NCBI GenBank assembly: GCA_963692475.1
Contig: OY829950.1
Coordinates: forward strand, 2,520,504-2,584,503
DNA length: 64,000 nt
Direction of reading: 5' to 3'
Source: Candidatus Cloacimonadales bacterium
Lineage (GTDB): Bacteria; Cloacimonadota; Cloacimonadia; Cloacimonadales; JAFGVF01
Both the position numbers and the translations under genes were made by a program. This document shows, piece after piece, positions 1 through 64,000 of the stretch. Every line of letters starts with the position of its first letter. Within the stretch, counting starts at the first letter, position 1. Under the pieces are notes generated by a model. The model made no database searches. It had not been told where the DNA came from and saw only the letters and a program-made list of their open reading frames with translations.

Positions 1-1
1 A

Positions 2-1882
2 CAACTGGCAAGAAATCTTTTTTTAAGCCATGAACGTTCATGGATAAGAAAGATAAAAGAAGCAATGGTTACTTTACTGATTGAAAAAGAGTTCTCTAAA
101 GAAGAGATTATGGAAATCTATTTCAATAAAGTTTATATCGGTGAAGGTGTTTATGGGGTTGGAAGAGCTTCGCTGTATTATTTTGGTAAAAAAGTAGAAG
201 AACTGTCGATAGCAGAAGCAGCAACTTTAGTTGGTATGTTACAAAGACCAAACTACTTCAATCCTCGAAAAAGAGTTGAAAGAACAAGAGAGAGAAGAAA
301 TTTAGTCCTTTACAGAATGTATCAGACTAATAAGATTTCTAAAAAAGAATATCAAAGAGAAAAAGCAACTCCTTTAGTTTGTGTTGAACGTCAATTCGAT
401 GAATTAAACTCTTTTTACCTCTATTACATTGGCAATGAATTAGTTAAAAAATATGGGAAAAAAGCTCTTTATGAAGATGGATTATCAATTCATTTAACTT
501 TGGACTGGGATTTAACAGAGTATGCAGATACTTTGCTTAATAATCAACTAACAAAAATTGAAAGAGAAAAGGGTTATGAAATTAAATATTCTGACTATGA
601 CCCTGATGTTACTGATATAAAAACTCCTTATATTCAAGGAGGAATATTATTACTTGATGCTAAAACTGGTCATGTAAAAACAATGTTAGGTGGTAGGAAT
701 TTTAAGCATTCTAAGCTTAACAGAATAATGCAATCACGTCGTCAAGTAGGTTCTTCTATCAAACCAATTCTCTATACTTCAGCTTTGGAAAACGGTTATA
801 CTGCTTCGACTGTTATTAGAGATGATGATTTTAAGATTAGAATGTTCGGTTGGGATAAGATTCCTCATTTAGAGGATGCTCCAGACTCATTATTGGCTGA
901 CTCTACCTATGTAGATTCTTTAAAAAAATTAGAGAAAAAATATCTCTACTCACCTTCCAATTATACAAAAACTAAAGGTGGTTACATAACCCTGAGAAAG
1001 GCAATCAAAAATTCTTTCAACATTTATGCAGTAAAAACTATGTATGATGTTGGGAAAGTAAAGATAGCTAAAAAGGCTGAAATGTTTGGGATAAAAGTTC
1101 CCCCTTATTACTCATCTGCACTTGGTACACCTGAATTAAAGCCTATTGATATGATTACTGCTTTTACAGCCTTTCCTAACCAAGGAAGAAGAGTAAAACC
1201 TATTTTCATAGATCGGGTTTATGACAAATATGGGAACTTATTAGAATCATCTACAACTGAAACAATTCAGGTATGTGAACCTGATGTTGCTTATATTATG
1301 TCGGATTTGATGAAGTCTGTTACAAGACCAGGTGGTACAGCAGGCTCTTCCTTTAGTAGTCCAGAGAATAAAGCAATTTATCCATGGGAATCTGCTGGTA
1401 AAACAGGTACTACAGATGATTATAAGGATGCTTGGTTTATTGGTATGAATGGTAAGTATGTTATAGGAATTTGGGCTGGTTTTGATAACTATTCAGTATT
1501 AAGTGGAGATTCTTTAACTGTAAAATTTGATACTTTAGGACATAAAATAGATGGAATTGGTCACGGTGTTGGTGGTGGTTATGCTTGTGCTCCGATAGCA
1601 AGTAGAATCTTATCTAGATTGATAGTAAATGATAATGGTGGAAATATGCCTCCAGCAGATGACCCTCGATATTCTTTTAAGAAACCTGATAGTATTGTTG
1701 AGGCTTATGTTGACCCTGTAACTGGTTTTAGAATATGGGATAAGAGCCAAGGAATAAAAGAAGTATTCTCAACAAACTTCCCTTTACCTCAGTTCCAAAT
1801 ACCTGGTTTAAAGTATAATTTCCCTCCACGCTATAGATACGATGACCCCAGTCCTATGATTGTAGATGAACTAAACAATTAG
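2..1882 (+). CDS. Class A penicillin-binding protein (PBP1A-type, GT51 transglycosylase + transpeptidase), 5' end cut by window edge
   Basis: The frame is open from nt 2 (QLARNLFLSHERSWIRKIKEA) upstream of the track's Met. GT51-type region (EKEFSKEEIMEIYFNKVYIGEGVYG, RPNYFNP) is followed by transpeptidase motifs SSIK (SxxK), SFN (SxN) and KTGTT. Confidence 0.9.
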   Translation, partial: QLARNLFLSHERSWIRKIKEAMVTLLIEKEFSKEEIMEIYFNKVYIGEGVYGVGRASLYYFGKKVEELSIAEAATLVGMLQRPNYFNPRKRVERTRERRNLVLYRMYQTNKISKKEYQREKATPLVCVERQFDELNSFYLYYIGNELVKKYGKKALYEDGLSIHLTLDWDLTEYADTLLNNQLTKIEREKGYEIKYSDYDPDVTDIKTPYIQGGILLLDAKTGHVKTMLGGRNFKHSKLNRIMQSRRQVGSSIKPILYTSALENGYTASTVIRDDDFKIRMFGWDKIPHLEDAPDSLLADSTYVDSLKKLEKKYLYSPSNYTKTKGGYITLRKAIKNSFNIYAVKTMYDVGKVKIAKKAEMFGIKVPPYYSSALGTPELKPIDMITAFTAFPNQGRRVKPIFIDRVYDKYGNLLESSTTETIQVCEPDVAYIMSDLMKSVTRPGGTAGSSFSSPENKAIYPWESAGKTGTTDDYKDAWFIGMNGKYVIGIWAGFDNYSVLSGDSLTVKFDTLGHKIDGIGHGVGGGYACAPIASRILSRLIVNDNGGNMPPADDPRYSFKKPDSIVEAYVDPVTGFRIWDKSQGIKEVFSTNFPLPQFQIPGLKYNFPPRYRYDDPSPMIVDELNN

Positions 1883-1891
1883 GAGCATTCA

Positions 1892-3052
1892 ATGCTAACA
1901 ACAATAATCGTTTACACAACATTGATTGCAGGATTTCTCTATTTTTTATTAGCTGCAACTTACTCATGGTCTTTTAACCATTTAAAGAGGAAAAGAAGTT
2001 TTAAAAAAAGATTAGTGTCTGTGATCATTGCCTGCCGGAATGAAGAGGAAACCCTGCCACGATTATTGACCTTGTTAGTTAATCAAACTTATCCTCAAGA
2101 CTTATATGAGGTTATTGTTGCCAATGATGATTCTGATGATAAATCTGAAGACATACTCAGAAAATTCTCAGAAAAATTCAAAGTAATAAATTACTTCAAT
2201 GTAAAGGATAGAAATTTAGCAGTAAGTCCTAAGAAAAATGCCTTATCACAGGCAATTACAAGATCAAAAGGAGAGATATTACTTCTTACAGATGCAGACT
2301 GTTTTCCTAAAAGTACATGGATAGAATCAATGGTACAAGGTTTTGCTGATGATGTATCTATGCTTGCTGGCTATTCATCGACTGAGATAGACTGGAAAAA
2401 AGCTTCATTTGTTCAGAAGTTTGAACATATAGATTTACTTTGTCTTTATATAGGCTTGGCTGGTGGCTTTGCAATGGGAAAACAATTTACAGCTATTGGT
2501 CAGAATTTAGCTTATACCAGAGCTGCTTATGAGCAAGTAGGAGGATTCTCCAAGATAAATCACTTGGTTTCCGGGGATGACTGTAATTTTCTACAACTAT
2601 TAAGAAAAGAGGGATTGAAGATAAAATTCAATTTTGATGAAGATAGTTTTGTAAAAACCAAACCTATCCTTAGTTGGAGGAAATTATTCAACCAACATAG
2701 CCGTTGGTTCTCTAATCTAAAATTAATGTTTAGGCTAAATACTGAGTTTTTTCTAATCTTAACCGCCTTATTCATCTATTATGTAGGAATTGTGATAACT
2801 TTATTCATTGATTGGCGAATATTCTTGTTTGCTCTTGCTTTGAAGTTTATCGGCGAAGTTCAAATGTTTTATTTCTCATACCCAGTATTTAAAGTCCATA
2901 GAAGATTAATTTGGTTCTATCCTGTTTGGATGGTTATTCAAACAATATTTAATATTTTGACAATATTTATAGGTCAATTTAATTGGTTTATATGGCATGG
3001 AAAAAAGCAAAAAATTGCAAAAAGGAATAATGATGAAGTACTTGATAGTTGA
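1892..3052 (+). CDS. Family 2 glycosyltransferase, membrane-embedded (N-terminal and C-terminal TM segments)
   Basis: VSVIIACRNEE...ANDDSDD...LLLTDADC (DxD-type) and QHSRW-like motif; hydrophobic N and C termini; AGGAG SD 6 nt upstream of the ATG. Confidence 0.8.
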   Translation: MLTTIIVYTTLIAGFLYFLLAATYSWSFNHLKRKRSFKKRLVSVIIACRNEEETLPRLLTLLVNQTYPQDLYEVIVANDDSDDKSEDILRKFSEKFKVINYFNVKDRNLAVSPKKNALSQAITRSKGEILLLTDADCFPKSTWIESMVQGFADDVSMLAGYSSTEIDWKKASFVQKFEHIDLLCLYIGLAGGFAMGKQFTAIGQNLAYTRAAYEQVGGFSKINHLVSGDDCNFLQLLRKEGLKIKFNFDEDSFVKTKPILSWRKLFNQHSRWFSNLKLMFRLNTEFFLILTALFIYYVGIVITLFIDWRIFLFALALKFIGEVQMFYFSYPVFKVHRRLIWFYPVWMVIQTIFNILTIFIGQFNWFIWHGKKQKIAKRNNDEVLDS

Positions 3053-4106
3053 TGATTTAGATTTTAATTTCTCAAATGTTTCCCCTCTTCGTTCTCAGCT
3101 GGAAATTAGAGCGGGTATCTTGAAGTTAAGGCAGAAAATTGAAGGTTATTTGGGAATAGAAGAAGTTAACCTAATTATTGATAAAAAAATTGAAGAATTA
3201 TATACAGAAAGATTTAATGATAAGAATATTAATAAATTACCGCAAGGGGATATTTGTTTCCTAAATGGTAGAATAAAGATAAATGAAGAGATAGCAGATA
3301 TTATTATGAATCAGAAAGTTAACTCTGTTATTCAAAATAAAGAAAATTGCATAATATCTGTAAAACTAACAAATCAAAAATCAATCTATTGTGATAGTCA
3401 CGACTTTCTTAAAATGGATTTTTCTTATCTCCCTAAGCAAATTGAAGATATCCAATTGTGGAAAACAATAGATGAAATCATTTTAGCTAATGGAAAACTA
3501 ATACAAGAAGATTACACAGATTTTTTCTATGATAAAGATAACTATTCTGAAACTGAGCAGGGTGTAACAATAATTAATCCTTATAATGTCTGGATTGGTG
3601 AAGGAGCTGTTCTGAAACATGGAGCAGTTTTAGATGCTTCACAAGGACCAATTATAATTGATGAAGATGCTATCATTGGAATTAACACTTCTATTGAAGG
3701 ACCAGCTTATATTGGCAAGAAGACACAGTTACAAGCCTCCACTTTAATCCGTGGGGGGACATCAATAGGAAAAGGATGTGATATTGGTGGGGAGATAGTA
3801 GCTTCAATCATCCAAGGATTCGCTTCAAAACCTTTTAAAGGAACTCTTCATAAGTGCTATGTTGGTGAATGGACAAAATTTGAAGCAGGAATAACTATAG
3901 ATTCTGATTTCTTTGACTCAGAACGAGTTACTATAATTAGAGATTATTCCCTTTCATTTCTTTTTAGTAATAGCTCAGCTGAGAATATTTGTCAATATCA
4001 AGAGATACGAAAATCAAAATTAGAAGCTATGAAGTTTGACAAAAATATTAGCTTCAGTAAAATAGAACACAAGCTTCTAAAACAATATTTAAATGAGGAA
4101 ATTTAA
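3030..4106 (+). CDS. GlmU-like putative sugar nucleotidyltransferase with left-handed beta-helix (hexapeptide repeats); resembles the 'alt_bact_glmU' family
   Basis: N-terminus MMKYLIVDD...LRSQLEIRAGILKLRQKIEGYLG, and C-terminal hexapeptide-type repeats (IGEGAVLKHGAVLD, IIDEDAIIGINTSIEG, IGKKTQL, IGKGCDIGGE). Start moved to the internal MMKYL; the track ORF starts at 2997 inside the upstream gene. Confidence 0.6.
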   Translation: MMKYLIVDDLDFNFSNVSPLRSQLEIRAGILKLRQKIEGYLGIEEVNLIIDKKIEELYTERFNDKNINKLPQGDICFLNGRIKINEEIADIIMNQKVNSVIQNKENCIISVKLTNQKSIYCDSHDFLKMDFSYLPKQIEDIQLWKTIDEIILANGKLIQEDYTDFFYDKDNYSETEQGVTIINPYNVWIGEGAVLKHGAVLDASQGPIIIDEDAIIGINTSIEGPAYIGKKTQLQASTLIRGGTSIGKGCDIGGEIVASIIQGFASKPFKGTLHKCYVGEWTKFEAGITIDSDFFDSERVTIIRDYSLSFLFSNSSAENICQYQEIRKSKLEAMKFDKNISFSKIEHKLLKQYLNEEI

Positions 4107-4969
4107 TGACAAAATATATAGAGATTGAATTTAGATCAGGTAAGATAGCCTATATTAAAGTTGATCATGAATTAGAACTTAGACCTGATGATTCAATTAT
4201 TATTGAAGTCGAACGTGGTATCGATTTTTGTAACATCCTAAGTACCCATGTACCTGAAGAACAAGTCCAAAAACTTAAAAGTGAATATAAAGAATATCAA
4301 TATGTCAGAATGGTGGAAGAACATGATTTAAAAGCCTTAGATATTATTCAAAACAAAGAAGACAAAGCAAGTGCTACTTTCTTAGAAATTCTTGCTAAAT
4401 ATGAATTTGATATGAAGTTAATTAGTACTGTATATCAATATGATGGTAACAAGTTAACTTTCAATTTTACAGCTGATGGAAGAATTGATTTTAGGCTATT
4501 TGTTCGCGAGTTAGCGAATATCTTCAAAACAAGAATAGAACTTCACCAAACAACCGGAAGAGATGAAGCTAAACTTCTTGGTGGCTATGGAATGTGTGGC
4601 AAAGTATATTGCTGTGCTTCATTTATGAGAAAATTTAATCAAGTTACAATTAAAATGGCTAAAGACCAGAACTTAGCTGGCAATTTATCAAAAATATCTG
4701 GTCCTTGTGGAAGATTGTTATGTTGTCTTCAATTTGAAGAAGACTATTATGAAGAGATAGCTAAAGATTTTCCTGTTATTGGTACTAAAGCTCTTTTAAA
4801 CAAACAGATGTGGTATGTCTTTAAAAATGATTATTACAATAAGAAAGTATATCTCTCAGCAGAAGACCAATCTATGGATATAATTAGTTTGGATGATTTT
4901 AAAAAACAAGCAAAAATAAAGTATGTGCCAGATGACGATGACATCAGTTCAATCCCCGGAAGTTATTAA
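4106..4969 (+). CDS. PSP1 domain protein (RicT/YaaT family)
   Basis: Characteristic Cys-rich PSP1 C-terminal region GGYGMCGKVYCCASFM...ISGPCGRLLCCLQFE; start overlaps the upstream stop (TAATG). Confidence 0.85.
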   Translation: MTKYIEIEFRSGKIAYIKVDHELELRPDDSIIIEVERGIDFCNILSTHVPEEQVQKLKSEYKEYQYVRMVEEHDLKALDIIQNKEDKASATFLEILAKYEFDMKLISTVYQYDGNKLTFNFTADGRIDFRLFVRELANIFKTRIELHQTTGRDEAKLLGGYGMCGKVYCCASFMRKFNQVTIKMAKDQNLAGNLSKISGPCGRLLCCLQFEEDYYEEIAKDFPVIGTKALLNKQMWYVFKNDYYNKKVYLSAEDQSMDIISLDDFKKQAKIKYVPDDDDISSIPGSY

Positions 4970-5981
4970 TTTCTTAGACTTAACTCCTACACAAGTTTAT
5001 CAAACTATTAAGGAATTAGGTCAAAGCAAATTTCGAGCTACTCAAGTTTTAGATTGGGTCTATGGAAAACAAGTTTATGATTTCCAAGAAATGTTAAACT
5101 TATCAAAAGATTTGAGGACCCTGCTCAAGCAAAGATTTAGGTTATTCTTACCTAAAGTTATTGAATCATTCAAATCTGAAGATGGTTCTGTAAAATTCTT
5201 ATTAGAACTATGGGATAATTCTCGGATAGAGATGATTCTTATGCCTTCTGAAAAGAGTGCAACTCTCTGCATTTCCTCTCAAGTTGGATGTGCCAGAAAA
5301 TGCAAATTCTGTGCAACAGGTAAGTTAGGTTTAACTCGTAATCTTCTTACTTCTGAGATTGTTGGTCAATTGCTTCTTGCCAGAAAATACATAAAAAATA
5401 GAAAATTAACTAATGTAGTATTTATGGGTATGGGCGAACCTCTTGATAACTATGATAATGTTATCCATGCAGTTAGAATATTTACAGATGAGAGTGCTAT
5501 AAACCTAAGTTCGCGAAAAATTACCATCTCAACTTGTGGAGTGATTCCCAAAATAAATCTGTTAGCAAATGAAGATGTGAAAGTAAAATTAGCTGTTTCC
5601 CTTAATGCTGTACTCGATGCTAAAAGAGATTCAATAATGCCAATTAACAAAATCTTTCCATTAGCTGAGTTGAAGAAAGCACTATTGGATTTTAGACATA
5701 AAACCTCTTATAAAATTACTTTCGAATATGTTATGATTAAGAATTTTAATATAGGTAATGATGATGTTCGTGCACTGTTGAAATTTTTAGGAGACCAATC
5801 CTGCAAATTAAATCTAATTGCTTGGAATCCAGTGCTTGGACTTGACTATGAGGCACCAAACCAGAATGAAATTGAAGAGTTTAAAGCAAAGCTATCTCAA
5901 CTACAATGTCCTATTATTCAACGTGATAGTAGAGGTAATGATATAAATGGTGCGTGTGGTCAGTTAGCTGGGAAAATTTGA
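4923..5981 (+). CDS. rlmN: 23S rRNA/tRNA (adenine-C2)-methyltransferase RlmN (radical SAM)
   Basis: KFRATQVLDWVY N-terminal motif, radical-SAM CxxxCxxC (CARKCKFC), GMGEPLDN, C-terminal GACGQL. The exact start among Met1/4/6 is uncertain (it overlaps the PSP1 gene end). Confidence 0.9.
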   Translation: MCQMTMTSVQSPEVINFLDLTPTQVYQTIKELGQSKFRATQVLDWVYGKQVYDFQEMLNLSKDLRTLLKQRFRLFLPKVIESFKSEDGSVKFLLELWDNSRIEMILMPSEKSATLCISSQVGCARKCKFCATGKLGLTRNLLTSEIVGQLLLARKYIKNRKLTNVVFMGMGEPLDNYDNVIHAVRIFTDESAINLSSRKITISTCGVIPKINLLANEDVKVKLAVSLNAVLDAKRDSIMPINKIFPLAELKKALLDFRHKTSYKITFEYVMIKNFNIGNDDVRALLKFLGDQSCKLNLIAWNPVLGLDYEAPNQNEIEEFKAKLSQLQCPIIQRDSRGNDINGACGQLAGKI

Positions 5982-6003
5982 ACATAGAATAAAGAAGATA
6001 AGG

Positions 6004-6807
6004 ATGGAGAAAATGGAAGATATTAAAAATATTGCTATCCAAATATTAGGAATTACAGACCCTAAACCCTGTAAATGTGGGGGAGAACATCAAGTATGTC
6101 TCAATTGTAGAGTATGTAGGGCGAATGAAGAAGATCAATTAGCTACTGATTATGATCACTTAGCTCAGTATATTGACCATACAATCTTGAAACCAGAAGC
6201 TACAGAAGCGGCAGTAAAGACTCTGTGCCAAGAAGCTGATTTCTATCTTACCAAGTCTGTTTGCGTTAACCCTTCTTATGTCAAATTAGCTCATGGGCAA
6301 CTAACAAAGGTTTTAACTTGCTCTGTAGTTGGTTTCCCTCTATCGAATTCGGTAACAAATACTATAATTGCAGAAACAAAACAAGCAATTCAGGATGGTG
6401 CTAAAGAAATAGATATGGTAATTAAAGTTTCCTGGCTTAAAGATAAAGATTATCAAAGTGTATTAAGCGAAATATCTGCAATTTCTCAAGTTTGTAGTGA
6501 ACATGGTGCAATTCTTAAAGTGATATTTGAAAACTGCCTTTTAACAAAGGAAGAAATAATTATTTCTGCAATCTTATCTAAAAAAGCCGGAGCAGAATTC
6601 ATAAAAACATCCACAGGATTTAATAAGAGTGGAGCAATATTAGAAGACGTTGCACTTATGAGAAAAGTAGTAGGACCAAAATTGGGTGTTAAGGCTGCAG
6701 GTGGAATAAGAGACCGTGTTACTGCAAAGGCTATGCTCAAAGCTGGAGCTAATAGAATAGGTGCAAGTGCTACTGTTGAAATCTTAAAGGAAGAATATGA
6801 AGATTAA
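6004..6807 (+). CDS. deoC: Deoxyribose-phosphate aldolase with ~55-aa Cys-rich N-terminal extension
   Basis: YIDHTILKPEAT, DMVI, KTSTGF (Schiff-base Lys region) and VKAAGGIR. The DeoC core starts near residue 55 and is preceded by PCKCGGEHQVCLNCRVC. Confidence 0.85.
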   Translation: MEKMEDIKNIAIQILGITDPKPCKCGGEHQVCLNCRVCRANEEDQLATDYDHLAQYIDHTILKPEATEAAVKTLCQEADFYLTKSVCVNPSYVKLAHGQLTKVLTCSVVGFPLSNSVTNTIIAETKQAIQDGAKEIDMVIKVSWLKDKDYQSVLSEISAISQVCSEHGAILKVIFENCLLTKEEIIISAILSKKAGAEFIKTSTGFNKSGAILEDVALMRKVVGPKLGVKAAGGIRDRVTAKAMLKAGANRIGASATVEILKEEYED

Positions 6808-8173
6808 TGTTGCTGGATATAATATAGATAAAAGTTTAATAGACAAATTAGATAAGGTAAAAGCTACTCCAGAAGTTATATCTGCTGCTTATGCCAGAAT
6901 AAGTAGAAGTAAAAAGAATGTAACATCACTGAGAAAAGAAGCCTTATCTGAAGTTGAAAAAGCCAGAAAATCTAATAGTAATATCATCTTTGAGATGGGA
7001 CATAGTTCGATTGCTGAACATGTGGTATTTAATCTTGATTTCTTGGATGTTTCACGTTATTTAACAGAGTTTATCCAGAAGTCTCGTCTTGCTTCTTTTA
7101 CAGAAAAATCACAGCGATATGTTACTTTAACATCAGCTTATTATATACCTACAGAGCTAAGTGATGAAGCAAGAGAAGAGTATATATCTTTAATGGAATA
7201 TCTTTTCTCAAGCTATGAAGAGATGTTTCAGATAGCCAAAAACCAGCTTATTAAAGAGGGCTTCTCAGGCACTCAAAGAGAATTAGAAGGCAAGGCTAAA
7301 GAAGATGCTCGTTATATCTTGCCACTATCAACGCAAACTCAAATGGGTGTTACTATTAATGCTAGAAGTTTAGAGCGTTTATTAAGAAGATTAGACGGCT
7401 GTGGATTGTCTGAAGGGAAAGAGTTGAAAGAGTTGATAGTTAGTCAAGTAAAAGACATTGCTCCTTCTGTTATCAAATATACTGATGCTGAAGTCTATGA
7501 GAAACTTAGAGATAATATACTAGAACTTCCAACTATAGAAAATAAGTTTCATTGGCAACTTAACAGCCATACACTAAATCCTGATCTGAAAATTCTGGCA
7601 TATTATATTTTTGAGAACTGTGGTGAATCTTTGGATAGTATAGAAAAATATCTTAGCTCCTTATCTTATCATGAGTTAAAAGCAATGTTTAACTCTATTT
7701 TCGAAAATATGAAAGCTTATCATTTACCAATAAAAGCTTTTGAGGTTGCTGATTTTGAATTCCAATTCGATATCTCTGCAAGCTGTTTTGCTCAACTCAA
7801 ACGTCATAGAATGGCAACAATAATTAAATCCCAATATGATGTGAATAATGGTTTTGTAATACCTCCTCAACTTAAATTCTTAAAGCAAACAAAAAGATTC
7901 CAAGATGCTTATGATAAAATATCTAAATTATATTCTAAGATAGATGCTAACATTGCCCCTTATTTACTTACAAATGCACATAGAGTAAAAGTAGTTATGA
8001 AAGCTAATCTGCGTGAACTTTATCACTTTAGCAGGCTTAGGAGTGATAGTCATGCTCAATGGGAAATACAAGAACTTTCTGATTTCTTAATCTCTAAGAT
8101 TCAAGAAGTAGCTCCCTTATCTGCTTCCTTGATGATGGGTAAAGATAAGTTTAATAAGACTATCATAAAATAA
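6797..8173 (+). CDS. thyX: FAD-dependent thymidylate synthase ThyX, single chain with two ThyX-like halves
   Basis: First half: HSSIAEH...VSRYLTEFIQKSRLASFTEKSQRYV...ARYILPL...NARSLERLL. Second half: FAQLKRHRMATIIKSQ...NLRELYHFSRLRSDSHAQWEIQ. At 458 aa it is roughly twice a typical ThyX. Confidence 0.8.
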   Translation: MKINVAGYNIDKSLIDKLDKVKATPEVISAAYARISRSKKNVTSLRKEALSEVEKARKSNSNIIFEMGHSSIAEHVVFNLDFLDVSRYLTEFIQKSRLASFTEKSQRYVTLTSAYYIPTELSDEAREEYISLMEYLFSSYEEMFQIAKNQLIKEGFSGTQRELEGKAKEDARYILPLSTQTQMGVTINARSLERLLRRLDGCGLSEGKELKELIVSQVKDIAPSVIKYTDAEVYEKLRDNILELPTIENKFHWQLNSHTLNPDLKILAYYIFENCGESLDSIEKYLSSLSYHELKAMFNSIFENMKAYHLPIKAFEVADFEFQFDISASCFAQLKRHRMATIIKSQYDVNNGFVIPPQLKFLKQTKRFQDAYDKISKLYSKIDANIAPYLLTNAHRVKVVMKANLRELYHFSRLRSDSHAQWEIQELSDFLISKIQEVAPLSASLMMGKDKFNKTIIK

Positions 8174-8189
8174 AAATTAAAACAATAAC

Positions 8190-8224
8190 TAAGAATGCGG
8201 ATGTTATATCCGCATTCTTACTTT
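8190..8224 (+). terminator. Intrinsic terminator after thyX
   Basis: 13-bp perfect stem TAAGAATGCGGAT / ATCCGCATTCTTA with a 5-nt loop, followed by CTTT. Confidence 0.6.
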
Positions 8225-8265
8225 AAAGACTAGGGTACTATCTCAGATTAACAAGTAATTTATTT

Positions 8266-8708
8266 AGCTCAAGCTCATGTATAGTGGTAAAAAAGAGACT
8301 TTTATTCAAATATATTCATTGTATAGTAGAAAGTTACGAGTTTTAATTTACTGTTTATAGTAAATTTTGATTGAAAATAAGACTCTAATAATAGAGTTTA
8401 TAACAATAGTTAGCTGGCGTGTCCTTTAGTTAATGCATTGTTCTTTTATACAAGATCATATTATGTGTATTGAACTAATATATCTTCACTATCATGTGTC
8501 TGTTGGCACTCAGCTTAGTGGATGGCTTATAGATGCCTAATAAACCCCTAATAAACCCCTAATAAACACCCAATAGACTTTCTGGCATAAAGCAGATAAT
8601 GTAGGATTAGCTTTGCCAAGAACAAAAAGACTTAATGTTGGATGTTAACTGGAAATTCTAAAAGATGTGGTTTATTTATGAAATTTCTACAAGACATGAA
8701 CTTGAGCC
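8266..8708. mobile_element. MITE-A copy 1 (non-autonomous, 443 bp) with terminal inverted repeats and 8-bp TSD
   Basis: Ends are aGCTCAAGcTCATGT and ACATGAACTTGAGCC (13/15 TIR). It is flanked by identical ATTTATTT at 8258-8265 and 8709-8716. It is homologous along its length to 34376-34972. No ORF. Confidence 0.8.
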
Positions 8709-8876
8709 ATTTATTTTGTATAAATAGTACATCTTCTAACATTTTCCTAAATTTATATCAAAAAGATAATTTGCTATATCAATATGATATATAAAAAAAG
8801 ATAGAAATTAAAGAAAATTCATGCTATAAACTTATAAGATTAAGTATAACAATACCATACAATAAATTGAAAAGTT

Positions 8877-8892
8877 TGGAACAGTGGATGCA
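8877..8892 (+). promoter_or_regulatory. Candidate sigma-54 (-24/-12) promoter of the PDZ/beta-barrel gene
   Basis: TGGAAC-AGTGG-ATGCA against consensus TGGCAC-N5-TTGCA, with correct GG-N10-GC spacing. Predicted TSS is near 8903, GGAGG SD at 8922-8926, ATG at 8932. Confidence 0.5.
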
Positions 8893-8931
8893 ATTAAGTA
8901 GTTACAAGAAAAATAAAGTTCGGAGGAAAAA

Positions 8932-10182
8932 ATGAAAAAGTTTTTAATAATTACTGTGTTAATGGCGTTCTCTTTAAGCTTCATTCTTGCTCAAGAAAAA
9001 ATCGAAGCTATTGAAATTCAGATGGATAACTTTGAAGAGAAAATGGAAATAGTGACTGAGCATATGGAAGATTTGGCTGAGAAATTATCAGAAGAAGAAA
9101 ATGGTCCTATAGTAATAAATCTTACTAACAATAACACTAACACTAAGGTTTATCTTGGTGTTTTTCCAAAAGATTTAACATTAGAAGATGTTCGTGAACT
9201 TAATTACGATTTAAATTATGGTGTTCTAATTTCTGGAGTAGTTTCAGGAAGCTCAGCAAGCAGACAAAAGATATTTGCTAATGACATTATTTACGAGATA
9301 GATGGTAGAAAAGTTACTAATAATAAAGCATTTACTGAAATTTTAAAATCTTACAATCCTGGTGATGTAGCAGTATTTAAAATTTTCAGTGCAGGTAAAC
9401 ATATAGAAAAGAAATATACTTTTGAAGCAAAACCAAAATCAAAAGATACCGATGTAAAAATTGAAATTTCTGAAGAGAAAGAAGATGTAGATTGGAACTC
9501 TGTTGCTATCAACTGGATTCCACGCTACTATCAATTCGATGATATTGATGATATAAATGGTTTAGCTCAACAGTTGGGTTTCGAAGAAATTGATGATAAA
9601 GGCATATTTATGAATGGTTTTGGCTTTAGAATTCATGCTGGTAAAGGATTCTACATTGGTGGAGAGTGGAACTGGTTTGAAACTAACAAGAAAATTAATC
9701 AGGAAATATCAACAGTTAGTTTAATTCCTGGTACTGAACCAGAAGTTTATTCAGATAGAAGCCGAGATAATGTGATTAGAAATATGAAATACTCTAACTC
9801 TTTTGGTGGTATTACTTTAGATAAAAGAATTTATTTCACAAAATACTTCCAACCTGGAATTGGTTTCTTACTTGGAGCAGGAAGTCAAAAATTTGATTTC
9901 TCGCAGTCTAAAGGTGATTACGACTGGACTGACTTCAATAATGACTTTAACGAAATTGGTAACAACTATATGGCAATGACCAGAGATTTCATAGTTTTCC
10001 AACCAAGAGCAGATTTATATGTTCCAATCCTTTCCTGGGTAGGTATTAGAGGTGAAGTTGCCTATATGCTTGGATACAGTCCTGAATCAGGATGGAAAGG
10101 CAGTGATTACGGAATTATCAATTCACCAAGTACCAAATGTGACGGTTTAACCTTCTCTGTTGGTCCTTGGATAGAATTTTAA
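8932..10182 (+). CDS. Secreted PDZ-domain protein with putative C-terminal outer-membrane beta-barrel-like region
   Basis: Signal peptide MKKFLIITVLMAFSLSFILAQ; PDZ-like segment YLGVF...GVLISGVVSGSSASRQKIFANDIIYEIDGRKV...PGDVAVFKI; Gly/aromatic-rich C-terminal half ending in a terminal Phe. Confidence 0.55.
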   Translation: MKKFLIITVLMAFSLSFILAQEKIEAIEIQMDNFEEKMEIVTEHMEDLAEKLSEEENGPIVINLTNNNTNTKVYLGVFPKDLTLEDVRELNYDLNYGVLISGVVSGSSASRQKIFANDIIYEIDGRKVTNNKAFTEILKSYNPGDVAVFKIFSAGKHIEKKYTFEAKPKSKDTDVKIEISEEKEDVDWNSVAINWIPRYYQFDDIDDINGLAQQLGFEEIDDKGIFMNGFGFRIHAGKGFYIGGEWNWFETNKKINQEISTVSLIPGTEPEVYSDRSRDNVIRNMKYSNSFGGITLDKRIYFTKYFQPGIGFLLGAGSQKFDFSQSKGDYDWTDFNNDFNEIGNNYMAMTRDFIVFQPRADLYVPILSWVGIRGEVAYMLGYSPESGWKGSDYGIINSPSTKCDGLTFSVGPWIEF

Positions 10183-10221
10183 AATAAATTAGACAAGTCG
10201 TATTAGTATATATCCTTCCAC

Positions 10222-10253
10222 GCCCAATCCAACCCCGGATTGGGCTTCCCTTT
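10222..10253 (+). terminator. Intrinsic terminator after the PDZ gene
   Basis: GCCCAATCC / GGATTGGGC 9-bp stem followed by TTCCCTTT. Confidence 0.5.
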
Positions 10254-10317
10254 AAAAAAAAATATTTTTTACTTGTCAATTATTTTGTTTTATATATAAA
10301 TAGTATCAAGAGGTAAA

Positions 10318-10869
10318 ATGATGTTCGAGAGCTTAGGAAATTATATCTTAAAAGGTGTAATTACATTTACACTATTAGTCTTGTCTTCTTACGAAGGTAA
10401 TGACGCAACCTTTAAGGCTTTGCAGATAAATTATCTCGAAGGCGCGATTGGAATTGAAGTTCAATTAGAGAGTGCTTTTGAAAATGATTTTGAAGAGATA
10501 TTTAAAACAGGTAAAAGTATTGATATCTGGTTTAATACTTCTGTAAGCAGTCAAGGGATTGTGTTAGAAGAACAAGACTTCAGTCATAATGTTACCTATG
10601 ATCCACTTCTTGATAGTTATTTACTTATTAAAGGTTCAACAAATGAATCTCTTGTTTGTGAAGATTATCAATGTTTGGTAAAAGAACTCTCTACGATAAA
10701 ATGGCATTTCAGACAACTTCGGAGTGTCTCAGATTATGATTTTTCAATCAATGCTCATTTGGAGAAAATCTATTTTGAACAGATGGATAAAGAATTTAAT
10801 CTAATGCTTTTGTGGAAAAACAAGTCACCTCGGTTGAAAGAGAGGATTAAAGTAAATACTAATAATTGA
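10318..10869 (+). CDS. DUF4390-like small protein (N-terminal TM/signal), first gene of the kinase/regulator operon
   Basis: Size, N-terminal hydrophobic segment and position directly upstream of an NtrY-like kinase fit the DUF4390-ntrY-ntrX arrangement known in other phyla. Pattern LEGAIGIEVQLESAFENDFEEIFKTGKSIDIWF...VTYDPLLDSYLL. Assigned from recall, not a search. Confidence 0.4.
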   Translation: MMFESLGNYILKGVITFTLLVLSSYEGNDATFKALQINYLEGAIGIEVQLESAFENDFEEIFKTGKSIDIWFNTSVSSQGIVLEEQDFSHNVTYDPLLDSYLLIKGSTNESLVCEDYQCLVKELSTIKWHFRQLRSVSDYDFSINAHLEKIYFEQMDKEFNLMLLWKNKSPRLKERIKVNTNN

Positions 10870-10883
10870 TTTTGGAAGGTTTA

Positions 10884-12053
10884 ATGAAATATCGTCCGGG
10901 GATAAGATCCTATTTTATTATCACTTTTGTTGTAGTTTTTGGACTAAGTATATATCTAATAAATAACTACTTTGTGAATCAACAAGAGAGAATTAAGGGG
11001 TCATTTAATAATATTGATGCCAAACCATTTGTAGAAAATTTAAGATTAGAGACAGCTCAAGATTCAGTATTAGCTACTAATCTTCTCAATAATATTAATA
11101 GCTTGAAAGCTCTTACTGGAACAACATTGATAGAAGTAAAAAGTTATTCTTGGCTAATAATTTTTACTATTGCAATTGTAGCTTTTGCTTTTTTTATTTT
11201 AATCATAATGAAATTCAGCAAACCGATTATTGAACTTCAAAAAGCTACTGAATTGATCCAAAAAGGATTTTACGATATTACACTACCTGAAAATGGTATA
11301 AGGGAACTTAGAGACCTAAAAAGGTCCTTTAATACTATGTCTAAGGAGCTAATCAATACCCAAGATAAGTTAGTAGAGTCTGAAAAACAGGCAATCTGGA
11401 AAGACTTGTCTCGCGCTTTGGCACATGAGATTAAGAATCCACTAACACCTATTCAGCTAACTCTGCAAAGATTAGAAGAAAAATATACTGATAAAGAAAA
11501 ATTTTATGATTATTTTCCTCAAGCAACTGAAGTAATACATAATGAGATTCAGAACCTTTTGTCCATATCCAGGAATTTTTCAACTTTTGCAAAACTAGTA
11601 CTTCCTGAAAAGAGTGTTTTTTCTCCTCAAAAGATATTAGATAGCATTATTGATTCATATAGTTCTGATTATATAATAAATAAGAATTATCAATCTGATA
11701 AATCAGTTATTTTTGATCAAGATCATTTTTATCAGATAATCACCAATCTTCTCCAAAATGCTATTGATGCCAGTAAGCGTGGTACACCTATTGAGGTAAC
11801 TATAAAAGAGGACCATAAGCTGTTAATCATCTGTATTGAAGACCATGGTATTGGTATAGCAAGAGAAGATATTAGTAGGATTTATAATCCTTATTTTACT
11901 AAAAAGCCAAATGGAAGTGGGATTGGATTAGCTTTGGTGAAAAAGTTCATTGAAGCTAACGGAAGTACAATATTTGTGAACAGCCAAGAGGGTATTGGTA
12001 CAAAATTTAGGTTCTCTATGGAGATTTTTAATGAAAATTCTGATAACAGATGA
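10884..12053 (+). CDS. Sensor histidine kinase, NtrY-like (2 TM, HAMP, HisKA, HATPase)
   Basis: H-box LAHEIKNPLTPIQL (NtrY-type), N box LLQNAIDA, G boxes EDHGIGI and GSGIGL. Start moved to the ATG (MKYRPG) behind GGAAGG; the track start is a TTG overlapping the upstream stop. Confidence 0.8.
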   Translation: MKYRPGIRSYFIITFVVVFGLSIYLINNYFVNQQERIKGSFNNIDAKPFVENLRLETAQDSVLATNLLNNINSLKALTGTTLIEVKSYSWLIIFTIAIVAFAFFILIIMKFSKPIIELQKATELIQKGFYDITLPENGIRELRDLKRSFNTMSKELINTQDKLVESEKQAIWKDLSRALAHEIKNPLTPIQLTLQRLEEKYTDKEKFYDYFPQATEVIHNEIQNLLSISRNFSTFAKLVLPEKSVFSPQKILDSIIDSYSSDYIINKNYQSDKSVIFDQDHFYQIITNLLQNAIDASKRGTPIEVTIKEDHKLLIICIEDHGIGIAREDISRIYNPYFTKKPNGSGIGLALVKKFIEANGSTIFVNSQEGIGTKFRFSMEIFNENSDNR

Positions 12054-13377
12054 TGAAATAAATATAGTTAAATTATTGAAAGAGATTTTCGAAGAGGAAC
12101 ACCATGAGGTTGAAATTGCTTATAATGGACAACAAGCTATAGATAAATATAAGTCATTCTCTCCAGATATAACATTTTTAGATGTTAAAATGCCAGTTTT
12201 GGATGGGGTTGGTGCTTTAGAAAAGATTAAGCAGATTAACCCTGATGCTACCCTTGTTATGATTTCAGGTCATAGCAATATACCAATAGCTGTAAAATCT
12301 ATCAAAGGTGGAGCTTATGACTTTTTGGAAAAACCTTTATCTCTTCCTCTAATTAAAGTGACCCTTAACAAGGCTATTCAACATATAAGAATGAACAACA
12401 GAGTTGCTAACTTGCAAAGCAATTTAGATTCTAAATACCAGATGATAGGCAATTCACCTGCTATGAAGCAGCTTAATAATCTGATAGATAGAGTAGCTAA
12501 TACTAATTCAAAAGTCCTTATTCAAGGTGAAAGTGGAACTGGGAAAGAGCTGGTAGCATGGTCAATTCATACAAAAAGTTCTCGGGCTGAGGGTAGTTTT
12601 ATCAGGTTTAACTCGGCAGCAATTCCAAATGAATTAGTAGAGAGTGAACTGTTTGGTTTTGAGAAGGGAGCTTTTACAGGTGCTCAGAATTCTAAGAAGG
12701 GCAAGATTGAAGAAGCTGATGGAGGAACCCTATTTTTAGATGAAATAGGGGATATGAGTATGACAGCTCAAGCCAAGATCTTAAGAGTCATTCAAGAAGG
12801 TGAATTTGAAAGAGTTGGCTCTAATAAACCAATAAAAGTTGATGCTCGAATCATTGCTGCAACACATAAGAACTTAGAACAATTAATTTCTGAAGGGAAA
12901 TTTAGAGAAGACCTTTTTTATAGGCTTAATGTTATTCCATTAAGAGTCCCTCCTCTCAGGGAAAGAAGAGAAGATATTGAAGTCCTGATTAAATATTTTA
13001 CAAATTTAAATTCTCAAGAGATGAAAATCAAGCCTAAGAAATTCACGAAAGAGACTTTAGACTATTTTAGAAGCCTTTCTTTTCCTGGTAATGTCAGAGA
13101 ATTAAAGAACCTTATTGAGAGATTATTTATTGTTGCTGAAGAAGAAGAAATTGATCTTTCCTTAGTGAAGAATTTTCATAATCCTCATTCTACAATAGAT
13201 AATTTCTGGGATGAGACAATTAGTTTTGCAGAGAAGAAAACACAGTTTGAAAAGAGATATTTAGAGAATCAATTAAAAAAACATGCATGTAATATTTCTA
13301 AAACTTCACAAGCATTAGGTTTACAGCAGAGTAATCTCTCAAGAAAGGTTAAAGAACTAAATATCACTCTCGAATAA
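12031..13377 (+). CDS. Sigma-54-dependent response regulator (receiver + AAA+ + HTH; NtrX/NtrC class)
   Basis: Receiver (MKILITDDE...FLDVKMP), Walker A GESGTGKE, GAFTGA loop, ESELFG, C-terminal HTH (ISKTSQALGLQQSNLSRKV). Start set at MKILITDD behind a GGAG. Confidence 0.9.
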   Translation: MKILITDDEINIVKLLKEIFEEEHHEVEIAYNGQQAIDKYKSFSPDITFLDVKMPVLDGVGALEKIKQINPDATLVMISGHSNIPIAVKSIKGGAYDFLEKPLSLPLIKVTLNKAIQHIRMNNRVANLQSNLDSKYQMIGNSPAMKQLNNLIDRVANTNSKVLIQGESGTGKELVAWSIHTKSSRAEGSFIRFNSAAIPNELVESELFGFEKGAFTGAQNSKKGKIEEADGGTLFLDEIGDMSMTAQAKILRVIQEGEFERVGSNKPIKVDARIIAATHKNLEQLISEGKFREDLFYRLNVIPLRVPPLRERREDIEVLIKYFTNLNSQEMKIKPKKFTKETLDYFRSLSFPGNVRELKNLIERLFIVAEEEEIDLSLVKNFHNPHSTIDNFWDETISFAEKKTQFEKRYLENQLKKHACNISKTSQALGLQQSNLSRKVKELNITLE

Positions 13378-13487
13378 AGTAAAGCATTACTTAACAAAAT
13401 ATAAATATTTCATGCATAATTAAACTACTAAAATCTACTTGACAATGTCTTTATATGTTGCCACTTTGACATAGAGGTACTTGTCTA

Positions 13488-15722
13488 ATGAAGAAGTTTT
13501 ATTATCCAATAATTTTGTTGTTAAGTGTGTTTTCTTTATATTCTAATGAGCTTACAGATTCTCTTAAAGTAGAAATTGATTCATTGCCTTTCTCTTATTT
13601 GAAAGGTGATAAAATATGGGATTTAGCATTATTGCAAGGTAATGAATTAAATCAGCCTGAAGAGGCGATAAAAAATTATATCAGAGCGACAGATATATTT
13701 GTAGAATTAGATTCACTTGCAAGTGCTATCAAGACCAATAGTTCAGTAATGATTATGGCTTTTAATTATCCTGAATATTTTAATTATTCTAAGCAAGCAT
13801 TTAAGAGACATTTAACATTTTTAGATAATCCAAAACTAAATAAGTATAAAACTACTTTGCTTACAAATATTCAACTGCATCTACAAAACGCTTACTTTCT
13901 TAAAGAAATGGAGCATCTTCAAGAGGGATTAACTATTACTGAGAAGTATTTTGAAGATAAACTAAATGACTCTATAAAAATAGATTTTGCTCAGCTCCAG
14001 ATTTTTCTTACATATCATTATTACGGGGAAGAGAAAGCAATAGAAAAAGCTATGGAAGTCTATGAAGCTATTGAGAAAGGAAACTATGAGCTAAATTTTG
14101 GTAAGAAGAATAGTATGAGAATTAAAATTCTGTCTGTTATGCAGAACTACTACTTTTACCGAGGTGAAATTAAGCAATCCAATCAGCTATTAGATCAGGC
14201 AAAAGCTATTGCATTTGATGTTTATACCAACCATGCTGATAGTTTAACTACAATAGAAAAGATTAATTATAGATCTGATATAGCTCAAATTATGACTTTG
14301 AAGACTGATAATATTGAAATCAAAGAAGAAAATTTAAATATCATAGAGAATGGTTATCTTGAAGTTAATCAGTTTGCTAAGTCTTTTGATAAAGATAGAG
14401 AAATAAATAACTACACCAAGATTGCTCATGCCTATGATGTTATTCATTCTGGAAAACATCCTAAGATAAAATTCTATTTAGATAAGGCAGAAAATGGATT
14501 AGAATTAGTTAATAACTCACTTTACAAAACTAACTTCTATCTAACAAAAGCAAGGTATTTATTGAATATAAAAAATTATAAGAAAGCAGATCTTTGCTTT
14601 CAAGAAGTTGAAAAATTCATTGATAAAGCTAATCAATCATGGATAAAATTCAACTATATTTTAGAACGTTCCAGATACTATTTTGAACTGGATCAGCCTA
14701 AAATAGGTTATGATATGGTTACGGATTTTTATACTAATATCGATAAAGATTTCTCTAACAATATTGCTAAGAAAACTGCTGAACTGAATAATCTAATAGA
14801 AACGCAAGAATTACAAAACGATAAGATTAGATTGGAGAAGGAGTTAGAAATCAAGAATCTGAAAAGCAGTAAAGATAATTTAGTAACTACAATGATTGGT
14901 GCTTTTTTAGGATTTACTAGCTTACTTTTGATTAATAATGTTAGGTTAAATAAAAAGCTGAAGCATTCTTTAACCAAGCAGGGAGAAAAATTAAAAAAAG
15001 AAATATTTATAAGTCAAAAAAGAGCTGAAGAGTTAATAGTAACTGAAAAATTATCTACCACAGGGCAAATAGCTTCTTCAATAGCCCATGAAATTAAAAA
15101 CCCATTAACTAATATTATTACTGCTTCAAAACTACTGAAAAATGCAAGTAACCAAGAAGATATTGATAAATACTATGAAATCTGTGAAAGAAATTCTTGG
15201 TTAGCTATTGATAAAGTGAACTCTCTATTAGAATATGCAAAACAAAAAAAGATGAACTTCCAAGATTGTTCTCTTAAAACAGTTCTCAAAGAAGCCTATA
15301 GTCTTTCCAAAGGTTCATTAGAAGAAAATGATATTCAACTTAATCTAATTTATCAAACTCATGATGATGTAGTAGAAATAGATAAAAAAGAGATTACAGG
15401 GGTGGTTGTTAATCTTATTCTTAATTCAGTTCAGGCAATGATGGAAAAGCAAGATGATAAGCAGATTGATCTAATATTGAGTGAAGATAATAGTGATTTT
15501 GTTATTGAAGTTTCTGACAATGGCTCTGGAATACCTTCTGAGATTTTATCCAAAGTCTTCAATCCTTTCTTTACTACAAAAGAGACTGGTACAGGACTTG
15601 GATTGAATTATGCCCAAAAGGTACTTATAGAACACTATGGTAAAATTGATATTAAATCTGAAGTTAATAAAGGAACTCAAGTATTTATCAGAATTCCTAA
15701 AAGAGCTAAATCTCTAACATAA
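13488..15722 (+). CDS. Sensor histidine kinase with large TPR-like extracytoplasmic N-terminal domain
   Basis: Signal/TM at the N-terminus, ~450-aa helical repeat region, a coiled coil, one TM (MIGAFLGFTSLLLI), H-box IAHEIKNPLTNI, and HATPase motifs DNGSGIP and GTGLGL. Confidence 0.8.
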   Translation: MKKFYYPIILLLSVFSLYSNELTDSLKVEIDSLPFSYLKGDKIWDLALLQGNELNQPEEAIKNYIRATDIFVELDSLASAIKTNSSVMIMAFNYPEYFNYSKQAFKRHLTFLDNPKLNKYKTTLLTNIQLHLQNAYFLKEMEHLQEGLTITEKYFEDKLNDSIKIDFAQLQIFLTYHYYGEEKAIEKAMEVYEAIEKGNYELNFGKKNSMRIKILSVMQNYYFYRGEIKQSNQLLDQAKAIAFDVYTNHADSLTTIEKINYRSDIAQIMTLKTDNIEIKEENLNIIENGYLEVNQFAKSFDKDREINNYTKIAHAYDVIHSGKHPKIKFYLDKAENGLELVNNSLYKTNFYLTKARYLLNIKNYKKADLCFQEVEKFIDKANQSWIKFNYILERSRYYFELDQPKIGYDMVTDFYTNIDKDFSNNIAKKTAELNNLIETQELQNDKIRLEKELEIKNLKSSKDNLVTTMIGAFLGFTSLLLINNVRLNKKLKHSLTKQGEKLKKEIFISQKRAEELIVTEKLSTTGQIASSIAHEIKNPLTNIITASKLLKNASNQEDIDKYYEICERNSWLAIDKVNSLLEYAKQKKMNFQDCSLKTVLKEAYSLSKGSLEENDIQLNLIYQTHDDVVEIDKKEITGVVVNLILNSVQAMMEKQDDKQIDLILSEDNSDFVIEVSDNGSGIPSEILSKVFNPFFTTKETGTGLGLNYAQKVLIEHYGKIDIKSEVNKGTQVFIRIPKRAKSLT

Positions 15723-15865
15723 GGCTCTCTCCAAAGTAGAGTGAGCATAGTTTAGTTCATCTGTTTGCTTTTGTCTAAATGTGGATGTCCACATCAGCAA
15801 AATCAATCATAATGTCGCTCTTTGGGCTTAGTTTAAACTATGCCCACCCTACTTTGGAGATAGCC
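15723..15865. repeat. 143-bp long inverted repeat (foldback) between convergent genes
   Basis: Left arm GGCTCTCTCCAAAGTAGAGTGAGCATAGTTTAG pairs with right arm CTTAGTTTAAACTATGCCCACCCTACTTTGGAGATAGCC (~30 of 33). The centre holds the palindrome ATGTGGA-TG-TCCACAT. Confidence 0.7.
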
Positions 15866-15946
15866 AAAAAATAGACTAAAAGCTCAGAGATGATGACTAT
15901 ATCAACACTCTGGCTTCATTGGAGCTGAGAGAATTAGAGGTAAGGA

Positions 15947-18640
15947 CTATTTAATATTGATAAATTTCAATAACTTGGATTCTTGATCAGCATCTACTTT
16001 GATCAGATAAACACCGGAAGCCAAGTCTGATATCCCATTCCAGGTTAGTTGATGATTCCCTATTTCCAATGGTTGATGTTTTGAAATCTGCGCAACTTTT
16101 TGACCCTTAATATTATAAACAGCAAGAGATACTGTTGACTTCTTGGTTAAATCAAAGCTAATGTTTGCAACTCCTCTGCTAAGCGTTGAGTTTAGAGGAT
16201 TTGGATATATATTTAGGTTCTTCATAACACTTTCTGAATCAATAACATCATTACTATTAGGGGTACCCACAGCAAGATGAACATCTAAAACTGAGTTTGC
16301 TTCTATGGTAGCCTTCACATAGACAATCAACTTATCTTCAAGCTCAACTACTTGATAAGGAATCCCATTAAATGCTGATATTTCTCCGTGATCAGGGTTA
16401 ATCATTTCAAATTTAATCAGTAAATCATCAAAGGCAATATCATGCATATTTACTATTTCAGCGCTATTTTCATAGACAGTTCCATTATTAGGGGATTCAT
16501 AATTTATTTGAAAATTCTGTCCTGAAGAACCAGCAGAAACTGATGCAAGGGGCTGTAAAACGCCATTATTGACTTTTATTACTCTATATTTTCTATTACC
16601 ATCACAGGTTGCTCCTGTCTGTAAATCATAAGGTGCTTGGTTAATATTTCCCTGATCATAATGGATATGACCACTTAAAGCCATATCAACACCTAAGTTA
16701 TAGAGATTAATTTGATCTGAAAAATCAAAGTGATAGAAGAGTACTTTAGTATCTTCATCTGTGGAAACTTCTGAATTTAACCAATTCATTTGATTATAAG
16801 TAAAGCTCTCATCTCCAAATATGTTTGGTAAGTAATTATCATAGTTTATATAACTTTCCATACCAATAAATTTGATTCCATCATAATCAAAAGAGTAATT
16901 TTGAGTACGATATGGATAGACACCATTAGGATTCTCCAAAATATCCCAGCCAAAGAATTTATACCAGTTGCTTCTGGAACTTCCGTCAGGCATAGGAGTT
17001 CCTTGCCATCCACCAATGTCATGGTTACCAGAGACTAAATAGACAGGAACTTCTAACATTCCTAAAAGATTTTTTGCTATTGAATAATAACGAGCATCTA
17101 AATAATCCTCTAATTCACCTTCATTGACTATATCGCCAGTGAAAAGAACAAATTTTGGATTAAGAATATTTATATCTTCTATTACAGTGAGAAAATCCTC
17201 AACCTCTGTCATATCATTATAATAGTTATTATCATGAGAAAATAGATGGGTTGGAAGGTGAGTATCAGTAATATGAACAAAATACCAATCATCTTCAGGA
17301 ATTTGTTCAATTTTTACAGCATTTTTAACTTCATCAACTTCTAAAGAAGGAGCATCAACAACTAAATCAAATAACTCGAAAAATGCTGGCACAGGGGTTT
17401 CTACCGTAATAATATGCCAATTCCTTACAGAATCGTAATTAGTACTTACTATGTCTAACTCTTGCTGATAATCTTCATATTTTATTGATACCTCCCATCC
17501 ACTTGTAGTTTCGGGAGCTGATGCCCATATCTCAAAAGTTTCATTAGGGTGAGTAATTGTAGGAATTGAGAGTATAGGTCTTTGAACTGTTGTTAAAATA
17601 TCTCCTTGCTCAGTTGATGCTATTGAAATATTCAAATCACCAAAGCTAAAAGATTCTACATCTTCATTATTTATACTACAATCAAAGGCAAAGAAAGATG
17701 TATTTCCCATTCCTACAGGGTTAAAAGATAAATTGAAGAGTGTTGAAGCTGTTGTGGATGTAGCTGAACCTGAATAGTCTATAGTTATAGTGTTTGATGT
17801 TGAAGAAAAGTTGCAAGCAGTCAGTATCGATGAATTATAATCTAATCCTGTAAATTCTACCATGTTGTTATTATAGGAAAGTTCTATATGGAAAGAATTA
17901 ATCTCTAACTCGCCTTGATTAAATATTTTTAAGGGAATATAGAACTCCTCAGCTTGATTAACAAAAATATCATCAGTGGCTATAGTGATAGGCATTTCTC
18001 CAACAACAATATCATTCATGCTCCTTGGATTTAAATAATAATCCCCATAGGAATAACTAACTACTCCTGTGATGGAACTTAAAACACTACCAACAATAGC
18101 GTCAAAATTATTTGCCATTAAACTTATACAACCAGTTCCGACTAAACCACTCCCAGTTCCATCATTAATCTTAAGATTTCCGTATTGGTCATAAGATTCA
18201 GTTATTTGAGCATTCTGAATAGTAACTAAAACCCCTTCATAAGCTTCCATGTTTCTTAATTGACCAGTAGTTATCATAGTTGGCACAAGAGCATTCCCAC
18301 TTGATAATATGTTAACATTAGAAACGCCGTAGAGTTCTGTAAATCCATAATATTCTGAAACTTCACCAGTCACAGATACTTCATCACCAACATTTAAAGA
18401 ATAATTATGATATACATAGATTCCTTTCCAAGCACCACCTTCAGGCATACTGATAAAAAAGCGACTATTGCTAAAATTATCAGCTGTTACAATACCAGTT
18501 ACAGTAACTGTTTGATCTTCATAAGGTGAAGGATAAGTATTATCATATCCCGCGTTTGTTGTGTATTGCAAATCATATATGGTAAGTCCAAATATATTTG
18601 AACTGATAAGTAATAGTAAAAGCGTTATAATTTTAGACAT
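15947..18640 (-). CDS. Secreted calcineurin-like metallophosphoesterase with T9SS-type C-terminal sorting domain
   Basis: Signal peptide; phosphoesterase motifs HITDTH, GDIVNEG, SGNHD, GHIHY; CTD YPNPLN...SLAVYNIKGQKV...SGVYLIKV. Start set at MSKII behind a GGAGA SD. Confidence 0.8.
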   Translation of the reverse strand: MSKIITLLLLLISSNIFGLTIYDLQYTTNAGYDNTYPSPYEDQTVTVTGIVTADNFSNSRFFISMPEGGAWKGIYVYHNYSLNVGDEVSVTGEVSEYYGFTELYGVSNVNILSSGNALVPTMITTGQLRNMEAYEGVLVTIQNAQITESYDQYGNLKINDGTGSGLVGTGCISLMANNFDAIVGSVLSSITGVVSYSYGDYYLNPRSMNDIVVGEMPITIATDDIFVNQAEEFYIPLKIFNQGELEINSFHIELSYNNNMVEFTGLDYNSSILTACNFSSTSNTITIDYSGSATSTTASTLFNLSFNPVGMGNTSFFAFDCSINNEDVESFSFGDLNISIASTEQGDILTTVQRPILSIPTITHPNETFEIWASAPETTSGWEVSIKYEDYQQELDIVSTNYDSVRNWHIITVETPVPAFFELFDLVVDAPSLEVDEVKNAVKIEQIPEDDWYFVHITDTHLPTHLFSHDNNYYNDMTEVEDFLTVIEDINILNPKFVLFTGDIVNEGELEDYLDARYYSIAKNLLGMLEVPVYLVSGNHDIGGWQGTPMPDGSSRSNWYKFFGWDILENPNGVYPYRTQNYSFDYDGIKFIGMESYINYDNYLPNIFGDESFTYNQMNWLNSEVSTDEDTKVLFYHFDFSDQINLYNLGVDMALSGHIHYDQGNINQAPYDLQTGATCDGNRKYRVIKVNNGVLQPLASVSAGSSGQNFQINYESPNNGTVYENSAEIVNMHDIAFDDLLIKFEMINPDHGEISAFNGIPYQVVELEDKLIVYVKATIEANSVLDVHLAVGTPNSNDVIDSESVMKNLNIYPNPLNSTLSRGVANISFDLTKKSTVSLAVYNIKGQKVAQISKHQPLEIGNHQLTWNGISDLASGVYLIKVDADQESKLLKFINIK

Positions 18641-18702
18641 AGGATTCTCCATTTTTTTTGCATTAAAACATTATTATTGAAATTGGTCAATAAATATTAT
18701 CC

Positions 18703-18727
18703 AAAAGTCTGAAAATCATTTTCAGAC
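18703..18727 (-). terminator. Candidate terminator downstream of msrBA
   Basis: GTCTGAAAA-TCA/TGA-TTTTCAGAC 9-bp perfect stem followed by TTTT on the - strand. Confidence 0.45.
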
Positions 18728-18981
18728 CTACATTTATTTCCTAACTACTATAAAAGCTCAAAGATGCTTAACTAACTACCATTGAGTATCTTCTTCCTAA
18801 CTTATTCTATAGGTATGAAAAGAATATTTCTCAATGATCTAATGTCTTTTTAGAATCTTTTTATTAGTGCTTTTGTTGATTAGTTATTGCTTCTTGATTC
18901 ACCCTCGTAAGTCACTCAATTTACCGTTGGAATTTTATAGTGACAGTATAAAGAGGGAAGCAAGCATGGTTAAAGAAGTAA

Positions 18982-19881
18982 TTAGAATTTCTTTTTGTAA
19001 GAGTGACAATATGGGAGACTTCCCTTGTTCTCATAATAATCTTGGTGATAGTTTTCTGCTATGTAAAAAGTCTCAGCTGCTTCTAATTTAGTAACAACAT
19101 CATAACCTTTACTTTTTAAGATATCTATCAATTTTTGTGCTATTAGCTTTTCTTCTTCTGATGAGTAGAAGATAACAGATCTATATTGTTCTCCAATATC
19201 AGGACCTTGTCTATCGACTTGGGTTGGATCATGAATTTCAAAGAAGTATTTAGTTAACTCCTCGTAAGATATCTCTTCAGGATTATATACTACTTCTGTT
19301 GTTTCAATATGTCCAGTGCTACCTCGAACTACTTCATAATATCCTGGATTAACGGTATTACCTCCCATAAATCCAACACTTGTGGAAATTACTCCATCAA
19401 GCTGTTGAAGATAGTACTCAACTCCCCAGAAACAACCACCAGCAAAATAAGCCTTAGCTTCAGAAACTCTTTCTTTAAAATCTAAAGATATTGAATTTAC
19501 ACAATGTCTTACATTTTTATCAGTGAAACCTTCACCTGTAAATACATGACCAAGGTGCCCACCGCAATTAGCACATACTATTTCTGTTCTTCTTCCATCT
19601 GCATCAGGAACCTCTTTTACTCTACCTGGAAGAGCATCATCGAAGCTTGGCCAACCACAACTTGATTTAAACTTATCAGATGAATCAAATAACTCACTTC
19701 CACACTTCTTACAATGATATGTTCCATCTTCAAAATGCTCAACATATTCACCGGTGAATGGTGCTTCGGTTCCCTTTTGTTCTATCACATACTTTTCCAT
19801 ACTGGTTAATTTATTATCATTCTTGCTATACATTATTATTGCTCCTATCATAATGAGTAATATTAAAAAAAACTTTTTCAT
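18982..19881 (-). CDS. msrAB: Exported bifunctional methionine sulfoxide reductase MsrB-MsrA
   Basis: Signal peptide; MsrB motifs (two CxxC pairs, CGWPSF, RHCVNS) followed by the MsrA GCFWG motif. Confidence 0.9.
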   Translation of the reverse strand: MKKFFLILLIMIGAIIMYSKNDNKLTSMEKYVIEQKGTEAPFTGEYVEHFEDGTYHCKKCGSELFDSSDKFKSSCGWPSFDDALPGRVKEVPDADGRRTEIVCANCGGHLGHVFTGEGFTDKNVRHCVNSISLDFKERVSEAKAYFAGGCFWGVEYYLQQLDGVISTSVGFMGGNTVNPGYYEVVRGSTGHIETTEVVYNPEEISYEELTKYFFEIHDPTQVDRQGPDIGEQYRSVIFYSSEEEKLIAQKLIDILKSKGYDVVTKLEAAETFYIAENYHQDYYENKGSLPYCHSYKKKF

Positions 19882-20029
19882 AATTACCTCACTTTTTATT
19901 TAATAATATATTGTAATAATTATAAAATGCCAATAATTAACAAAAATGAAAATTTAAATCAAGTCATGTAACATTAAATTTATCATTTGCTTTTAATCAA
20001 CAAATCAATATAATTTAAGTAATACAATT

Positions 20030-20058
20030 TTACAAAGATGATTTTGTAAAATTATAAT
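20030..20058 (+). promoter_or_regulatory. Candidate sigma-70 promoter (TTACAA-17-TATAAT) embedded in an 11-bp perfect inverted repeat
   Basis: -35 TTACAA 20030-20035, -10 TATAAT 20053-20058. The dyad AATTTTACAAA-N6-TTTGTAAAATT (20026-20053) covers both elements. ATG at 20104 follows a GGAGG. Confidence 0.4.
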
Positions 20059-20103
20059 GAAAAAATAAAAAAATAGAAAGATAAAAAATAATGGAGGTAG
20101 GAA

Positions 20104-20682
20104 ATGACAAGATGGCATAATGGTATTGATGGTATAACTTCAGTTGCAAGTCAACCAAAACACTCAATAGAGGATTTCTTTAAAGTAAAGAATTACCAAC
20201 CGAAGACAGAAGAAGAAAGGCAAGTGTTTGAAGAGTTTTCTCTCATAACAAACAGTATGGCTATCTTAATTCATATTGCAAATGCAGATAGACTAATTAA
20301 TAATGAAGAAAAAAATCAGATTATTAATGATATAATTTTCCAGATGGAGCAAAGACCTTACGAATTCACAAAGCTTTCAGAAAAGTTCGGTAACAATGAA
20401 AAAGAGATAATCCTGAATATCTATAATAAAATTTTAGAAGATTATAAGGCTAATAAAGTTAACTTAGATAAAATTGTGGATGATATCTGTTTATTCTACC
20501 GTAACAATCCTGAAAAACGCTTTTATTTGATTCGCTTAAGTTATTATTGTGCATTTTCTGATAATAATTTTGATCCAGCTGAGAAAGAAGCTATTCAAAA
20601 TATTGCAGAAAAAATGCAAGTCCCAAATGAAGACTTAAAACGAATCGAAGAGGAAGTTAAACAGGAAATAATGCATAAATAG
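20104..20682 (+). CDS. TerB-like (tellurite-resistance TerB/DjlA-N fold) protein, putative
   Basis: Two helical repeats with an acidic metal-binding-like pattern (IANADRLINNEEKNQII and AFSDNNFDPAEKEAIQNI). Assigned by pattern only. Confidence 0.3.
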   Translation: MTRWHNGIDGITSVASQPKHSIEDFFKVKNYQPKTEEERQVFEEFSLITNSMAILIHIANADRLINNEEKNQIINDIIFQMEQRPYEFTKLSEKFGNNEKEIILNIYNKILEDYKANKVNLDKIVDDICLFYRNNPEKRFYLIRLSYYCAFSDNNFDPAEKEAIQNIAEKMQVPNEDLKRIEEEVKQEIMHK

Positions 20683-20715
20683 CCCAAGAATAGAAATAAT
20701 AAGGCAATCTAAACT

Positions 20716-23700
20716 TTATTTCATTAATATACATTTTTTGATTAGAGTTTCCTTGTCTGTTTTTAGCTGATAAAGATAGATTCCAGAAGCTACATTCTCA
20801 TTATGGGCATTTTTACCGTCCCAAGTTATCTCATGTTGACCTGCTTGGAAATTACCAAAAGCTCTTACTTTTTGACCTCTTAAATTATATATAGCAAAAT
20901 TAGCTTGCTTACCAGCTTTCACATAAAATTTTATTGTGGTTGATGGATTGAAAGGATTAGGGAAGGCATTACTTAGAGAAATTGGAGAAATTTCATTTAC
21001 TTCATTTGCTGTATCTAATTGGAAATTAGCAGTTAAAACGGAATTACTATCTAAAGATATCGTGAGAAATCCTGTAGTATCGGCATGCTCTGACCAATGG
21101 CTAAATGTATAACCACTACGAGCTACTGCCTCTACAGTAATAGGAAGGGAAGGAAAATAGTAACCTGTCCAAGGAAAGATAAGGTCATTGTGGTCAGCTA
21201 AAAGAGGATCTAAGTTTATAGAATTAATGACTAAAAATCCTTGGTCTTGAGAATTTACATCTAAGGTAATCGTTCTAAGACTGTCTAATTCAAAGCGATC
21301 TTTAAGGTGTTGGTAGAGATAAGTAGGACGGTATTGCAAGAAATCAGAGATAACTTGGGAATGAGCTTGCCAATCTTCATAGCTTTGAGGACGAGAGTAT
21401 CTATGGATATGTTCACTGATTTCATCACTGATACCATTTTGGTAATTATTAAGGATTTCAGATGTCCTTTCATACTTGAAAGTTGTGTTCAGATAGTCAC
21501 AAAACTTATTAATAAACTTAGTTTCATAGTCAGGATTAGTCAGTAGCCTACGTAAAATTAGGGTACTCCACTGTTGGTAATATTCAGTTGTTGTAACTCT
21601 TAGTAAAGTATTATCAGACACTGGATCATCAGTACCAGACAAACCAAGACCTAAATCAACATCATAAAACAACCATCTCCATCTACCATCGTGTCCTAAG
21701 GGAGCATCAGGATTAAAAGTATCAGTTCTTAAACGCCAATATTTCATATTATTTGCTGGCCAGTCTGCATTTCCTGAGAATATCTCAGCAATTTGGTAGT
21801 CAGTGAAGTTATCAATATCAATTCGTGTTTCAAGGTAATTATATTCAGCTTGATCTATAGTTTCATGATTTTCCAAGAAAGATATTAGGTCTTGATAATT
21901 GCTATTATCACCTTCGTCAGCAAGAGCGTTTTTTTCTAAAAGGTCTAAATTATCTTCATCAACGCCATAAACACGAGCAAGATATTTATTATCAAACCGT
22001 TCTCTCATATTATGAATACCCCAATATTCTCCATTAATATAGACGATTACAGGCTGATAAGCTTGGGTATCAATGGAAAAATCTTCCACAATTTTATGCA
22101 TGATTGGGTCACGTAGATAAAAGCGGGTACAGTCATTTCCGGCATTTCTTAATATCAATCTTTTGAAACTATTATCAGCTAAATCAGGGAAAAAATTATA
22201 ATCGAAAGTGGACTGTCCGTATTCACTACGAGCATATAGTCTAAGAGATTTAATTATATTTGATCTGCTCCAGCCACCGTGAATACGTATTCCAATATTT
22301 TGGCTGAGAACAGGATATGTACTACTAACATCAAAATACTCCATATAGGCAATTTTCTCTGTTTCGCTTCCACTTCTGTGATAGTTTGCAGGTACTCCTC
22401 CATTAGCAGTAGCAGTAGGATTATCTTCTCGCCAAGAATCAAAATCTATACCTGCTACATAGATTCCGTCATAATAATCAAATAAATTGTCTTCAGAAAG
22501 AGAAATGCTTATCAAAGGAAGAGAATAAGGATTAGAATCAGAATTTAAAACATAATAGCTGTGAGTGATAGTATCTGAAGGTTGGCACCCATTTTTAAAT
22601 GCTTTTGCCTTAACAACTATCCCTTTTTTTACTGGTGTGTCAGGAGCATAGAAGTTAACATTATGGAAAGTTGTAGATATTTGACTTAACTTATCAGCTT
22701 CTATTGACCTATCAAATATTTCGATAGGAGAATTGTAGATGGTTGAAGTGAAATTAGAAGTTAGGAATTCACCAAAGTTTGTGCCAAGTTGAGGATAACT
22801 ATTCTTGTAGAAATAAGAAGTCCCTGTTAGGTTATTGATATCAGGCTCTGAACCATCTAAGGTATAAACTATAGTAGTAGTAGAATCTTCGTGGCTAAGA
22901 ATTAAATCAAAATTACTAAGATAAAAACCACCTGGTACGGAGAAATTTACTGTGTTTAAGTGGTCACCTACTGGTGGTTGGGGGAGACTTGCATCGTCTT
23001 GCCAAAGTAGATAAGGATATCCTTCATTATAATCAGAAGCAAATCCCCAAATATTTTCTATATCCCAGCCTGCTTCCATATAAGTACTAAGATTCTTCAT
23101 CTCCAATGTAGTTATTCCCTCACCTGCTGATTCTTCAGTACAATTAGAAGTTTCAATATCCCAAAAACTATTGTTAACTACAGCTTGATTTCTTCCAACT
23201 AAGCCGTTTATGTATTCTTCAGTTGAAGCAGATACTTGCCCTATTGAAAAACAATTTTCAACTATGCTATTGTTTCTATTTCTTCCTATCAGACCTCCGA
23301 CTCTTTCAGCACCACTTGCATAACCTAATGCATAGCAATTAATAATAGTAGCACTTTCATCATTTAGCCCTACTAACCCTCCTACATTATCCCCTTCATT
23401 AAAGACATGACAAGCAGAATAGGAGGATGTGATAGAGGCAAATTCATTATTCTTTCCAGCTAATCCACCTACATTGTTATCAATACCACTAACTATTCCT
23501 CGAGAATAGCAGTTTTCTATACTACTGTAATTATCATTAACTCCTACCAAAGCACCAACAGCTTTATAACCAGAAATATTGACGTTAGTAAGCCCTATAT
23601 TTTTGATAAGACATTCGTTTCCTGATAACCAACCAAAGAGTCCAATCCCTTCATTATCAGGTCGATTTATGTATAAATTCTCTATATAGTGATTCTGTCC

Positions 23701-23988
23701 ATCAAATGTACCAGTAAAAGGTAAGTCTTCAGTGCCAATTGGTTTCCATCCTTGGTTATTATCCCATTCTTCAATTTCTTCTTCCTGAGTTACAATAATA
23801 TTATTTTCTAAAATAAAGTGTTTATCCCAATTTGTGTCGTTTGTACTAAGCCAATTCATATTTGATAGGTTATTTATCACATAAGGATTAGTTAGGCTTC
23901 CATCACCGTTAGCTGGAGGAACAATTGTCTGACCTAAGATGTAACAAGAATAAAATAGAAGGCATAAAACTACAAGACCTCTTTTCAT
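20716..23988 (-). CDS. Large secreted GLUG-repeat + CotH-domain protein with T9SS-type C-terminal sorting domain
   Basis: Signal peptide; repeated GLUG motifs (VGGLAGKN, VGGLVGLN, VGGLIGRN); CotH core (LRNAGND...YLRDPIMHKI...PVIVYINGEYWGIHNMRERFDNKYL); CTD FPNPFNPSTTIKFYV...IYNLRGQKV...SGIYLYQL. Start set at MKRGL behind GGAGAGG. Confidence 0.8.
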   Translation of the reverse strand: MKRGLVVLCLLFYSCYILGQTIVPPANGDGSLTNPYVINNLSNMNWLSTNDTNWDKHFILENNIIVTQEEEIEEWDNNQGWKPIGTEDLPFTGTFDGQNHYIENLYINRPDNEGIGLFGWLSGNECLIKNIGLTNVNISGYKAVGALVGVNDNYSSIENCYSRGIVSGIDNNVGGLAGKNNEFASITSSYSACHVFNEGDNVGGLVGLNDESATIINCYALGYASGAERVGGLIGRNRNNSIVENCFSIGQVSASTEEYINGLVGRNQAVVNNSFWDIETSNCTEESAGEGITTLEMKNLSTYMEAGWDIENIWGFASDYNEGYPYLLWQDDASLPQPPVGDHLNTVNFSVPGGFYLSNFDLILSHEDSTTTIVYTLDGSEPDINNLTGTSYFYKNSYPQLGTNFGEFLTSNFTSTIYNSPIEIFDRSIEADKLSQISTTFHNVNFYAPDTPVKKGIVVKAKAFKNGCQPSDTITHSYYVLNSDSNPYSLPLISISLSEDNLFDYYDGIYVAGIDFDSWREDNPTATANGGVPANYHRSGSETEKIAYMEYFDVSSTYPVLSQNIGIRIHGGWSRSNIIKSLRLYARSEYGQSTFDYNFFPDLADNSFKRLILRNAGNDCTRFYLRDPIMHKIVEDFSIDTQAYQPVIVYINGEYWGIHNMRERFDNKYLARVYGVDEDNLDLLEKNALADEGDNSNYQDLISFLENHETIDQAEYNYLETRIDIDNFTDYQIAEIFSGNADWPANNMKYWRLRTDTFNPDAPLGHDGRWRWLFYDVDLGLGLSGTDDPVSDNTLLRVTTTEYYQQWSTLILRRLLTNPDYETKFINKFCDYLNTTFKYERTSEILNNYQNGISDEISEHIHRYSRPQSYEDWQAHSQVISDFLQYRPTYLYQHLKDRFELDSLRTITLDVNSQDQGFLVINSINLDPLLADHNDLIFPWTGYYFPSLPITVEAVARSGYTFSHWSEHADTTGFLTISLDSNSVLTANFQLDTANEVNEISPISLSNAFPNPFNPSTTIKFYVKAGKQANFAIYNLRGQKVRAFGNFQAGQHEITWDGKNAHNENVASGIYLYQLKTDKETLIKKCILMK

Positions 23989-24162
23989 TATTACCTCTCC
24001 CATTAGTTTATATTAATTACTACCTACTTCTACAATTAATCTAATGAAGAATAGTTTGTCAATATTTATTTCAATTTTATAGATTTTCATGGTAATTTCA
24101 ATTAAAAAAAGTCTTGACTTATAACAGACTTAACTTCAAAATATAAATAGGGAGTAATTATT

Positions 24163-24267
24163 ATGAGTTCAAAGAATGAAACAGAAGTAAAACGTCTGAA
24201 TGGTTATCTTTACAAAGTAACACCAGTTAAAGATGCCGAGGGAAATGTCTTAAATCATTTATTATGA
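24163..24267 (+). CDS. 34-aa ORF with strong SD, in frame with the downstream membrane ORF across a TGA
   Basis: AGGGAG SD 9 nt upstream; MSSKNETEVKRLNGYLYKVTPVKDAEGNVLNHLL-TGA. It shares a frame with 24274-24660, which starts only 6 nt after the stop. Confidence 0.35.
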   Translation: MSSKNETEVKRLNGYLYKVTPVKDAEGNVLNHLL

Positions 24268-24273
24268 CCATTA

Positions 24274-24660
24274 ATGGTTGAGTTCAAACCTCCGGATATA
24301 TTGCAGGTTATAGTTGGAGCATCATTGTTGGCTATACCAATGGCATTTACAGCAGAAGCTTGGGAATTAGGTGTTGAATTACCTCATAAGAATGTAATAT
24401 TCTTAGGAGCTTTGTCCTTGTTTTTTGTTGCCTTATTTGTTTACTTTAACTTTTATCGCAATTACTTGAAGCGAAATAAAGTCCATTATGTAGTAAGAGT
24501 ACTTGCTACATATTTGATTGCTTTTGCTGTAGTAGCGTTACTTCTAACTATTTTAGGAAAAGGTCCATGGGGCTCAGATAATCTCTTAGCCCTAAAACGA
24601 ATTATAATTGTGGCTTTCCCTGCCTCAATGAGTGCAACTGTAAGTGATGTGATAAAATAA
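24274..24660 (+). CDS. Small integral membrane protein (DUF2391-like)
   Basis: Four predicted TM helices; N-terminal DILQVIVGASLLAIPMAFTAEAWELG resembles DUF2391. No SD of its own. Confidence 0.45.
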   Translation: MVEFKPPDILQVIVGASLLAIPMAFTAEAWELGVELPHKNVIFLGALSLFFVALFVYFNFYRNYLKRNKVHYVVRVLATYLIAFAVVALLLTILGKGPWGSDNLLALKRIIIVAFPASMSATVSDVIK

Positions 24661-24719
24661 AGCACTTGCCAGATGTGCAGAAATAACTATATTAATTAAA
24701 ACATTAATGGAGAATTAGA

Positions 24720-26567
24720 ATGAACAAAAAATTACTATATTTTCTAATGCTTGTTATTCTTATAGGATTAGTAGCTTGCTCTGATGATAACTCAACTTCT
24801 CCTGAGGCTGATTATCAAAATTTAAATATTCCAGATGGATTTAACTGGACTAATTTAGAATATGTTAAATTAAATATCTCACTCGAAGATACTGATTTAA
24901 CAGGTAAAAATTTAGTTGTAGTCCGTCATAATAGTAAGGTTTTAGTTAGAAAGTTTATGACTGACGGAAACTTAAATGTAAATGTTAACTCTGTTAAAGG
25001 TTATGATAATTTGATAGTAGAAGTTCCAGCTTTTAATTTTTCCCAGGAAATCTCAACTTCCATTAAAGAACACAATATCATAGTCTCAAGTGAAGATATT
25101 CAGAGATTTACATACGAATCTAATATTGACCCCTATTTTGCTTCTGAACTTAATGATGATGAATCAAATTTTGTGACCATTAATAATATCGATCCAAATA
25201 TGATTCAAACCTTTATGACCAGTAATAATATTTACATTCCAACAGAAGTACCTCAAGCTAATACAGGTTGGCATAAATATAAGTTCAATCCTGATGGTGA
25301 GGGAGAGGTTAGAAGAGTAACAGATGGTCTAAATAATCATCTCATATTAGGAAGTGATTGGGTTGTAATGCAGACTTTAGATGTTGGAGATTTTAATTAT
25401 TTTAACGAAAACTTAGAAGGCGCTAAAACTGCCAATACTGTTGCTATTGATCAATGTCCTTTTAGGGCATATATCACTAACACTTACATCTTTTTAGATG
25501 AAAACATGAACTATATCAGTTTCTTCCCATGGTCACCATGGTCATATACTGATACAAATAGATTCTTTTCAGATAGAACAAACAATAATTTAGGTAATGC
25601 TAAGTATTTAGTTATTATAGGGCAGTATAATGGTTATCAAGGCAATGTAAGATTAGATAACTGGTTAGTTACTCTTTATGATACAGAAATAACTTCAGTA
25701 GATTCAGATGGTGATGGAGTTGTTAACTCTGAAGACTTAGAACCAGGAAATCCTAACATAGCTGGTGAGGTTATTGTACCAGGTGGATTTATAATGTATG
25801 AAGATTTATGGCCAGACAAAGGTGATTATGACTTCAATGACCTCTATATTTATGTAACAGATTCAAAGTTCAAAGTTAATGGTGATAATAAGATAGTTTA
25901 TTATGATTTATATGTTAAGGTAATGAAGGCTGGAGCAAGTCTTCACAATGGCTTGGGTTTGAGATTTATCGATGCAGTAACTTCTGGAGGAGCTACTACT
26001 TATAATACTATTGAGAGTGGAAATATGTTGAACTCAATAGTTGCCTATTCACTTCCAACAAATTGGTCTAATGGGCAAGGTAACGGTGATTGGTCAACAA
26101 TGACTTACCTTGATAAATTTGCTTCTAACACAGCAGTTTTAATTCATGATATTGGAGCAATGAATCTAACTCAAGGTGATGATATGTCAATAAGAATATA
26201 TTTTGACCCAAATGAAGAACAACCTGAGAACCCTATTCCTGATTTCTTTTTATTCAGAAGTACAAGTCGGGATTTAGAAGTTCATCTTGCTGGATATCCA
26301 CCAACAGAATATGCAAATATGGGTAATTTTGGTACAGGTGATGATGCTTCATTAACCTATCCAGGTAACTGGTATAAAACAGATGATAACTATCCATGGG
26401 CTCTTTATTTTTCAACTGATAACTGGGTGCCAGCTGTTAAGGAAAACATTCCGATATTTAGAGCTTATCCTGATTTCGCAGGTTGGGTAACTTCTGGGGG
26501 AGAGCAGAATCAAAATTGGATAAATAACTATGTTCCTTCCTTAACAGAGAATCCTTGGAGTGATTGA
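24720..26567 (+). CDS. LruC-domain lipoprotein
   Basis: Lipobox LIGLVAC; calcium-binding-like DSDGDGVVNSEDLEPGNP followed by YEDLWPDKGDYDFNDLYI, the hallmark LruC-domain start. Confidence 0.6.
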   Translation: MNKKLLYFLMLVILIGLVACSDDNSTSPEADYQNLNIPDGFNWTNLEYVKLNISLEDTDLTGKNLVVVRHNSKVLVRKFMTDGNLNVNVNSVKGYDNLIVEVPAFNFSQEISTSIKEHNIIVSSEDIQRFTYESNIDPYFASELNDDESNFVTINNIDPNMIQTFMTSNNIYIPTEVPQANTGWHKYKFNPDGEGEVRRVTDGLNNHLILGSDWVVMQTLDVGDFNYFNENLEGAKTANTVAIDQCPFRAYITNTYIFLDENMNYISFFPWSPWSYTDTNRFFSDRTNNNLGNAKYLVIIGQYNGYQGNVRLDNWLVTLYDTEITSVDSDGDGVVNSEDLEPGNPNIAGEVIVPGGFIMYEDLWPDKGDYDFNDLYIYVTDSKFKVNGDNKIVYYDLYVKVMKAGASLHNGLGLRFIDAVTSGGATTYNTIESGNMLNSIVAYSLPTNWSNGQGNGDWSTMTYLDKFASNTAVLIHDIGAMNLTQGDDMSIRIYFDPNEEQPENPIPDFFLFRSTSRDLEVHLAGYPPTEYANMGNFGTGDDASLTYPGNWYKTDDNYPWALYFSTDNWVPAVKENIPIFRAYPDFAGWVTSGGEQNQNWINNYVPSLTENPWSD

Positions 26568-26627
26568 TAAGTAAGGATTTAGTTATAGGAAAAGAATAAG
26601 TAATATAATTAAGCAACATAAATTAAA

Positions 26628-26660
26628 ATCACAGAGTCTTTAGATTCTGTGATTTTTTTT
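26628..26660 (+). terminator. Intrinsic terminator after the LruC gene (possibly bidirectional, also serving trmL)
   Basis: ATCACAGAGTC / GATTCTGTGAT stem (one G-T pair), TTTA loop, then T8. Confidence 0.7.
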
Positions 26661-26718
26661 ACGCTTTAATATGCTTTTATTCGTAAAATTTGTGTAATCG
26701 TTGATATACCCCTTAATA

Positions 26719-27183
26719 CTAAAACTCAAAATCTATCTGTCGTAAAGCTTCAAAAAGAATTATTGCTACACTATTGGAAAGATTTATTGATCTTATTTCT
26801 CCAGTCATAGGTATAGTAATATTATCTTCTTTGTTTTGGAAAAGTATATCCTCAGGTATTCCTCTTGATTCAGGTCCAAAAACAAAAGCATCACCTTGTT
26901 GATAATCTACTTTAGTGTAAATCCTATCTGTTTTTGTTGTGCAATAATAGACGTTTATATCTGGATATTTTGCTAAAAAATCTTCTAAAGAGTCATGGAT
27001 AGTAAGATTGAGTTTATGCCAATAATCTAATCCTGCTCTTTTGACTAATTTATCATTAAGTAAAAATCTCATTGGTTTAATAATATGTAATTCTAAATCA
27101 GCACCAACACAAATTCTTCCAATATTTCCAGTATTACTAGGAATTTCAGGTTGATATAAGACTACTTTAAATTTTTTCTTCAT
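26719..27183 (-). CDS. trmL: tRNA (cytidine/uridine34-2'-O)-methyltransferase TrmL (SpoU family)
   Basis: LYQPEIPSNTGNIGRIC, FVFGPESRGIP, NLSNSVAI. Confidence 0.85.
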   Translation of the reverse strand: MKKKFKVVLYQPEIPSNTGNIGRICVGADLELHIIKPMRFLLNDKLVKRAGLDYWHKLNLTIHDSLEDFLAKYPDINVYYCTTKTDRIYTKVDYQQGDAFVFGPESRGIPEDILFQNKEDNITIPMTGEIRSINLSNSVAIILFEALRQIDFEF

Positions 27184-28256
27184 TAAAATTTCTCTTTATA
27201 TGTTTTCCAGAAGTCCAACCATTCCGATAAGTATTTGGCTACAACTTTCTGATTAATTTTATTATTCATCACGATGTTAGGATAATCAATAATCCTATGT
27301 CCTTGGCTTTTAGGAGCTACCTCAAGAATTGGATACCAATTAGTTGCTTTGACAATTGAGGATTGAGTCTCAGGTCTAAGTAACCAGAGAAGAAAGACTT
27401 CTGCCTTTTTATTATTTTTGCATCTGTAAGTGATAGCAGCAGAATGAATAAGTTTATAAGTTCCCTCAGCCATATATGTGAAATTCATTGTTTGAGGATA
27501 GCCTGATTCATAGCCTTCAACAACTTTAGTTACTGGATAGAAAATGAATTTGTCATCATAATCCCAGAATTTATCGAAAGCTTCTTTTTCATCATCAACA
27601 ATTAAGAAAATACTACCACGAATCCGATTCCAACAGGCAGCATAGCCATGGAACTTGAAAACACCTTCAATATTATTGAAGAGAGCTCTTCCAATCTCGG
27701 TTCCTAATGCATCAGGTATTATTACTTTGTCAAAATATTCTTCGTCTTGCAAAACACCAAAACTAATTGGTAATTCACTTTGATTAGAACTCTTTTTAAT
27801 TAAGGCAAGATAAGAGTATTGATATGGAACAAATCTCTTTTGCTTGTCAAAACGGTTGTTAGATCTTACTTTAGAAAAATACAAGTCATCAAGAGAACGA
27901 AAAATATCTAAGCTATCTAACTCTGTTTGAAAGACATTGGAAAGACCAAGAACAATATCAGGGTAATCTCTAAAACTACTCTCAGCTAATTTATCAATAA
28001 TCTGCTTCTTTGTTCCTCCATTTTCCCATTTTAGTAAAGTATTACTTTTGGCTAAGAATTTCTGGGTTAAAGAATCAATAAGATTTAGTTCAAAGAAATC
28101 TTCTGTGGCTAAAACATGTAATGTATCATTGATAACTATCTCTTTGCACTCGTTATCATTAATTTCGATTTGCTCTTCAATATTCTTTGATTTGCAACTG
28201 ATTAAGAGTATAACAACTCCAAATAAAATAAAATTAAAGTAAAGCAATTTTTTCAT
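27183..28256 (-). CDS. Putative periplasmic solute-binding-type lipoprotein
   Basis: Lipobox LLISCKS. Size and alternating alpha/beta character suggest an ABC substrate-binding fold. No diagnostic motif recognised. Confidence 0.3.
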   Translation of the reverse strand: MKKLLYFNFILFGVVILLISCKSKNIEEQIEINDNECKEIVINDTLHVLATEDFFELNLIDSLTQKFLAKSNTLLKWENGGTKKQIIDKLAESSFRDYPDIVLGLSNVFQTELDSLDIFRSLDDLYFSKVRSNNRFDKQKRFVPYQYSYLALIKKSSNQSELPISFGVLQDEEYFDKVIIPDALGTEIGRALFNNIEGVFKFHGYAACWNRIRGSIFLIVDDEKEAFDKFWDYDDKFIFYPVTKVVEGYESGYPQTMNFTYMAEGTYKLIHSAAITYRCKNNKKAEVFLLWLLRPETQSSIVKATNWYPILEVAPKSQGHRIIDYPNIVMNNKINQKVVAKYLSEWLDFWKTYKEKF

Positions 28257-28258
28257 AT

Positions 28259-28999
28259 TTAGACTCCAAACAAAATCCAGGCAACAAAGAAATCTAACAC
28301 AAGAATCATAATAGATGAATGTACTACTGTATTAGTTGTAGAGATTCCTACTCCTTCAGAACCATTTGCTGTTCTATCGCCTTGGAAACAGGCTATGGAA
28401 GTTATAGTTACCCCAAAAGCGAAGGCTTTAATCAATCCACCATTCACATCACTCATTGTGAAGTAGTTTTGCATGTTTGAAAAAAAAGTGTAGAAAGATA
28501 TATTATACTTTAATACAGAAAAGAAGTAACCAGACATTATACCTACTAACATAGAAAATATAGTCAATAAGGGTACCATAATAGCTCCTGCAACAACTCT
28601 TGGCATATAGATGAAGTTAAATGGGCTTATTGCCATAGACTCCAAAGCATCTACCTGTTCGGTAACTTTCATTGTTCCGATTTCAGCTGTTAAGGCAGCT
28701 CCTATTTTTCCTGTTAATACTAAAGCTGTAAGCACAGGAGCTAGTTCAATAACTACTGATTTTTCAACTAAGACTCCAAGATAGCTAAGAGGTATTCTAC
28801 CTTTTGTTTGATAAATTGCCTGTAAAGCTGTAACGAAACCTGTAAAAACTGAAGTAATGATAATTAACCATAATGAATCAAGACCTATTTTTTTACATAT
28901 CCTTAGGAAATAGTATCTTCTCTTAAAGATAAAAGGAATCTCTTTTATTACTTTTCCATTAAATATTAGATATGAGCCTAATTTTGCTAAAAGATTCAT
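28259..28999 (-). CDS. mlaE: MlaE-family ABC transporter permease
   Basis: IGLDSLWLIIITSVFTG...GRALTAEIGTMKVTEQVDALE-like segment (GAALTAEIGTMKVTEQVDALESM) and five TM helices. Confidence 0.85.
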   Translation of the reverse strand: MNLLAKLGSYLIFNGKVIKEIPFIFKRRYYFLRICKKIGLDSLWLIIITSVFTGFVTALQAIYQTKGRIPLSYLGVLVEKSVVIELAPVLTALVLTGKIGAALTAEIGTMKVTEQVDALESMAISPFNFIYMPRVVAGAIMVPLLTIFSMLVGIMSGYFFSVLKYNISFYTFFSNMQNYFTMSDVNGGLIKAFAFGVTITSIACFQGDRTANGSEGVGISTTNTVVHSSIMILVLDFFVAWILFGV

Positions 29000-29001
29000 A
29001 T

Positions 29002-30348
29002 TTACACTTCAGTTGTATTTCTTTCTAAATTTCTAAATGCTGTTAAATGAGGAATAAATACTAATTTAGCAGTTCCAACAGCTCCGTGTCTGTTCTTACC
29101 TATAATAACCTCAGCAATACCCTTATCTGCTGAGTCTTCATTGTAATATTCATCACGATAGATAAACATTACCATATCAGCATCCTGCTCGATAGCTCCT
29201 GATTCACGTAAATCAGCTAATCTTGGCCGTTTATCCTCTCGTGATTCTAAACCACGATTAAGCTGAGAGAGGGCTATTACAGGAACTCCTAACTCTTTTG
29301 CCAAAATCTTTAAAGACCTTGATATCTCAGCAATTTCCTGTTGTCTATTATCCTTAAATCTTTGTGAAGACATTAACTGAAGATAATCTATCAATACTAA
29401 ATCCAAGCCTTTGACTTCAGATTTTAATCTGCGAAGTTTAGCTCTAATTTCTAAAGGTGAATTAGTACCAGTATCATCAATGAAGAGCTTCTTCTCCGAG
29501 AGCATCATACCATAGTTGGTAATTCTCAACATCTTCTCGTCAGTCATACCAAAGCCTTTTAATATAGCATCCATTGGTACTTCAGAGGCGGCAGAAAGCA
29601 TTCTTTTTAGTAATTCATCATCTTCCATCTCCATCGTGAAGATAGCAACTTTCTTGTTATGATGAGTGATAGCATTAAAGGCTATATTTAAGGCTAAGGC
29701 TGTTTTTCCCATCGCAGGACGTGCTGCCAGAATAATCAATTGACCAGGTTTGAAACCACCTGTCTTTCTGTCTAAATCTGTAAAACCAGTTGATACACCA
29801 ATTACTGAAGTGTGTGAAGTGGCTACTTCATTTATGTTTTGCAGAGTTTGACCCATAATGGAAGCTATGTCCTTGAAATAGTTTCCACTTCTTTTATTGG
29901 TCACATTATATATCATCTGCTCAGCATTATCAACAATATCTTCTACATCCTCTTCAGCAGTATAACACTTTTCTATGATGTTATTTGAAGTTACTATTAA
30001 TTCCCTTAACAGAGCCTTTTCTTTAACAATCTTTAAGTGATATGAGATGTTAGCTGTAGAAAGTACAAAGTCAGACACTTTATTAAGATAGTCAGTCCCA
30101 CCAACTTTTTCAATTAAGTTGTTGGGTTGTAATCTTGCGGAAAGTGTAACTAAATCGATTTCAATACTATCACGATATAGTTCTTTCATGGCTTGGTAAA
30201 TTATCTTATGGGCAGTTCTATAGAAATAATTATCTTCTAACTCAGAAATTGCTGTGGAAGCTGCTACATTATCCAACATCATGGCACTTAATACAGCAGC
30301 CTCAGCATTTACATCATAGGGCAGAATTCTATCGGTTGATTGACTCAT
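29002..30348 (-). CDS. dnaB: Replicative DNA helicase DnaB
   Basis: N-terminal PYDVNAEAAVLSAMM, Walker A ARPAMGKTALALN, LVLIDYLQLM, RESGAIEQDADMV. Confidence 0.95.
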   Translation of the reverse strand: MSQSTDRILPYDVNAEAAVLSAMMLDNVAASTAISELEDNYFYRTAHKIIYQAMKELYRDSIEIDLVTLSARLQPNNLIEKVGGTDYLNKVSDFVLSTANISYHLKIVKEKALLRELIVTSNNIIEKCYTAEEDVEDIVDNAEQMIYNVTNKRSGNYFKDIASIMGQTLQNINEVATSHTSVIGVSTGFTDLDRKTGGFKPGQLIILAARPAMGKTALALNIAFNAITHHNKKVAIFTMEMEDDELLKRMLSAASEVPMDAILKGFGMTDEKMLRITNYGMMLSEKKLFIDDTGTNSPLEIRAKLRRLKSEVKGLDLVLIDYLQLMSSQRFKDNRQQEIAEISRSLKILAKELGVPVIALSQLNRGLESREDKRPRLADLRESGAIEQDADMVMFIYRDEYYNEDSADKGIAEVIIGKNRHGAVGTAKLVFIPHLTAFRNLERNTTEV

Positions 30349-30352
30349 TTTT

Positions 30353-30844
30353 TTACCTTAAACCTCTTTTACTTTTTAGAATATCTGCAACACATTTGGG
30401 CACTAATGTTTCCACGTCACCACCTACCGAAGCAATATTTCTAACCATACTTGATGAGAGATATAGGTATTCAAAACGAGGAACCAAGAAGATTGTTTCA
30501 ATCTCACTGCTAAGCTTCTTATTCATAAGGGCTAATTGAAGCTCATATTCAAAATCTGAAACAGCTCTTAAACCACGTATCATAATATTCGTACCTAATT
30601 TTTTGGCAAAATCTACTACTAAGCCTTCAAAAGATTCTGCTCTGGCATTCGGAATATCAATGAGAGCTTCTTGGCATAATTTAGTTCTTTCTTCTAAACT
30701 AAAGAAAGTCTCCTTATAGTTATCTTTAGCAATAGCCATGACAACTTCATCAAACATTTCCGCAGCTTTAGTAACAATGTTTATATGACCAAGTGTAATA
30801 GGGTCGAAAGTACCTGGATAGATGGCTATTTTTTTCTTAATCAT
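30353..30844 (-). CDS. coaD: Phosphopantetheine adenylyltransferase
   Basis: IAIYPGTFDPITLGHINIV, ISSSMVR-like LSSSMVR. Confidence 0.95.
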   Translation of the reverse strand: MIKKKIAIYPGTFDPITLGHINIVTKAAEMFDEVVMAIAKDNYKETFFSLEERTKLCQEALIDIPNARAESFEGLVVDFAKKLGTNIMIRGLRAVSDFEYELQLALMNKKLSSEIETIFLVPRFEYLYLSSSMVRNIASVGGDVETLVPKCVADILKSKRGLR

Positions 30845-32085
30845 CTATTCAATGCAGCCTTTCTGATTATCTCTAATTCTTCAACTTCTTTAGGAATATC
30901 TTCAGATAAAACCTTATAGCCAGTTTCAGTAACCAAGATATCATCTTCTATTCTTACTCCAATTGATTCTTCTGGAATATAAAGCCCAGGCTCAACAGTA
31001 ATGACCATTCCAGCTTCTAAGACAGAATTCCTTGCTCCCACATCATGTGTATCTAAGCCTAAATGATGACCTATTGAATGCATATAATACTTCCTGAACT
31101 CACTATCTTCTTTAATAAGTCCTAATTTGTGGCAAGATTTAGTGATTAATTCATTGGTCCTTTCATTTAACTCTTGCATAGTAGCACCAGGTTTAATCAT
31201 TGCGATTATCTCTTTCTGAGTGTTTAACACTTCTTGATAAACTTCTCTTGCTCTTGGAGTGAACTTTTCACCAATAGGGAAGGTTCTGGTAATATCTGCA
31301 CTATAACCATAACATGAAGCTCCTACATCACAGAGTACCATAGCATTCTCTTCTATCTCTGTGTCATTATCAATATAATGTAAAGTTGTAGCATTTTTTC
31401 CATTTGCAATTATAGGAGTAAATCCCCAAAACCTAAAACCATTAGACAGCATTTCATTATATAACATAGCTTCTAACTCAAATTCAAACATACCAGCTTC
31501 TGCAAAATTGAAAATAACATCTAAACCTTCACCTGTAATATCAATAGCTTTTTGCATTTGTTCTAATTCGAATTCATCTTTTATTTGTCTCAAAGGTCGA
31601 ACAAGGTTAATGAAGTCAGCTACAGCAAGACTTGGAATTCTATTCTTTAAATCTTTAATATATGATAACCTAAGATCAAGAGCTTTATTTAAATCTCCTA
31701 CGTGGTAATTAACATATACTTTTGTGATACTTAAAGAAGTTAATGTAGCAACAATGTTTTCATCAAATTGATCAAGAAACTTAACATTACTAATAGTAGA
31801 AATCTCTGTAGCCTCTTCAGGGTACATCTTAGCACCATCCCACACTATTCTTTCAGGAATATTTCTTTCAATATAAAGTGATTGAGACAGCTTATCAGCA
31901 AATTTAGTAATTAATAATCTGGAATTTGGTATTTCTAATCCAGTAAAATAGAGAAAGTTTTTATCTTGTTCAAAGCGATTTACTTCATGAGTAGAATCAT
32001 TACTAAAGAGGATTACTGCTTCATTGTTCTTCATCTGTTCAGCTAATTTTTCAAATCTTTTTGGTATAAAATCACGAATTTCCAT
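30841..32085 (-). CDS. Xaa-Pro aminopeptidase (M24B)
   Basis: Metal ligand motifs DVGASCYGYSADITRT, HSIGHHLGLDTHD, VEPGLY, RIEDD. Start set at MEIRDF behind GGAGG. Confidence 0.85.
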   Translation of the reverse strand: MEIRDFIPKRFEKLAEQMKNNEAVILFSNDSTHEVNRFEQDKNFLYFTGLEIPNSRLLITKFADKLSQSLYIERNIPERIVWDGAKMYPEEATEISTISNVKFLDQFDENIVATLTSLSITKVYVNYHVGDLNKALDLRLSYIKDLKNRIPSLAVADFINLVRPLRQIKDEFELEQMQKAIDITGEGLDVIFNFAEAGMFEFELEAMLYNEMLSNGFRFWGFTPIIANGKNATTLHYIDNDTEIEENAMVLCDVGASCYGYSADITRTFPIGEKFTPRAREVYQEVLNTQKEIIAMIKPGATMQELNERTNELITKSCHKLGLIKEDSEFRKYYMHSIGHHLGLDTHDVGARNSVLEAGMVITVEPGLYIPEESIGVRIEDDILVTETGYKVLSEDIPKEVEELEIIRKAALNR

Positions 32086-32120
32086 AGTGTACCTCCAATA
32101 GTACAATTTATATATATATT

Positions 32121-33350
32121 TTATTTAATAACTAATTTTCCATATTCTCCGTCATAACCTGGAGGAGAAAACTCAAATCTTTCATTTTTTATTGCGATAA
32201 TTGCATTCAATGTTTCTTTAGGAATAAATTTGTCAAGAAGTTCTCTTATTTCTATTTCATCTGTTAGCCATAATCTTATTTCAGAGGAAAAATGTCTAAT
32301 TATTTCTTCATAAATTTTACTTACTTTGGGAGAAGTAATACTTTTCAAATTAAGAGAATTAGCAATAACTTCAACTAAAGGTATCAAATGAATAGATTTT
32401 CTTTTTAAGGGGATAATTCTCTCATCTTTTAACTGCTTAACTCTATCAGAAACACCTAAAGTCATTTTTTTATGGCAAATAGGACAAATCAAATCATCAG
32501 AACTTTTAGCTTCAATCATAAATTGCTCTTTGTTAGGATGCCTTTTGGCTGAATGCCCTGTTCTAAAATAGCGTCCTTCCGCAGGATTAAACTCTGCTGT
32601 TAGTATTACTTTGTTATCTCTAATTGATTTAATGATTGAACTATAAGAGATATCTTCAACATCAAGAATAGTGAATTCTCTTCCAACTCTGTTGAGGGCA
32701 GAGCTATGACAATCACTATTAGAAATAAAAGTCAGATTAGCTATTTTAGGTATCTGTTCTAATTGCTCAGGATCTGCGCTTAATCCAGTCTCGACAGCGT
32801 GAATATTAGATAGAAAAGAGCCATAAAACTCTTCTATATCACTTAACATATTTTTGCAACCCATTACACCATCTGGAGTCATAATGTGAGCTGGAATAAT
32901 CTCTATCTCAGGATGAATAGAAACAATTTCATTAAGTCTTTCTATCATTTGTCCTTGATTCTCTGAAACAATAAAGGGTCTGCCGATAGTATTCTTTTGT
33001 TGCCATTTATCCATAAGCAAAGCACATTTTTTTACTGATTGGAAGTCTGGGAAAAGAATTATATGATGAGCAATAATCTTATTTTTATACTTGTCTAATT
33101 TAACAGTTAAAATTACTTCAGTTTGTAACAAAAAAGAAGATGAGTCTTCTAAGTTAAGTTTATAGAGTCCATTACCATTGTCAATAAGTGTGTTTTCCAA
33201 CTCAAGATATCTTTGTGGTAAAAGCACATCTCCTGTTCCAAAAACATCTATTCCTTTCTTTTTCATTGTCGAGGATATATCTTCAAGAAGAATTGTTCCT
33301 ACACCACCAGCGTATCCAGAATGCGAATGTAAATCTACAGCTAATTTCAT
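32121..33350 (-). CDS. Endonuclease Q-like PHP-domain protein with internal zinc finger
   Basis: Collinear with archaeal EndoQ as I recall it: DLHSHSGY, GTGD, HHIILFP, PAHIMTP, ETGLSAD, SNSDCHS...VGREF, CPICHKKMTLGVSDRV, C-terminal PPGYDGEYGKL. Confidence 0.7.
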   Translation of the reverse strand: MKLAVDLHSHSGYAGGVGTILLEDISSTMKKKGIDVFGTGDVLLPQRYLELENTLIDNGNGLYKLNLEDSSSFLLQTEVILTVKLDKYKNKIIAHHIILFPDFQSVKKCALLMDKWQQKNTIGRPFIVSENQGQMIERLNEIVSIHPEIEIIPAHIMTPDGVMGCKNMLSDIEEFYGSFLSNIHAVETGLSADPEQLEQIPKIANLTFISNSDCHSSALNRVGREFTILDVEDISYSSIIKSIRDNKVILTAEFNPAEGRYFRTGHSAKRHPNKEQFMIEAKSSDDLICPICHKKMTLGVSDRVKQLKDERIIPLKRKSIHLIPLVEVIANSLNLKSITSPKVSKIYEEIIRHFSSEIRLWLTDEIEIRELLDKFIPKETLNAIIAIKNERFEFSPPGYDGEYGKLVIK

Positions 33351-33380
33351 TTATTCAGTGTTCTCCAATTTTGTAAAAAA

Positions 33381-33417
33381 AAGCAAAAACTTTTGATTAA
33401 TCAAAAAGTTTTTGCTT
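33381..33417. terminator. Bidirectional-looking terminator hairpin downstream of the TraB/GumN gene
   Basis: Perfect palindrome AAGCAAAAACTTTTTGATT / AATCAAAAAGTTTTTGCTT, flanked by an A-run on one side. Confidence 0.55.
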
Positions 33418-33444
33418 AATATGTCAATAACAAATTTATTTAAT

Positions 33445-34338
33445 TTAGTATTTTATAATTTCATACTTATTAGTTTTGTTTAATCTGTTAATAATACCAG
33501 TTTTATTGACATAATGTCCAGCTCCTAAAATAATAAACCCGTTTTTATTCTCTGCTAACAAAGATTCAATTTTTTCAGTCATATTAACGTCTCTCTCTCC
33601 GAAAAGAGTTGCCATATATTTAGCCTCTTCTTCAGTTTCAGCCGAGGTAAGCATTTCATTCATTGCAAATGCATCACCGGATTGCCAAATCGTAGCTAAA
33701 GAATCTAACATAACTTGAAAGTCTTTCGATTCTTTTAAGGTACTATAGAGCATACCTTCAGCAATCTCTTCATCAGCAAAAAGCAAGTTAAGTTGACTGT
33801 CTAATGACTCAAATTCAACAATAGTTTTACCGTCTTCTTTTGCTTTTTTAAGGTAATGCATGTCTATTCCATACTCTGCATTTAGTCCTGCTAATTGTGC
33901 TTCCATTTCTGAGATAGACATAGTGATAATACCTGGTTTTAAATTCCCAAAACTATCAATACTCAGTCCTTTCTCTTGTAGATAAGAACTTAACAATTCT
34001 TTTGTTTTAGGGCTGATATGATCAATTAATTTTGAACCGTCAGTATAAGACATATACTGAATCAAAGACTTCGTCATAGCTGTACTATCAATATTAAGCA
34101 TATCAATTTCAACACCTAAAAGGTCACTATTTTGATAAGCTGATTCGATAACAGCAGGCAGAGGGTAAAAGTCAGCTTTACCAAAATGCATTGAACCTAA
34201 TAAGTAAACGCTGCTGTCATTATCTGACACTTTCCAAAACATCATCTCACCACCAGCTAATGGATCTTTTGTATTGCTACTACAAGCTATCATTAAAATT
34301 AACGTAAGGCCAATAAAAAGCAAACTTCTAATTTTCAT
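33445..34338 (-). CDS. TraB/GumN family lipoprotein
   Basis: Lipobox LMIACS; MFWKVSDNDSSVYLLGSMHFG...; C-terminal GAGH motif (IILGAGHYV). Confidence 0.7.
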   Translation of the reverse strand: MKIRSLLFIGLTLILMIACSSNTKDPLAGGEMMFWKVSDNDSSVYLLGSMHFGKADFYPLPAVIESAYQNSDLLGVEIDMLNIDSTAMTKSLIQYMSYTDGSKLIDHISPKTKELLSSYLQEKGLSIDSFGNLKPGIITMSISEMEAQLAGLNAEYGIDMHYLKKAKEDGKTIVEFESLDSQLNLLFADEEIAEGMLYSTLKESKDFQVMLDSLATIWQSGDAFAMNEMLTSAETEEEAKYMATLFGERDVNMTEKIESLLAENKNGFIILGAGHYVNKTGIINRLNKTNKYEIIKY

Positions 34339-34375
34339 ATTTCTTCCTTCTTCTTCCTTTTATATAATTATATTT

Positions 34376-34972
34376 GGCTCAAGTTCAAGTAATGTTTAAA
34401 AAAAAGAGATTTTTATTATAGTATATTCATTTTATAATAGAAAGTTACGAGTTTAAACCCAAATAATGCAATAGAGCTTTAGTGAAGAGTGCAAATTCTT
34501 TTAGCAAAATAGCTTGCAGAATTCTGACGCATATAATATATATATTCGGAAGAATTATGTAAGTTACTTTTGCAAAAGAATATAGTGCTATTCTCAAAGA
34601 TCTATTGCATTATTTGGGTTAAATTTACTGTAGAGTATATTTTGCTTGTAAATAAGACTCTAATAATATAATTCAAAACAATAGTAAGCAAGCATGCCCC
34701 TTAGAAAAGGTATTGTTCTTTTCGACAAGATCATATTATGTGTATTGAACTTATATATCTTCACTATCATGTTTCTGTTGGCTCTCAGCTTAGTGGATGG
34801 CTTATAGATGCCTAATAAACCCCTAATAAACACCCAATAGACTATCTGACATAAATCAGATAATGTAGGATTAGATTTCCCAAGAAAAAAAAGACTTCAT
34901 GTTGGATGTTAACAGAAAATTCTACAAGATGTGGTTTATTTATAAAATTTCCACCAGACTTGAACTTGAGCC
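34376..34972. mobile_element. MITE-A copy 2 (597 bp, carries a nested insertion) with perfect 15-bp TIR and 8-bp TSD
   Basis: Ends are GGCTCAAGTTCAAGT and ACTTGAACTTGAGCC (15/15). It is flanked by identical TTATATTT at 34368-34375 and 34973-34980. It is collinear with copy 1 apart from the 161-bp insert. Confidence 0.85.
34458..34618. mobile_element. Nested 161-bp foldback MITE (MITE-B) inserted inside MITE-A copy 2
   Basis: 18-bp perfect TIR CCCAAATAATGCAATAGA / TCTATTGCATTATTTGGG, flanked by TTAAA on both sides (34453-34457 and 34619-34623). The empty site is preserved in copy 1 (GAGTTTTAATTTAC near 8338-8351). Confidence 0.75.
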
Positions 34973-34985
34973 TTATATTTAAGTA

Positions 34986-35012
34986 TAAAAAAATGGCAAC
35001 AAAAGTTGCCAT
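34986..35012 (-). terminator. Intrinsic terminator of the 35040-37424 gene
   Basis: ATGGCAAC-TTTT-GTTGCCAT 8-bp perfect stem followed by T7 on the - strand. Confidence 0.75.
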
Positions 35013-35039
35013 TTGTATATCAATTTTTAGTTATACTGA

Positions 35040-37424
35040 TTAATCATTTAAGAGCTCGTTAAACATAAGTGTTAACTCAGAACGATTCATGAAAGATAAT
35101 GGGAAACCGAATGCATAACATTTGTTTTGAGGAGTTATTTTACCAATAGCTAATGGTACTTCATTAAATTGGTTATAAATCTCTTCTGTAGTTGGAGCAT
35201 AGTTATTAGTAGGGTCAATATCTTTAATCTTTGCTCTATAAATAACCTTAGTTAAATAATCTTCAGGGGTTGCATAATTATCAGAGAAATAAGCCAAATC
35301 AGATAACCCCTGTCTTTGTGTAAGGATTAGATTATGTGATTCTTCTAAATTGAGGTTTAGAACAGGAAGATTACTAAGCGAAGCAATTTCATTTGTTGGA
35401 GTTGCTCCGATAAAGTAAGGTTTTGGAGGAGATTGTTGTAAGAATACAAGTGAATTCGATACAAAATTAATTCCAAAATAATTTCTGAACATATTTCTAT
35501 TACGGTTTATCATCTCATCGTTAATTGATTTTAAGTTACCAGCTGCACTTATAAGAATGTTTCCACCACTGTTTAAATATAACTTTAAAGCATCATAATC
35601 ACTACCAAAGTAAGTTGTACCTGCAACCTCTTCACGGTAGATAACAGTTTTATATCTTTGTAAGTCTGAATAAGCTAAATTACAAGCATTTGCTGATAAT
35701 CCAATAGTTGCATTAATATCGCTTCTATCAAAGTAATCAACTCCTGAGAAATCGCTTAATACTTCATGGTAAACAGAATCAGCATAAACCTGAGTTTGAC
35801 TCCAAGTAGGGAAAGTAGAAGCTTCAAAAACCATTATGCCATTTCTATTTGCCTTTGCAATAGGGTCTATAAGATTAAACTCTAAAACAGCAGGAGTAGG
35901 ATCATATTCATATTGTAAGTCAACAGCACTAATCTCTAATTTGTGCATACCTGAGTCTAAATTACCAATATCTAATCCTTTAGCGATTGACCATACACTA
36001 TTTTTAGGAACTCTTAACCATTGTGTTCCATCTTCATGAGTTACTGTATTATTTGGATCTTGGGATAAAGCGTAAAAGTCAAATGGAGCATCATCGAATC
36101 TAATATCAAAAGCAACGATTTCAGAATAGTAATCTTTATCATCAGCTTCATTAAGTACACGACCTACTTCTGTATCATAAGGACTATCAGAGTAAGTAAT
36201 AGCACCTGAACTAGAAGTTGGAGGAGTACCGTATTGGCCATAATATCCCCATTTTGCATAAACTTTTAAGTTTGTTGAATTAACTGCAGTAAAATTTCCT
36301 TCAGTGTCAGTAAAGAAGTTAGTTGCATAGATTACAGGTATTGGACCATCTTTAAAAATGTAAGGATAATTCTCTTGGTCTTCAGAATCTACATAATCTT
36401 TATAATGATTATCACCAAGCGCATAGACTTTTTCCGGATAAATCATAGTATTAGGATGGAATCCTTCTTTTACTGCAAATTCAATATTTGATTCATTAGA
36501 TTTAACCCCAGCATAGTTGTAGGCATGAGCAGTGACTCTAGTAAAAGTAAGTTGAGAAGCGTCTGGCTCTGTACTTTCAAAATCAGGAGTTAAGGCAGGT
36601 TCAGAATTTTTTGTAAGTATGATTTCGCGTGAAGTAGTAACGAACCAACCGGTTTCTTCGATTAATTCGGCAGTATCAGTTGAATCAGCATCTTCGTCAT
36701 AAACATATTTTCCTACTTTATATTCAAAATAATCAGCACCAGGAACACCAAGTGGATCACCAGGAACTGTACTCATTGAGAAAGTAATATAAAGTCCAGT
36801 ACCAACTTGTTTTCCGTTAGGATTTCCTCTTGATGTAGAAAGAATACAAGTTGGAATAGATGATATTGTTTTAAAAGATTTCTTAGCAATATTACTTACA
36901 GTGCCTCTATTATCAATAGCTATAACTTCAAAGCTACTAATTTTAATAGTAGGTTCTCCATTTTCATTTGATGGGAAATTTACTGTAGCATATTGCTCTT
37001 GTGACCATATTGTTTTTTTAGCAAGGTCAGAGGTTAAAGGGATACTTTCATCAGCACCTTCTTTATAATGAACTACCCAGCCTACTAATTCTTCACCTTC
37101 ATAAGTAATAGATTCAATTTCACCAATATCATCAATTACAGAGTTTCCTGGAGTAGCAATAGGATTTCCATTTTCATCTAATATTCTATATGCTATTCCG
37201 GTAATAGTTCCATCAATATCGTTAGCATTCCAATAAATTTTTTGCTGGAAAACTAAACTATCTAAATCAGATGCGGCTTCTTCATTTTCTGCACCTTCCC
37301 AAGAAGTAATTCTTATAACGGGTGCATTATTGCTTTTATAATCACCATCAACTCCACATGCTGTAAGAGCTAAAAGAACTGCAATAGTTCCTAAAAGCAA
37401 ACTCATTTTTAAAGCTTTACGCAT
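35040..37424 (-). CDS. Large lipoprotein of unknown function
   Basis: Lipobox LLALTACG; start set at MRKALK behind GGGAGG. No motif recognised and no T9SS-type CTD. Confidence 0.6.
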   Translation of the reverse strand: MRKALKMSLLLGTIAVLLALTACGVDGDYKSNNAPVIRITSWEGAENEEAASDLDSLVFQQKIYWNANDIDGTITGIAYRILDENGNPIATPGNSVIDDIGEIESITYEGEELVGWVVHYKEGADESIPLTSDLAKKTIWSQEQYATVNFPSNENGEPTIKISSFEVIAIDNRGTVSNIAKKSFKTISSIPTCILSTSRGNPNGKQVGTGLYITFSMSTVPGDPLGVPGADYFEYKVGKYVYDEDADSTDTAELIEETGWFVTTSREIILTKNSEPALTPDFESTEPDASQLTFTRVTAHAYNYAGVKSNESNIEFAVKEGFHPNTMIYPEKVYALGDNHYKDYVDSEDQENYPYIFKDGPIPVIYATNFFTDTEGNFTAVNSTNLKVYAKWGYYGQYGTPPTSSSGAITYSDSPYDTEVGRVLNEADDKDYYSEIVAFDIRFDDAPFDFYALSQDPNNTVTHEDGTQWLRVPKNSVWSIAKGLDIGNLDSGMHKLEISAVDLQYEYDPTPAVLEFNLIDPIAKANRNGIMVFEASTFPTWSQTQVYADSVYHEVLSDFSGVDYFDRSDINATIGLSANACNLAYSDLQRYKTVIYREEVAGTTYFGSDYDALKLYLNSGGNILISAAGNLKSINDEMINRNRNMFRNYFGINFVSNSLVFLQQSPPKPYFIGATPTNEIASLSNLPVLNLNLEESHNLILTQRQGLSDLAYFSDNYATPEDYLTKVIYRAKIKDIDPTNNYAPTTEEIYNQFNEVPLAIGKITPQNKCYAFGFPLSFMNRSELTLMFNELLND

Positions 37425-37500
37425 TAACATCCTCCCAAGGTCATTAATTATTATCATTTTAAAGTTAATTTTTCAAGTTTGTTTTATTTAGTCAATATAT

Positions 37501-38370
37501 TTATTTAAAATTAGTATTTTTTTTTGATTTTAATAGATTTTTAAACAGTTCATAGGTTGTTACAGAGCCAATTCCTCCAGGAACAGGGGTAATCGCTTGT
37601 ACATGGTCGAACACTGCTTGATAATCAACATCTCCTACATAGTTAGCGTTACCTGAAGAATCAATTACTTCATTGATACCTACATCGATAACAATACAAT
37701 CTTTTTTTAGAAAATCTTGAGTAACAAAGTTTGCTTTACCTATAGCAGCTATTAAGATATCTGCTCTTTGGGTAACTTCTTTGATATTATTTGTTCTACT
37801 ATGACAGACAGTAACAGTAGCATTACCAGTTTTATCTTTTCTTAACAACATATTAGCGAGAGGTTTACCTACAATAGCACTTCTGCCTAATACAACAATA
37901 TTTTTCCCTGTGGTTTCGATGTTATAATAGTCCATCATAGTTAAGCAAGCAGTTGCAGTGCAAGGAAACAATCCCTCTTGTTCTAAAAGAAGTTTTCCTA
38001 AATTCTCTGGGTGAAATCCATCAACATCTTTATTTGCTTTAATCAAAGAATTAATTTCAGACTCATCAATTTGCTCAGGAAGAGGCTTTTGCAGCATAAT
38101 ACCAGCAACTGAATTATCATTATTAAAACTTTCAATCAAAGAAACTAAATCATGTTGAGTAGTTGTTTCATCTAAAGTTATTAAATCAACTTCTACTCCC
38201 AATTTCTTACCTTGATTTAAAATATTTTGAACATAGAATGCTGATGCAGGGTCTTCACCGAGTCTAATAACCTTCATTATAAGAGGCTCAGTTAGACTTG
38301 CGATCTCTGCTTTTAGTTCTTTATATTTATCTTTTATCAAAGGTTTAGCTTTAAGAATTTTCTCCATCAA
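37501..38370 (-). CDS. folD: Bifunctional methylenetetrahydrofolate dehydrogenase/cyclohydrolase
   Basis: VGRSAIVGKPLANML, ATVTVCHSRT, TPVPGGIG. Confidence 0.95.
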   Translation of the reverse strand: MMEKILKAKPLIKDKYKELKAEIASLTEPLIMKVIRLGEDPASAFYVQNILNQGKKLGVEVDLITLDETTTQHDLVSLIESFNNDNSVAGIMLQKPLPEQIDESEINSLIKANKDVDGFHPENLGKLLLEQEGLFPCTATACLTMMDYYNIETTGKNIVVLGRSAIVGKPLANMLLRKDKTGNATVTVCHSRTNNIKEVTQRADILIAAIGKANFVTQDFLKKDCIVIDVGINEVIDSSGNANYVGDVDYQAVFDHVQAITPVPGGIGSVTTYELFKNLLKSKKNTNFK

Positions 38371-39142
38371 AGCATCTCCTTATTCTTATTATATTTTTTG
38401 CTTGATTAGATTTATCATCAATGTCTATTAATACACCGTTAATTTCTAATCCTTTTTGAGAAACCTTATAGGGGCGATGGATACCATCTTTGATAGCATC
38501 CAAGATTATATTCTTTTGAACACCAATAACAGATTCATGTCCGCCAGTCATGCCAGCATCGGTAAGATAAGCTGTGCCATGAGACAAAATCTGTTCATCA
38601 GCAGTCTGAATATGGGTGTGGGTTCCAATCATAGCAGATACTCTACCATTCAGGAACCAGCCCATAGCTTTCTTTTCGGCAGTAGCTTCGGCATGAAAGT
38701 CGACAAAAATAACATTATCCTCAAGTGGATAATCAGCTAATAGGTTATCGATTGTTTCAAAAGGAGAATCTGCTGCTGGCATAAAGCTTTGTCCAGCTAA
38801 GTTAACGATTAATAGATTTTTCTCTTGGATTTTTACATTTATGAAATCCATGCCTATCTTTGGCTTGGGATAATTCAAAGGTTTACAGATTCTGCTCTCT
38901 TGCTCTAAGTAGCTTAGTGAATCAGCTTTGTCCCATAAGTGATTTCCACTTGTCGCGTAATCAACACCGTAGGAAAATGCTATTTTGGCACATTTTTCGC
39001 TAATACCACGACCATCAGCAAGATTTTCAAAATTAGCAATACAGATATCTACGGAAAACTCATTTTTGAGAAATTTCAGATTTCGTTTTAAAACTTCTCT
39101 TCCAGGTTTTCCATAGATATCACCTAAGAATAATATTTTCAT
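38351..39142 (-). CDS. ymdB: YmdB-family metallophosphoesterase (2',3'-cyclic-nucleotide phosphodiesterase, TIGR00282-like)
   Basis: MKILFLGDIYGKPGR, NFENLADGRGI, GNHLWD, DFHAEATAEK, GTHTHIQTADE. It follows rny, as in Firmicutes. Confidence 0.85.
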   Translation of the reverse strand: MKILFLGDIYGKPGREVLKRNLKFLKNEFSVDICIANFENLADGRGISEKCAKIAFSYGVDYATSGNHLWDKADSLSYLEQESRICKPLNYPKPKIGMDFINVKIQEKNLLIVNLAGQSFMPAADSPFETIDNLLADYPLEDNVIFVDFHAEATAEKKAMGWFLNGRVSAMIGTHTHIQTADEQILSHGTAYLTDAGMTGGHESVIGVQKNIILDAIKDGIHRPYKVSQKGLEINGVLIDIDDKSNQAKNIIRIRRCFDGENS

Positions 39143-39146
39143 AAAT

Positions 39147-40709
39147 CTATTTTGCAACAGCTATTTGTCTTGTTTCTCTAATTACTGTTACTTTAATTGT
39201 TCCAGGATATTGAACTTCTTTTTCAATTTTACTAGCTATATCTTGAGCTATAAAAGCAGCGCTTTCATCGTTAACATTAGTAGGTTCAACAATGATTCTT
39301 AATTCTCTACCTGCTTGAATTGCATAAGATTTATTAACACCTTCGATAGAACCAGCAATTTCTTCAAGTTTAGAAAGTCTTTGCATATAAGATTCTAACA
39401 TCTCTCTTCTGGCTCCTGGTCTTGCACCAGAAATAGCATCAGAAGCTTGTACTAAGGCAGCATAAACGGTATCAGGAGCTACATCTTCATGATGAGCTTC
39501 AATTGCGTTGATAACAGTTTTACACTCGCCATTCTTTCTGGCAATATTAGCACCTATAACAGCATGAGAACCATCAAATTCATGGTCAATTGCTTTACCA
39601 ATATCATGGAGTAAACCAGCTCTACGTGCCATCTCTTGATTAAGACCTAACTCAGCAGCCATAATACCACTAATCCAAGCTGTTTCTATAGAGTGCTGAA
39701 GCACGTTTTGTCCATAACTAGTACGATATTTTAATCTTCCTAAGATTTTAATAATATTAGGAGAAATATTGTGAACATTCGCTTCTAAGAAAGCTTTTTC
39801 ACCAACTTTAACTAAGTGCTCATCCATTTCTTTGCCAGTTTTTTCAATAACTTCTTCAATTCTTCCTGGATGAATTCTACCATCTGAGATTAATTTTTCT
39901 AATGAGAGTCTGGCAATTTCTCTTCTAATCGGGTCAAAACATGATAAAACAACAGCTTCTGGAGTATCGTCGATTATTAAATCAACTCCTGAAGCTTTTT
40001 CGAAGGAACGAATATTTCTACCTTCACGACCAATGATTCTTCCTTTCATTTCATCTGAAGGAAGAGATACTACGGAAACTGTAGATTCTGATACATAATC
40101 AACAGCCATTCTTTGGATAGCAGTTGCTAAAATTTCAGCTGATTTTGCAGTTGCATCAGATTTAAGTTGTTCAATAGTTTGTCTAATTTCACCAGCAGTA
40201 TGTTTTTTAGCAGTAGAAATTAATTCTGTTTTAAGTTTATTAAGAGCTTCTTCGTGAGTCATTCCCGCAATCTCTTCTAATTTCTTTTGTTGATCATCAA
40301 TTAGATTTTCGATTTCTTCAGCTCTTTTATCTAAAACTTCTTCAAATTTACGATTCTTCTTTTCTAATTGTGTTAGATTGGTCTCTTTTTTCTCTAAAGA
40401 TTCTAATCTTCTATCTAAAGATGCAAGTCGATCATTAGATGCTTTTTCTAATTTACGAAGTTCTTTTTGGCGGTCTTTAATTTCGTCTTCCAACACTTTC
40501 TTTTGTTGGAACCACTCTTCTTTACCTTCTAATATTTTCTCTTTTTTAAGAGATTTTGCTTTCTCTTGTGCTTCTTCAATGATTTTTTCAGCAATAACCT
40601 TTTGGTTACTGATTAGACTAAAAGCTTTTTTTCTGAGGACTAAATATAAGATCCCCATTACAAGCATTCCAACAATAATTCCTATGGCAATATAAATTAT
40701 ATTATCCAT
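39147..40709 (-). CDS. rny: Ribonuclease Y
   Basis: N-terminal TM, long coiled coil, KH (GRIIGREGRNIR) and HD domain (GLLHDIGKA). Confidence 0.95.
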   Translation of the reverse strand: MDNIIYIAIGIIVGMLVMGILYLVLRKKAFSLISNQKVIAEKIIEEAQEKAKSLKKEKILEGKEEWFQQKKVLEDEIKDRQKELRKLEKASNDRLASLDRRLESLEKKETNLTQLEKKNRKFEEVLDKRAEEIENLIDDQQKKLEEIAGMTHEEALNKLKTELISTAKKHTAGEIRQTIEQLKSDATAKSAEILATAIQRMAVDYVSESTVSVVSLPSDEMKGRIIGREGRNIRSFEKASGVDLIIDDTPEAVVLSCFDPIRREIARLSLEKLISDGRIHPGRIEEVIEKTGKEMDEHLVKVGEKAFLEANVHNISPNIIKILGRLKYRTSYGQNVLQHSIETAWISGIMAAELGLNQEMARRAGLLHDIGKAIDHEFDGSHAVIGANIARKNGECKTVINAIEAHHEDVAPDTVYAALVQASDAISGARPGARREMLESYMQRLSKLEEIAGSIEGVNKSYAIQAGRELRIIVEPTNVNDESAAFIAQDIASKIEKEVQYPGTIKVTVIRETRQIAVAK

Positions 40710-40777
40710 TAAATCCTCTCTTTATCTATATTCTATCCTCTCTTGAGGATCTCTTCTCTCCTAATTAAGCAAAAAAA

Positions 40778-40948
40778 TATTCCGCAATACCGTGACCGAT
40801 ATTGAAACCGAGAACTATGTTCAAGGTGGGTGTCTACCTTATCGATTTTACCGATCCGTGACAAAGACGGCTTGAGTGCTATCAATGGCTCGACTCCCTT
40901 ATTAATGGCAGTTCTTCTTCAATGTAGGAACACAAATATCGCAGAATA
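40778..40948 (-). ncRNA. Candidate structured ~170-nt RNA, 6S-like rod (alternative: rny leader/attenuator)
   Basis: A 197-bp gene-free gap lies between the zapA stop and the rny start. The two ends of the interval pair into an interrupted helix: UAUUCUGCGAUA with UAUUGCGGAAUA, AUUGAA with UUCAAU, GAAC with GUUC. Both mismatches in the 12-bp closing helix are G-U only if read on the - strand. U7 follows the 3' arm. Confidence 0.4.
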
Positions 40949-40951
40949 AAA

Positions 40952-41212
40952 TTATTCATCTAAAAAGGAATCAATATCAATAGTATCCATCTGGTTATTA
41001 AACTGAGATAATTGATCTTGAATAGTAATCATTTGATCAGTCATTTTCAGCATACAATAGAGTAGAAACTTGTCGAGGTCTAAGCTTTTGTATTCGAAAG
41101 ACATTTCTCTCAAGAATTTTTTTAAATCAGATATTGTTCTCTCCAATTTATCAGGGTCATCAGTTTTAACGCTGAAGTGCTTACCTAATAATTCAAATTG
41201 GATTTCTTTCAT
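40952..41212 (-). CDS. zapA: Cell division protein ZapA
   Basis: MKEIQFELLGKHFSVKTDDPDKLERTISDL fits the ZapA N-terminal pattern, followed by a C-terminal coiled coil. The track start (TTG at 41242) overlaps the upstream gene, so the ATG at 41212 is preferred. Confidence 0.7.
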   Translation of the reverse strand: MKEIQFELLGKHFSVKTDDPDKLERTISDLKKFLREMSFEYKSLDLDKFLLYCMLKMTDQMITIQDQLSQFNNQMDTIDIDSFLDE

Positions 41213-41228
41213 AGCAATATTTGGCAAT

Positions 41229-41609
41229 CTACAGGTTTTCAATATCAGAAAGGTTCAAATCTGGGAACATATCTGAAAGTTTAGTGTCAATTTCATCTGC
41301 AGTACTACCAATATTATCAAGAGCAGATTGAAGTTCACTAATTTTAGTTTCTAAATTAGCTCTTATAGCTCTTAACTCTTCAAGTGATAGATTTAAATCT
41401 TTAATTGTATCTTCATGAGTCATAATTTGAAGTTCTTTACTTTCTAAAGTATCATTAAGATTAGTAATGTTATTTTTTTGTTCTTCCACAATTTGATCTA
41501 ATTTAGCAATAGTTTCTAAATTATTATTATTATCAGCTTCTAAAGCACGGTATTTTTCAATAAGCTTTTGAATTTTCTGATTTATATTATTCATGTTCAC
41601 TTGATTCAT
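41229..41609 (-). CDS. Coiled-coil protein (ZapB-like by composition and position)
   Basis: 126 aa, almost entirely heptad-like (LEELRAIRANLETKISELQSAL), immediately upstream of zapA. Confidence 0.35.
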   Translation of the reverse strand: MNQVNMNNINQKIQKLIEKYRALEADNNNNLETIAKLDQIVEEQKNNITNLNDTLESKELQIMTHEDTIKDLNLSLEELRAIRANLETKISELQSALDNIGSTADEIDTKLSDMFPDLNLSDIENL

Positions 41610-41614
41610 TTCTT

Positions 41615-44026
41615 TTACCTCATTTCAATATTATAATTTTTTTCTAAGCTCTGAATAGCTTTTTTCATTAATTGTTCAACAAAATTATCTGTCAATGTTT
41701 TATTTTCAGAATTTAAAGTTAAACTGAATGTTAAGCTTCGTTTGCCTTGAGGGGTATTTTTCCCTTTATATTCATCAATAAGTGAGACGTTTTTCACAAC
41801 TGATTTATTTACAAGCTCTATAGTTGTAATAATGTCAGCTACTTTAACATCAGAATTGACATTAAAAGACAGGTCTCTTATCACATTTGGGAATTTATTA
41901 ATTTCTTGGAAATTTCTTTCTGAGAAATCAATAATCTCATAAATTTGGGTTAGGTCAACATCTAAAATATAGACATCTTGCTTTAATTCTACAGTATCGA
42001 TATCAAAGCTTCTAGCGATTTTAGGGTCAATTTGCCCTATAGAGCCAAGCTTTAATTTTTTGTAGAAGATATCTAAGGAGTGATTTTCTGTATAGTAATT
42101 CTCTAAGGACGGTTCATAGTTAACAGTTAGATTTGTTTCAGCGAACAAGTCTTCTGCAATACCTTTAATATCGTAGAAATCGCATTTTGAAGATTTGTCT
42201 TTCCAGTAATTATCAAATCTATTTCCAGTGAGTAGGACAGTAAGGAATTTCTTCTCTGTAGTAGTCTTATCATTGTTGTTTAGAATAATTTTGTTAAGTT
42301 CAAAAATTCTTACATCTTTATTTCCTCTGTTTATATTGTATTCTGCACAATTTAAAACATTAGATATTAAAGTAGTACGCATTGCTCTTAAAACATTGCT
42401 TTGAGGGTTTTTTAACTCAACTAAGCGTCTTCTATAATCATCTTGGGAAATCTTTAATTTGCTTAAGTTATCTGGGTCGAAAAGAGTCAAGTTTATAACT
42501 TCATAGAGTCCTGCTTTTACCATCAAATCTTTTATTTTTCGTTCTAATCTAAAGATTTTATGATTCATGATTCCTTGAGGAACTGTTTTAACAGGGATAT
42601 TATTATAACCATGAAGTCTGACTATCTCTTCAATTAAGTCAATCTCTCTTAGCAAGTCACCTCTAAAATGAGGAATTTTGTATTTGAGTTTTTCATTTGT
42701 TTCTAATAGTAATTCTAAGCCTAAAGATTTAAGATAAGCCTTAATCTCAGGTAATGGAATACTCGCTCCAAGAAGTAATTCAACTCTTGCTGGTCTAAGT
42801 TCCACTTCAATATTAGCAGAATCAGGGTTAGGATATTCATCAAGATGACCTGCTTGAAGCTGTCCTCCAGCTATTTGTAAAATTAAGTCGATAGCTCTTT
42901 CATTGGTAAATTTTGGTGATTCTGGAGACAAGCCTCTTTCGAATCTATAAGAGGAATCTGAGAAAATTTTATGTCTTTGAGAAGTTCTTCTAACTGTAGC
43001 GTAGTTAAAACAAGCTGATTCAATAACAATATTTTTAGTATTAGAAGTAATTTCGGAATTAGCTCCCCCCATTACACCAGCTAAACCAACTGCTTTTTCT
43101 GCATCAGCAATGACTAAATCATCCTTAGAAAGCTGATAAGATTCACCATTCAAGGCAGGGAATTTCTCACCTTCTAAGGCATCTCTGACAATAATCTGCT
43201 GACCAGCTAATTTATCATAATCGAAAGCATGAATAGGGTGTCCAGTTTCCATTAGAATAAAATTGGTAATATCTACAATGTTATTTATTGGTCTTAGTCC
43301 AACAGCAACTAATCTTTTCTTTAACCATTCAGGAGACTCTTTAACTTCAACGTTTTTTATTACTGATGCAATATATCTATAACATTTGTCTTTGTTTTGA
43401 ATCTCTAATTTTAAAGAATCATTAACATCATTAATGCTTTCCCACTTTTTTGTTTGAGGAAGATGTAATTCTTTATGATAAAGTGCTGATAAGTCCCTTG
43501 CTACACCAAGGATACCTAATAAATCAGGTCTATTAGGGGTGATTTCTACATCATAAACTATATCATTAAAATCTAAATAACTTGCTATATCTTGACCAAT
43601 TGTAGCATTAGGTGATAACTCCATTATTCCTTCATGATCTTCAGAAATGCCCAACTCTTTAGCTGAACAGATCATTCCATGAGAAGCTACACCTTTCAAT
43701 TTGGCTTTTTTAATCTTAAACTCTCCACCTATTACTGAACCTACTGGAGCAAAAGCTACTTTCAAACCTGCACGGCAATTAGGAGCTCCGCAGACAACCA
43801 GTAAGGTTTCTGCTGAACCATCATTTACTATACAAACTTGAAGGTGGTCTGAGCCTTCTAATTTCTCGGCTGATAATACTTCAGCTACTTTAAACTGCTT
43901 CAAATCTTCACCAATATGTTCAATTGCTTCTACTTCGATTCCTGCAAAGGTAAGGTGGTCTTCTAATACTTTAGGGTCTACATCTAAATTAACATAATCT
44001 TGTAACCATTTATAACTTATCTTCAT
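41615..44026 (-). CDS. pheT: Phenylalanine--tRNA ligase beta subunit
   Basis: MKISYKWLQDYV start, tRNA-binding domain, B3/4 and B5 domains, C-terminal FDX-ACB-like region. Confidence 0.95.
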   Translation of the reverse strand: MKISYKWLQDYVNLDVDPKVLEDHLTFAGIEVEAIEHIGEDLKQFKVAEVLSAEKLEGSDHLQVCIVNDGSAETLLVVCGAPNCRAGLKVAFAPVGSVIGGEFKIKKAKLKGVASHGMICSAKELGISEDHEGIMELSPNATIGQDIASYLDFNDIVYDVEITPNRPDLLGILGVARDLSALYHKELHLPQTKKWESINDVNDSLKLEIQNKDKCYRYIASVIKNVEVKESPEWLKKRLVAVGLRPINNIVDITNFILMETGHPIHAFDYDKLAGQQIIVRDALEGEKFPALNGESYQLSKDDLVIADAEKAVGLAGVMGGANSEITSNTKNIVIESACFNYATVRRTSQRHKIFSDSSYRFERGLSPESPKFTNERAIDLILQIAGGQLQAGHLDEYPNPDSANIEVELRPARVELLLGASIPLPEIKAYLKSLGLELLLETNEKLKYKIPHFRGDLLREIDLIEEIVRLHGYNNIPVKTVPQGIMNHKIFRLERKIKDLMVKAGLYEVINLTLFDPDNLSKLKISQDDYRRRLVELKNPQSNVLRAMRTTLISNVLNCAEYNINRGNKDVRIFELNKIILNNNDKTTTEKKFLTVLLTGNRFDNYWKDKSSKCDFYDIKGIAEDLFAETNLTVNYEPSLENYYTENHSLDIFYKKLKLGSIGQIDPKIARSFDIDTVELKQDVYILDVDLTQIYEIIDFSERNFQEINKFPNVIRDLSFNVNSDVKVADIITTIELVNKSVVKNVSLIDEYKGKNTPQGKRSLTFSLTLNSENKTLTDNFVEQLMKKAIQSLEKNYNIEMR

Positions 44027-44043
44027 AATTTCCTCAATAAACC

Positions 44044-45066
44044 CTATCTATATTGTTTTAAAAATCTTAAATCATTTTCAAAGAGTATTCTCAAATCCGG
44101 TATATTATATTTGAGCATGGTAATACGATCAATACCTAAGCCAAAAGCATAGCCAGTGTATTTTTCTGAATCGATACCTACAGCTTCTAAAACTGCAGGA
44201 TCTACCATTCCAGCGCCTCCCATCTCTAACCAACCACTATTTTTACAGATTCTACATCCGCTTCCACCACAATTTACACAAGAGATATCAATCTCTGCAC
44301 TTGGTTCTGTGAAAGGAAAGAAATGAGGTCTGATTCTTGATTTTATATTTTTACCAAACATTGTCTGAACAAAAATATTCAAAGTGTCTTTTAAATCAGC
44401 GAAAGAGATGTTTTCATCAACTACCAATGCTTCTACTTGGTGAAAAACTGGTGAGTGTGAGGCATCCATTTTATCGTTTCTATAACAACGACCAGGAGCA
44501 ATAATTCTGATTGGTGGCTGATGATTTTCCATTGTTCTTATTTGAACTGTGGAAGTCTGGGTCCTCAAAAGTATATTATCTTCTACATAAAAAGTATCTG
44601 CTAAGTTACGGGAAGGATGGTCTTTGGGTGTATTTAGAGCGTCAAAGTTGTGAAACTCATCCTCAACATCATAACCATCTGCTATTTCGAATCCCATACT
44701 AAGAAAGGTGCCCTCCACTTCTCTCCAAATTTTAGTGAGAGGATGCAGTCCACCTTGAACAGTCTTTCTTCCCGGCATTGTTAGATCAATGCGGGAAGAT
44801 TCAACTTGTTCTTTATATATTAGTTCATCGATATATTGAGTTCTTATATCGATTAAATTTTGCAGATAATTCTTTGCTTCATTTACTAATTGCCCAAATT
44901 CTCGGCGTTCATCAGGAGCAACTTCTTTGATATTCTTCATTAAAGAGTTTAATTCACTCTTCTTTCCGACTATTCTCGATTTTGCATTTAATAATTCAGG
45001 TTTTGTAATAATTGAATTTAGTTCTGATTCAGCCTCGGCTATTATCTGCTGTAGCTTTTCTTTCAT
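44044..45066 (-). CDS. pheS: Phenylalanine--tRNA ligase alpha subunit
   Basis: HPLTKIWREV, class II motifs (RTQTSTVQIR, GRCYRND, GLGIDRITML). Confidence 0.95.
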   Translation of the reverse strand: MKEKLQQIIAEAESELNSIITKPELLNAKSRIVGKKSELNSLMKNIKEVAPDERREFGQLVNEAKNYLQNLIDIRTQYIDELIYKEQVESSRIDLTMPGRKTVQGGLHPLTKIWREVEGTFLSMGFEIADGYDVEDEFHNFDALNTPKDHPSRNLADTFYVEDNILLRTQTSTVQIRTMENHQPPIRIIAPGRCYRNDKMDASHSPVFHQVEALVVDENISFADLKDTLNIFVQTMFGKNIKSRIRPHFFPFTEPSAEIDISCVNCGGSGCRICKNSGWLEMGGAGMVDPAVLEAVGIDSEKYTGYAFGLGIDRITMLKYNIPDLRILFENDLRFLKQYR

Positions 45067-45426
45067 TTAAGCTTCCATGTTCTTCTTTGCGATATCCACT
45101 AATTGGGTGAAAGCTTCTTGGTCGTGCCATGCTAAATTAGCTAACACTTTTCTATTAACTGAAATCTCTGCTTTGTGAAGAGCATTGATAAATTTGCTAT
45201 ATGAGATACCTTCGTTGCGACATGCAGCATTGATTCTAGTAATCCATAATCTGCGGAAGTTTCTTTTCTTCTGCTTTCTATCTCTATATGCGTAACCCCA
45301 ACCTTTCTCTACTGTTTGTGCTGCGATTCTATATAGTCTATGTCTTGAACCTCTATATCCTTTAGCCAGTTTTAACTTTGTCTTTTTTCTTAGCCTTGAA
45401 GCTACTAAATTTTTCGATCTTGCCAT
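45067..45426 (-). CDS. rplT: 50S ribosomal protein L20
   Basis: [28 protein letters not shown]... Confidence 0.97.
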
Positions 45427-45442
45427 TTTTAAACTCCTTTTT

Positions 45443-45643
45443 TTACATCATGCCACAAAGCATTTTCTTTACTCTTGGTTCATCACACGCTCTGACTATC
45501 TCAGAATCTCTTAAATGTCTTTTCAATTTTGGACTTTTCTTAGTTTTAATATGAGCAGACTTCGCATGATGTCTTTTAATTTTACCACTTCCGGTAACCT
45601 TAAATCTTTTTGCAGCAGCTCTGTGGGTTTTAATTTTAGGCAT
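45443..45643 (-). CDS. rpmI: 50S ribosomal protein L35
   Basis: [24 protein letters not shown]... Confidence 0.97.
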
Positions 45644-45660
45644 TATTCCTCCATTTTATA

Positions 45661-46290
45661 TTATTCATTTACATCAACTTCTAACTCTGTTTCAGCTTCA
45701 TCATCATCAGTCTTGTCTAATAAATCAATAAGCTTCTCAATATCTTTTTTAGGAGATAGAGTCATAGACATTATTCTACTTTCTGAGCGAATTGGTTGAT
45801 CTATATCAACTATAGGTTTCAGCTCTTGCATTAATTTTAGTAGAAGCTCTTCTCCTATTTCCTTATGAGCCATTTGACGACCCTTAAATCTTACAGTAAA
45901 TTTTACCTTATCATGTTGAAGCAAGAATTTTATTGCATTCTTTTTCTTGAATTTATAGTCATGTTCTTCAGTGTTTGGTCCGAATTTTACTTCTTTTACC
46001 TGAACTTCTTGTCTATTCTTTCTTGCTTCACGAGCTTTTCGCTCTTTTTGGTAATAGTATTTACTAAAATCCATTATTTTACATACCGGAGGATTTGCTG
46101 ATGGAGAAATCTCCACTAAATCCAAAGCGGCTTGTTCAGCTATTTCTCTAGCTCTAACAATACTTACAACGCCAACTTGCTTGCCTTCAGCATCAATTAA
46201 TCTTACTTCTCTTGCAGAAATTTGTTCATTAATAGCTTCTTTTGGCACTACTTCTTTAGTCTTGGCGCTTCCTTTTCTTATCCTTATTAT
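45661..46290 (-). CDS. infC: Translation initiation factor IF-3, probably initiating at a non-canonical AUA
   Basis: INEQISAREVRLIDAEGKQVGVV...LVEISPSANPPVCKIMDFSKY. The track ORF starts at GTG 46248, but the frame stays open upstream to ATA-ATA (46290/46287), which sits 6 nt after a GGAGG SD. The GTG has no comparable SD. Confidence 0.85.
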   Translation of the reverse strand: MIRIRKGSAKTKEVVPKEAINEQISAREVRLIDAEGKQVGVVSIVRAREIAEQAALDLVEISPSANPPVCKIMDFSKYYYQKERKAREARKNRQEVQVKEVKFGPNTEEHDYKFKKKNAIKFLLQHDKVKFTVRFKGRQMAHKEIGEELLLKLMQELKPIVDIDQPIRSESRIMSMTLSPKKDIEKLIDLLDKTDDDEAETELEVDVNE

Positions 46291-46323
46291 AAGAAACCTC
46301 CATTTTATTTAGGTTTTCGGTTT

Positions 46324-46357
46324 AACAAAAAAAGGGCGGATTCGAAAATCCGCCCTT
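46324..46357 (-). terminator. Intrinsic terminator about 22 nt upstream of the infC SD (leader attenuator candidate)
   Basis: - strand: AAGGGCGGAUU-UUCG-AAUCCGCCCUU (11-bp perfect stem, UUCG tetraloop) followed by UUUUUUGUU. There is no gene upstream on this strand for ~600 bp. Confidence 0.75.
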
Positions 46358-46952
46358 ATCTATTATTAATATTTATACTTCATAAGTATTATTCTATCTT
46401 GGACCTACACAATATCTACAAGGGCAGAATCGTTAGGTAGATGCTTACACATCTTTCATATTTATGTTATTTTCTTTTATATCGTTGAGACGTCAAGTTT
46501 TTTTTTATATTTTTTATATTTTTGTTTGTGAAGTATGGAGTGGACTTAGTTTGAAGTAAAAATGATAAGAGCAATAAATGATATTTAAATCCTGCAAAAG
46601 TATATTTAAAAGCATATTATCAAGTATTCAAATCTCTTTTAGATTGCCATTCGAAGCGCCCTTGGAAGTCTCTCAAATGATCATCGAAAAAGCATCAAGA
46701 CACTAATGAAGTTGCTATTAAGATAATTTGAATATCATCTATATTCTGAAAAAGTATTGAATACTTGCTGATTTGACTTTTTAACAACACCTCGTCAGCT
46801 TTGCAGTCACCCCTAATCCTGAGTACTTTTTATCAATTATATTTGAACGTGAACCATTTATGCTCTATTAAGCATTAATAATTTTAATTTTTCCTTTGAC
46901 AAATTGACAGTATCGAATTATAATAACATATTAAATAACTTTAGGAGGAAAA

Positions 46953-48035
46953 ATGAAGTTAAATAGAGAGTTTATTGAAAAATTGCCTAAGACTGATCTT
47001 CATGTTCATTTGGATGGTTCTGTCAGAGTGGATACAATATTAGATTTAGCTAAGAAGAATAAAATAAAATTACCAACTATGGATAGAGAAAAGCTTCTTT
47101 CCATGATATCATGTGGAGATGAGTGTAAAAGTTTAGAGGAATATCTTCAAGGTTTTCATATAACAAATTTGGTATTACAGAATGAAGAAGGTTTAGAAAG
47201 AGCAGCCTTTGAATTAGCAGAAGATTCAGCAAAAGAGAATGTCAGATATATTGAAGTTCGTTATTCTCCAATTTTACATACCAATGAGGGCTTAAAGTTA
47301 ACTGAAATTTCAGATGCGGTATTAAGAGGCTTACGAAAAGCAGAATTGAAGTATAATATCAAGACAGCAGTAATAATTTGTGGTATAAGGAATATAAATC
47401 CAGCAACTTCCCTTCGTTTATCTGAGTTAGCAGTAGCTTATAAAAATAAAGGCGTGATAGGATTTGACTTAGCAGGTGCAGAATATAATTATCCAGCAAA
47501 AGACCATGAAGAAGCTTTTAGATTGGCTCTTAGTAATAATCTGAATATCACAATTCATGCAGGAGAGGCTTATGGTCCTGATAGTATTCACCAAGCTTTG
47601 CATTATTGTGGAACACATAGAATAGGACATGGTACCAGATTAATAGAAGATGGTGACTTGTTAAATTATGTTAATGATCATAGAATACCTTTAGAAATCT
47701 GTTTTAAAAGTAATTACCATACTAAAGCTGTGCCTTCTTTAGATGTTCATCCTTTTGGCTTCTATCTTGATTATGGATTAAGAGTTACTTTAAATACAGA
47801 TAACAGAACAGTTTCTAACACTACTGTAACTGATGAGTTTATGTTTGTAATTGATAAATTGAAGCTTTCTTACAAAGATGTAAAAAACATCATTATTAAT
47901 GGCTTTAAGTCTGCTTTTATCTCCTACAGTGAAAGAGTAAAAATGCTAAATTCTGCTCTTGCTGAAATGGAAAAATTAGAAGAAGAATTCTTTAACAAAC
48001 CTCAGGATGTTGACGGAAATTTGAAACAAATATAG
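46953..48035 (+). CDS. add: Adenosine deaminase
   Basis: LPKTDLHVHLDGS, GFDLAGAE, HAGE, LNTDNR-type Asp motif. Confidence 0.9.
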   Translation: MKLNREFIEKLPKTDLHVHLDGSVRVDTILDLAKKNKIKLPTMDREKLLSMISCGDECKSLEEYLQGFHITNLVLQNEEGLERAAFELAEDSAKENVRYIEVRYSPILHTNEGLKLTEISDAVLRGLRKAELKYNIKTAVIICGIRNINPATSLRLSELAVAYKNKGVIGFDLAGAEYNYPAKDHEEAFRLALSNNLNITIHAGEAYGPDSIHQALHYCGTHRIGHGTRLIEDGDLLNYVNDHRIPLEICFKSNYHTKAVPSLDVHPFGFYLDYGLRVTLNTDNRTVSNTTVTDEFMFVIDKLKLSYKDVKNIIINGFKSAFISYSERVKMLNSALAEMEKLEEEFFNKPQDVDGNLKQI

Positions 48036-48106
48036 TGATTTCACTAAAAGGAAATAATCTAAATAAAAGATAATTAAAAATTCATTAATAAATCGGAGGA
48101 CATTGA

Positions 48107-48712
48107 ATGTTTATAGCCAGAGGCGGAATGTTAATGTATGTATTGTTACTAGCATCAATAGTAACAATCGCAGTAATAATAGAAAGATTTATTGTAATTT
48201 ACAAGGCTAAGAAGCGAGATGAAGAGTTTGCAAATGAACTGGAAACTTTAACAAAACTATCAGATATTATAGAATTTGTTGATAGTAGTATAATAGAATC
48301 ACCTTTAGCAAATACTTTGAAAAGAGGAGTTGAGTATCTTCCTTATGGAGAAAAAGATGCTAATGAAGAGATGGAAAACAAGGCTAAAGTTGAGATAAAA
48401 TTCTTAGAAAAACATATTGGTGTGCTTTCGACTCTTTCTGCTATAGCTCCTCTAATCGGTTTTCTTGGTACTGCTTCTGGTATGGTAAAAGTATTTATGA
48501 ATATCGGAATTTCAAAAGGTGGGGTAGATATCAGTATGTTGGCTAATGGTATCTGGGAAGCTATGTTAACAACTATTGGTGGATTAGTAGTAGGAATTAT
48601 TGCCCTAATTTTCAATAACTATTTTGTATCTTCAATTGAAAGTATTGCAGGTAAAATTGAAGAGGCAGGTCATCATTTGATTCTTAAATATCGGGAAGAT
48701 AACAGGAAGTAA
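48107..48712 (+). CDS. exbB: MotA/TolQ/ExbB proton-channel protein
   Basis: Three TM helices; LSTLSAIAPLIGFLGTASGM and GIWEAMLTTIGGL motifs; GGAGG SD. Confidence 0.85.
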   Translation: MFIARGGMLMYVLLLASIVTIAVIIERFIVIYKAKKRDEEFANELETLTKLSDIIEFVDSSIIESPLANTLKRGVEYLPYGEKDANEEMENKAKVEIKFLEKHIGVLSTLSAIAPLIGFLGTASGMVKVFMNIGISKGGVDISMLANGIWEAMLTTIGGLVVGIIALIFNNYFVSSIESIAGKIEEAGHHLILKYREDNRK

Positions 48713-48715
48713 AAC

Positions 48716-49129
48716 ATGAAAATAGATGTAAAAAAGAAAAAGATAACTTCAACAGTTTTAATATCAATGACCGACGTTGTCTTTCTTTTAATCATATTTC
48801 TGCTACTTTCATCTAACTTTGTAAATATTAACTCTATTGGAGTAAACTTACCTCAATCTATTAGTAGCAGTAAACTTCCTACAGGTGATGTTATCAAAGT
48901 TATTATTACTAAGGATAATGAAATCTGCCTGGATAATAAAGATAAAATCTATAGTAAAGTTGATTTTGTTGATGAAATGAGAACAAGGTTAATTCGTGAG
49001 CCTGAATCAAAAGTTGAAATCTGGGTTGATGAAGAAGTCCAGTGGAAAAATATCGTCCCGGTTCATGATATGGTAACAGAAGTGGGAGCTAAAAGAATCT
49101 CCTACCCAACTCGTTATAGTGTTGATTAA
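48716..49129 (+). CDS. exbD: ExbD/TolR biopolymer transport protein
   Basis: Single TM with the conserved Asp (SMTDVVFLLIIFLL), ~135 aa. Confidence 0.85.
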   Translation: MKIDVKKKKITSTVLISMTDVVFLLIIFLLLSSNFVNINSIGVNLPQSISSSKLPTGDVIKVIITKDNEICLDNKDKIYSKVDFVDEMRTRLIREPESKVEIWVDEEVQWKNIVPVHDMVTEVGAKRISYPTRYSVD

Positions 49130-49131
49130 TC

Positions 49132-49935
49132 ATGAAAAAAAGTTTTTTAATTCCTCTAATAATTTCCTTGTTACTCCATGGGTTACTTTTCCTATATAGT
49201 ATCGATATACCTGATTATCAAGCTCCTGAAATTAAAGAATTAGCTATTGAGGTGGAAAAAGTAGAAGAAGTTAAGCCGGAATTTGAAGCAGTTAAACAAA
49301 CGAAAACAGCCCAGATTGAAAAAAAAGAGGCAAGTTCAATTCCTATTGATCAGTTTATAAAGCCAAGAATTGAGAGTGAAATTAATTCTAATGCAGATGA
49401 AGACTATTCCTTTAATCTCTTTGATGAAGATGATAGTGATAGATTTCATGATAGAACTCATACCGCTTCTACTTATGCTCAAAGAGATAGAGATATTTTA
49501 GCTCCAAATTCTCATATCATAAATTATGATGTCCATGATATTCATGAATCTCTGGGCGATAAAGATCCTATCAAAATTGATACCAAGAAATTCAGTAAAA
49601 CTAAACAAGATACTATTTTTATCTCTTTTACTGGAACTAATGACTTTTTCAAAGATACCAATTATGGGGGGGATGACTCATTAATCCGTTCACTTTTTGC
49701 AGGAAAAGAGTTTGACCCAACTAAAAAGGTTTCCCAAAAGTGTAAAGTTTATTTCGAAATTAGAGATGGAAAAATTGGTGGTTCTTTAAAAAATTTGGAA
49801 GGAAATAGCGAATTAGCTATCTGGGTTATAGAAATTTTGCAAGATGCTGATAAGGATGGAAAACTTAAAGCTATGAGCTCTGGAGTCTATGTTCTTGAAT
49901 ATCAGAATAAATTAGTTGATATAAATCAAGATTAA
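49132..49935 (+). CDS. TonB-like energy transducer (putative)
   Basis: N-terminal TM with the SxxxH-like LLLHGLLF motif, an acidic linker, and position after exbBD. The C-terminal domain is only weakly TonB-like. Confidence 0.4.
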   Translation: MKKSFLIPLIISLLLHGLLFLYSIDIPDYQAPEIKELAIEVEKVEEVKPEFEAVKQTKTAQIEKKEASSIPIDQFIKPRIESEINSNADEDYSFNLFDEDDSDRFHDRTHTASTYAQRDRDILAPNSHIINYDVHDIHESLGDKDPIKIDTKKFSKTKQDTIFISFTGTNDFFKDTNYGGDDSLIRSLFAGKEFDPTKKVSQKCKVYFEIRDGKIGGSLKNLEGNSELAIWVIEILQDADKDGKLKAMSSGVYVLEYQNKLVDINQD

Positions 49936-50235
49936 ATTAAAATTAGTAATTAAAAAAAAATGTGGTATTGCTTCGCAATGATTAATAATAAGAAAAATAT
50001 TGCCACGGCTAGCACTGATAAACACGAATAAGAAGGAAGATAAGAATCTTCCAATGATATTCGTTTAAGCTACACCTACCTATGCTAATCTCACGAGTTA
50101 CTTTGTGGTTGAATCGAGGATTTGTTTAATTGTTGAAGGGTAGGTTCGAAACCCTCTTCGGTCGGACGAGTTGTCTTTGGAAGCTTGCTACTTCGCTAAG
50201 CTATGTATAATTTATTAGCGAAGGGAGATGGACAT

Positions 50236-50760
50236 CTTGCCCTTATCATTGCAGAAAGCAATGATAATCTTAACTGGGAAAGCGGGTATCTTGCCCGCAT
50301 CATTGCAGAAAGCAATGATTATCTTAACTGGGAAAGCGAGTATCTTACCCGCATCATTGCAGAAAGCAATGATAATCTTAACTGGGAAAGCGGGTATCTT
50401 GCCCGCATCATTGCAGAAAGCCAATGATAATCTTAACTGGGAAAGCGGGTATCTTGCCCGTATCATTGCGGAAAACAATGATAATCTTAACTGGGAAAGC
50501 GGGTATCTTGCCCGCATCATTGCAGAAAGCAATGATAATCTTAACTGGGAAAGCGGGTATTTTGCCCGCATCATTGCAGAAAGCAATAATAATCTTAACT
50601 GGGAAAGCGGGTATCTTGCCCGCATCATTGCAGAAAGCAATGATAATCTTAACTGGGAAAGCGGGTATTTTGCCCGCATCATTGCAGAAAGCAATAATAA
50701 TCTTAACTGGGAAAGCGGGTATCTTGCCCGCATCATTGCAGAAAGCAATGATTATCTTAA
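50236..50760. repeat. Tandem array of ~9.7 copies of a 54-bp unit, each carrying two inverted repeats
   Basis: Unit CTTGCCCGCATCATTGCAGAAAGCAATGATAATCTTAACTGGGAAAGCGGGTAT. Unit starts: 50236, 50290, 50344, 50398 (55 bp, +1 C), 50453, 50507, 50561, 50615, 50669, 50723 (partial). No unique spacers. Confidence 0.95.
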
Positions 50761-50971
50761 ATCCCGAAAAGTGATGGGGAAGCTTTTAGGCTAAGACCCA
50801 AGGGATGAAACCTCGAGTAGAGGATGCCCATAAAAATCGGTCAAATTAATTAGGACTGGACACTCTTGAAGAAACCACCCCGTCAGTGAAATACACTGCC
50901 ACCCCTCCGCGGAGGGGAATGAACAGAAGGTCGAATTATGATTCGCCCTTACGAACAAAAACCATGAGGAT

Positions 50972-52171
50972 ATGATGAAAAACAGAATAATAACTATAAG
51001 CAATATACAGGATGCCCGAGAAATCCTCCAACAAATCGGAGTTTCATCTCAAGGAGTTGAAGTTATGGCACCCAAAGCTATTGGACGTTCTCTTCTTCTC
51101 TACAATGTTGAGACAGGAGCAGCCAATATAATGAAGCAAGAAGCTTTGATAATCGGAGCTGATCTTGCCATGAGTAAGGGAATAGTGGAAGGGGATAAGA
51201 AGCAATCTAATCTTTTATTTATGGGTGGAGCAAACAAAATATTAGCTCTCATTACCAGGATGAGGCATTATACTAGTATGGGACTTCCTGAAATAAGGGA
51301 GCAACTCTCTACTTTTCGTAAGCAATTACTTTACTGGAGCTTAGAAGATAAGGGAAGAGACTTTAAACCAGAGATTATGGGTATTTTAAATGTTACTCCT
51401 GATTCCTTTTCCGATGGTAATCAACATTTTGAAGTAACAAAAGCTCTTTCTCATGCTCTTCAAATGGTAAAGGATGGTGCTTCAATTATTGATATAGGGG
51501 GAGAGTCAACACGACCAGGTTCACCTCGAGTATCTTTAGAACAAGAACTCCAGAGAGTAATACCAGTAATCAAAGCCATAAGAAAAGAGAGCAATGTTAC
51601 TATTTCTATTGATACTTATAAGGCTGAAGTAGCGAGAAAATCCTTAGAAGCTGGAGCAAGTTTTATTAATGATATTACTGCCTTACAGGGCGATAAGAAC
51701 ATGATAGAAGTGCTAAAAGAATTCCCTCTAAGTAGAATATGCTTAATGCACATGCAGGGAAAGCCTGAAACCATGCAAGAAAATCCTCTTTATTCTAATG
51801 TCATAAATGATATTATTAATTTTTTTGCAGAAAGAATCTCTTTTTGCCAAAAACATAATATCAGCTTAGATAGAATTGTCTTAGATCCTGGAATTGGTTT
51901 TGGGAAAAGTTTAAACCATAATTTAGCTATCTTGAAAAGAATTGATGAGTTTCATATTTTAGGTTGTAAAATTCTTCTTGGTTCATCCCGTAAATCATTT
52001 ATCAATATGATTAGTCCGGCAAGTCCCCAAGATAGGGAAGGGGGGACTATGGCAACAACAGCTCTTGCTTACGAAAGAAAAATTGATATTGTCCGTGTAC
52101 ATAATGTTAAGGATAATGCACAGTTAATTCAAGTGTTATCAGCAATAAATGCAACAAAATTTGAGATTTAA
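50972..52171 (+). CDS. folP: Dihydropteroate synthase with ~130-aa N-terminal extra domain
   Basis: GILNVTPDSFSDG, DIGGESTRPG, DPGIGFGK and RVHNV in the C-terminal 270 aa. The N-terminal IGVSSQGVEVMAPKA...ANIMKQEAL domain resembles extensions seen in long-form FolP. Confidence 0.9.
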   Translation: MMKNRIITISNIQDAREILQQIGVSSQGVEVMAPKAIGRSLLLYNVETGAANIMKQEALIIGADLAMSKGIVEGDKKQSNLLFMGGANKILALITRMRHYTSMGLPEIREQLSTFRKQLLYWSLEDKGRDFKPEIMGILNVTPDSFSDGNQHFEVTKALSHALQMVKDGASIIDIGGESTRPGSPRVSLEQELQRVIPVIKAIRKESNVTISIDTYKAEVARKSLEAGASFINDITALQGDKNMIEVLKEFPLSRICLMHMQGKPETMQENPLYSNVINDIINFFAERISFCQKHNISLDRIVLDPGIGFGKSLNHNLAILKRIDEFHILGCKILLGSSRKSFINMISPASPQDREGGTMATTALAYERKIDIVRVHNVKDNAQLIQVLSAINATKFEI

Positions 52172-52791
52172 TGATGGAAAGACCTTTGATCATAGGAATT
52201 ACAGGAAGCATAGCTTGTGGAAAGTCTGAATTTGTAAAACTATTGGAAACTTCAGGTTTTCATGTATATTCTACAGATAAAATTGGGCATGATGTTCTAT
52301 TTATAGATGAGGTTAAAGAGCAATTAGTTGATAAGTTTGGTAGCCTTATTCTGAGTTCAGATAATAGTATCGATAGAACAAAACTCAGTAAATTTGTCTT
52401 TCAAGATAAAACAAAATTAGAGTATCTAAATTCTGTCACTCATCCTCAAATATTTAATTTAATGAATAATTTAGTAGATAATAGCCAATCTAAGTATATC
52501 TTCTTTGAAGTGCCTCTGCTTTTTGAAGCAAAATTAGAAAACAGTTTTGACTTCATTATTACTATATCTGCTAAGCCTGAGTCTCAACTTCTAAGACTAA
52601 TGAAAAGAGATAACTTATCCAAAGAGGAAGCACTTAACAAAATCTCAAGTCAACTTCCAAGTCCAATTAAAGAAGAAAAAGCTGATTATGTGATAAGTAA
52701 CAATAGTGTTTTAGAAGATTTAAAGCTTCAGCTGTCTTCACTCTTAGAAATCCTACCTACTATTAAATCCAAAACAATAAAGCAATTTTAG
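52171..52791 (+). CDS. coaE: Dephospho-CoA kinase
   Basis: IIGITGSIACGKSE P-loop, ~200 aa; start overlaps the folP stop (TAATG). Confidence 0.9.
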   Translation: MMERPLIIGITGSIACGKSEFVKLLETSGFHVYSTDKIGHDVLFIDEVKEQLVDKFGSLILSSDNSIDRTKLSKFVFQDKTKLEYLNSVTHPQIFNLMNNLVDNSQSKYIFFEVPLLFEAKLENSFDFIITISAKPESQLLRLMKRDNLSKEEALNKISSQLPSPIKEEKADYVISNNSVLEDLKLQLSSLLEILPTIKSKTIKQF

Positions 52792-52801
52792 GAATCCCTT
52801 A

Positions 52802-53827
52802 ATGATAGAAATTATTACCACTATAAATACGAAAACTATTACCTCAGATCTGATTCAAGCTATGTTAGAAGCTGGTTCAACTATTTTTCGGATAAATATG
52901 TCGCACACTGAAATAAGTTCTGCTATCAAAGTAGTTAAACTGATAAGAAAATTAGCAGAAAGTTCAAAATTAGAAACAAGGATTATGATTGATATCCCAG
53001 GACCTGAAGTGAGAATAGCTAACCTAAGAACTAATCATAACCTATCTGCATCTTCTTCCACGAATATCTATTTTGAGCCTAAAAAAGTTGATTATTACTT
53101 TTCCTCAACAATAAAAAAAGACATTATCCAAACAGGTGATAGATTCTACCTCCAAGATGGAGATTTTTCTGGTTCTATTACTGATATCAATCAAGACTAC
53201 TTAACCCTGACTATTGATAATAATAACATTCTTAGACCTAATTGCCATTTCTCTATCCCTGGTAAATCTCTCCACCAAGAATTTCTCTCAAGCCAAGATA
53301 AGGAGATTATCCGAGAAACAGCTCAACTCAAGCCTGATTTCTTTGCCCTTTCTTTTGTAAATTCTCAGCAAGATATTCAAGAATTCCAAGATTATTATAC
53401 TTCATTGGAGATTAACCATAAAGCTCTTATTCTGAGCAAATTCGAAACTGCCAAATCACTTGCGAACATTGAAAGCATTATCAAGAAATCTGATTACCTC
53501 TATATCGCCAGAGGTGATTTAGGTATAGAAGTATCAATTCCACTTATACCCACTCTCCAAAAGCAAATAAGCAGGAAATGCCAAGAACTAAGGAAACCTT
53601 TCTTTGTAGCTACCCAGATGATGGAGTCTATGGTCGCAAAAACTTCACCAACCAGAGCTGAAATATCTGATGTTGCTAATGCTATTTTTGATGGTGCTTC
53701 CGGAGTTACCCTATCTGATGAAACAGCTATCGGCAAACATCCTATTGAAGCTATTCGATGGATGAAGATGATTATTGAGGCTAATGAAGGAGAAGCTACT
53801 TCATCTTTGAAACAATACTCTCATTGA
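52802..53827 (+). CDS. Pyruvate kinase-like protein, barrel (A/B) domains only, lacking the C-terminal domain
   Basis: MLEAGSTIFRINMSHT, ARGDLGIEVSIP, VATQMMESM, PTRAEISDVANAIFDGASGVTLSDETAIGKHP. It ends ~120-130 aa short of canonical PK. Confidence 0.7.
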   Translation: MIEIITTINTKTITSDLIQAMLEAGSTIFRINMSHTEISSAIKVVKLIRKLAESSKLETRIMIDIPGPEVRIANLRTNHNLSASSSTNIYFEPKKVDYYFSSTIKKDIIQTGDRFYLQDGDFSGSITDINQDYLTLTIDNNNILRPNCHFSIPGKSLHQEFLSSQDKEIIRETAQLKPDFFALSFVNSQQDIQEFQDYYTSLEINHKALILSKFETAKSLANIESIIKKSDYLYIARGDLGIEVSIPLIPTLQKQISRKCQELRKPFFVATQMMESMVAKTSPTRAEISDVANAIFDGASGVTLSDETAIGKHPIEAIRWMKMIIEANEGEATSSLKQYSH

Positions 53828-53842
53828 TACTGGGCGAACTTT

Positions 53843-54094
53843 CTAAATTATACTCAAAATTATCTCCTCCCCAGAAAATATGAATTTCACCAGGTGTCCA
53901 ACTTCTTCACGTGCCAAAACAAACAGATCATCAATCCCATCTGCATTAAAATCTAAGGTTGCCATCCATTTGCCATATTCACTATTTCTCCATGGTCCTT
54001 CAAAAGTATTCATTATCGCCATATTGCTTTGGGCAAAGGCATTCAGAGATAAAAGCAATATTAGAGTAACACAGCAATATTTTAATAAATTCAT
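53843..54094 (-). CDS. 83-aa signal-peptide ORF with one FG-GAP/VCBS-like repeat (possible gene remnant)
   Basis: AGGAGG SD; signal peptide ...LSLNAFAQ; DFNADGIDDLFV repeat. It is far shorter than usual FG-GAP proteins and abuts repeat-rich DNA. Confidence 0.35.
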   Translation of the reverse strand: MNLLKYCCVTLILLLSLNAFAQSNMAIMNTFEGPWRNSEYGKWMATLDFNADGIDDLFVLAREEVGHLVKFIFSGEEIILSII

Positions 54095-54203
54095 TGATCC
54101 TCCTATGAGGTTAATAACTTTACTATTTAAATTATAATCTTAAGATATGATTTACGATTTTAGATGTCAATATTTATTACCAACTTTTTATAAAATTGTA
54201 ACC

Positions 54204-54855
54204 GAGACTGTTCAACCATCAATCCACCCTCTCCAATAGCTTATCCTTAAAGATGTTAATATTGTACAACTTCATGTTTTCTTGACATTTTATAATGATT
54301 GTATATTGGTAACAAAGCCTTTTAACTGTGAATGCGGATGACCACATCCGCGTCCAAGCGAAAGCTTGGAAATTCTTAAAAATCCCAGAGGGATGAAAAT
54401 ATAATAGACAGTGCTCGTTAGACACTGTTAAAGATTTCTAGGAAATCTAAGCCCTAAAGGGGCGACAATATTCATTTTGCCATATTAATTTTTTTACTAT
54501 ACTTATTATTACATAAAAACAACTTGTACAATGAAATTATCCCTCTGTTTACATGATTACTAAGAGGTATTATCGCCCCTCCGGGGCTTAGGCTACGGGG
54601 GAATTCTTCTACAGGGTCTAACGAACCCTGCCTATTATGTCAGCATCCTTTGGGTCTTCGCCTAAAAGCTTCGCCCTCACAAGTCAGGATTTAAGAGGCC
54701 TTCTTCCAATATCCAGAATTTAAACCTGAATGAAAACTATAAGTCAATTTTGAAAATAAAAATTATCTTTGTATAAAGTGTGTACTATTTTGAGTCCTTT
54801 TAAAATTAAAGTGTTGAATATCAATTCGTTTATTTGAACAGTCTCTTGTAATCAC
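54204..54855. mobile_element. 652-bp foldback MITE-like element (MITE-C) with 12-bp TIR and 7/8 TSD
   Basis: GAGACTGTTCAA (54204-54215) and TTGAACAGTCTC (54844-54855). Flanks are TTGTAACC (54196-54203) and TTGTAATC (54856-54863). The interior, ~54340-54700, is one long imperfect palindrome. Confidence 0.6.
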
Positions 54856-54908
54856 ACCATCTTAAAATCTGTGTTAATCTGTGTAATCAGTGGTGAAGAA
54901 AAAAGCCC

Positions 54909-54930
54909 CGCTACAGCGAGACTTTTATTA
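54909..54930 (-). terminator. Candidate terminator after the beta-helix gene
   Basis: - strand CUCGC-UGUA-GCGGG followed by GCUUUUUU. Confidence 0.45.
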
Positions 54931-54976
54931 TTATTCATTTTTATCTTTTCATTTTTAGTTCTTGCGAAGCAAGATA

Positions 54977-57442
54977 CTATTTGCTAAGTACCATTTTCTT
55001 AACAGAACTATATGTTTCTGTTCTCAAACTGTAAAAATAAATTCCTGAAGCAACTTTGTTACCATGTTTATCTTGCCCCTTCCAGATATATTCTTGTTTT
55101 CCACTAGAAATATTATCAATGCATTTGATCACTTGTCCTCTTAGATTATAGATTTGGAAGGTGGCTGTTTCTCCATCTTTAACATAGAATTCAAATCTTG
55201 TTTCAGGATTGAAGGGGTTTGGATAGTTATTATTAAGATTAGTAATTGTATATACAGGTTCGATAACATCTTCTCCTTCACCTATCATTAGAGAGATTGG
55301 ACCGAAGTATTCTACAAATCCATTCATTTCATTTGATTGTAACCAGTAGTAATAGGTAACATTCATCTCCACTTCTTCATCAGTATAAGAATATTGAGCT
55401 CCTGTTGAATTATTCTGTGCTTGAATATAAACTGGATTAATTCTCATTGCAGAGTTTATTTCATCTAATTCACTTCTATAAATATTATATCCAATAAGAT
55501 TTGATTCAGATGCTGTCTGCCACATTACATTTGAACAATTAGTACTTGTTAGTATAGCAGTGAATGAAGTAAGCTCGACAGGTAAAGTATCATCTAAGCC
55601 AGGACTATCAGTAATTACAGGGTTACTTTCACCGGATAGGAGTATTGGTTCAGTCCCAATGTTAGATTGATTATCTTCTACATTGACATCATTAATAGTA
55701 GGAGAAGAATCAACTAAATAGATAGCACCACCTTGGTCATGAGGAGCTGGTCCATCTGCATTACCACCACTAATTATCAATCCATCTAAGATAGTGAAGG
55801 CTGAGATATTCTGCGAATAGAGAACATGGTAGCTATTATCATCATTAATCCCAGGTTGTCCAATATCTCCAGTTAGGAATACTAAATACTCATCAGAATT
55901 ACGTGAATCCAAAGTACTATTTTCTGCTGTTGACGCCTCTGCAGGGAAACCTCCATAAATTTGTTTATCACTCTCTAAAATGAATGCTTGTGCTCTTAAA
56001 TCACCTTCCATACCAGGTATATTCTCAGTTGGATAGTATGTTCCCTCTGCTATCCAAACTTGTTCTGCATCAGAATCTAATGCTCCCTGCAAGGAAGAAG
56101 TTGCATTCTCCCATGATGATCCATCAGCACTTCCTGAAGCTACACTCTTAACATAGATGATGCCATTAGCGTCTGCTTGCAAAGTTACTTGATAGAAATG
56201 TTCATAAGGGCCCATATCTACTATTGATTCAATGATGCGAGGATTTCCCAGGATATCAGTAGAGACTGTTACTGGACTTGATGTATAAGTATTAGAACCA
56301 ATATTAAGTAAAGGAGAAGTGATTCTTAAGCGCCAATCACCGGCTTCAGAATTATAAAAATTAGGTCCATTAACTGCATCATTATCGCTATTTAGATTAT
56401 AATTTCCTATCCCTGTATATCCTCCTTGGACACCACAATAGGTTAATGCCATGGATGTTCCACCGATTTGACTAGCACCTGTGTTACCCCATACAATAGT
56501 ATTATATGCTTTTGTCTTGGTTGAATTTGTCCCATAATTGCCTATACCTGAACCAGTTCCAGCTGTTTTATTATTTGCAATAACGCAGTTTATGATAGAA
56601 TGACCTGGTGAAGACCAAGAACAGCAAACTCCTCCACCTCTAGCAGAACTTTCCACTGAATAATTATCTGTTACGATTGAATTGATTAGTTTACCACCAT
56701 TGTGAAGCTTTACACCACCTGCATCGCCTGCATCTGAACTTTGAGCTACTGTTCTGTTTCTTGAAATTACACAGTCCCATAGTTCTCCACCAGAAAAAGT
56801 AATTGCTCCAGCAGCATTTACAGCTTGATTATAGATAATACGGCAATTCTTTAGATAAGCATAAGATGATGTTAAATGAGCTCCACCACCATCATGATAT
56901 GGTTTACCAGATACTTTCTTATTAGCATTCCCACCACTGATAGTGAAACCATCAACAATAGTTTTAGTATATACATTATAATAGTAAATCACATTATAGG
57001 AGTTTTCTGTGTTTTTGATTAGAGAGTGATTATAAGTTTCCCACTGGGAATAATCATCATCATTATTAAGGTCTCCAGAAAGAATAGTCTCATTACTTTG
57101 ACCAATCCAATAATTTATTCTTTGCTCTATTGCTGTCTCATTTCCGGCGAAACCTCCATATAAATCAATGCCATTTTTGATTACAAAGGTCTTTGTTCTG
57201 TTTAAAACAGCTGTTCCTGAGCCTTTAGGATTATAGTCACTTGGTATATATTTACCTTTTGCTACCCAGACTTGATCTCCATTTGAAGCTATGTTTATGG
57301 CAGTTTGAACTTCATTGTACGCACTTGCCCAAGTTAAACCATTGGTATTATCTCCCGTCTTAGAGACATAATATACTGTTGAAAATAGTCCTGTTACTTG
57401 CACTAATAATACTAAAAGAATGATCATTTTTTCTTTACACAT
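54977..57442 (-). CDS. Secreted right-handed beta-helix (Pmp/choice-of-anchor-Q-like) protein with T9SS-type C-terminal sorting domain
   Basis: Signal peptide; two copies of the G..W..A...LQ/VQ.A....QVWVA.G.Y module; Gly/Asn-rich beta-helix repeats (GGGAHL, GGAIYL); CTD YPNPFNPETRFEFYV...IYNLRGQVI...SGIYFYSL. Start at MCKEK behind AAGGAG. Confidence 0.75.
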   Translation of the reverse strand: MCKEKMIILLVLLVQVTGLFSTVYYVSKTGDNTNGLTWASAYNEVQTAINIASNGDQVWVAKGKYIPSDYNPKGSGTAVLNRTKTFVIKNGIDLYGGFAGNETAIEQRINYWIGQSNETILSGDLNNDDDYSQWETYNHSLIKNTENSYNVIYYYNVYTKTIVDGFTISGGNANKKVSGKPYHDGGGAHLTSSYAYLKNCRIIYNQAVNAAGAITFSGGELWDCVISRNRTVAQSSDAGDAGGVKLHNGGKLINSIVTDNYSVESSARGGGVCCSWSSPGHSIINCVIANNKTAGTGSGIGNYGTNSTKTKAYNTIVWGNTGASQIGGTSMALTYCGVQGGYTGIGNYNLNSDNDAVNGPNFYNSEAGDWRLRITSPLLNIGSNTYTSSPVTVSTDILGNPRIIESIVDMGPYEHFYQVTLQADANGIIYVKSVASGSADGSSWENATSSLQGALDSDAEQVWIAEGTYYPTENIPGMEGDLRAQAFILESDKQIYGGFPAEASTAENSTLDSRNSDEYLVFLTGDIGQPGINDDNSYHVLYSQNISAFTILDGLIISGGNADGPAPHDQGGAIYLVDSSPTINDVNVEDNQSNIGTEPILLSGESNPVITDSPGLDDTLPVELTSFTAILTSTNCSNVMWQTASESNLIGYNIYRSELDEINSAMRINPVYIQAQNNSTGAQYSYTDEEVEMNVTYYYWLQSNEMNGFVEYFGPISLMIGEGEDVIEPVYTITNLNNNYPNPFNPETRFEFYVKDGETATFQIYNLRGQVIKCIDNISSGKQEYIWKGQDKHGNKVASGIYFYSLRTETYSSVKKMVLSK

Positions 57443-57647
57443 CTTTACTCCTTTGTAATTCATAGTTTTTAATTATTTGAATAATCTCTCGATATTCCTC
57501 TGGATCAAAGACAAAATTGTTTATTTCATCATCTTTAGTTATAATTGTAATAGCCCATTGGTTGCCATTAAAACTCAACTTTCCGATTTTTTGGGAATCT
57601 TCGAGACTTCTTTTAAAATCGACGATTAATTTTTTTCCATGTTTCAT
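57435..57647 (-). CDS. 70-aa hypothetical ORF overlapping the start of the beta-helix gene (may instead be 5' UTR)
   Basis: Its stop overlaps the downstream ATG region (57435-57442). It has no SD, and the predicted sigma-54 TSS falls ~2 nt before its ATG. Confidence 0.3.
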   Translation of the reverse strand: MKHGKKLIVDFKRSLEDSQKIGKLSFNGNQWAITIITKDDEINNFVFDPEEYREIIQIIKNYELQRSKDV

Positions 57648-57659
57648 ATTTTACTATTA

Positions 57660-57675
57660 AGCAAATCAGATACCA
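57660..57675 (-). promoter_or_regulatory. Candidate sigma-54 (-24/-12) promoter
   Basis: - strand TGGTAT-CTGAT-TTGCT, with GG-N10-GC spacing and exact TTGC at -12. Confidence 0.45.
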
Positions 57676-57752
57676 TAATTTCCAATAAACATAAAGCAAT
57701 GTTTTATAATCTTTTACAAATCAAGGAAATATTTTTTTTCTCTGAAATCTCA

Positions 57753-57785
57753 TCCTGATATACCGAAAACGGCATATGTTTTTTC
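57753..57785. promoter_or_regulatory. Perfect 10-bp inverted repeat, candidate enhancer (UAS) for the sigma-54 activator
   Basis: CCGAAAACGG-N13-CCGTTTTCGG, centred ~95 bp upstream of the -24 element. Confidence 0.35.
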
Positions 57786-57986
57786 CCGTTTTCGGGATTT
57801 TATGATTAATTATCTTGACGAACTTTTACTATTATTTTAAATCTATACCTAAGATAAATCCCCTTCTATGAGGGTGGGAACAGGAAGTGTTTCAATACCT
57901 TTTCTGTAAGATTGCATGTACTCTTGCGTGTGAAACACCTTATAAAAATATAATGTGGTCGAATAATAATTTTTAGGAGCATTAAA

Positions 57987-60239
57987 GTGGATAACGTAAA
58001 AAAAGATTTTAACAAAAAGATTACTGAGTTTTATGAAGATTTGGTGATAGGTAATAAAAGCTCTCTACCTCGGGAGCAAGTAGTTAGAAAATGTTATGAT
58101 ATCTTTAATTGCTATCTAACGCTTTGTGCCAACAATTATAAGCCAACTAAGGTTTCCCAAGTATATTTCTTAGAATCAGCAACTATTGAATCTAATATAA
58201 CTACCGAACCTCCTTCTGATGAGCTCTTGGAATCAATCATCAATGCTGGATTAATAATTTCTGATGTAGATAAGGTTCTAGAGATTTTAACCTCTTACAT
58301 GGTTCAATCTGTTTATTATTTCAATGACTCAACTGAAAAATTAATTAGTAAGATTCTTTATATTATTGATAATTATAATCCTAACAACAGCATACCTTTA
58401 GCATATTGTCAAATTCTTACTCATTACTCATCAAAACGACTACAAGAGAAGGATGAAGAGATATATAAAAGATTTACTAATTATATTGCTCTGGATAATT
58501 CTGAAAAGACTAAAGCATTCTACTATTTGAGTTTAGGATATTATAAATTTTCCAGAGGTAACTTTTTCGAATCAATCTATTATATGAATAAAATAATCTC
58601 TAATGAAACAATTAGAAAAGATAAAAGACTTTATTATAGGGCAAATCACACCCTCGGTATATCCTATGCCGCAAATTCAATGCTAGAACAAGCAATTAAA
58701 TTTATTGATATCTGTCTTTGCGAAGATTCACCTTTAGATAAGATTCATCTAAGGTTTACCAAAGCAAGAATGCTAAGTCAGTTAAAATGTTATTCGCAAG
58801 CGATAGCTATCTTAGATGAGATTAAATCTATGAGTCAAGATAAACAACTTCTACAAAGAGTTTTAGTAGAGAGCTTCATGATAGCTGTAATGAATGAAGA
58901 AATAAGACAATCTGAAGTATTTTTTGCTCAATTGGATAATGATACAATACAAACTATTCCAAGTCTATTTCTCTATTCCTATTATCTATCCATAGGGAAT
59001 ATTGAAGATATAAATCTTGCGGAAATTGAGTCTAAAATGAATGAGATAATTGATCAGAAGCGTGAATATTACCAAGAATATCTATTCTTTTTGATTGAAT
59101 ACTATGCTAAATTAAATGATGGTGAGAAAGTTACTGAGTATTTTAAACTATATAGAAAAGTATCGAATAACATCTCTGTGCACAAAAAAGAAACAGAAAT
59201 GAACTATTATCATAATTTGTTAGCTTCTTATGAAAAAATATCTTATGACGAAACAGTAAAAAAAGAGTTGTCTTCTGAATCTATATCCCAAAAAATCGAA
59301 AATACTATTATTGGAAATTCTCCTGAATTGAATAGAATTAAACAAGAGTGCTTAAACGTAGCTGATGCAACCTTCAGTAATGTGCTATTGACTGGCGAAA
59401 CCGGGACTGGAAAAGAACTTCTGGCTAAATACATCCACTATAAAAGCAATAGAAATAACCAAAACTTTTGCGAGTTCAACTTGACTTCTATTACCCCGAC
59501 TCTCATTGAAAGTGAGCTTTTCGGTTACAAGAAAGGGGCTTTCACTGGTGCTGAAAAAGATAAATTAGGGATTCTGAACATTGTTGATAAAGGAACCCTC
59601 TTCTTAGATGAAATATCAGAAATCTCACTCGATATTCAGACTAAGCTCTTGAAAGTTCTGGAAGACAAAGAGTTTTATCCTTTAGGTTCAACTACTCCAG
59701 TAAAATCTGATTTTAGAATTATTAGTGCTTCCAATAAAGATTTACTTAAATTAACTCGCGAAAATAAATTTCGAATTGACCTCTTCTATCGTCTCTGTAA
59801 CTATGAAATTAAACTCCCTCCTCTCAGAGATAGAAGTCAAGATATTCCCCTTTTAGCAGAATACTTCCTCTCCAGTTACTGCCAAAAACTTAATATCTCT
59901 ATGCCAATTATTGATCAAGATTTTGAAGCTAAATTAGTTAAATATAACTTCCCTGGTAATATTCGAGAACTAAAAAATATTATGCAAAGGATTGCTATTT
60001 CTCTCGCCAATAATGAAGATATAAATGTTGTTTTAACGAATTACCTAAATTTACAAAATGAGACTCTTCATTCAAATAAAGATAATTTCAACTTAGAAAA
60101 AGTTACCCGAGATACTATCAAAGAAGCACTTCTTAAAACTAACGGAGTACAACTGCAAGCTGCTAAACTACTTGGAATAACAGCTAACTCTATAGCACGT
60201 AAAATTGCCAAATATGGACTTTATGAATATTGCAAGTAG
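57987..60239 (+). CDS. Sigma-54-dependent transcriptional activator with ~430-aa TPR-like N-terminal domain (no receiver domain)
   Basis: GTG start behind AGGAG; Walker A GETGTGKE, ESELFGY, GAFTGA, C-terminal HTH (QLQAAKLLGITANSIARKI). The N-terminal region is helical-repeat-like. Confidence 0.85.
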   Translation: MDNVKKDFNKKITEFYEDLVIGNKSSLPREQVVRKCYDIFNCYLTLCANNYKPTKVSQVYFLESATIESNITTEPPSDELLESIINAGLIISDVDKVLEILTSYMVQSVYYFNDSTEKLISKILYIIDNYNPNNSIPLAYCQILTHYSSKRLQEKDEEIYKRFTNYIALDNSEKTKAFYYLSLGYYKFSRGNFFESIYYMNKIISNETIRKDKRLYYRANHTLGISYAANSMLEQAIKFIDICLCEDSPLDKIHLRFTKARMLSQLKCYSQAIAILDEIKSMSQDKQLLQRVLVESFMIAVMNEEIRQSEVFFAQLDNDTIQTIPSLFLYSYYLSIGNIEDINLAEIESKMNEIIDQKREYYQEYLFFLIEYYAKLNDGEKVTEYFKLYRKVSNNISVHKKETEMNYYHNLLASYEKISYDETVKKELSSESISQKIENTIIGNSPELNRIKQECLNVADATFSNVLLTGETGTGKELLAKYIHYKSNRNNQNFCEFNLTSITPTLIESELFGYKKGAFTGAEKDKLGILNIVDKGTLFLDEISEISLDIQTKLLKVLEDKEFYPLGSTTPVKSDFRIISASNKDLLKLTRENKFRIDLFYRLCNYEIKLPPLRDRSQDIPLLAEYFLSSYCQKLNISMPIIDQDFEAKLVKYNFPGNIRELKNIMQRIAISLANNEDINVVLTNYLNLQNETLHSNKDNFNLEKVTRDTIKEALLKTNGVQLQAAKLLGITANSIARKIAKYGLYEYCK

Positions 60240-60400
60240 GATTGTCAGAGGATGGTTAGAAATTATACATTAAAATCAAAAGATAAATAATGTTAATACA
60301 TAAGACAGAATCTTTAGGATTTCCATCAGTCTAAGATAATTTCTTGCTGAGAGAGAAAATTCTTGACACCAATCACCACTTTAACCTTTTTGAATGCAGT

Positions 60401-60477
60401 GCCCCCGTAGCTCAGTAGGATAGAGCAGTTCCCTCCTAAGGAAAAGGTCAGCCGTTCGAATCGGCTCGGGGGTGCCA
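60401..60477 (+). tRNA. tRNA-Arg (anticodon CCU)
   Basis: Folded by hand: 7-bp acceptor (G1-U72 wobble), D arm GCTC/GAGC, anticodon loop CT-CCT-AA, T arm AGCCG-TTCGAAT-CGGCT, encoded CCA. Confidence 0.9.
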
Positions 60478-60515
60478 TTTCAGTGAAAAATGAAAAGTTA
60501 AAAGTGAAAAATTAG

Positions 60516-60644
60516 CTGGGAACGTGGACATCCTGCCCGTACCAAGCAGGAAGTATGGAGTGGAAGTATCCTTACTTCCACCACACAAATCTGACAGCAG
60601 GATGCTGTCAGTCCATAACTGGGATTACGAATAACCACATCCAC
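60516..60644. repeat. Cluster of GC-richer hairpins downstream of the tRNA, starting with a solo unit related to the 54-bp array repeat
   Basis: CTGGGAACGTGGACATCCTGCCCGTACCAAGCAGGAAG compared with array CTGGGAAAGCGGGTATCTTGCCCGCATCATTGCAGAAAG. Followed by perfect hairpins GTGGAAGTA/TACTTCCAC and CTGACAGC/GCTGTCAG. Confidence 0.6.
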
Positions 60645-60944
60645 AAAAAAAGTGACAACAACATTGCCACTTTGAAAAAGCGTTCAAACCATTAAAACTT
60701 AAAAAAGCTTATGAATTGCGTAAGTATAGCACTTCTAAGGTAAATAAAGAAATAGCTCATGTCGTAAGCCATTATCCTTAATTCTTTGATTTATGGATAA
60801 GTTCTCTCACAAGTGAAGACTACATCATTCTCAAATTCATGGTTAAGTCTTATCTAACATAGAAGCTTCTATTAGTGGAAGTATACCATAACTTACTGTA
60901 ATGCAATAAAAAGGTGCAATAAGATGCTTAATAATTTCCACTAT

Positions 60945-60959
60945 ACTTGAACTTGAGCC
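60945..60959. repeat. Isolated right-end TIR of MITE-A (remnant or short variant)
   Basis: ACTTGAACTTGAGCC is identical to the right end of copy 2. Only ~30 bp of adjacent similarity, with a degenerate possible left end (AGCTCATGT) near 60764. Confidence 0.5.
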
Positions 60960-61262
60960 AGAAGCAGTATCCCATAACAAACACATATTGTTTCACAAGT
61001 AGATATTATTACAATCAAAATCAATCTTTCTAATAATTCTCTTGACATATATAAATAAGCTGTATTATATAGTCTTAGTTATCATTATAGTGTTCTATAT
61101 GATTATACTATATTAGGCAGGGCACTATTTAGTAATAACATGTTAACGTATATTGGAATATTTTTTACACTAGTAAGAGGGGTTATAAGCATCTCAAGCA
61201 GGCTTTCTTTACTCTTCTTGATAGAAAATTGTTCTAATAAGATAAGAATTCAGCGAGGAACC

Positions 61263-62306
61263 ATGAAAAGAGTAATTATCATACTCACCTTATTATATTC
61301 AGCTGCTTTATTATCGCAAAATGTCACTAGTCCCATGGCTATTTTAACGCTTGTAGATTCTATAACCTTAAAGAATTATCCTAATATTGAAAAGAAAATC
61401 AACTATCCTCCTGATTGTACAGTTATTAGAGTATTTAAGCAGGAGAGAGAGTGCGAGATATGGTCAAAAGATTCATCACAAGATAGTCTGTCTTTAATCT
61501 TAACTCTCCCTATTTGTTCCATGGACTTTGAGCCAGGACCTAAGTTGAAGGCAGGAGATTCTAAAACACCTGAGGGATTTTATTATGGGGATTTTGCCTA
61601 CTATAGTAGTTTATGGTTTATGTGGGTAGACCTTAATAATGTTGAAAAATCAGGAGAAGTGGGAAAAGGTTCAGCTTTTAGAATTTGCCTCAATTACCCA
61701 AATCAAATTGACCAAAGACACACTGCTATGGCAGGTTTTAGCGATACTGGTGGTGCAATATGTGTCCATGGAAATTGTGTTTCAATAGGTTGTGTATCTT
61801 TTCTTAACAAGAATTTTATACCAGTTTATGCTTTGTCCAGACATCATAATTCATCAAAATACGGCAAAATTCAATATCATATTTTTCCTTTCAGATCAGC
61901 TAGAAAAACAGAGAGTGAAGTTACTGAATACAGCAAGAACTTCATTCATCATAATGAATATTCTCCTGATAAATTAATAAGTTTTTGGAAGAATCTAGCC
62001 TTTGGTGAAAAATTATTCGAAAGATATAAAAAACCATTATCAATAATAACTTATAGAAGATATTTACAAGAAGATGATTTATCAGAAACCATTAAAACAG
62101 TTAAAGAATTCTTGAAAGAAAAGGGGTTTTATTCATCTGAGATTAACTGCACTTTTGATTCTGTCTTAAAATCTGCTGTAATTCAGTATCAAAATGAAAA
62201 TAATATGACCTCTGATGGTCTTATAGGCAACAATACTCTTAACCAAATGAGAAAAGATGGCTTGGAAGAATTTTCTCTTGAATATATTTTCAAGGTAGAT
62301 AAATAG
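61263..62306 (+). CDS. L,D-transpeptidase family protein (YafK-like) with C-terminal peptidoglycan-binding domain
   Basis: Signal peptide MKRVIIILTLLYSAALLSQ; KTPEGFYYG; catalytic VHGNCVSIGC; C-terminal PG-binding-like IQYQNENNMTSDGLIGNNTLNQM. Start moved to the internal ATG. Confidence 0.7.
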   Translation: MKRVIIILTLLYSAALLSQNVTSPMAILTLVDSITLKNYPNIEKKINYPPDCTVIRVFKQERECEIWSKDSSQDSLSLILTLPICSMDFEPGPKLKAGDSKTPEGFYYGDFAYYSSLWFMWVDLNNVEKSGEVGKGSAFRICLNYPNQIDQRHTAMAGFSDTGGAICVHGNCVSIGCVSFLNKNFIPVYALSRHHNSSKYGKIQYHIFPFRSARKTESEVTEYSKNFIHHNEYSPDKLISFWKNLAFGEKLFERYKKPLSIITYRRYLQEDDLSETIKTVKEFLKEKGFYSSEINCTFDSVLKSAVIQYQNENNMTSDGLIGNNTLNQMRKDGLEEFSLEYIFKVDK

Positions 62307-62408
62307 AGGTAGATTTCACTCTCAGAATTAAGTCATGACTGAGCAAGGAAAATACTTGACAATTGAATAAATATTGAAAATAGTTAAGAAAAAATCAAGG
62401 AGACCATA

Positions 62409-64000
62409 ATGATGGAAGGTAAATTAATGGTATTGTCTTTTATAATTATCTCGATTTGTTGCTTATCCATTAGTCTTATTGCCGAAAAAAGTCATAGTAG
62501 GAATAAAAAAACAAGGAATAATATTACTGGAAAAAGTGGATTATTGAAAATTACAATTGATTCACGGTTAGAGCTATTGGCAATAATCCAATACCTTTCA
62601 GGAAGCAAGATGGTCAGTTATACTGGGGATTATGCTAAGGCAGTAGATGCTTGGTTCATTGAATATAAAGATCATCCTGTAATTCGAACCATGAAGAATA
62701 TGGAATCTGCAGGGTATTCTTATGATCTTCCTGTGAGTAGTTTTTTACTGTTTGATGACTATACATGTAAGAAAAAAATCTTTAACTGGGTACCTTCTTC
62801 AAAAGAAATGAATCTTGAGAGAATAAGAGTAATCTCTCAAAAAGCAGCCTTGGATGATTTCTATAATATGGTTGGTCAGTTTGCCCAAATGACTGATTTT
62901 CTTGGTTTTTTTTCTTCTCAAGAAGAATATTATCAAAAGTTAGTAAGCGATGCTGAAGATTATTTAAACAAATATCCCGATATGATAGCTCACATGGTAA
63001 ACTGGTATGGCTATAGTTATCAATCATACACTCTTGTTATTTCCCCACTTGTAATTGGTGGTTACGGTCCATCTGTACTGGACCAAGAAGATGGAGTACA
63101 TACTTATTGTGTGGTTAGTATAGATTTTAGTAGGATGTCAGAACGGGATATTAATCAAGTATCCAGTTGGTTTTTTCATGAATTCTCACATTCCTTCATC
63201 AACCCATTGGTTGAAGAACACTGGGATATCTTTAAAATGATTGAAGCAAAATTTGAACATATTGCCGATAAAATGGAGAAGCAAGCATACGACTCGTGGT
63301 GGATAACTGTTGCAGAACACTTTGTTCGTGCGAGTGATATCCGTCTTTCAGAGTTGTATTATAGTTTTTATAACTCCAACATTTTGGCAGGGCAAGAAAG
63401 TCAAGGATTCATCTTTATAACTTCAGCTTATAAAGGAATTCTGAATTATGAAGAAGCTCATTTAGACAGAGGAATAAATTATGCTAATTATTTCCCTACC
63501 CTGGCACAATATTTTGTTGATAAAACAGTCATTTCTGATAAAGAATTGGATAATCTCCAACAATTCCAAGGACCCATAAATAGTGTGTTTGCAGGTGAAG
63601 ATATTCTGGTAATTTATCCTGATCCAAATCGAGTCGAAGGAGTTGAAGAAAATGTAATACCTACAGTTGTTTGGTTGCAAAAAAATATGGGTTATGAAGC
63701 AGTAACTGATAAAATAGCTATAGAAATGGACCTCAGTCAACGGAATCTTTGCATTTACGGTGCATGGGAGAATAATTTAATTTTAGACAAATTTAAGAAA
63801 AACATTCCATTTGAAATTTATCCTGACAAAATCTTAGCAGATAAAAAATATATGGGTAAAAACCTTAGAATTGCTCTATGCTTACCCAATCCATTGAATC
63901 TTAGAAAAGGTATGTGTATTTACACTGCACAAACTATAATAGCTATGAAGAATGCCAATGCAATTTATCACGGTCCAGAAGATTGGTATGTATCAAATAC
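62409..64000 (+). CDS. HExxH-containing secreted/membrane-anchored protein (DUF4932-like putative metalloprotease), 3' end beyond window
   Basis: Missing from the ORF track because there is no stop in the window. AAGGAG SD, ATG 62409, open to nt 64000 by manual translation. N-terminal TM; FHEFSHSF motif. Confidence 0.6.
   Translation, partial: MMEGKLMVLSFIIISICCLSISLIAEKSHSRNKKTRNNITGKSGLLKITIDSRLELLAIIQYLSGSKMVSYTGDYAKAVDAWFIEYKDHPVIRTMKNMESAGYSYDLPVSSFLLFDDYTCKKKIFNWVPSSKEMNLERIRVISQKAALDDFYNMVGQFAQMTDFLGFFSSQEEYYQKLVSDAEDYLNKYPDMIAHMVNWYGYSYQSYTLVISPLVIGGYGPSVLDQEDGVHTYCVVSIDFSRMSERDINQVSSWFFHEFSHSFINPLVEEHWDIFKMIEAKFEHIADKMEKQAYDSWWITVAEHFVRASDIRLSELYYSFYNSNILAGQESQGFIFITSAYKGILNYEEAHLDRGINYANYFPTLAQYFVDKTVISDKELDNLQQFQGPINSVFAGEDILVIYPDPNRVEGVEENVIPTVVWLQKNMGYEAVTDKIAIEMDLSQRNLCIYGAWENNLILDKFKKNIPFEIYPDKILADKKYMGKNLRIALCLPNPLNLRKGMCIYTAQTIIAMKNANAIYHGPEDWYVSN

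Follow-up and report, generated by a model that had tools for sequence, protein, structure and literature searches.

A strain-variable array of 54-bp double-hairpin units upstream of folP in a marine Cloacimonadota bacterium, probably a minisatellite grown from an interspersed repeat

The spacer ahead of folP in a marine Cloacimonadota bacterium carries a tandem array of a 54-bp double-hairpin unit, here called module M1. With a probability that we put at about 0.6, this array is a non-coding hypervariable minisatellite, produced by tandem amplification of M1 from a family of interspersed repeats of the REP/BOX/MIRU kind. On the same reading, some repeats of the M1 family ride on TIR-bounded, MITE-like elements, and the family would have colonised intergenic spacers in a marine Cloacimonadota clade. 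As such, the array would most likely be a fairly ordinary kind of bacterial repeat.

In the window, that is, the whole 64-kb stretch of DNA that was analysed, Tandem Repeats Finder places the array at 50234-50760 (period 54, 9.7 copies, 94% matches, score 954), where it outranks all other tandem arrays by far. Cut from position 50236, it comprises nine full units and one partial unit on the plus strand (50236-50760), each unit with two hairpins, as an earlier sequence-only reading of this DNA had described. All units run head to tail on one strand, with no alternating orientation, and they abut without spacers, so that the array is not a CRISPR, in agreement with that reading. Two sub-motifs of the unit are each found nine times in the array and nowhere else in the window, against 0.00-0.02 occurrences expected from shuffles. 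M1 opens with the leader TTAACTGGGAAnG, continues with a 7-bp hairpin of the form G[C/U]GG...CCGC and another of 8 bp, and closes with the tail ATCTTAA. The hairpin spanning the unit junction can be lengthened to a 7-bp stem around a 3-nt loop (GCGGGTA-TCT-TGCCCGC), one of its pairs being U.G on the plus strand. Unit 4 (50398-50452, plus strand) measures 55 bp owing to the 1-nt insertion already noticed in the earlier reading, an extra C (GAAAGCCAATGAT) in the 3' arm of hairpin 2 that breaks every reading frame. Unit comparison also bore out the exact identity of units 6+7 (50507-50614) with units 8+9 (50615-50722); the 108-bp block that stands twice at 50507-50722 (plus strand) is a recent block duplication via unequal exchange or slippage.

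The array lies in an operon spacer, co-oriented with the genes on either side, in the neighbourhood rplT, infC, add, exbB, exbD, tonB-like gene, folP, coaE and pyk. The tonB-like gene (49132-49935, plus strand), the last one before the island, is named from its position after exbB and exbD and has no Pfam match. The gene on the other side, folP (50972-52171, plus strand), encodes dihydropteroate synthase (PF00809); databases place its start one codon later, giving a product of 398 aa. From the tonB-like stop (49935) to the folP start (50972) there is a gap of 1036 bp containing no ORF with any homologue, which corresponds to the 1-kb gene-free island upstream of folP reported before. Within it, the array is separated by ~300 bp from the tonB-like stop codon and by ~210 bp from the folP start codon. 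The GC content of the island is ~42-44%, versus 32.6% for the window.

The 5' flank of the island (49936-50235, plus strand) has several hairpins of an ordinary kind, a TATAAT (50206-50211) lying within a 9-bp inverted repeat and, in the final ~18 nt, a degenerate version of the 3' part of the unit. The 3' flank (50761-50971, plus strand) is made up of the tail ATCTTAAATCCC, an insert, the motif GGGATG and a decayed second module, and it ends at the ribosome-binding site and start codon of folP. Judged from its sequence, this flank is the continuation, after M1, of an ancestral composite element. An inverted copy of the stretch 50755-50807, 85% identical, is found at 54644-54696.

A second assembly of the same species (L053) provides a second allele. 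Its array, at 4986-5785, has 14.7 copies (15 units) versus 9.7 in the window, with 99.1-99.3% identity between the two over 13 kb of flanking sequence; the 5' flank 49936-50235 is 99% identical there and has no match at the other loci compared. Both arrays have identical first and last units and share internal variants. The 55-bp unit with the extra C occurs four times in L053 and once in the window, and a two-unit block of L053, in which a +C unit is followed by a T..G..A unit, is repeated three times and differs from the block duplicated in the window. Short-read assemblies often mis-size tandem arrays, and the copy number of the window array could have been reduced by collapse. However, two independent assemblies agree in their end units and have internal variants in common, and the sister contigs of the second assembly project are single contigs of 2.9-3.3 Mb, presumably, to judge from their names and sizes, obtained from long reads. 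Because an independent assembly has the array with the same first and last units, it is unlikely to be an assembly artefact, and the chance that either the array or its copy number is one appears close to negligible.

This second allele also bears on the possibility that the array codes for a protein of 18-residue tandem repeats, (LARIIAESNDNLNWESGY)n, in which case the extra C would be an error in sequencing or else mark a programmed frameshift. The 54-bp unit is divisible by 3 and, leaving out the extra C, an ORF of 196 aa would extend from the ATG at 50203 to 50794. Nevertheless, the presence of four +C units in the independent 15-unit allele makes this insertion a true variant, and the ORF structure differs between strains (156, 55 and 87 aa in L053 versus 188 aa in the window). 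Four of the six frames are open merely because the unit lacks stop codons. In this respect, the count of three plus frames and one minus frame given in the sequence-only reading has to be corrected, since the consensus unit is open in two plus and two minus frames, and the three plus-strand ORFs were listed because of the frameshift. Two of the ~10 in-array substitutions are synonymous when scored by eye. No 18-aa repeat frame is conserved at the homologous loci L053 and L054, and the single-unit homologues of L054 are placed in non-coding mosaic DNA. A word-indexed search of 5.8 billion proteins, a collection from which the array ORFs of L053 are absent, gave no homologue of the array ORF. 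The 29 matches obtained in an exhaustive phmmer search are other repeat proteins with an 18-residue period (19-45% identity) and were rejected as resonance artefacts, and the Pfam matches (Tudor_5, LAMTOR and others), which have no significant individual stretch, were discarded as repeat-sum artefacts. With no genuine protein homologue and no Pfam domain, a coding function is highly improbable, and the non-coding role favoured in the earlier reading is upheld.

The array locus is syntenic on chromosomes of 2.9-3.3 Mb. In relatives whose FolP is 66-81% identical, the tonB-folP spacer has a length of 11, 62, 70, 111, 262 or 317 bp. A different situation is found in the relative L054, in which this spacer is occupied by a 1.3-kb repeat mosaic with two single unit homologues (4715-4776 and 4893-4954), 80-83% identical to the array unit, and no array. 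FolP relatives in JGI metagenomes, 35-43% identical in full-length matches, are without arrays and too distant to be informative. From these comparisons, the 54-bp array appears as a lineage-specific insertion into an operon spacer.

M1 is not confined to the array. A dispersed single copy is located at 54319-54381 (plus strand), with leader and tail as in the array and different stems (GCGGATG/CATCCGC and TCCAAGC-GAAA-GCTTGGA). Copies with other stems are also present in the relative L057, at 7958 and 1378, the latter scoring 64 bits against the M1 model though it was outside the training set, and a further copy, at L060 3135, was recognised by a pattern search and by eye. Weaker matches (~23-28 bits), comprising the leader and hairpin 1 without hairpin 2, were obtained at L057 2880, L055 9863, L055 10224 and window 8182. 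The last of these, at 8182-8223, has the form AAGAATGCGGAT-GTTAT-ATCCGCATTCTT with an M1-like leader; it begins 9 nt past the stop of the ORF 6797-8173, and its hairpin looks like a terminator. In the genome of the window, M1 is found in the tonB-folP and pyk-T9SS spacers, and in relatives it is found in the infC-add, add-exbB and pyk-sulfatase spacers, the family as a whole comprising ~8 loci in ~5 lineages for ~170 kb of the clade scanned. The tandem number varies from 1 (window 54319; L057) to 2 separated copies (L054), 10 (the window array) and 15 (L053). Most dispersed copies are in convergent or divergent spacers, where their orientation is uninformative on strand. Taken on sequence grounds, M1 is most likely a member of a small, modular, hairpin-rich family of interspersed repeats in this marine Cloacimonadota clade.

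The dispersed copy at 54319 is borne by a MITE-like element of 642 bp (54204-54845) with perfect 12-bp TIRs (GAGACTGTTCAA), whose flanking 8-mers, TTGTAACC and TTGTAATC, form a 7/8 direct repeat. A homologous element with the same TIRs is present in a different spacer at L057 1088-1494. One-mismatch TIR matches at 43333 and 44755 fall inside pheT and pheS and were dismissed as chance, and no TIRs or target-site duplication were found around the folP island itself. A second MITE, of 177 bp, lies at 34450-34626 of the window; a 97% identical copy is present in the tonB-folP spacer of L056, and the same MITE is found directly upstream of folP in L060 too, where the contig end falls within a MITE, 224 bp before folP. 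The tonB-folP spacer appears, from the repeats lodged in it, to be a landing site for mobile repeats.

The pairing of both hairpins across the family was followed in an alignment of M1 copies (A4), in which 96.9% of cells are paired and 6 of the 15 pairs are changed on both sides; it has to be noted that this alignment is fitted to the model and that several of its rows are related by descent. None of 500 shuffles matched the observed values, and slid controls gave 24-42% paired. The L054 units show a compensatory change in hairpin 1, where pair 7 has gone from A-U to U-A. In the dispersed copies, pairing is kept and stem sequences are changed, and the alternative of double-hairpin modules offered in the earlier reading fits best, because compensatory changes preserve both hairpins in these copies. 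The array itself is predicted to fold with z = -5.8 and -63 kcal/mol per three units on the plus strand, and with z = -5.0 and -54.5 kcal/mol on the minus strand, relative to shuffles; both flanks are unexceptional (z = -1.1).

Inside the array, the stem substitutions listed in the sequence-only reading were found, although that list was incomplete, lacking the G>A at position 4 of unit 3, a further stem-position change that invariably accompanies the GCGAG variant in the unit before it. Three of the in-array stem changes keep a plus-strand wobble pair, three disrupt pairing on the plus strand and one is a bulge, which shows no sign of selection for pairing and is compatible with neutrality, lending no positive support to an RNA role. 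The transitions are split 3:3 between strands within the array, and the wobble pairs among the dispersed copies are all U.G on the sense (plus) strand, so the question of strandedness is answered only weakly.

A role of the array as a DNA-level platform for protein binding was also considered, either centromere- or iteron-like, as in the analogy drawn in the earlier reading, or BIME-like, with a nucleoid protein or gyrase binding to phased dyads at the putative sites ATCATTGC/GCAATGAT. Direct repeats with dyad symmetry and a period of 54 bp, ~five helical turns, would suit such a role, and E. coli BIMEs are bound by IHF and gyrase (PMC3184786). The F-plasmid sopC and iteron arrays resemble this one in being direct tandem repeats of ~40-55 bp, each with a short inverted repeat. 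However, these are located on plasmids beside partition or replication genes and have a conserved binding sequence, whereas the array is chromosomal, in the spacer of a housekeeping operon on chromosomes of 2.9-3.3 Mb, with no par/rep genes within 6 kb on either side and no similarity to the plasmid or phage records searched. Close relatives lack the island or have only a very short one, and the copy number is unstable, varying between strains. Moreover, the dyads covary in the dispersed copies, which preserve pairing and alter the stem sequence, the opposite of what characterises a sequence-specific operator, and on one strand the dyads are imperfect owing to T.G positions. The plasmid analogy was abandoned on these grounds, and a DNA-binding array in any form is improbable.

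Conservation of both hairpins and of the single-stranded leader and tail across dispersed copies would also be compatible with a functional multi-hairpin RNA or regulatory VNTR. According to this proposal, the TATAAT at 50206-50211, 25 nt ahead of the first unit, would belong to a promoter of its own, giving a long folP leader or a separate ncRNA whose modules bind or titrate a specific factor (for instance an RNA-binding protein, RNase or antitermination factor), with the copy number tuning folP. The sense-strand bias of the inter-copy wobble pairs, the position of the array directly 5' of folP and the strain-level length variation, which is expected of a tunable element, point in the same direction. 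Against it, the array exists in one species-level lineage only, while the same operon of relatives has spacers of 11-111 bp, and the hairpin loops are not conserved across copies (AGAAA, AAG, AAA, GAAA, GAUA). In addition, stem-breaking variants are as frequent within the array as stem-preserving ones, the candidate promoter, whose spacer measures 15 nt, did not pass a consensus scan, and Rfam gives no match. We regard this proposal as unlikely. Its more specific version is more doubtful still, namely that M1 is the recognition unit for a specific RNA-binding factor and the array an RNA decoy or insulator, tunable through its copy number, by which folP expression is set or the factor titrated; if true, this would make the array a VNTR-driven counterpart, on a chromosome, of multi-site sponge RNAs.

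Searches for known elements gave no copy of the unit. Rfam covariance models over 49800-51100 gave two chance matches of snoRNA models (E > 8, over the folP start) and none in the array, and no Rfam family reached the gathering score at the related loci. There was no match to the whole island by blastn in plasmid and phage collections; a 21-mer hairpin-2 pattern gave 40 single, unrelated chance matches and no array in GTDB species genomes; and a 34-mer unit pattern gave 0 matches in JGI metagenomes and IMG/VR. Among defined classes of element, an attC/integron site was rejected because the flanking 7-mers are direct and not inverted, a tmRNA because neither ARAGORN nor Rfam gave a match, a folate riboswitch ahead of folP because of the lack of an Rfam match and a fold z of -1.1, and an intrinsic terminator at hairpin 2 because no U-tract follows it. 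No paper on interspersed repeats in Cloacimonadota was found in the literature searched. As far as these searches reach, the M1 family is apparently undescribed before, which agrees with the statement in the sequence-only reading that no described element has this unit.

Taking the array as a minisatellite derived from an interspersed repeat, its origin can be proposed as follows. A composite copy, consisting of M1 and a second module, would have landed in the spacer of the otherwise tight exbB-exbD-tonB-like-folP-coaE-pyk operon. The two hairpins are bracketed by the near-identical 7-mers TCTTAAC and TCTTAAA, 54 bp apart, and slipped-strand mispairing or unequal exchange between them could have duplicated M1. 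Inter-unit homologous exchange would then expand and contract the array by one- and two-unit blocks, leading to 10 units in one strain versus 15 in another. By analogy with known repeats, the array is probably transcribed along with the genes of the exbB-exbD-tonB-folP operon and not translated, its plus-strand transcript being an intercistronic or 5'-leader segment with 20-30 local hairpins. By the same analogy, we infer that any effect on folP would be at most passive and in cis: the array may impede 3'-exonucleolytic degradation of the message upstream of it or, alternatively, partly attenuate transcription that reads through into folP, or insulate folP from it. A role as a sequence-specific protein-binding platform would not be expected.

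This minisatellite can be compared with several families of bacterial repeats. The boxB module has 45 bp, versus 54 bp for M1 here, and 10-15 tandem copies are at the high end for boxB. Like BOX elements (boxA-boxB(n)-boxC), the repeats are small, modular, intergenic and interspersed, with strong predicted stem-loops, one internal module of variable tandem number that lends itself to VNTR use, and frames open on both strands that give rise to spurious ORF calls; M1 shows both dispersed intergenic copies, in the ~170 kb scanned, and the internal module in variable tandem number. In pneumococcal BOX, the boxB module also occurs in variable tandem number, ORFs are present on both strands, and the elements form part of the UTRs of neighbouring operons, with which they are transcribed (PMC3049150). 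The differences are that the phylum is another one and the M1 unit has no match in the collections searched, for which reasons homology is not expected, and that the modules flanking M1 are not a matched A/C pair able to pair with each other. MIRU-VNTRs of Mycobacterium tuberculosis are likewise units of 40-100 bp, tandem and dispersed, located in operon intergenic regions, with internal GC-rich inverted repeats and strain-variable copy number (PMC3184786), and the 10 versus 15 copies of a unit in this size range, within an operon, are a polymorphism of this kind. However, MIRUs are reported to have short ORFs with ends that overlap the flanking genes, while the array is 200-300 bp from both genes and its frames are broken by the extra C.

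The unit is also a short GC-rich imperfect palindrome with predicted stem-loops, as in REP sequences. REP/BIME elements of enterobacteria and pseudomonads share with the present repeats their GC-rich imperfect palindromes, extragenic location and clustering in mosaics, to which the L054 spacers bear a resemblance, and the transcription of the array would be a further likeness by analogy. Nevertheless, within one genome REP palindromes have a conserved sequence, in contrast to the M1 stems, which vary among copies, and REP orientation alternates in BIMEs, whereas the array is strictly head-to-tail. REP/BIME can stabilise upstream mRNA or attenuate transcription (PMC3184786, PMC3049150), and both REP/BIME and MIRU have been reviewed (PMC3184786).

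Unless it regulates folP, the array opens no new mechanistic question. It is a clean natural case of the birth of a minisatellite from one interspersed module bracketed by a 7-bp direct repeat, and it is usable as a strain-typing VNTR for this marine population. Arrays of this kind also lead to spurious ORF calls, three of which were made in L053, and they probably break contigs too, as in L060.

The strongest tandem array of the window lies at 50234-50760 (Tandem Repeats Finder: period 54, 9.7 copies, 94% matches, score 954) and, cut from 50236, comprises nine complete units followed by part of a tenth. The two-unit duplication and the 1-nt insertion claimed in the sequence-only reading are both found, units 8+9 being identical to units 6+7, and unit 4 being 55 bp long with an extra C in GAAAGCCAATGAT (hereafter the +C unit). 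The inverted repeat described at the unit junction can be lengthened to 7 bp (GCGGGTA-TCT-TGCCCGC), one of the pairs being U.G on the + strand. Both sub-motifs occur nine times each, against an expectation of ≤0.02; the rest of the 64 kb lacks them. The surrounding gene-free island measures 1036 bp, from the end of the tonB-like ORF (49935) to the start of folP (50972), and has a GC content of ~42-44% versus 32.6% for the window.

An assembly artefact is an unlikely source of the array, given that two independent alleles are available. The second, L053, belongs to the same species and was assembled independently; its 13 kb of flanks are 99.1-99.3% identical to the window, and it holds 14.7 copies. 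Compared unit by unit, the two alleles share their first and last units and differ in the interior: L053 has four copies of the +C 55-bp unit and three of a two-unit block (the +C unit followed by a C9T, A18G, G23A unit), and the junction variant GCGAG/CTTACCC turns up repeatedly in it, with GCGAG seen three times and a GTGAG variant once. Thus, the presence of the array in both assemblies with different interiors shows that it is real and that it grows and shrinks by one- and two-unit blocks.

Three + frames and one - frame had been thought open across the array; the consensus unit is actually open in two of each. The +C unit moves phase 0 (LARIIAESNDNLNWESGY) into a stop-containing phase, which is why three ORF fragments (156, 55 and 87 aa) are called in L053 at 4980-5819; a single chimeric ORF of 188 aa is called in the window. 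No homologue was found among 5.8 billion word-indexed proteins, a collection that lacks the L053 ORFs and so offers no positive control; phmmer, run exhaustively on 1.84 billion representatives, returned nothing below 1e-30. Its 29 matches are unrelated repeat proteins with an 18-residue period (19-45% identity), that is, periodic resonance, and none of the Pfam matches had a significant stretch of its own. In the best frame, 2 of the ~10 substitutions within the array were judged by eye to be synonymous. With no frame kept between the two alleles and no protein homologue, the coding reading is rejected and the earlier non-coding view stands.

The loci of related assemblies were taken as the DNA around the closest FolP homologues, found by exact-sequence look-up; those homologues with source-given names belong to Cloacimonadota. 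The gene order exbB-exbD-tonB-like-folP-coaE-pyk is conserved, and in each of four relatives the operon is part of a single 2.9-3.3 Mb contig and is therefore chromosomal and housekeeping. The tonB-like-to-folP spacer differs widely in length: 11 bp in L061 (FolP 66% identical to that of the window), 62 bp in L062 (72%), 70 bp in L055 (77%), 111 bp in L057 (81%), 262 bp in L063 (70%), 317 bp in L056 (77%) and 1306 bp in L054 (80%), with 1036 bp in the window and 1314 bp in L053 (99%). These lengths indicate that the operon was ancestrally tight and that the island is a lineage-specific accretion.

The array unit corresponds to one copy of a 54-bp module, M1 (leader, 7-bp hairpin 1, 8-bp hairpin 2 and tail ATCTTAA), which is also found dispersed. 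The L054 spacer is without array and contains two separate single homologous units CTTAACTGGGAATGTGGGCTTCCAGCCCGCATCATTGCAAGGCAATGATATATCTTCAATCCC (4715-4776 and 4893-4954; 80-83% identical to the window unit), in which the hairpin 1 substitutions preserve pairing (A-U to U-A, U.G to C-G, C-G to U.G) and the hairpin 2 stem is kept with a 3-nt loop. At 54319-54381 of the window, leader TTAACTGTGAATG and tail ATTCTTAAAAATCCC are those of the array unit, and the stems are entirely different (GCGGATG-ACCA-CATCCGC and TCCAAGC-GAAA-GCTTGGA). A covariance model built from four copies of this kind recovered a further full copy outside its training set (L057 1316-1378, - strand, 64 bits), together with weaker matches of ~23-28 bits in which the leader and hairpin 1 fit and hairpin 2 does not (L057 2880; L055 9776-9863 and 10137-10224; window 8182-8223). 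In L060 a similar leader and two unrelated hairpins follow a stop codon.

Across the 13 distinct rows of an alignment fitted to this model, with few independent lineages among them, pairing is kept in 96.9% of cells and six pairs are changed on both sides; 0 of 500 shuffles matched these values, slid controls were 24-42% paired, and a four-sequence alignment agrees. The double-hairpin modules proposed earlier are supported in this way, both hairpins staying paired across copies. The other proposal, a centromere or iteron array, is rejected: the locus is a chromosomal housekeeping operon, the array is lineage-specific and unstable in copy number, and the dyads covary.

The 54319 copy lies within a MITE-like element of 642 bp (window 54204-54845; L053 9230-9871) with perfect 12-bp TIRs (GAGACTGTTCAA / TTGAACAGTCTC), long inverted arms in its interior and a conserved promoter-like TTGACA-N16-TATTGG just 5' of M1; the flanking 8-mers TTGTAACC and TTGTAATC are a possible target-site duplication. 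A homologous element with the same termini is located in a different spacer in L057 (1088-1494). The last array unit and its 3' flank are colinear with composite copies (M1, ATCTTAAATCC...GGATG, a decayed second module), and an inverted copy of 50755-50807 lies at 54644-54696 (85%). A palindromic MITE of 177 bp (window 34450-34626, ends TTTAAACCCAAATAATGCAATAG...) recurs in the tonB-folP spacer of another species (L056 5842-5984; 97% identical over 143 bp), directly upstream of folP at L060 1-118, where the contig ends, and at L061 3804-3964. Separate MITE copies in tonB-folP spacers imply that independent insertions hit the same spacer. M1 appears to travel on mobile-looking elements, with this spacer as a landing site.

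Many short hairpin modules make up the mosaic spacers of L054 (4695-6000, 8937-10447 and 12926-13149), and the clade is unusually rich in structured intergenic repeats. A tandemly duplicated 466-bp unit lies in the folP spacer of L054, a 71-bp hairpin tandem (x 3.1) is among the relatives' mosaics, and a unit of ~361 bp is duplicated at L055 9776-10224. A non-coding dispersed repeat of ~470 bp (window 8256-8724 and 34365-34989, 82-86% identical; no Rfam match at gathering score) contains a CCTAATAAACC mini-tandem, its second copy being split by the 177-bp MITE.

In single copies, near-identical 7-mers 54 bp apart bracket both hairpins (TCTTAAC...TCTTAAA in the window lineage, TCTTAAC...TCTTCAA in L054). 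In the array, the junction falls exactly between ...GATAATCTTAAC and TGGG...; the partial unit that closes it stops at ...GATTATCTTAAA, with TCCC after it. The array probably arose from such a bracketed module; the first duplication would have occurred by slippage or unequal exchange between the 7-mers, and later expansion would be driven by homologous exchange among units.

As + strand RNA, three units fold at -63 kcal/mol (z = -5.8), and as - strand RNA at -54.5 kcal/mol (z = -5.0); the island flanks are unexceptional (z = -1.1). On the sense strand, the wobbles between dispersed copies are all U.G, never A.C, a pattern that mildly favours a single-stranded form of that strand. Within the array, G4A, C9T and C48T keep + strand pairing, G50A, G23A and G28A break it, and +C adds a bulge; the array itself looks neutral. 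No U-tract terminator follows hairpin 2, and a consensus promoter scan gave nothing convincing, the sole candidate being a TATAAT (50206-50211) whose -35 element is poorly spaced. Because of these strand, fold, terminator and promoter findings, we read the array as a set of passive, untranslated hairpins that is probably co-transcribed. By analogy with published work (PMC3049150, PMC3184786), it may influence mRNA decay or read-through in a REP/BOX-like manner. Of the alternatives still standing, a functional RNA or regulatory VNTR is the most interesting.

As the sequence-only reading had supposed, no described element shares this unit, Rfam, plasmids, phages, GTDB representatives, JGI metagenomes and IMG/VR all being without match; in the literature, no description of interspersed repeats in Cloacimonadota was found. 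The family is new and its kind well known: like BOX, MIRU and REP/BIME, it is a modular interspersed hairpin repeat, here with an internal module amplified into a VNTR.

At window 8182-8223, 9 nt past the stop codon of ORF 6797-8173, there is a perfect 12-bp hairpin (AAGAATGCGGAT-GTTAT-ATCCGCATTCTT) whose leader resembles that of M1 (TAACTAAGAATGCGG vs TTAACTGGGAATGCGG), a hint that hairpin 1 is akin to the terminator-like hairpins found at gene ends. In every array unit (e.g., window 50262-50276), at L057 7958, 1378 and 2880 and at L055 9776, the tail and leader of M1, which are single-stranded (AUCUUAAC / CUCUUCA / CUCUUAA), resemble the core of boxA (CGCUCUUAA / GCUCUUUAACAA) in nut and rrn antitermination sites; this match is short and may be due to chance. 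FolP (window 50972-52171) and its counterparts in all Cloacimonadota relatives have ~398-400 aa; DHPS typically has ~280 aa. PF00809 is the only domain listed, and the first ~120 residues may be an N-terminal extension outside it. The window also holds a 6S RNA at 40775-40950 (-) (RF00013, 62 bits) and a tRNA-Arg(CCT) at 60401-60477.
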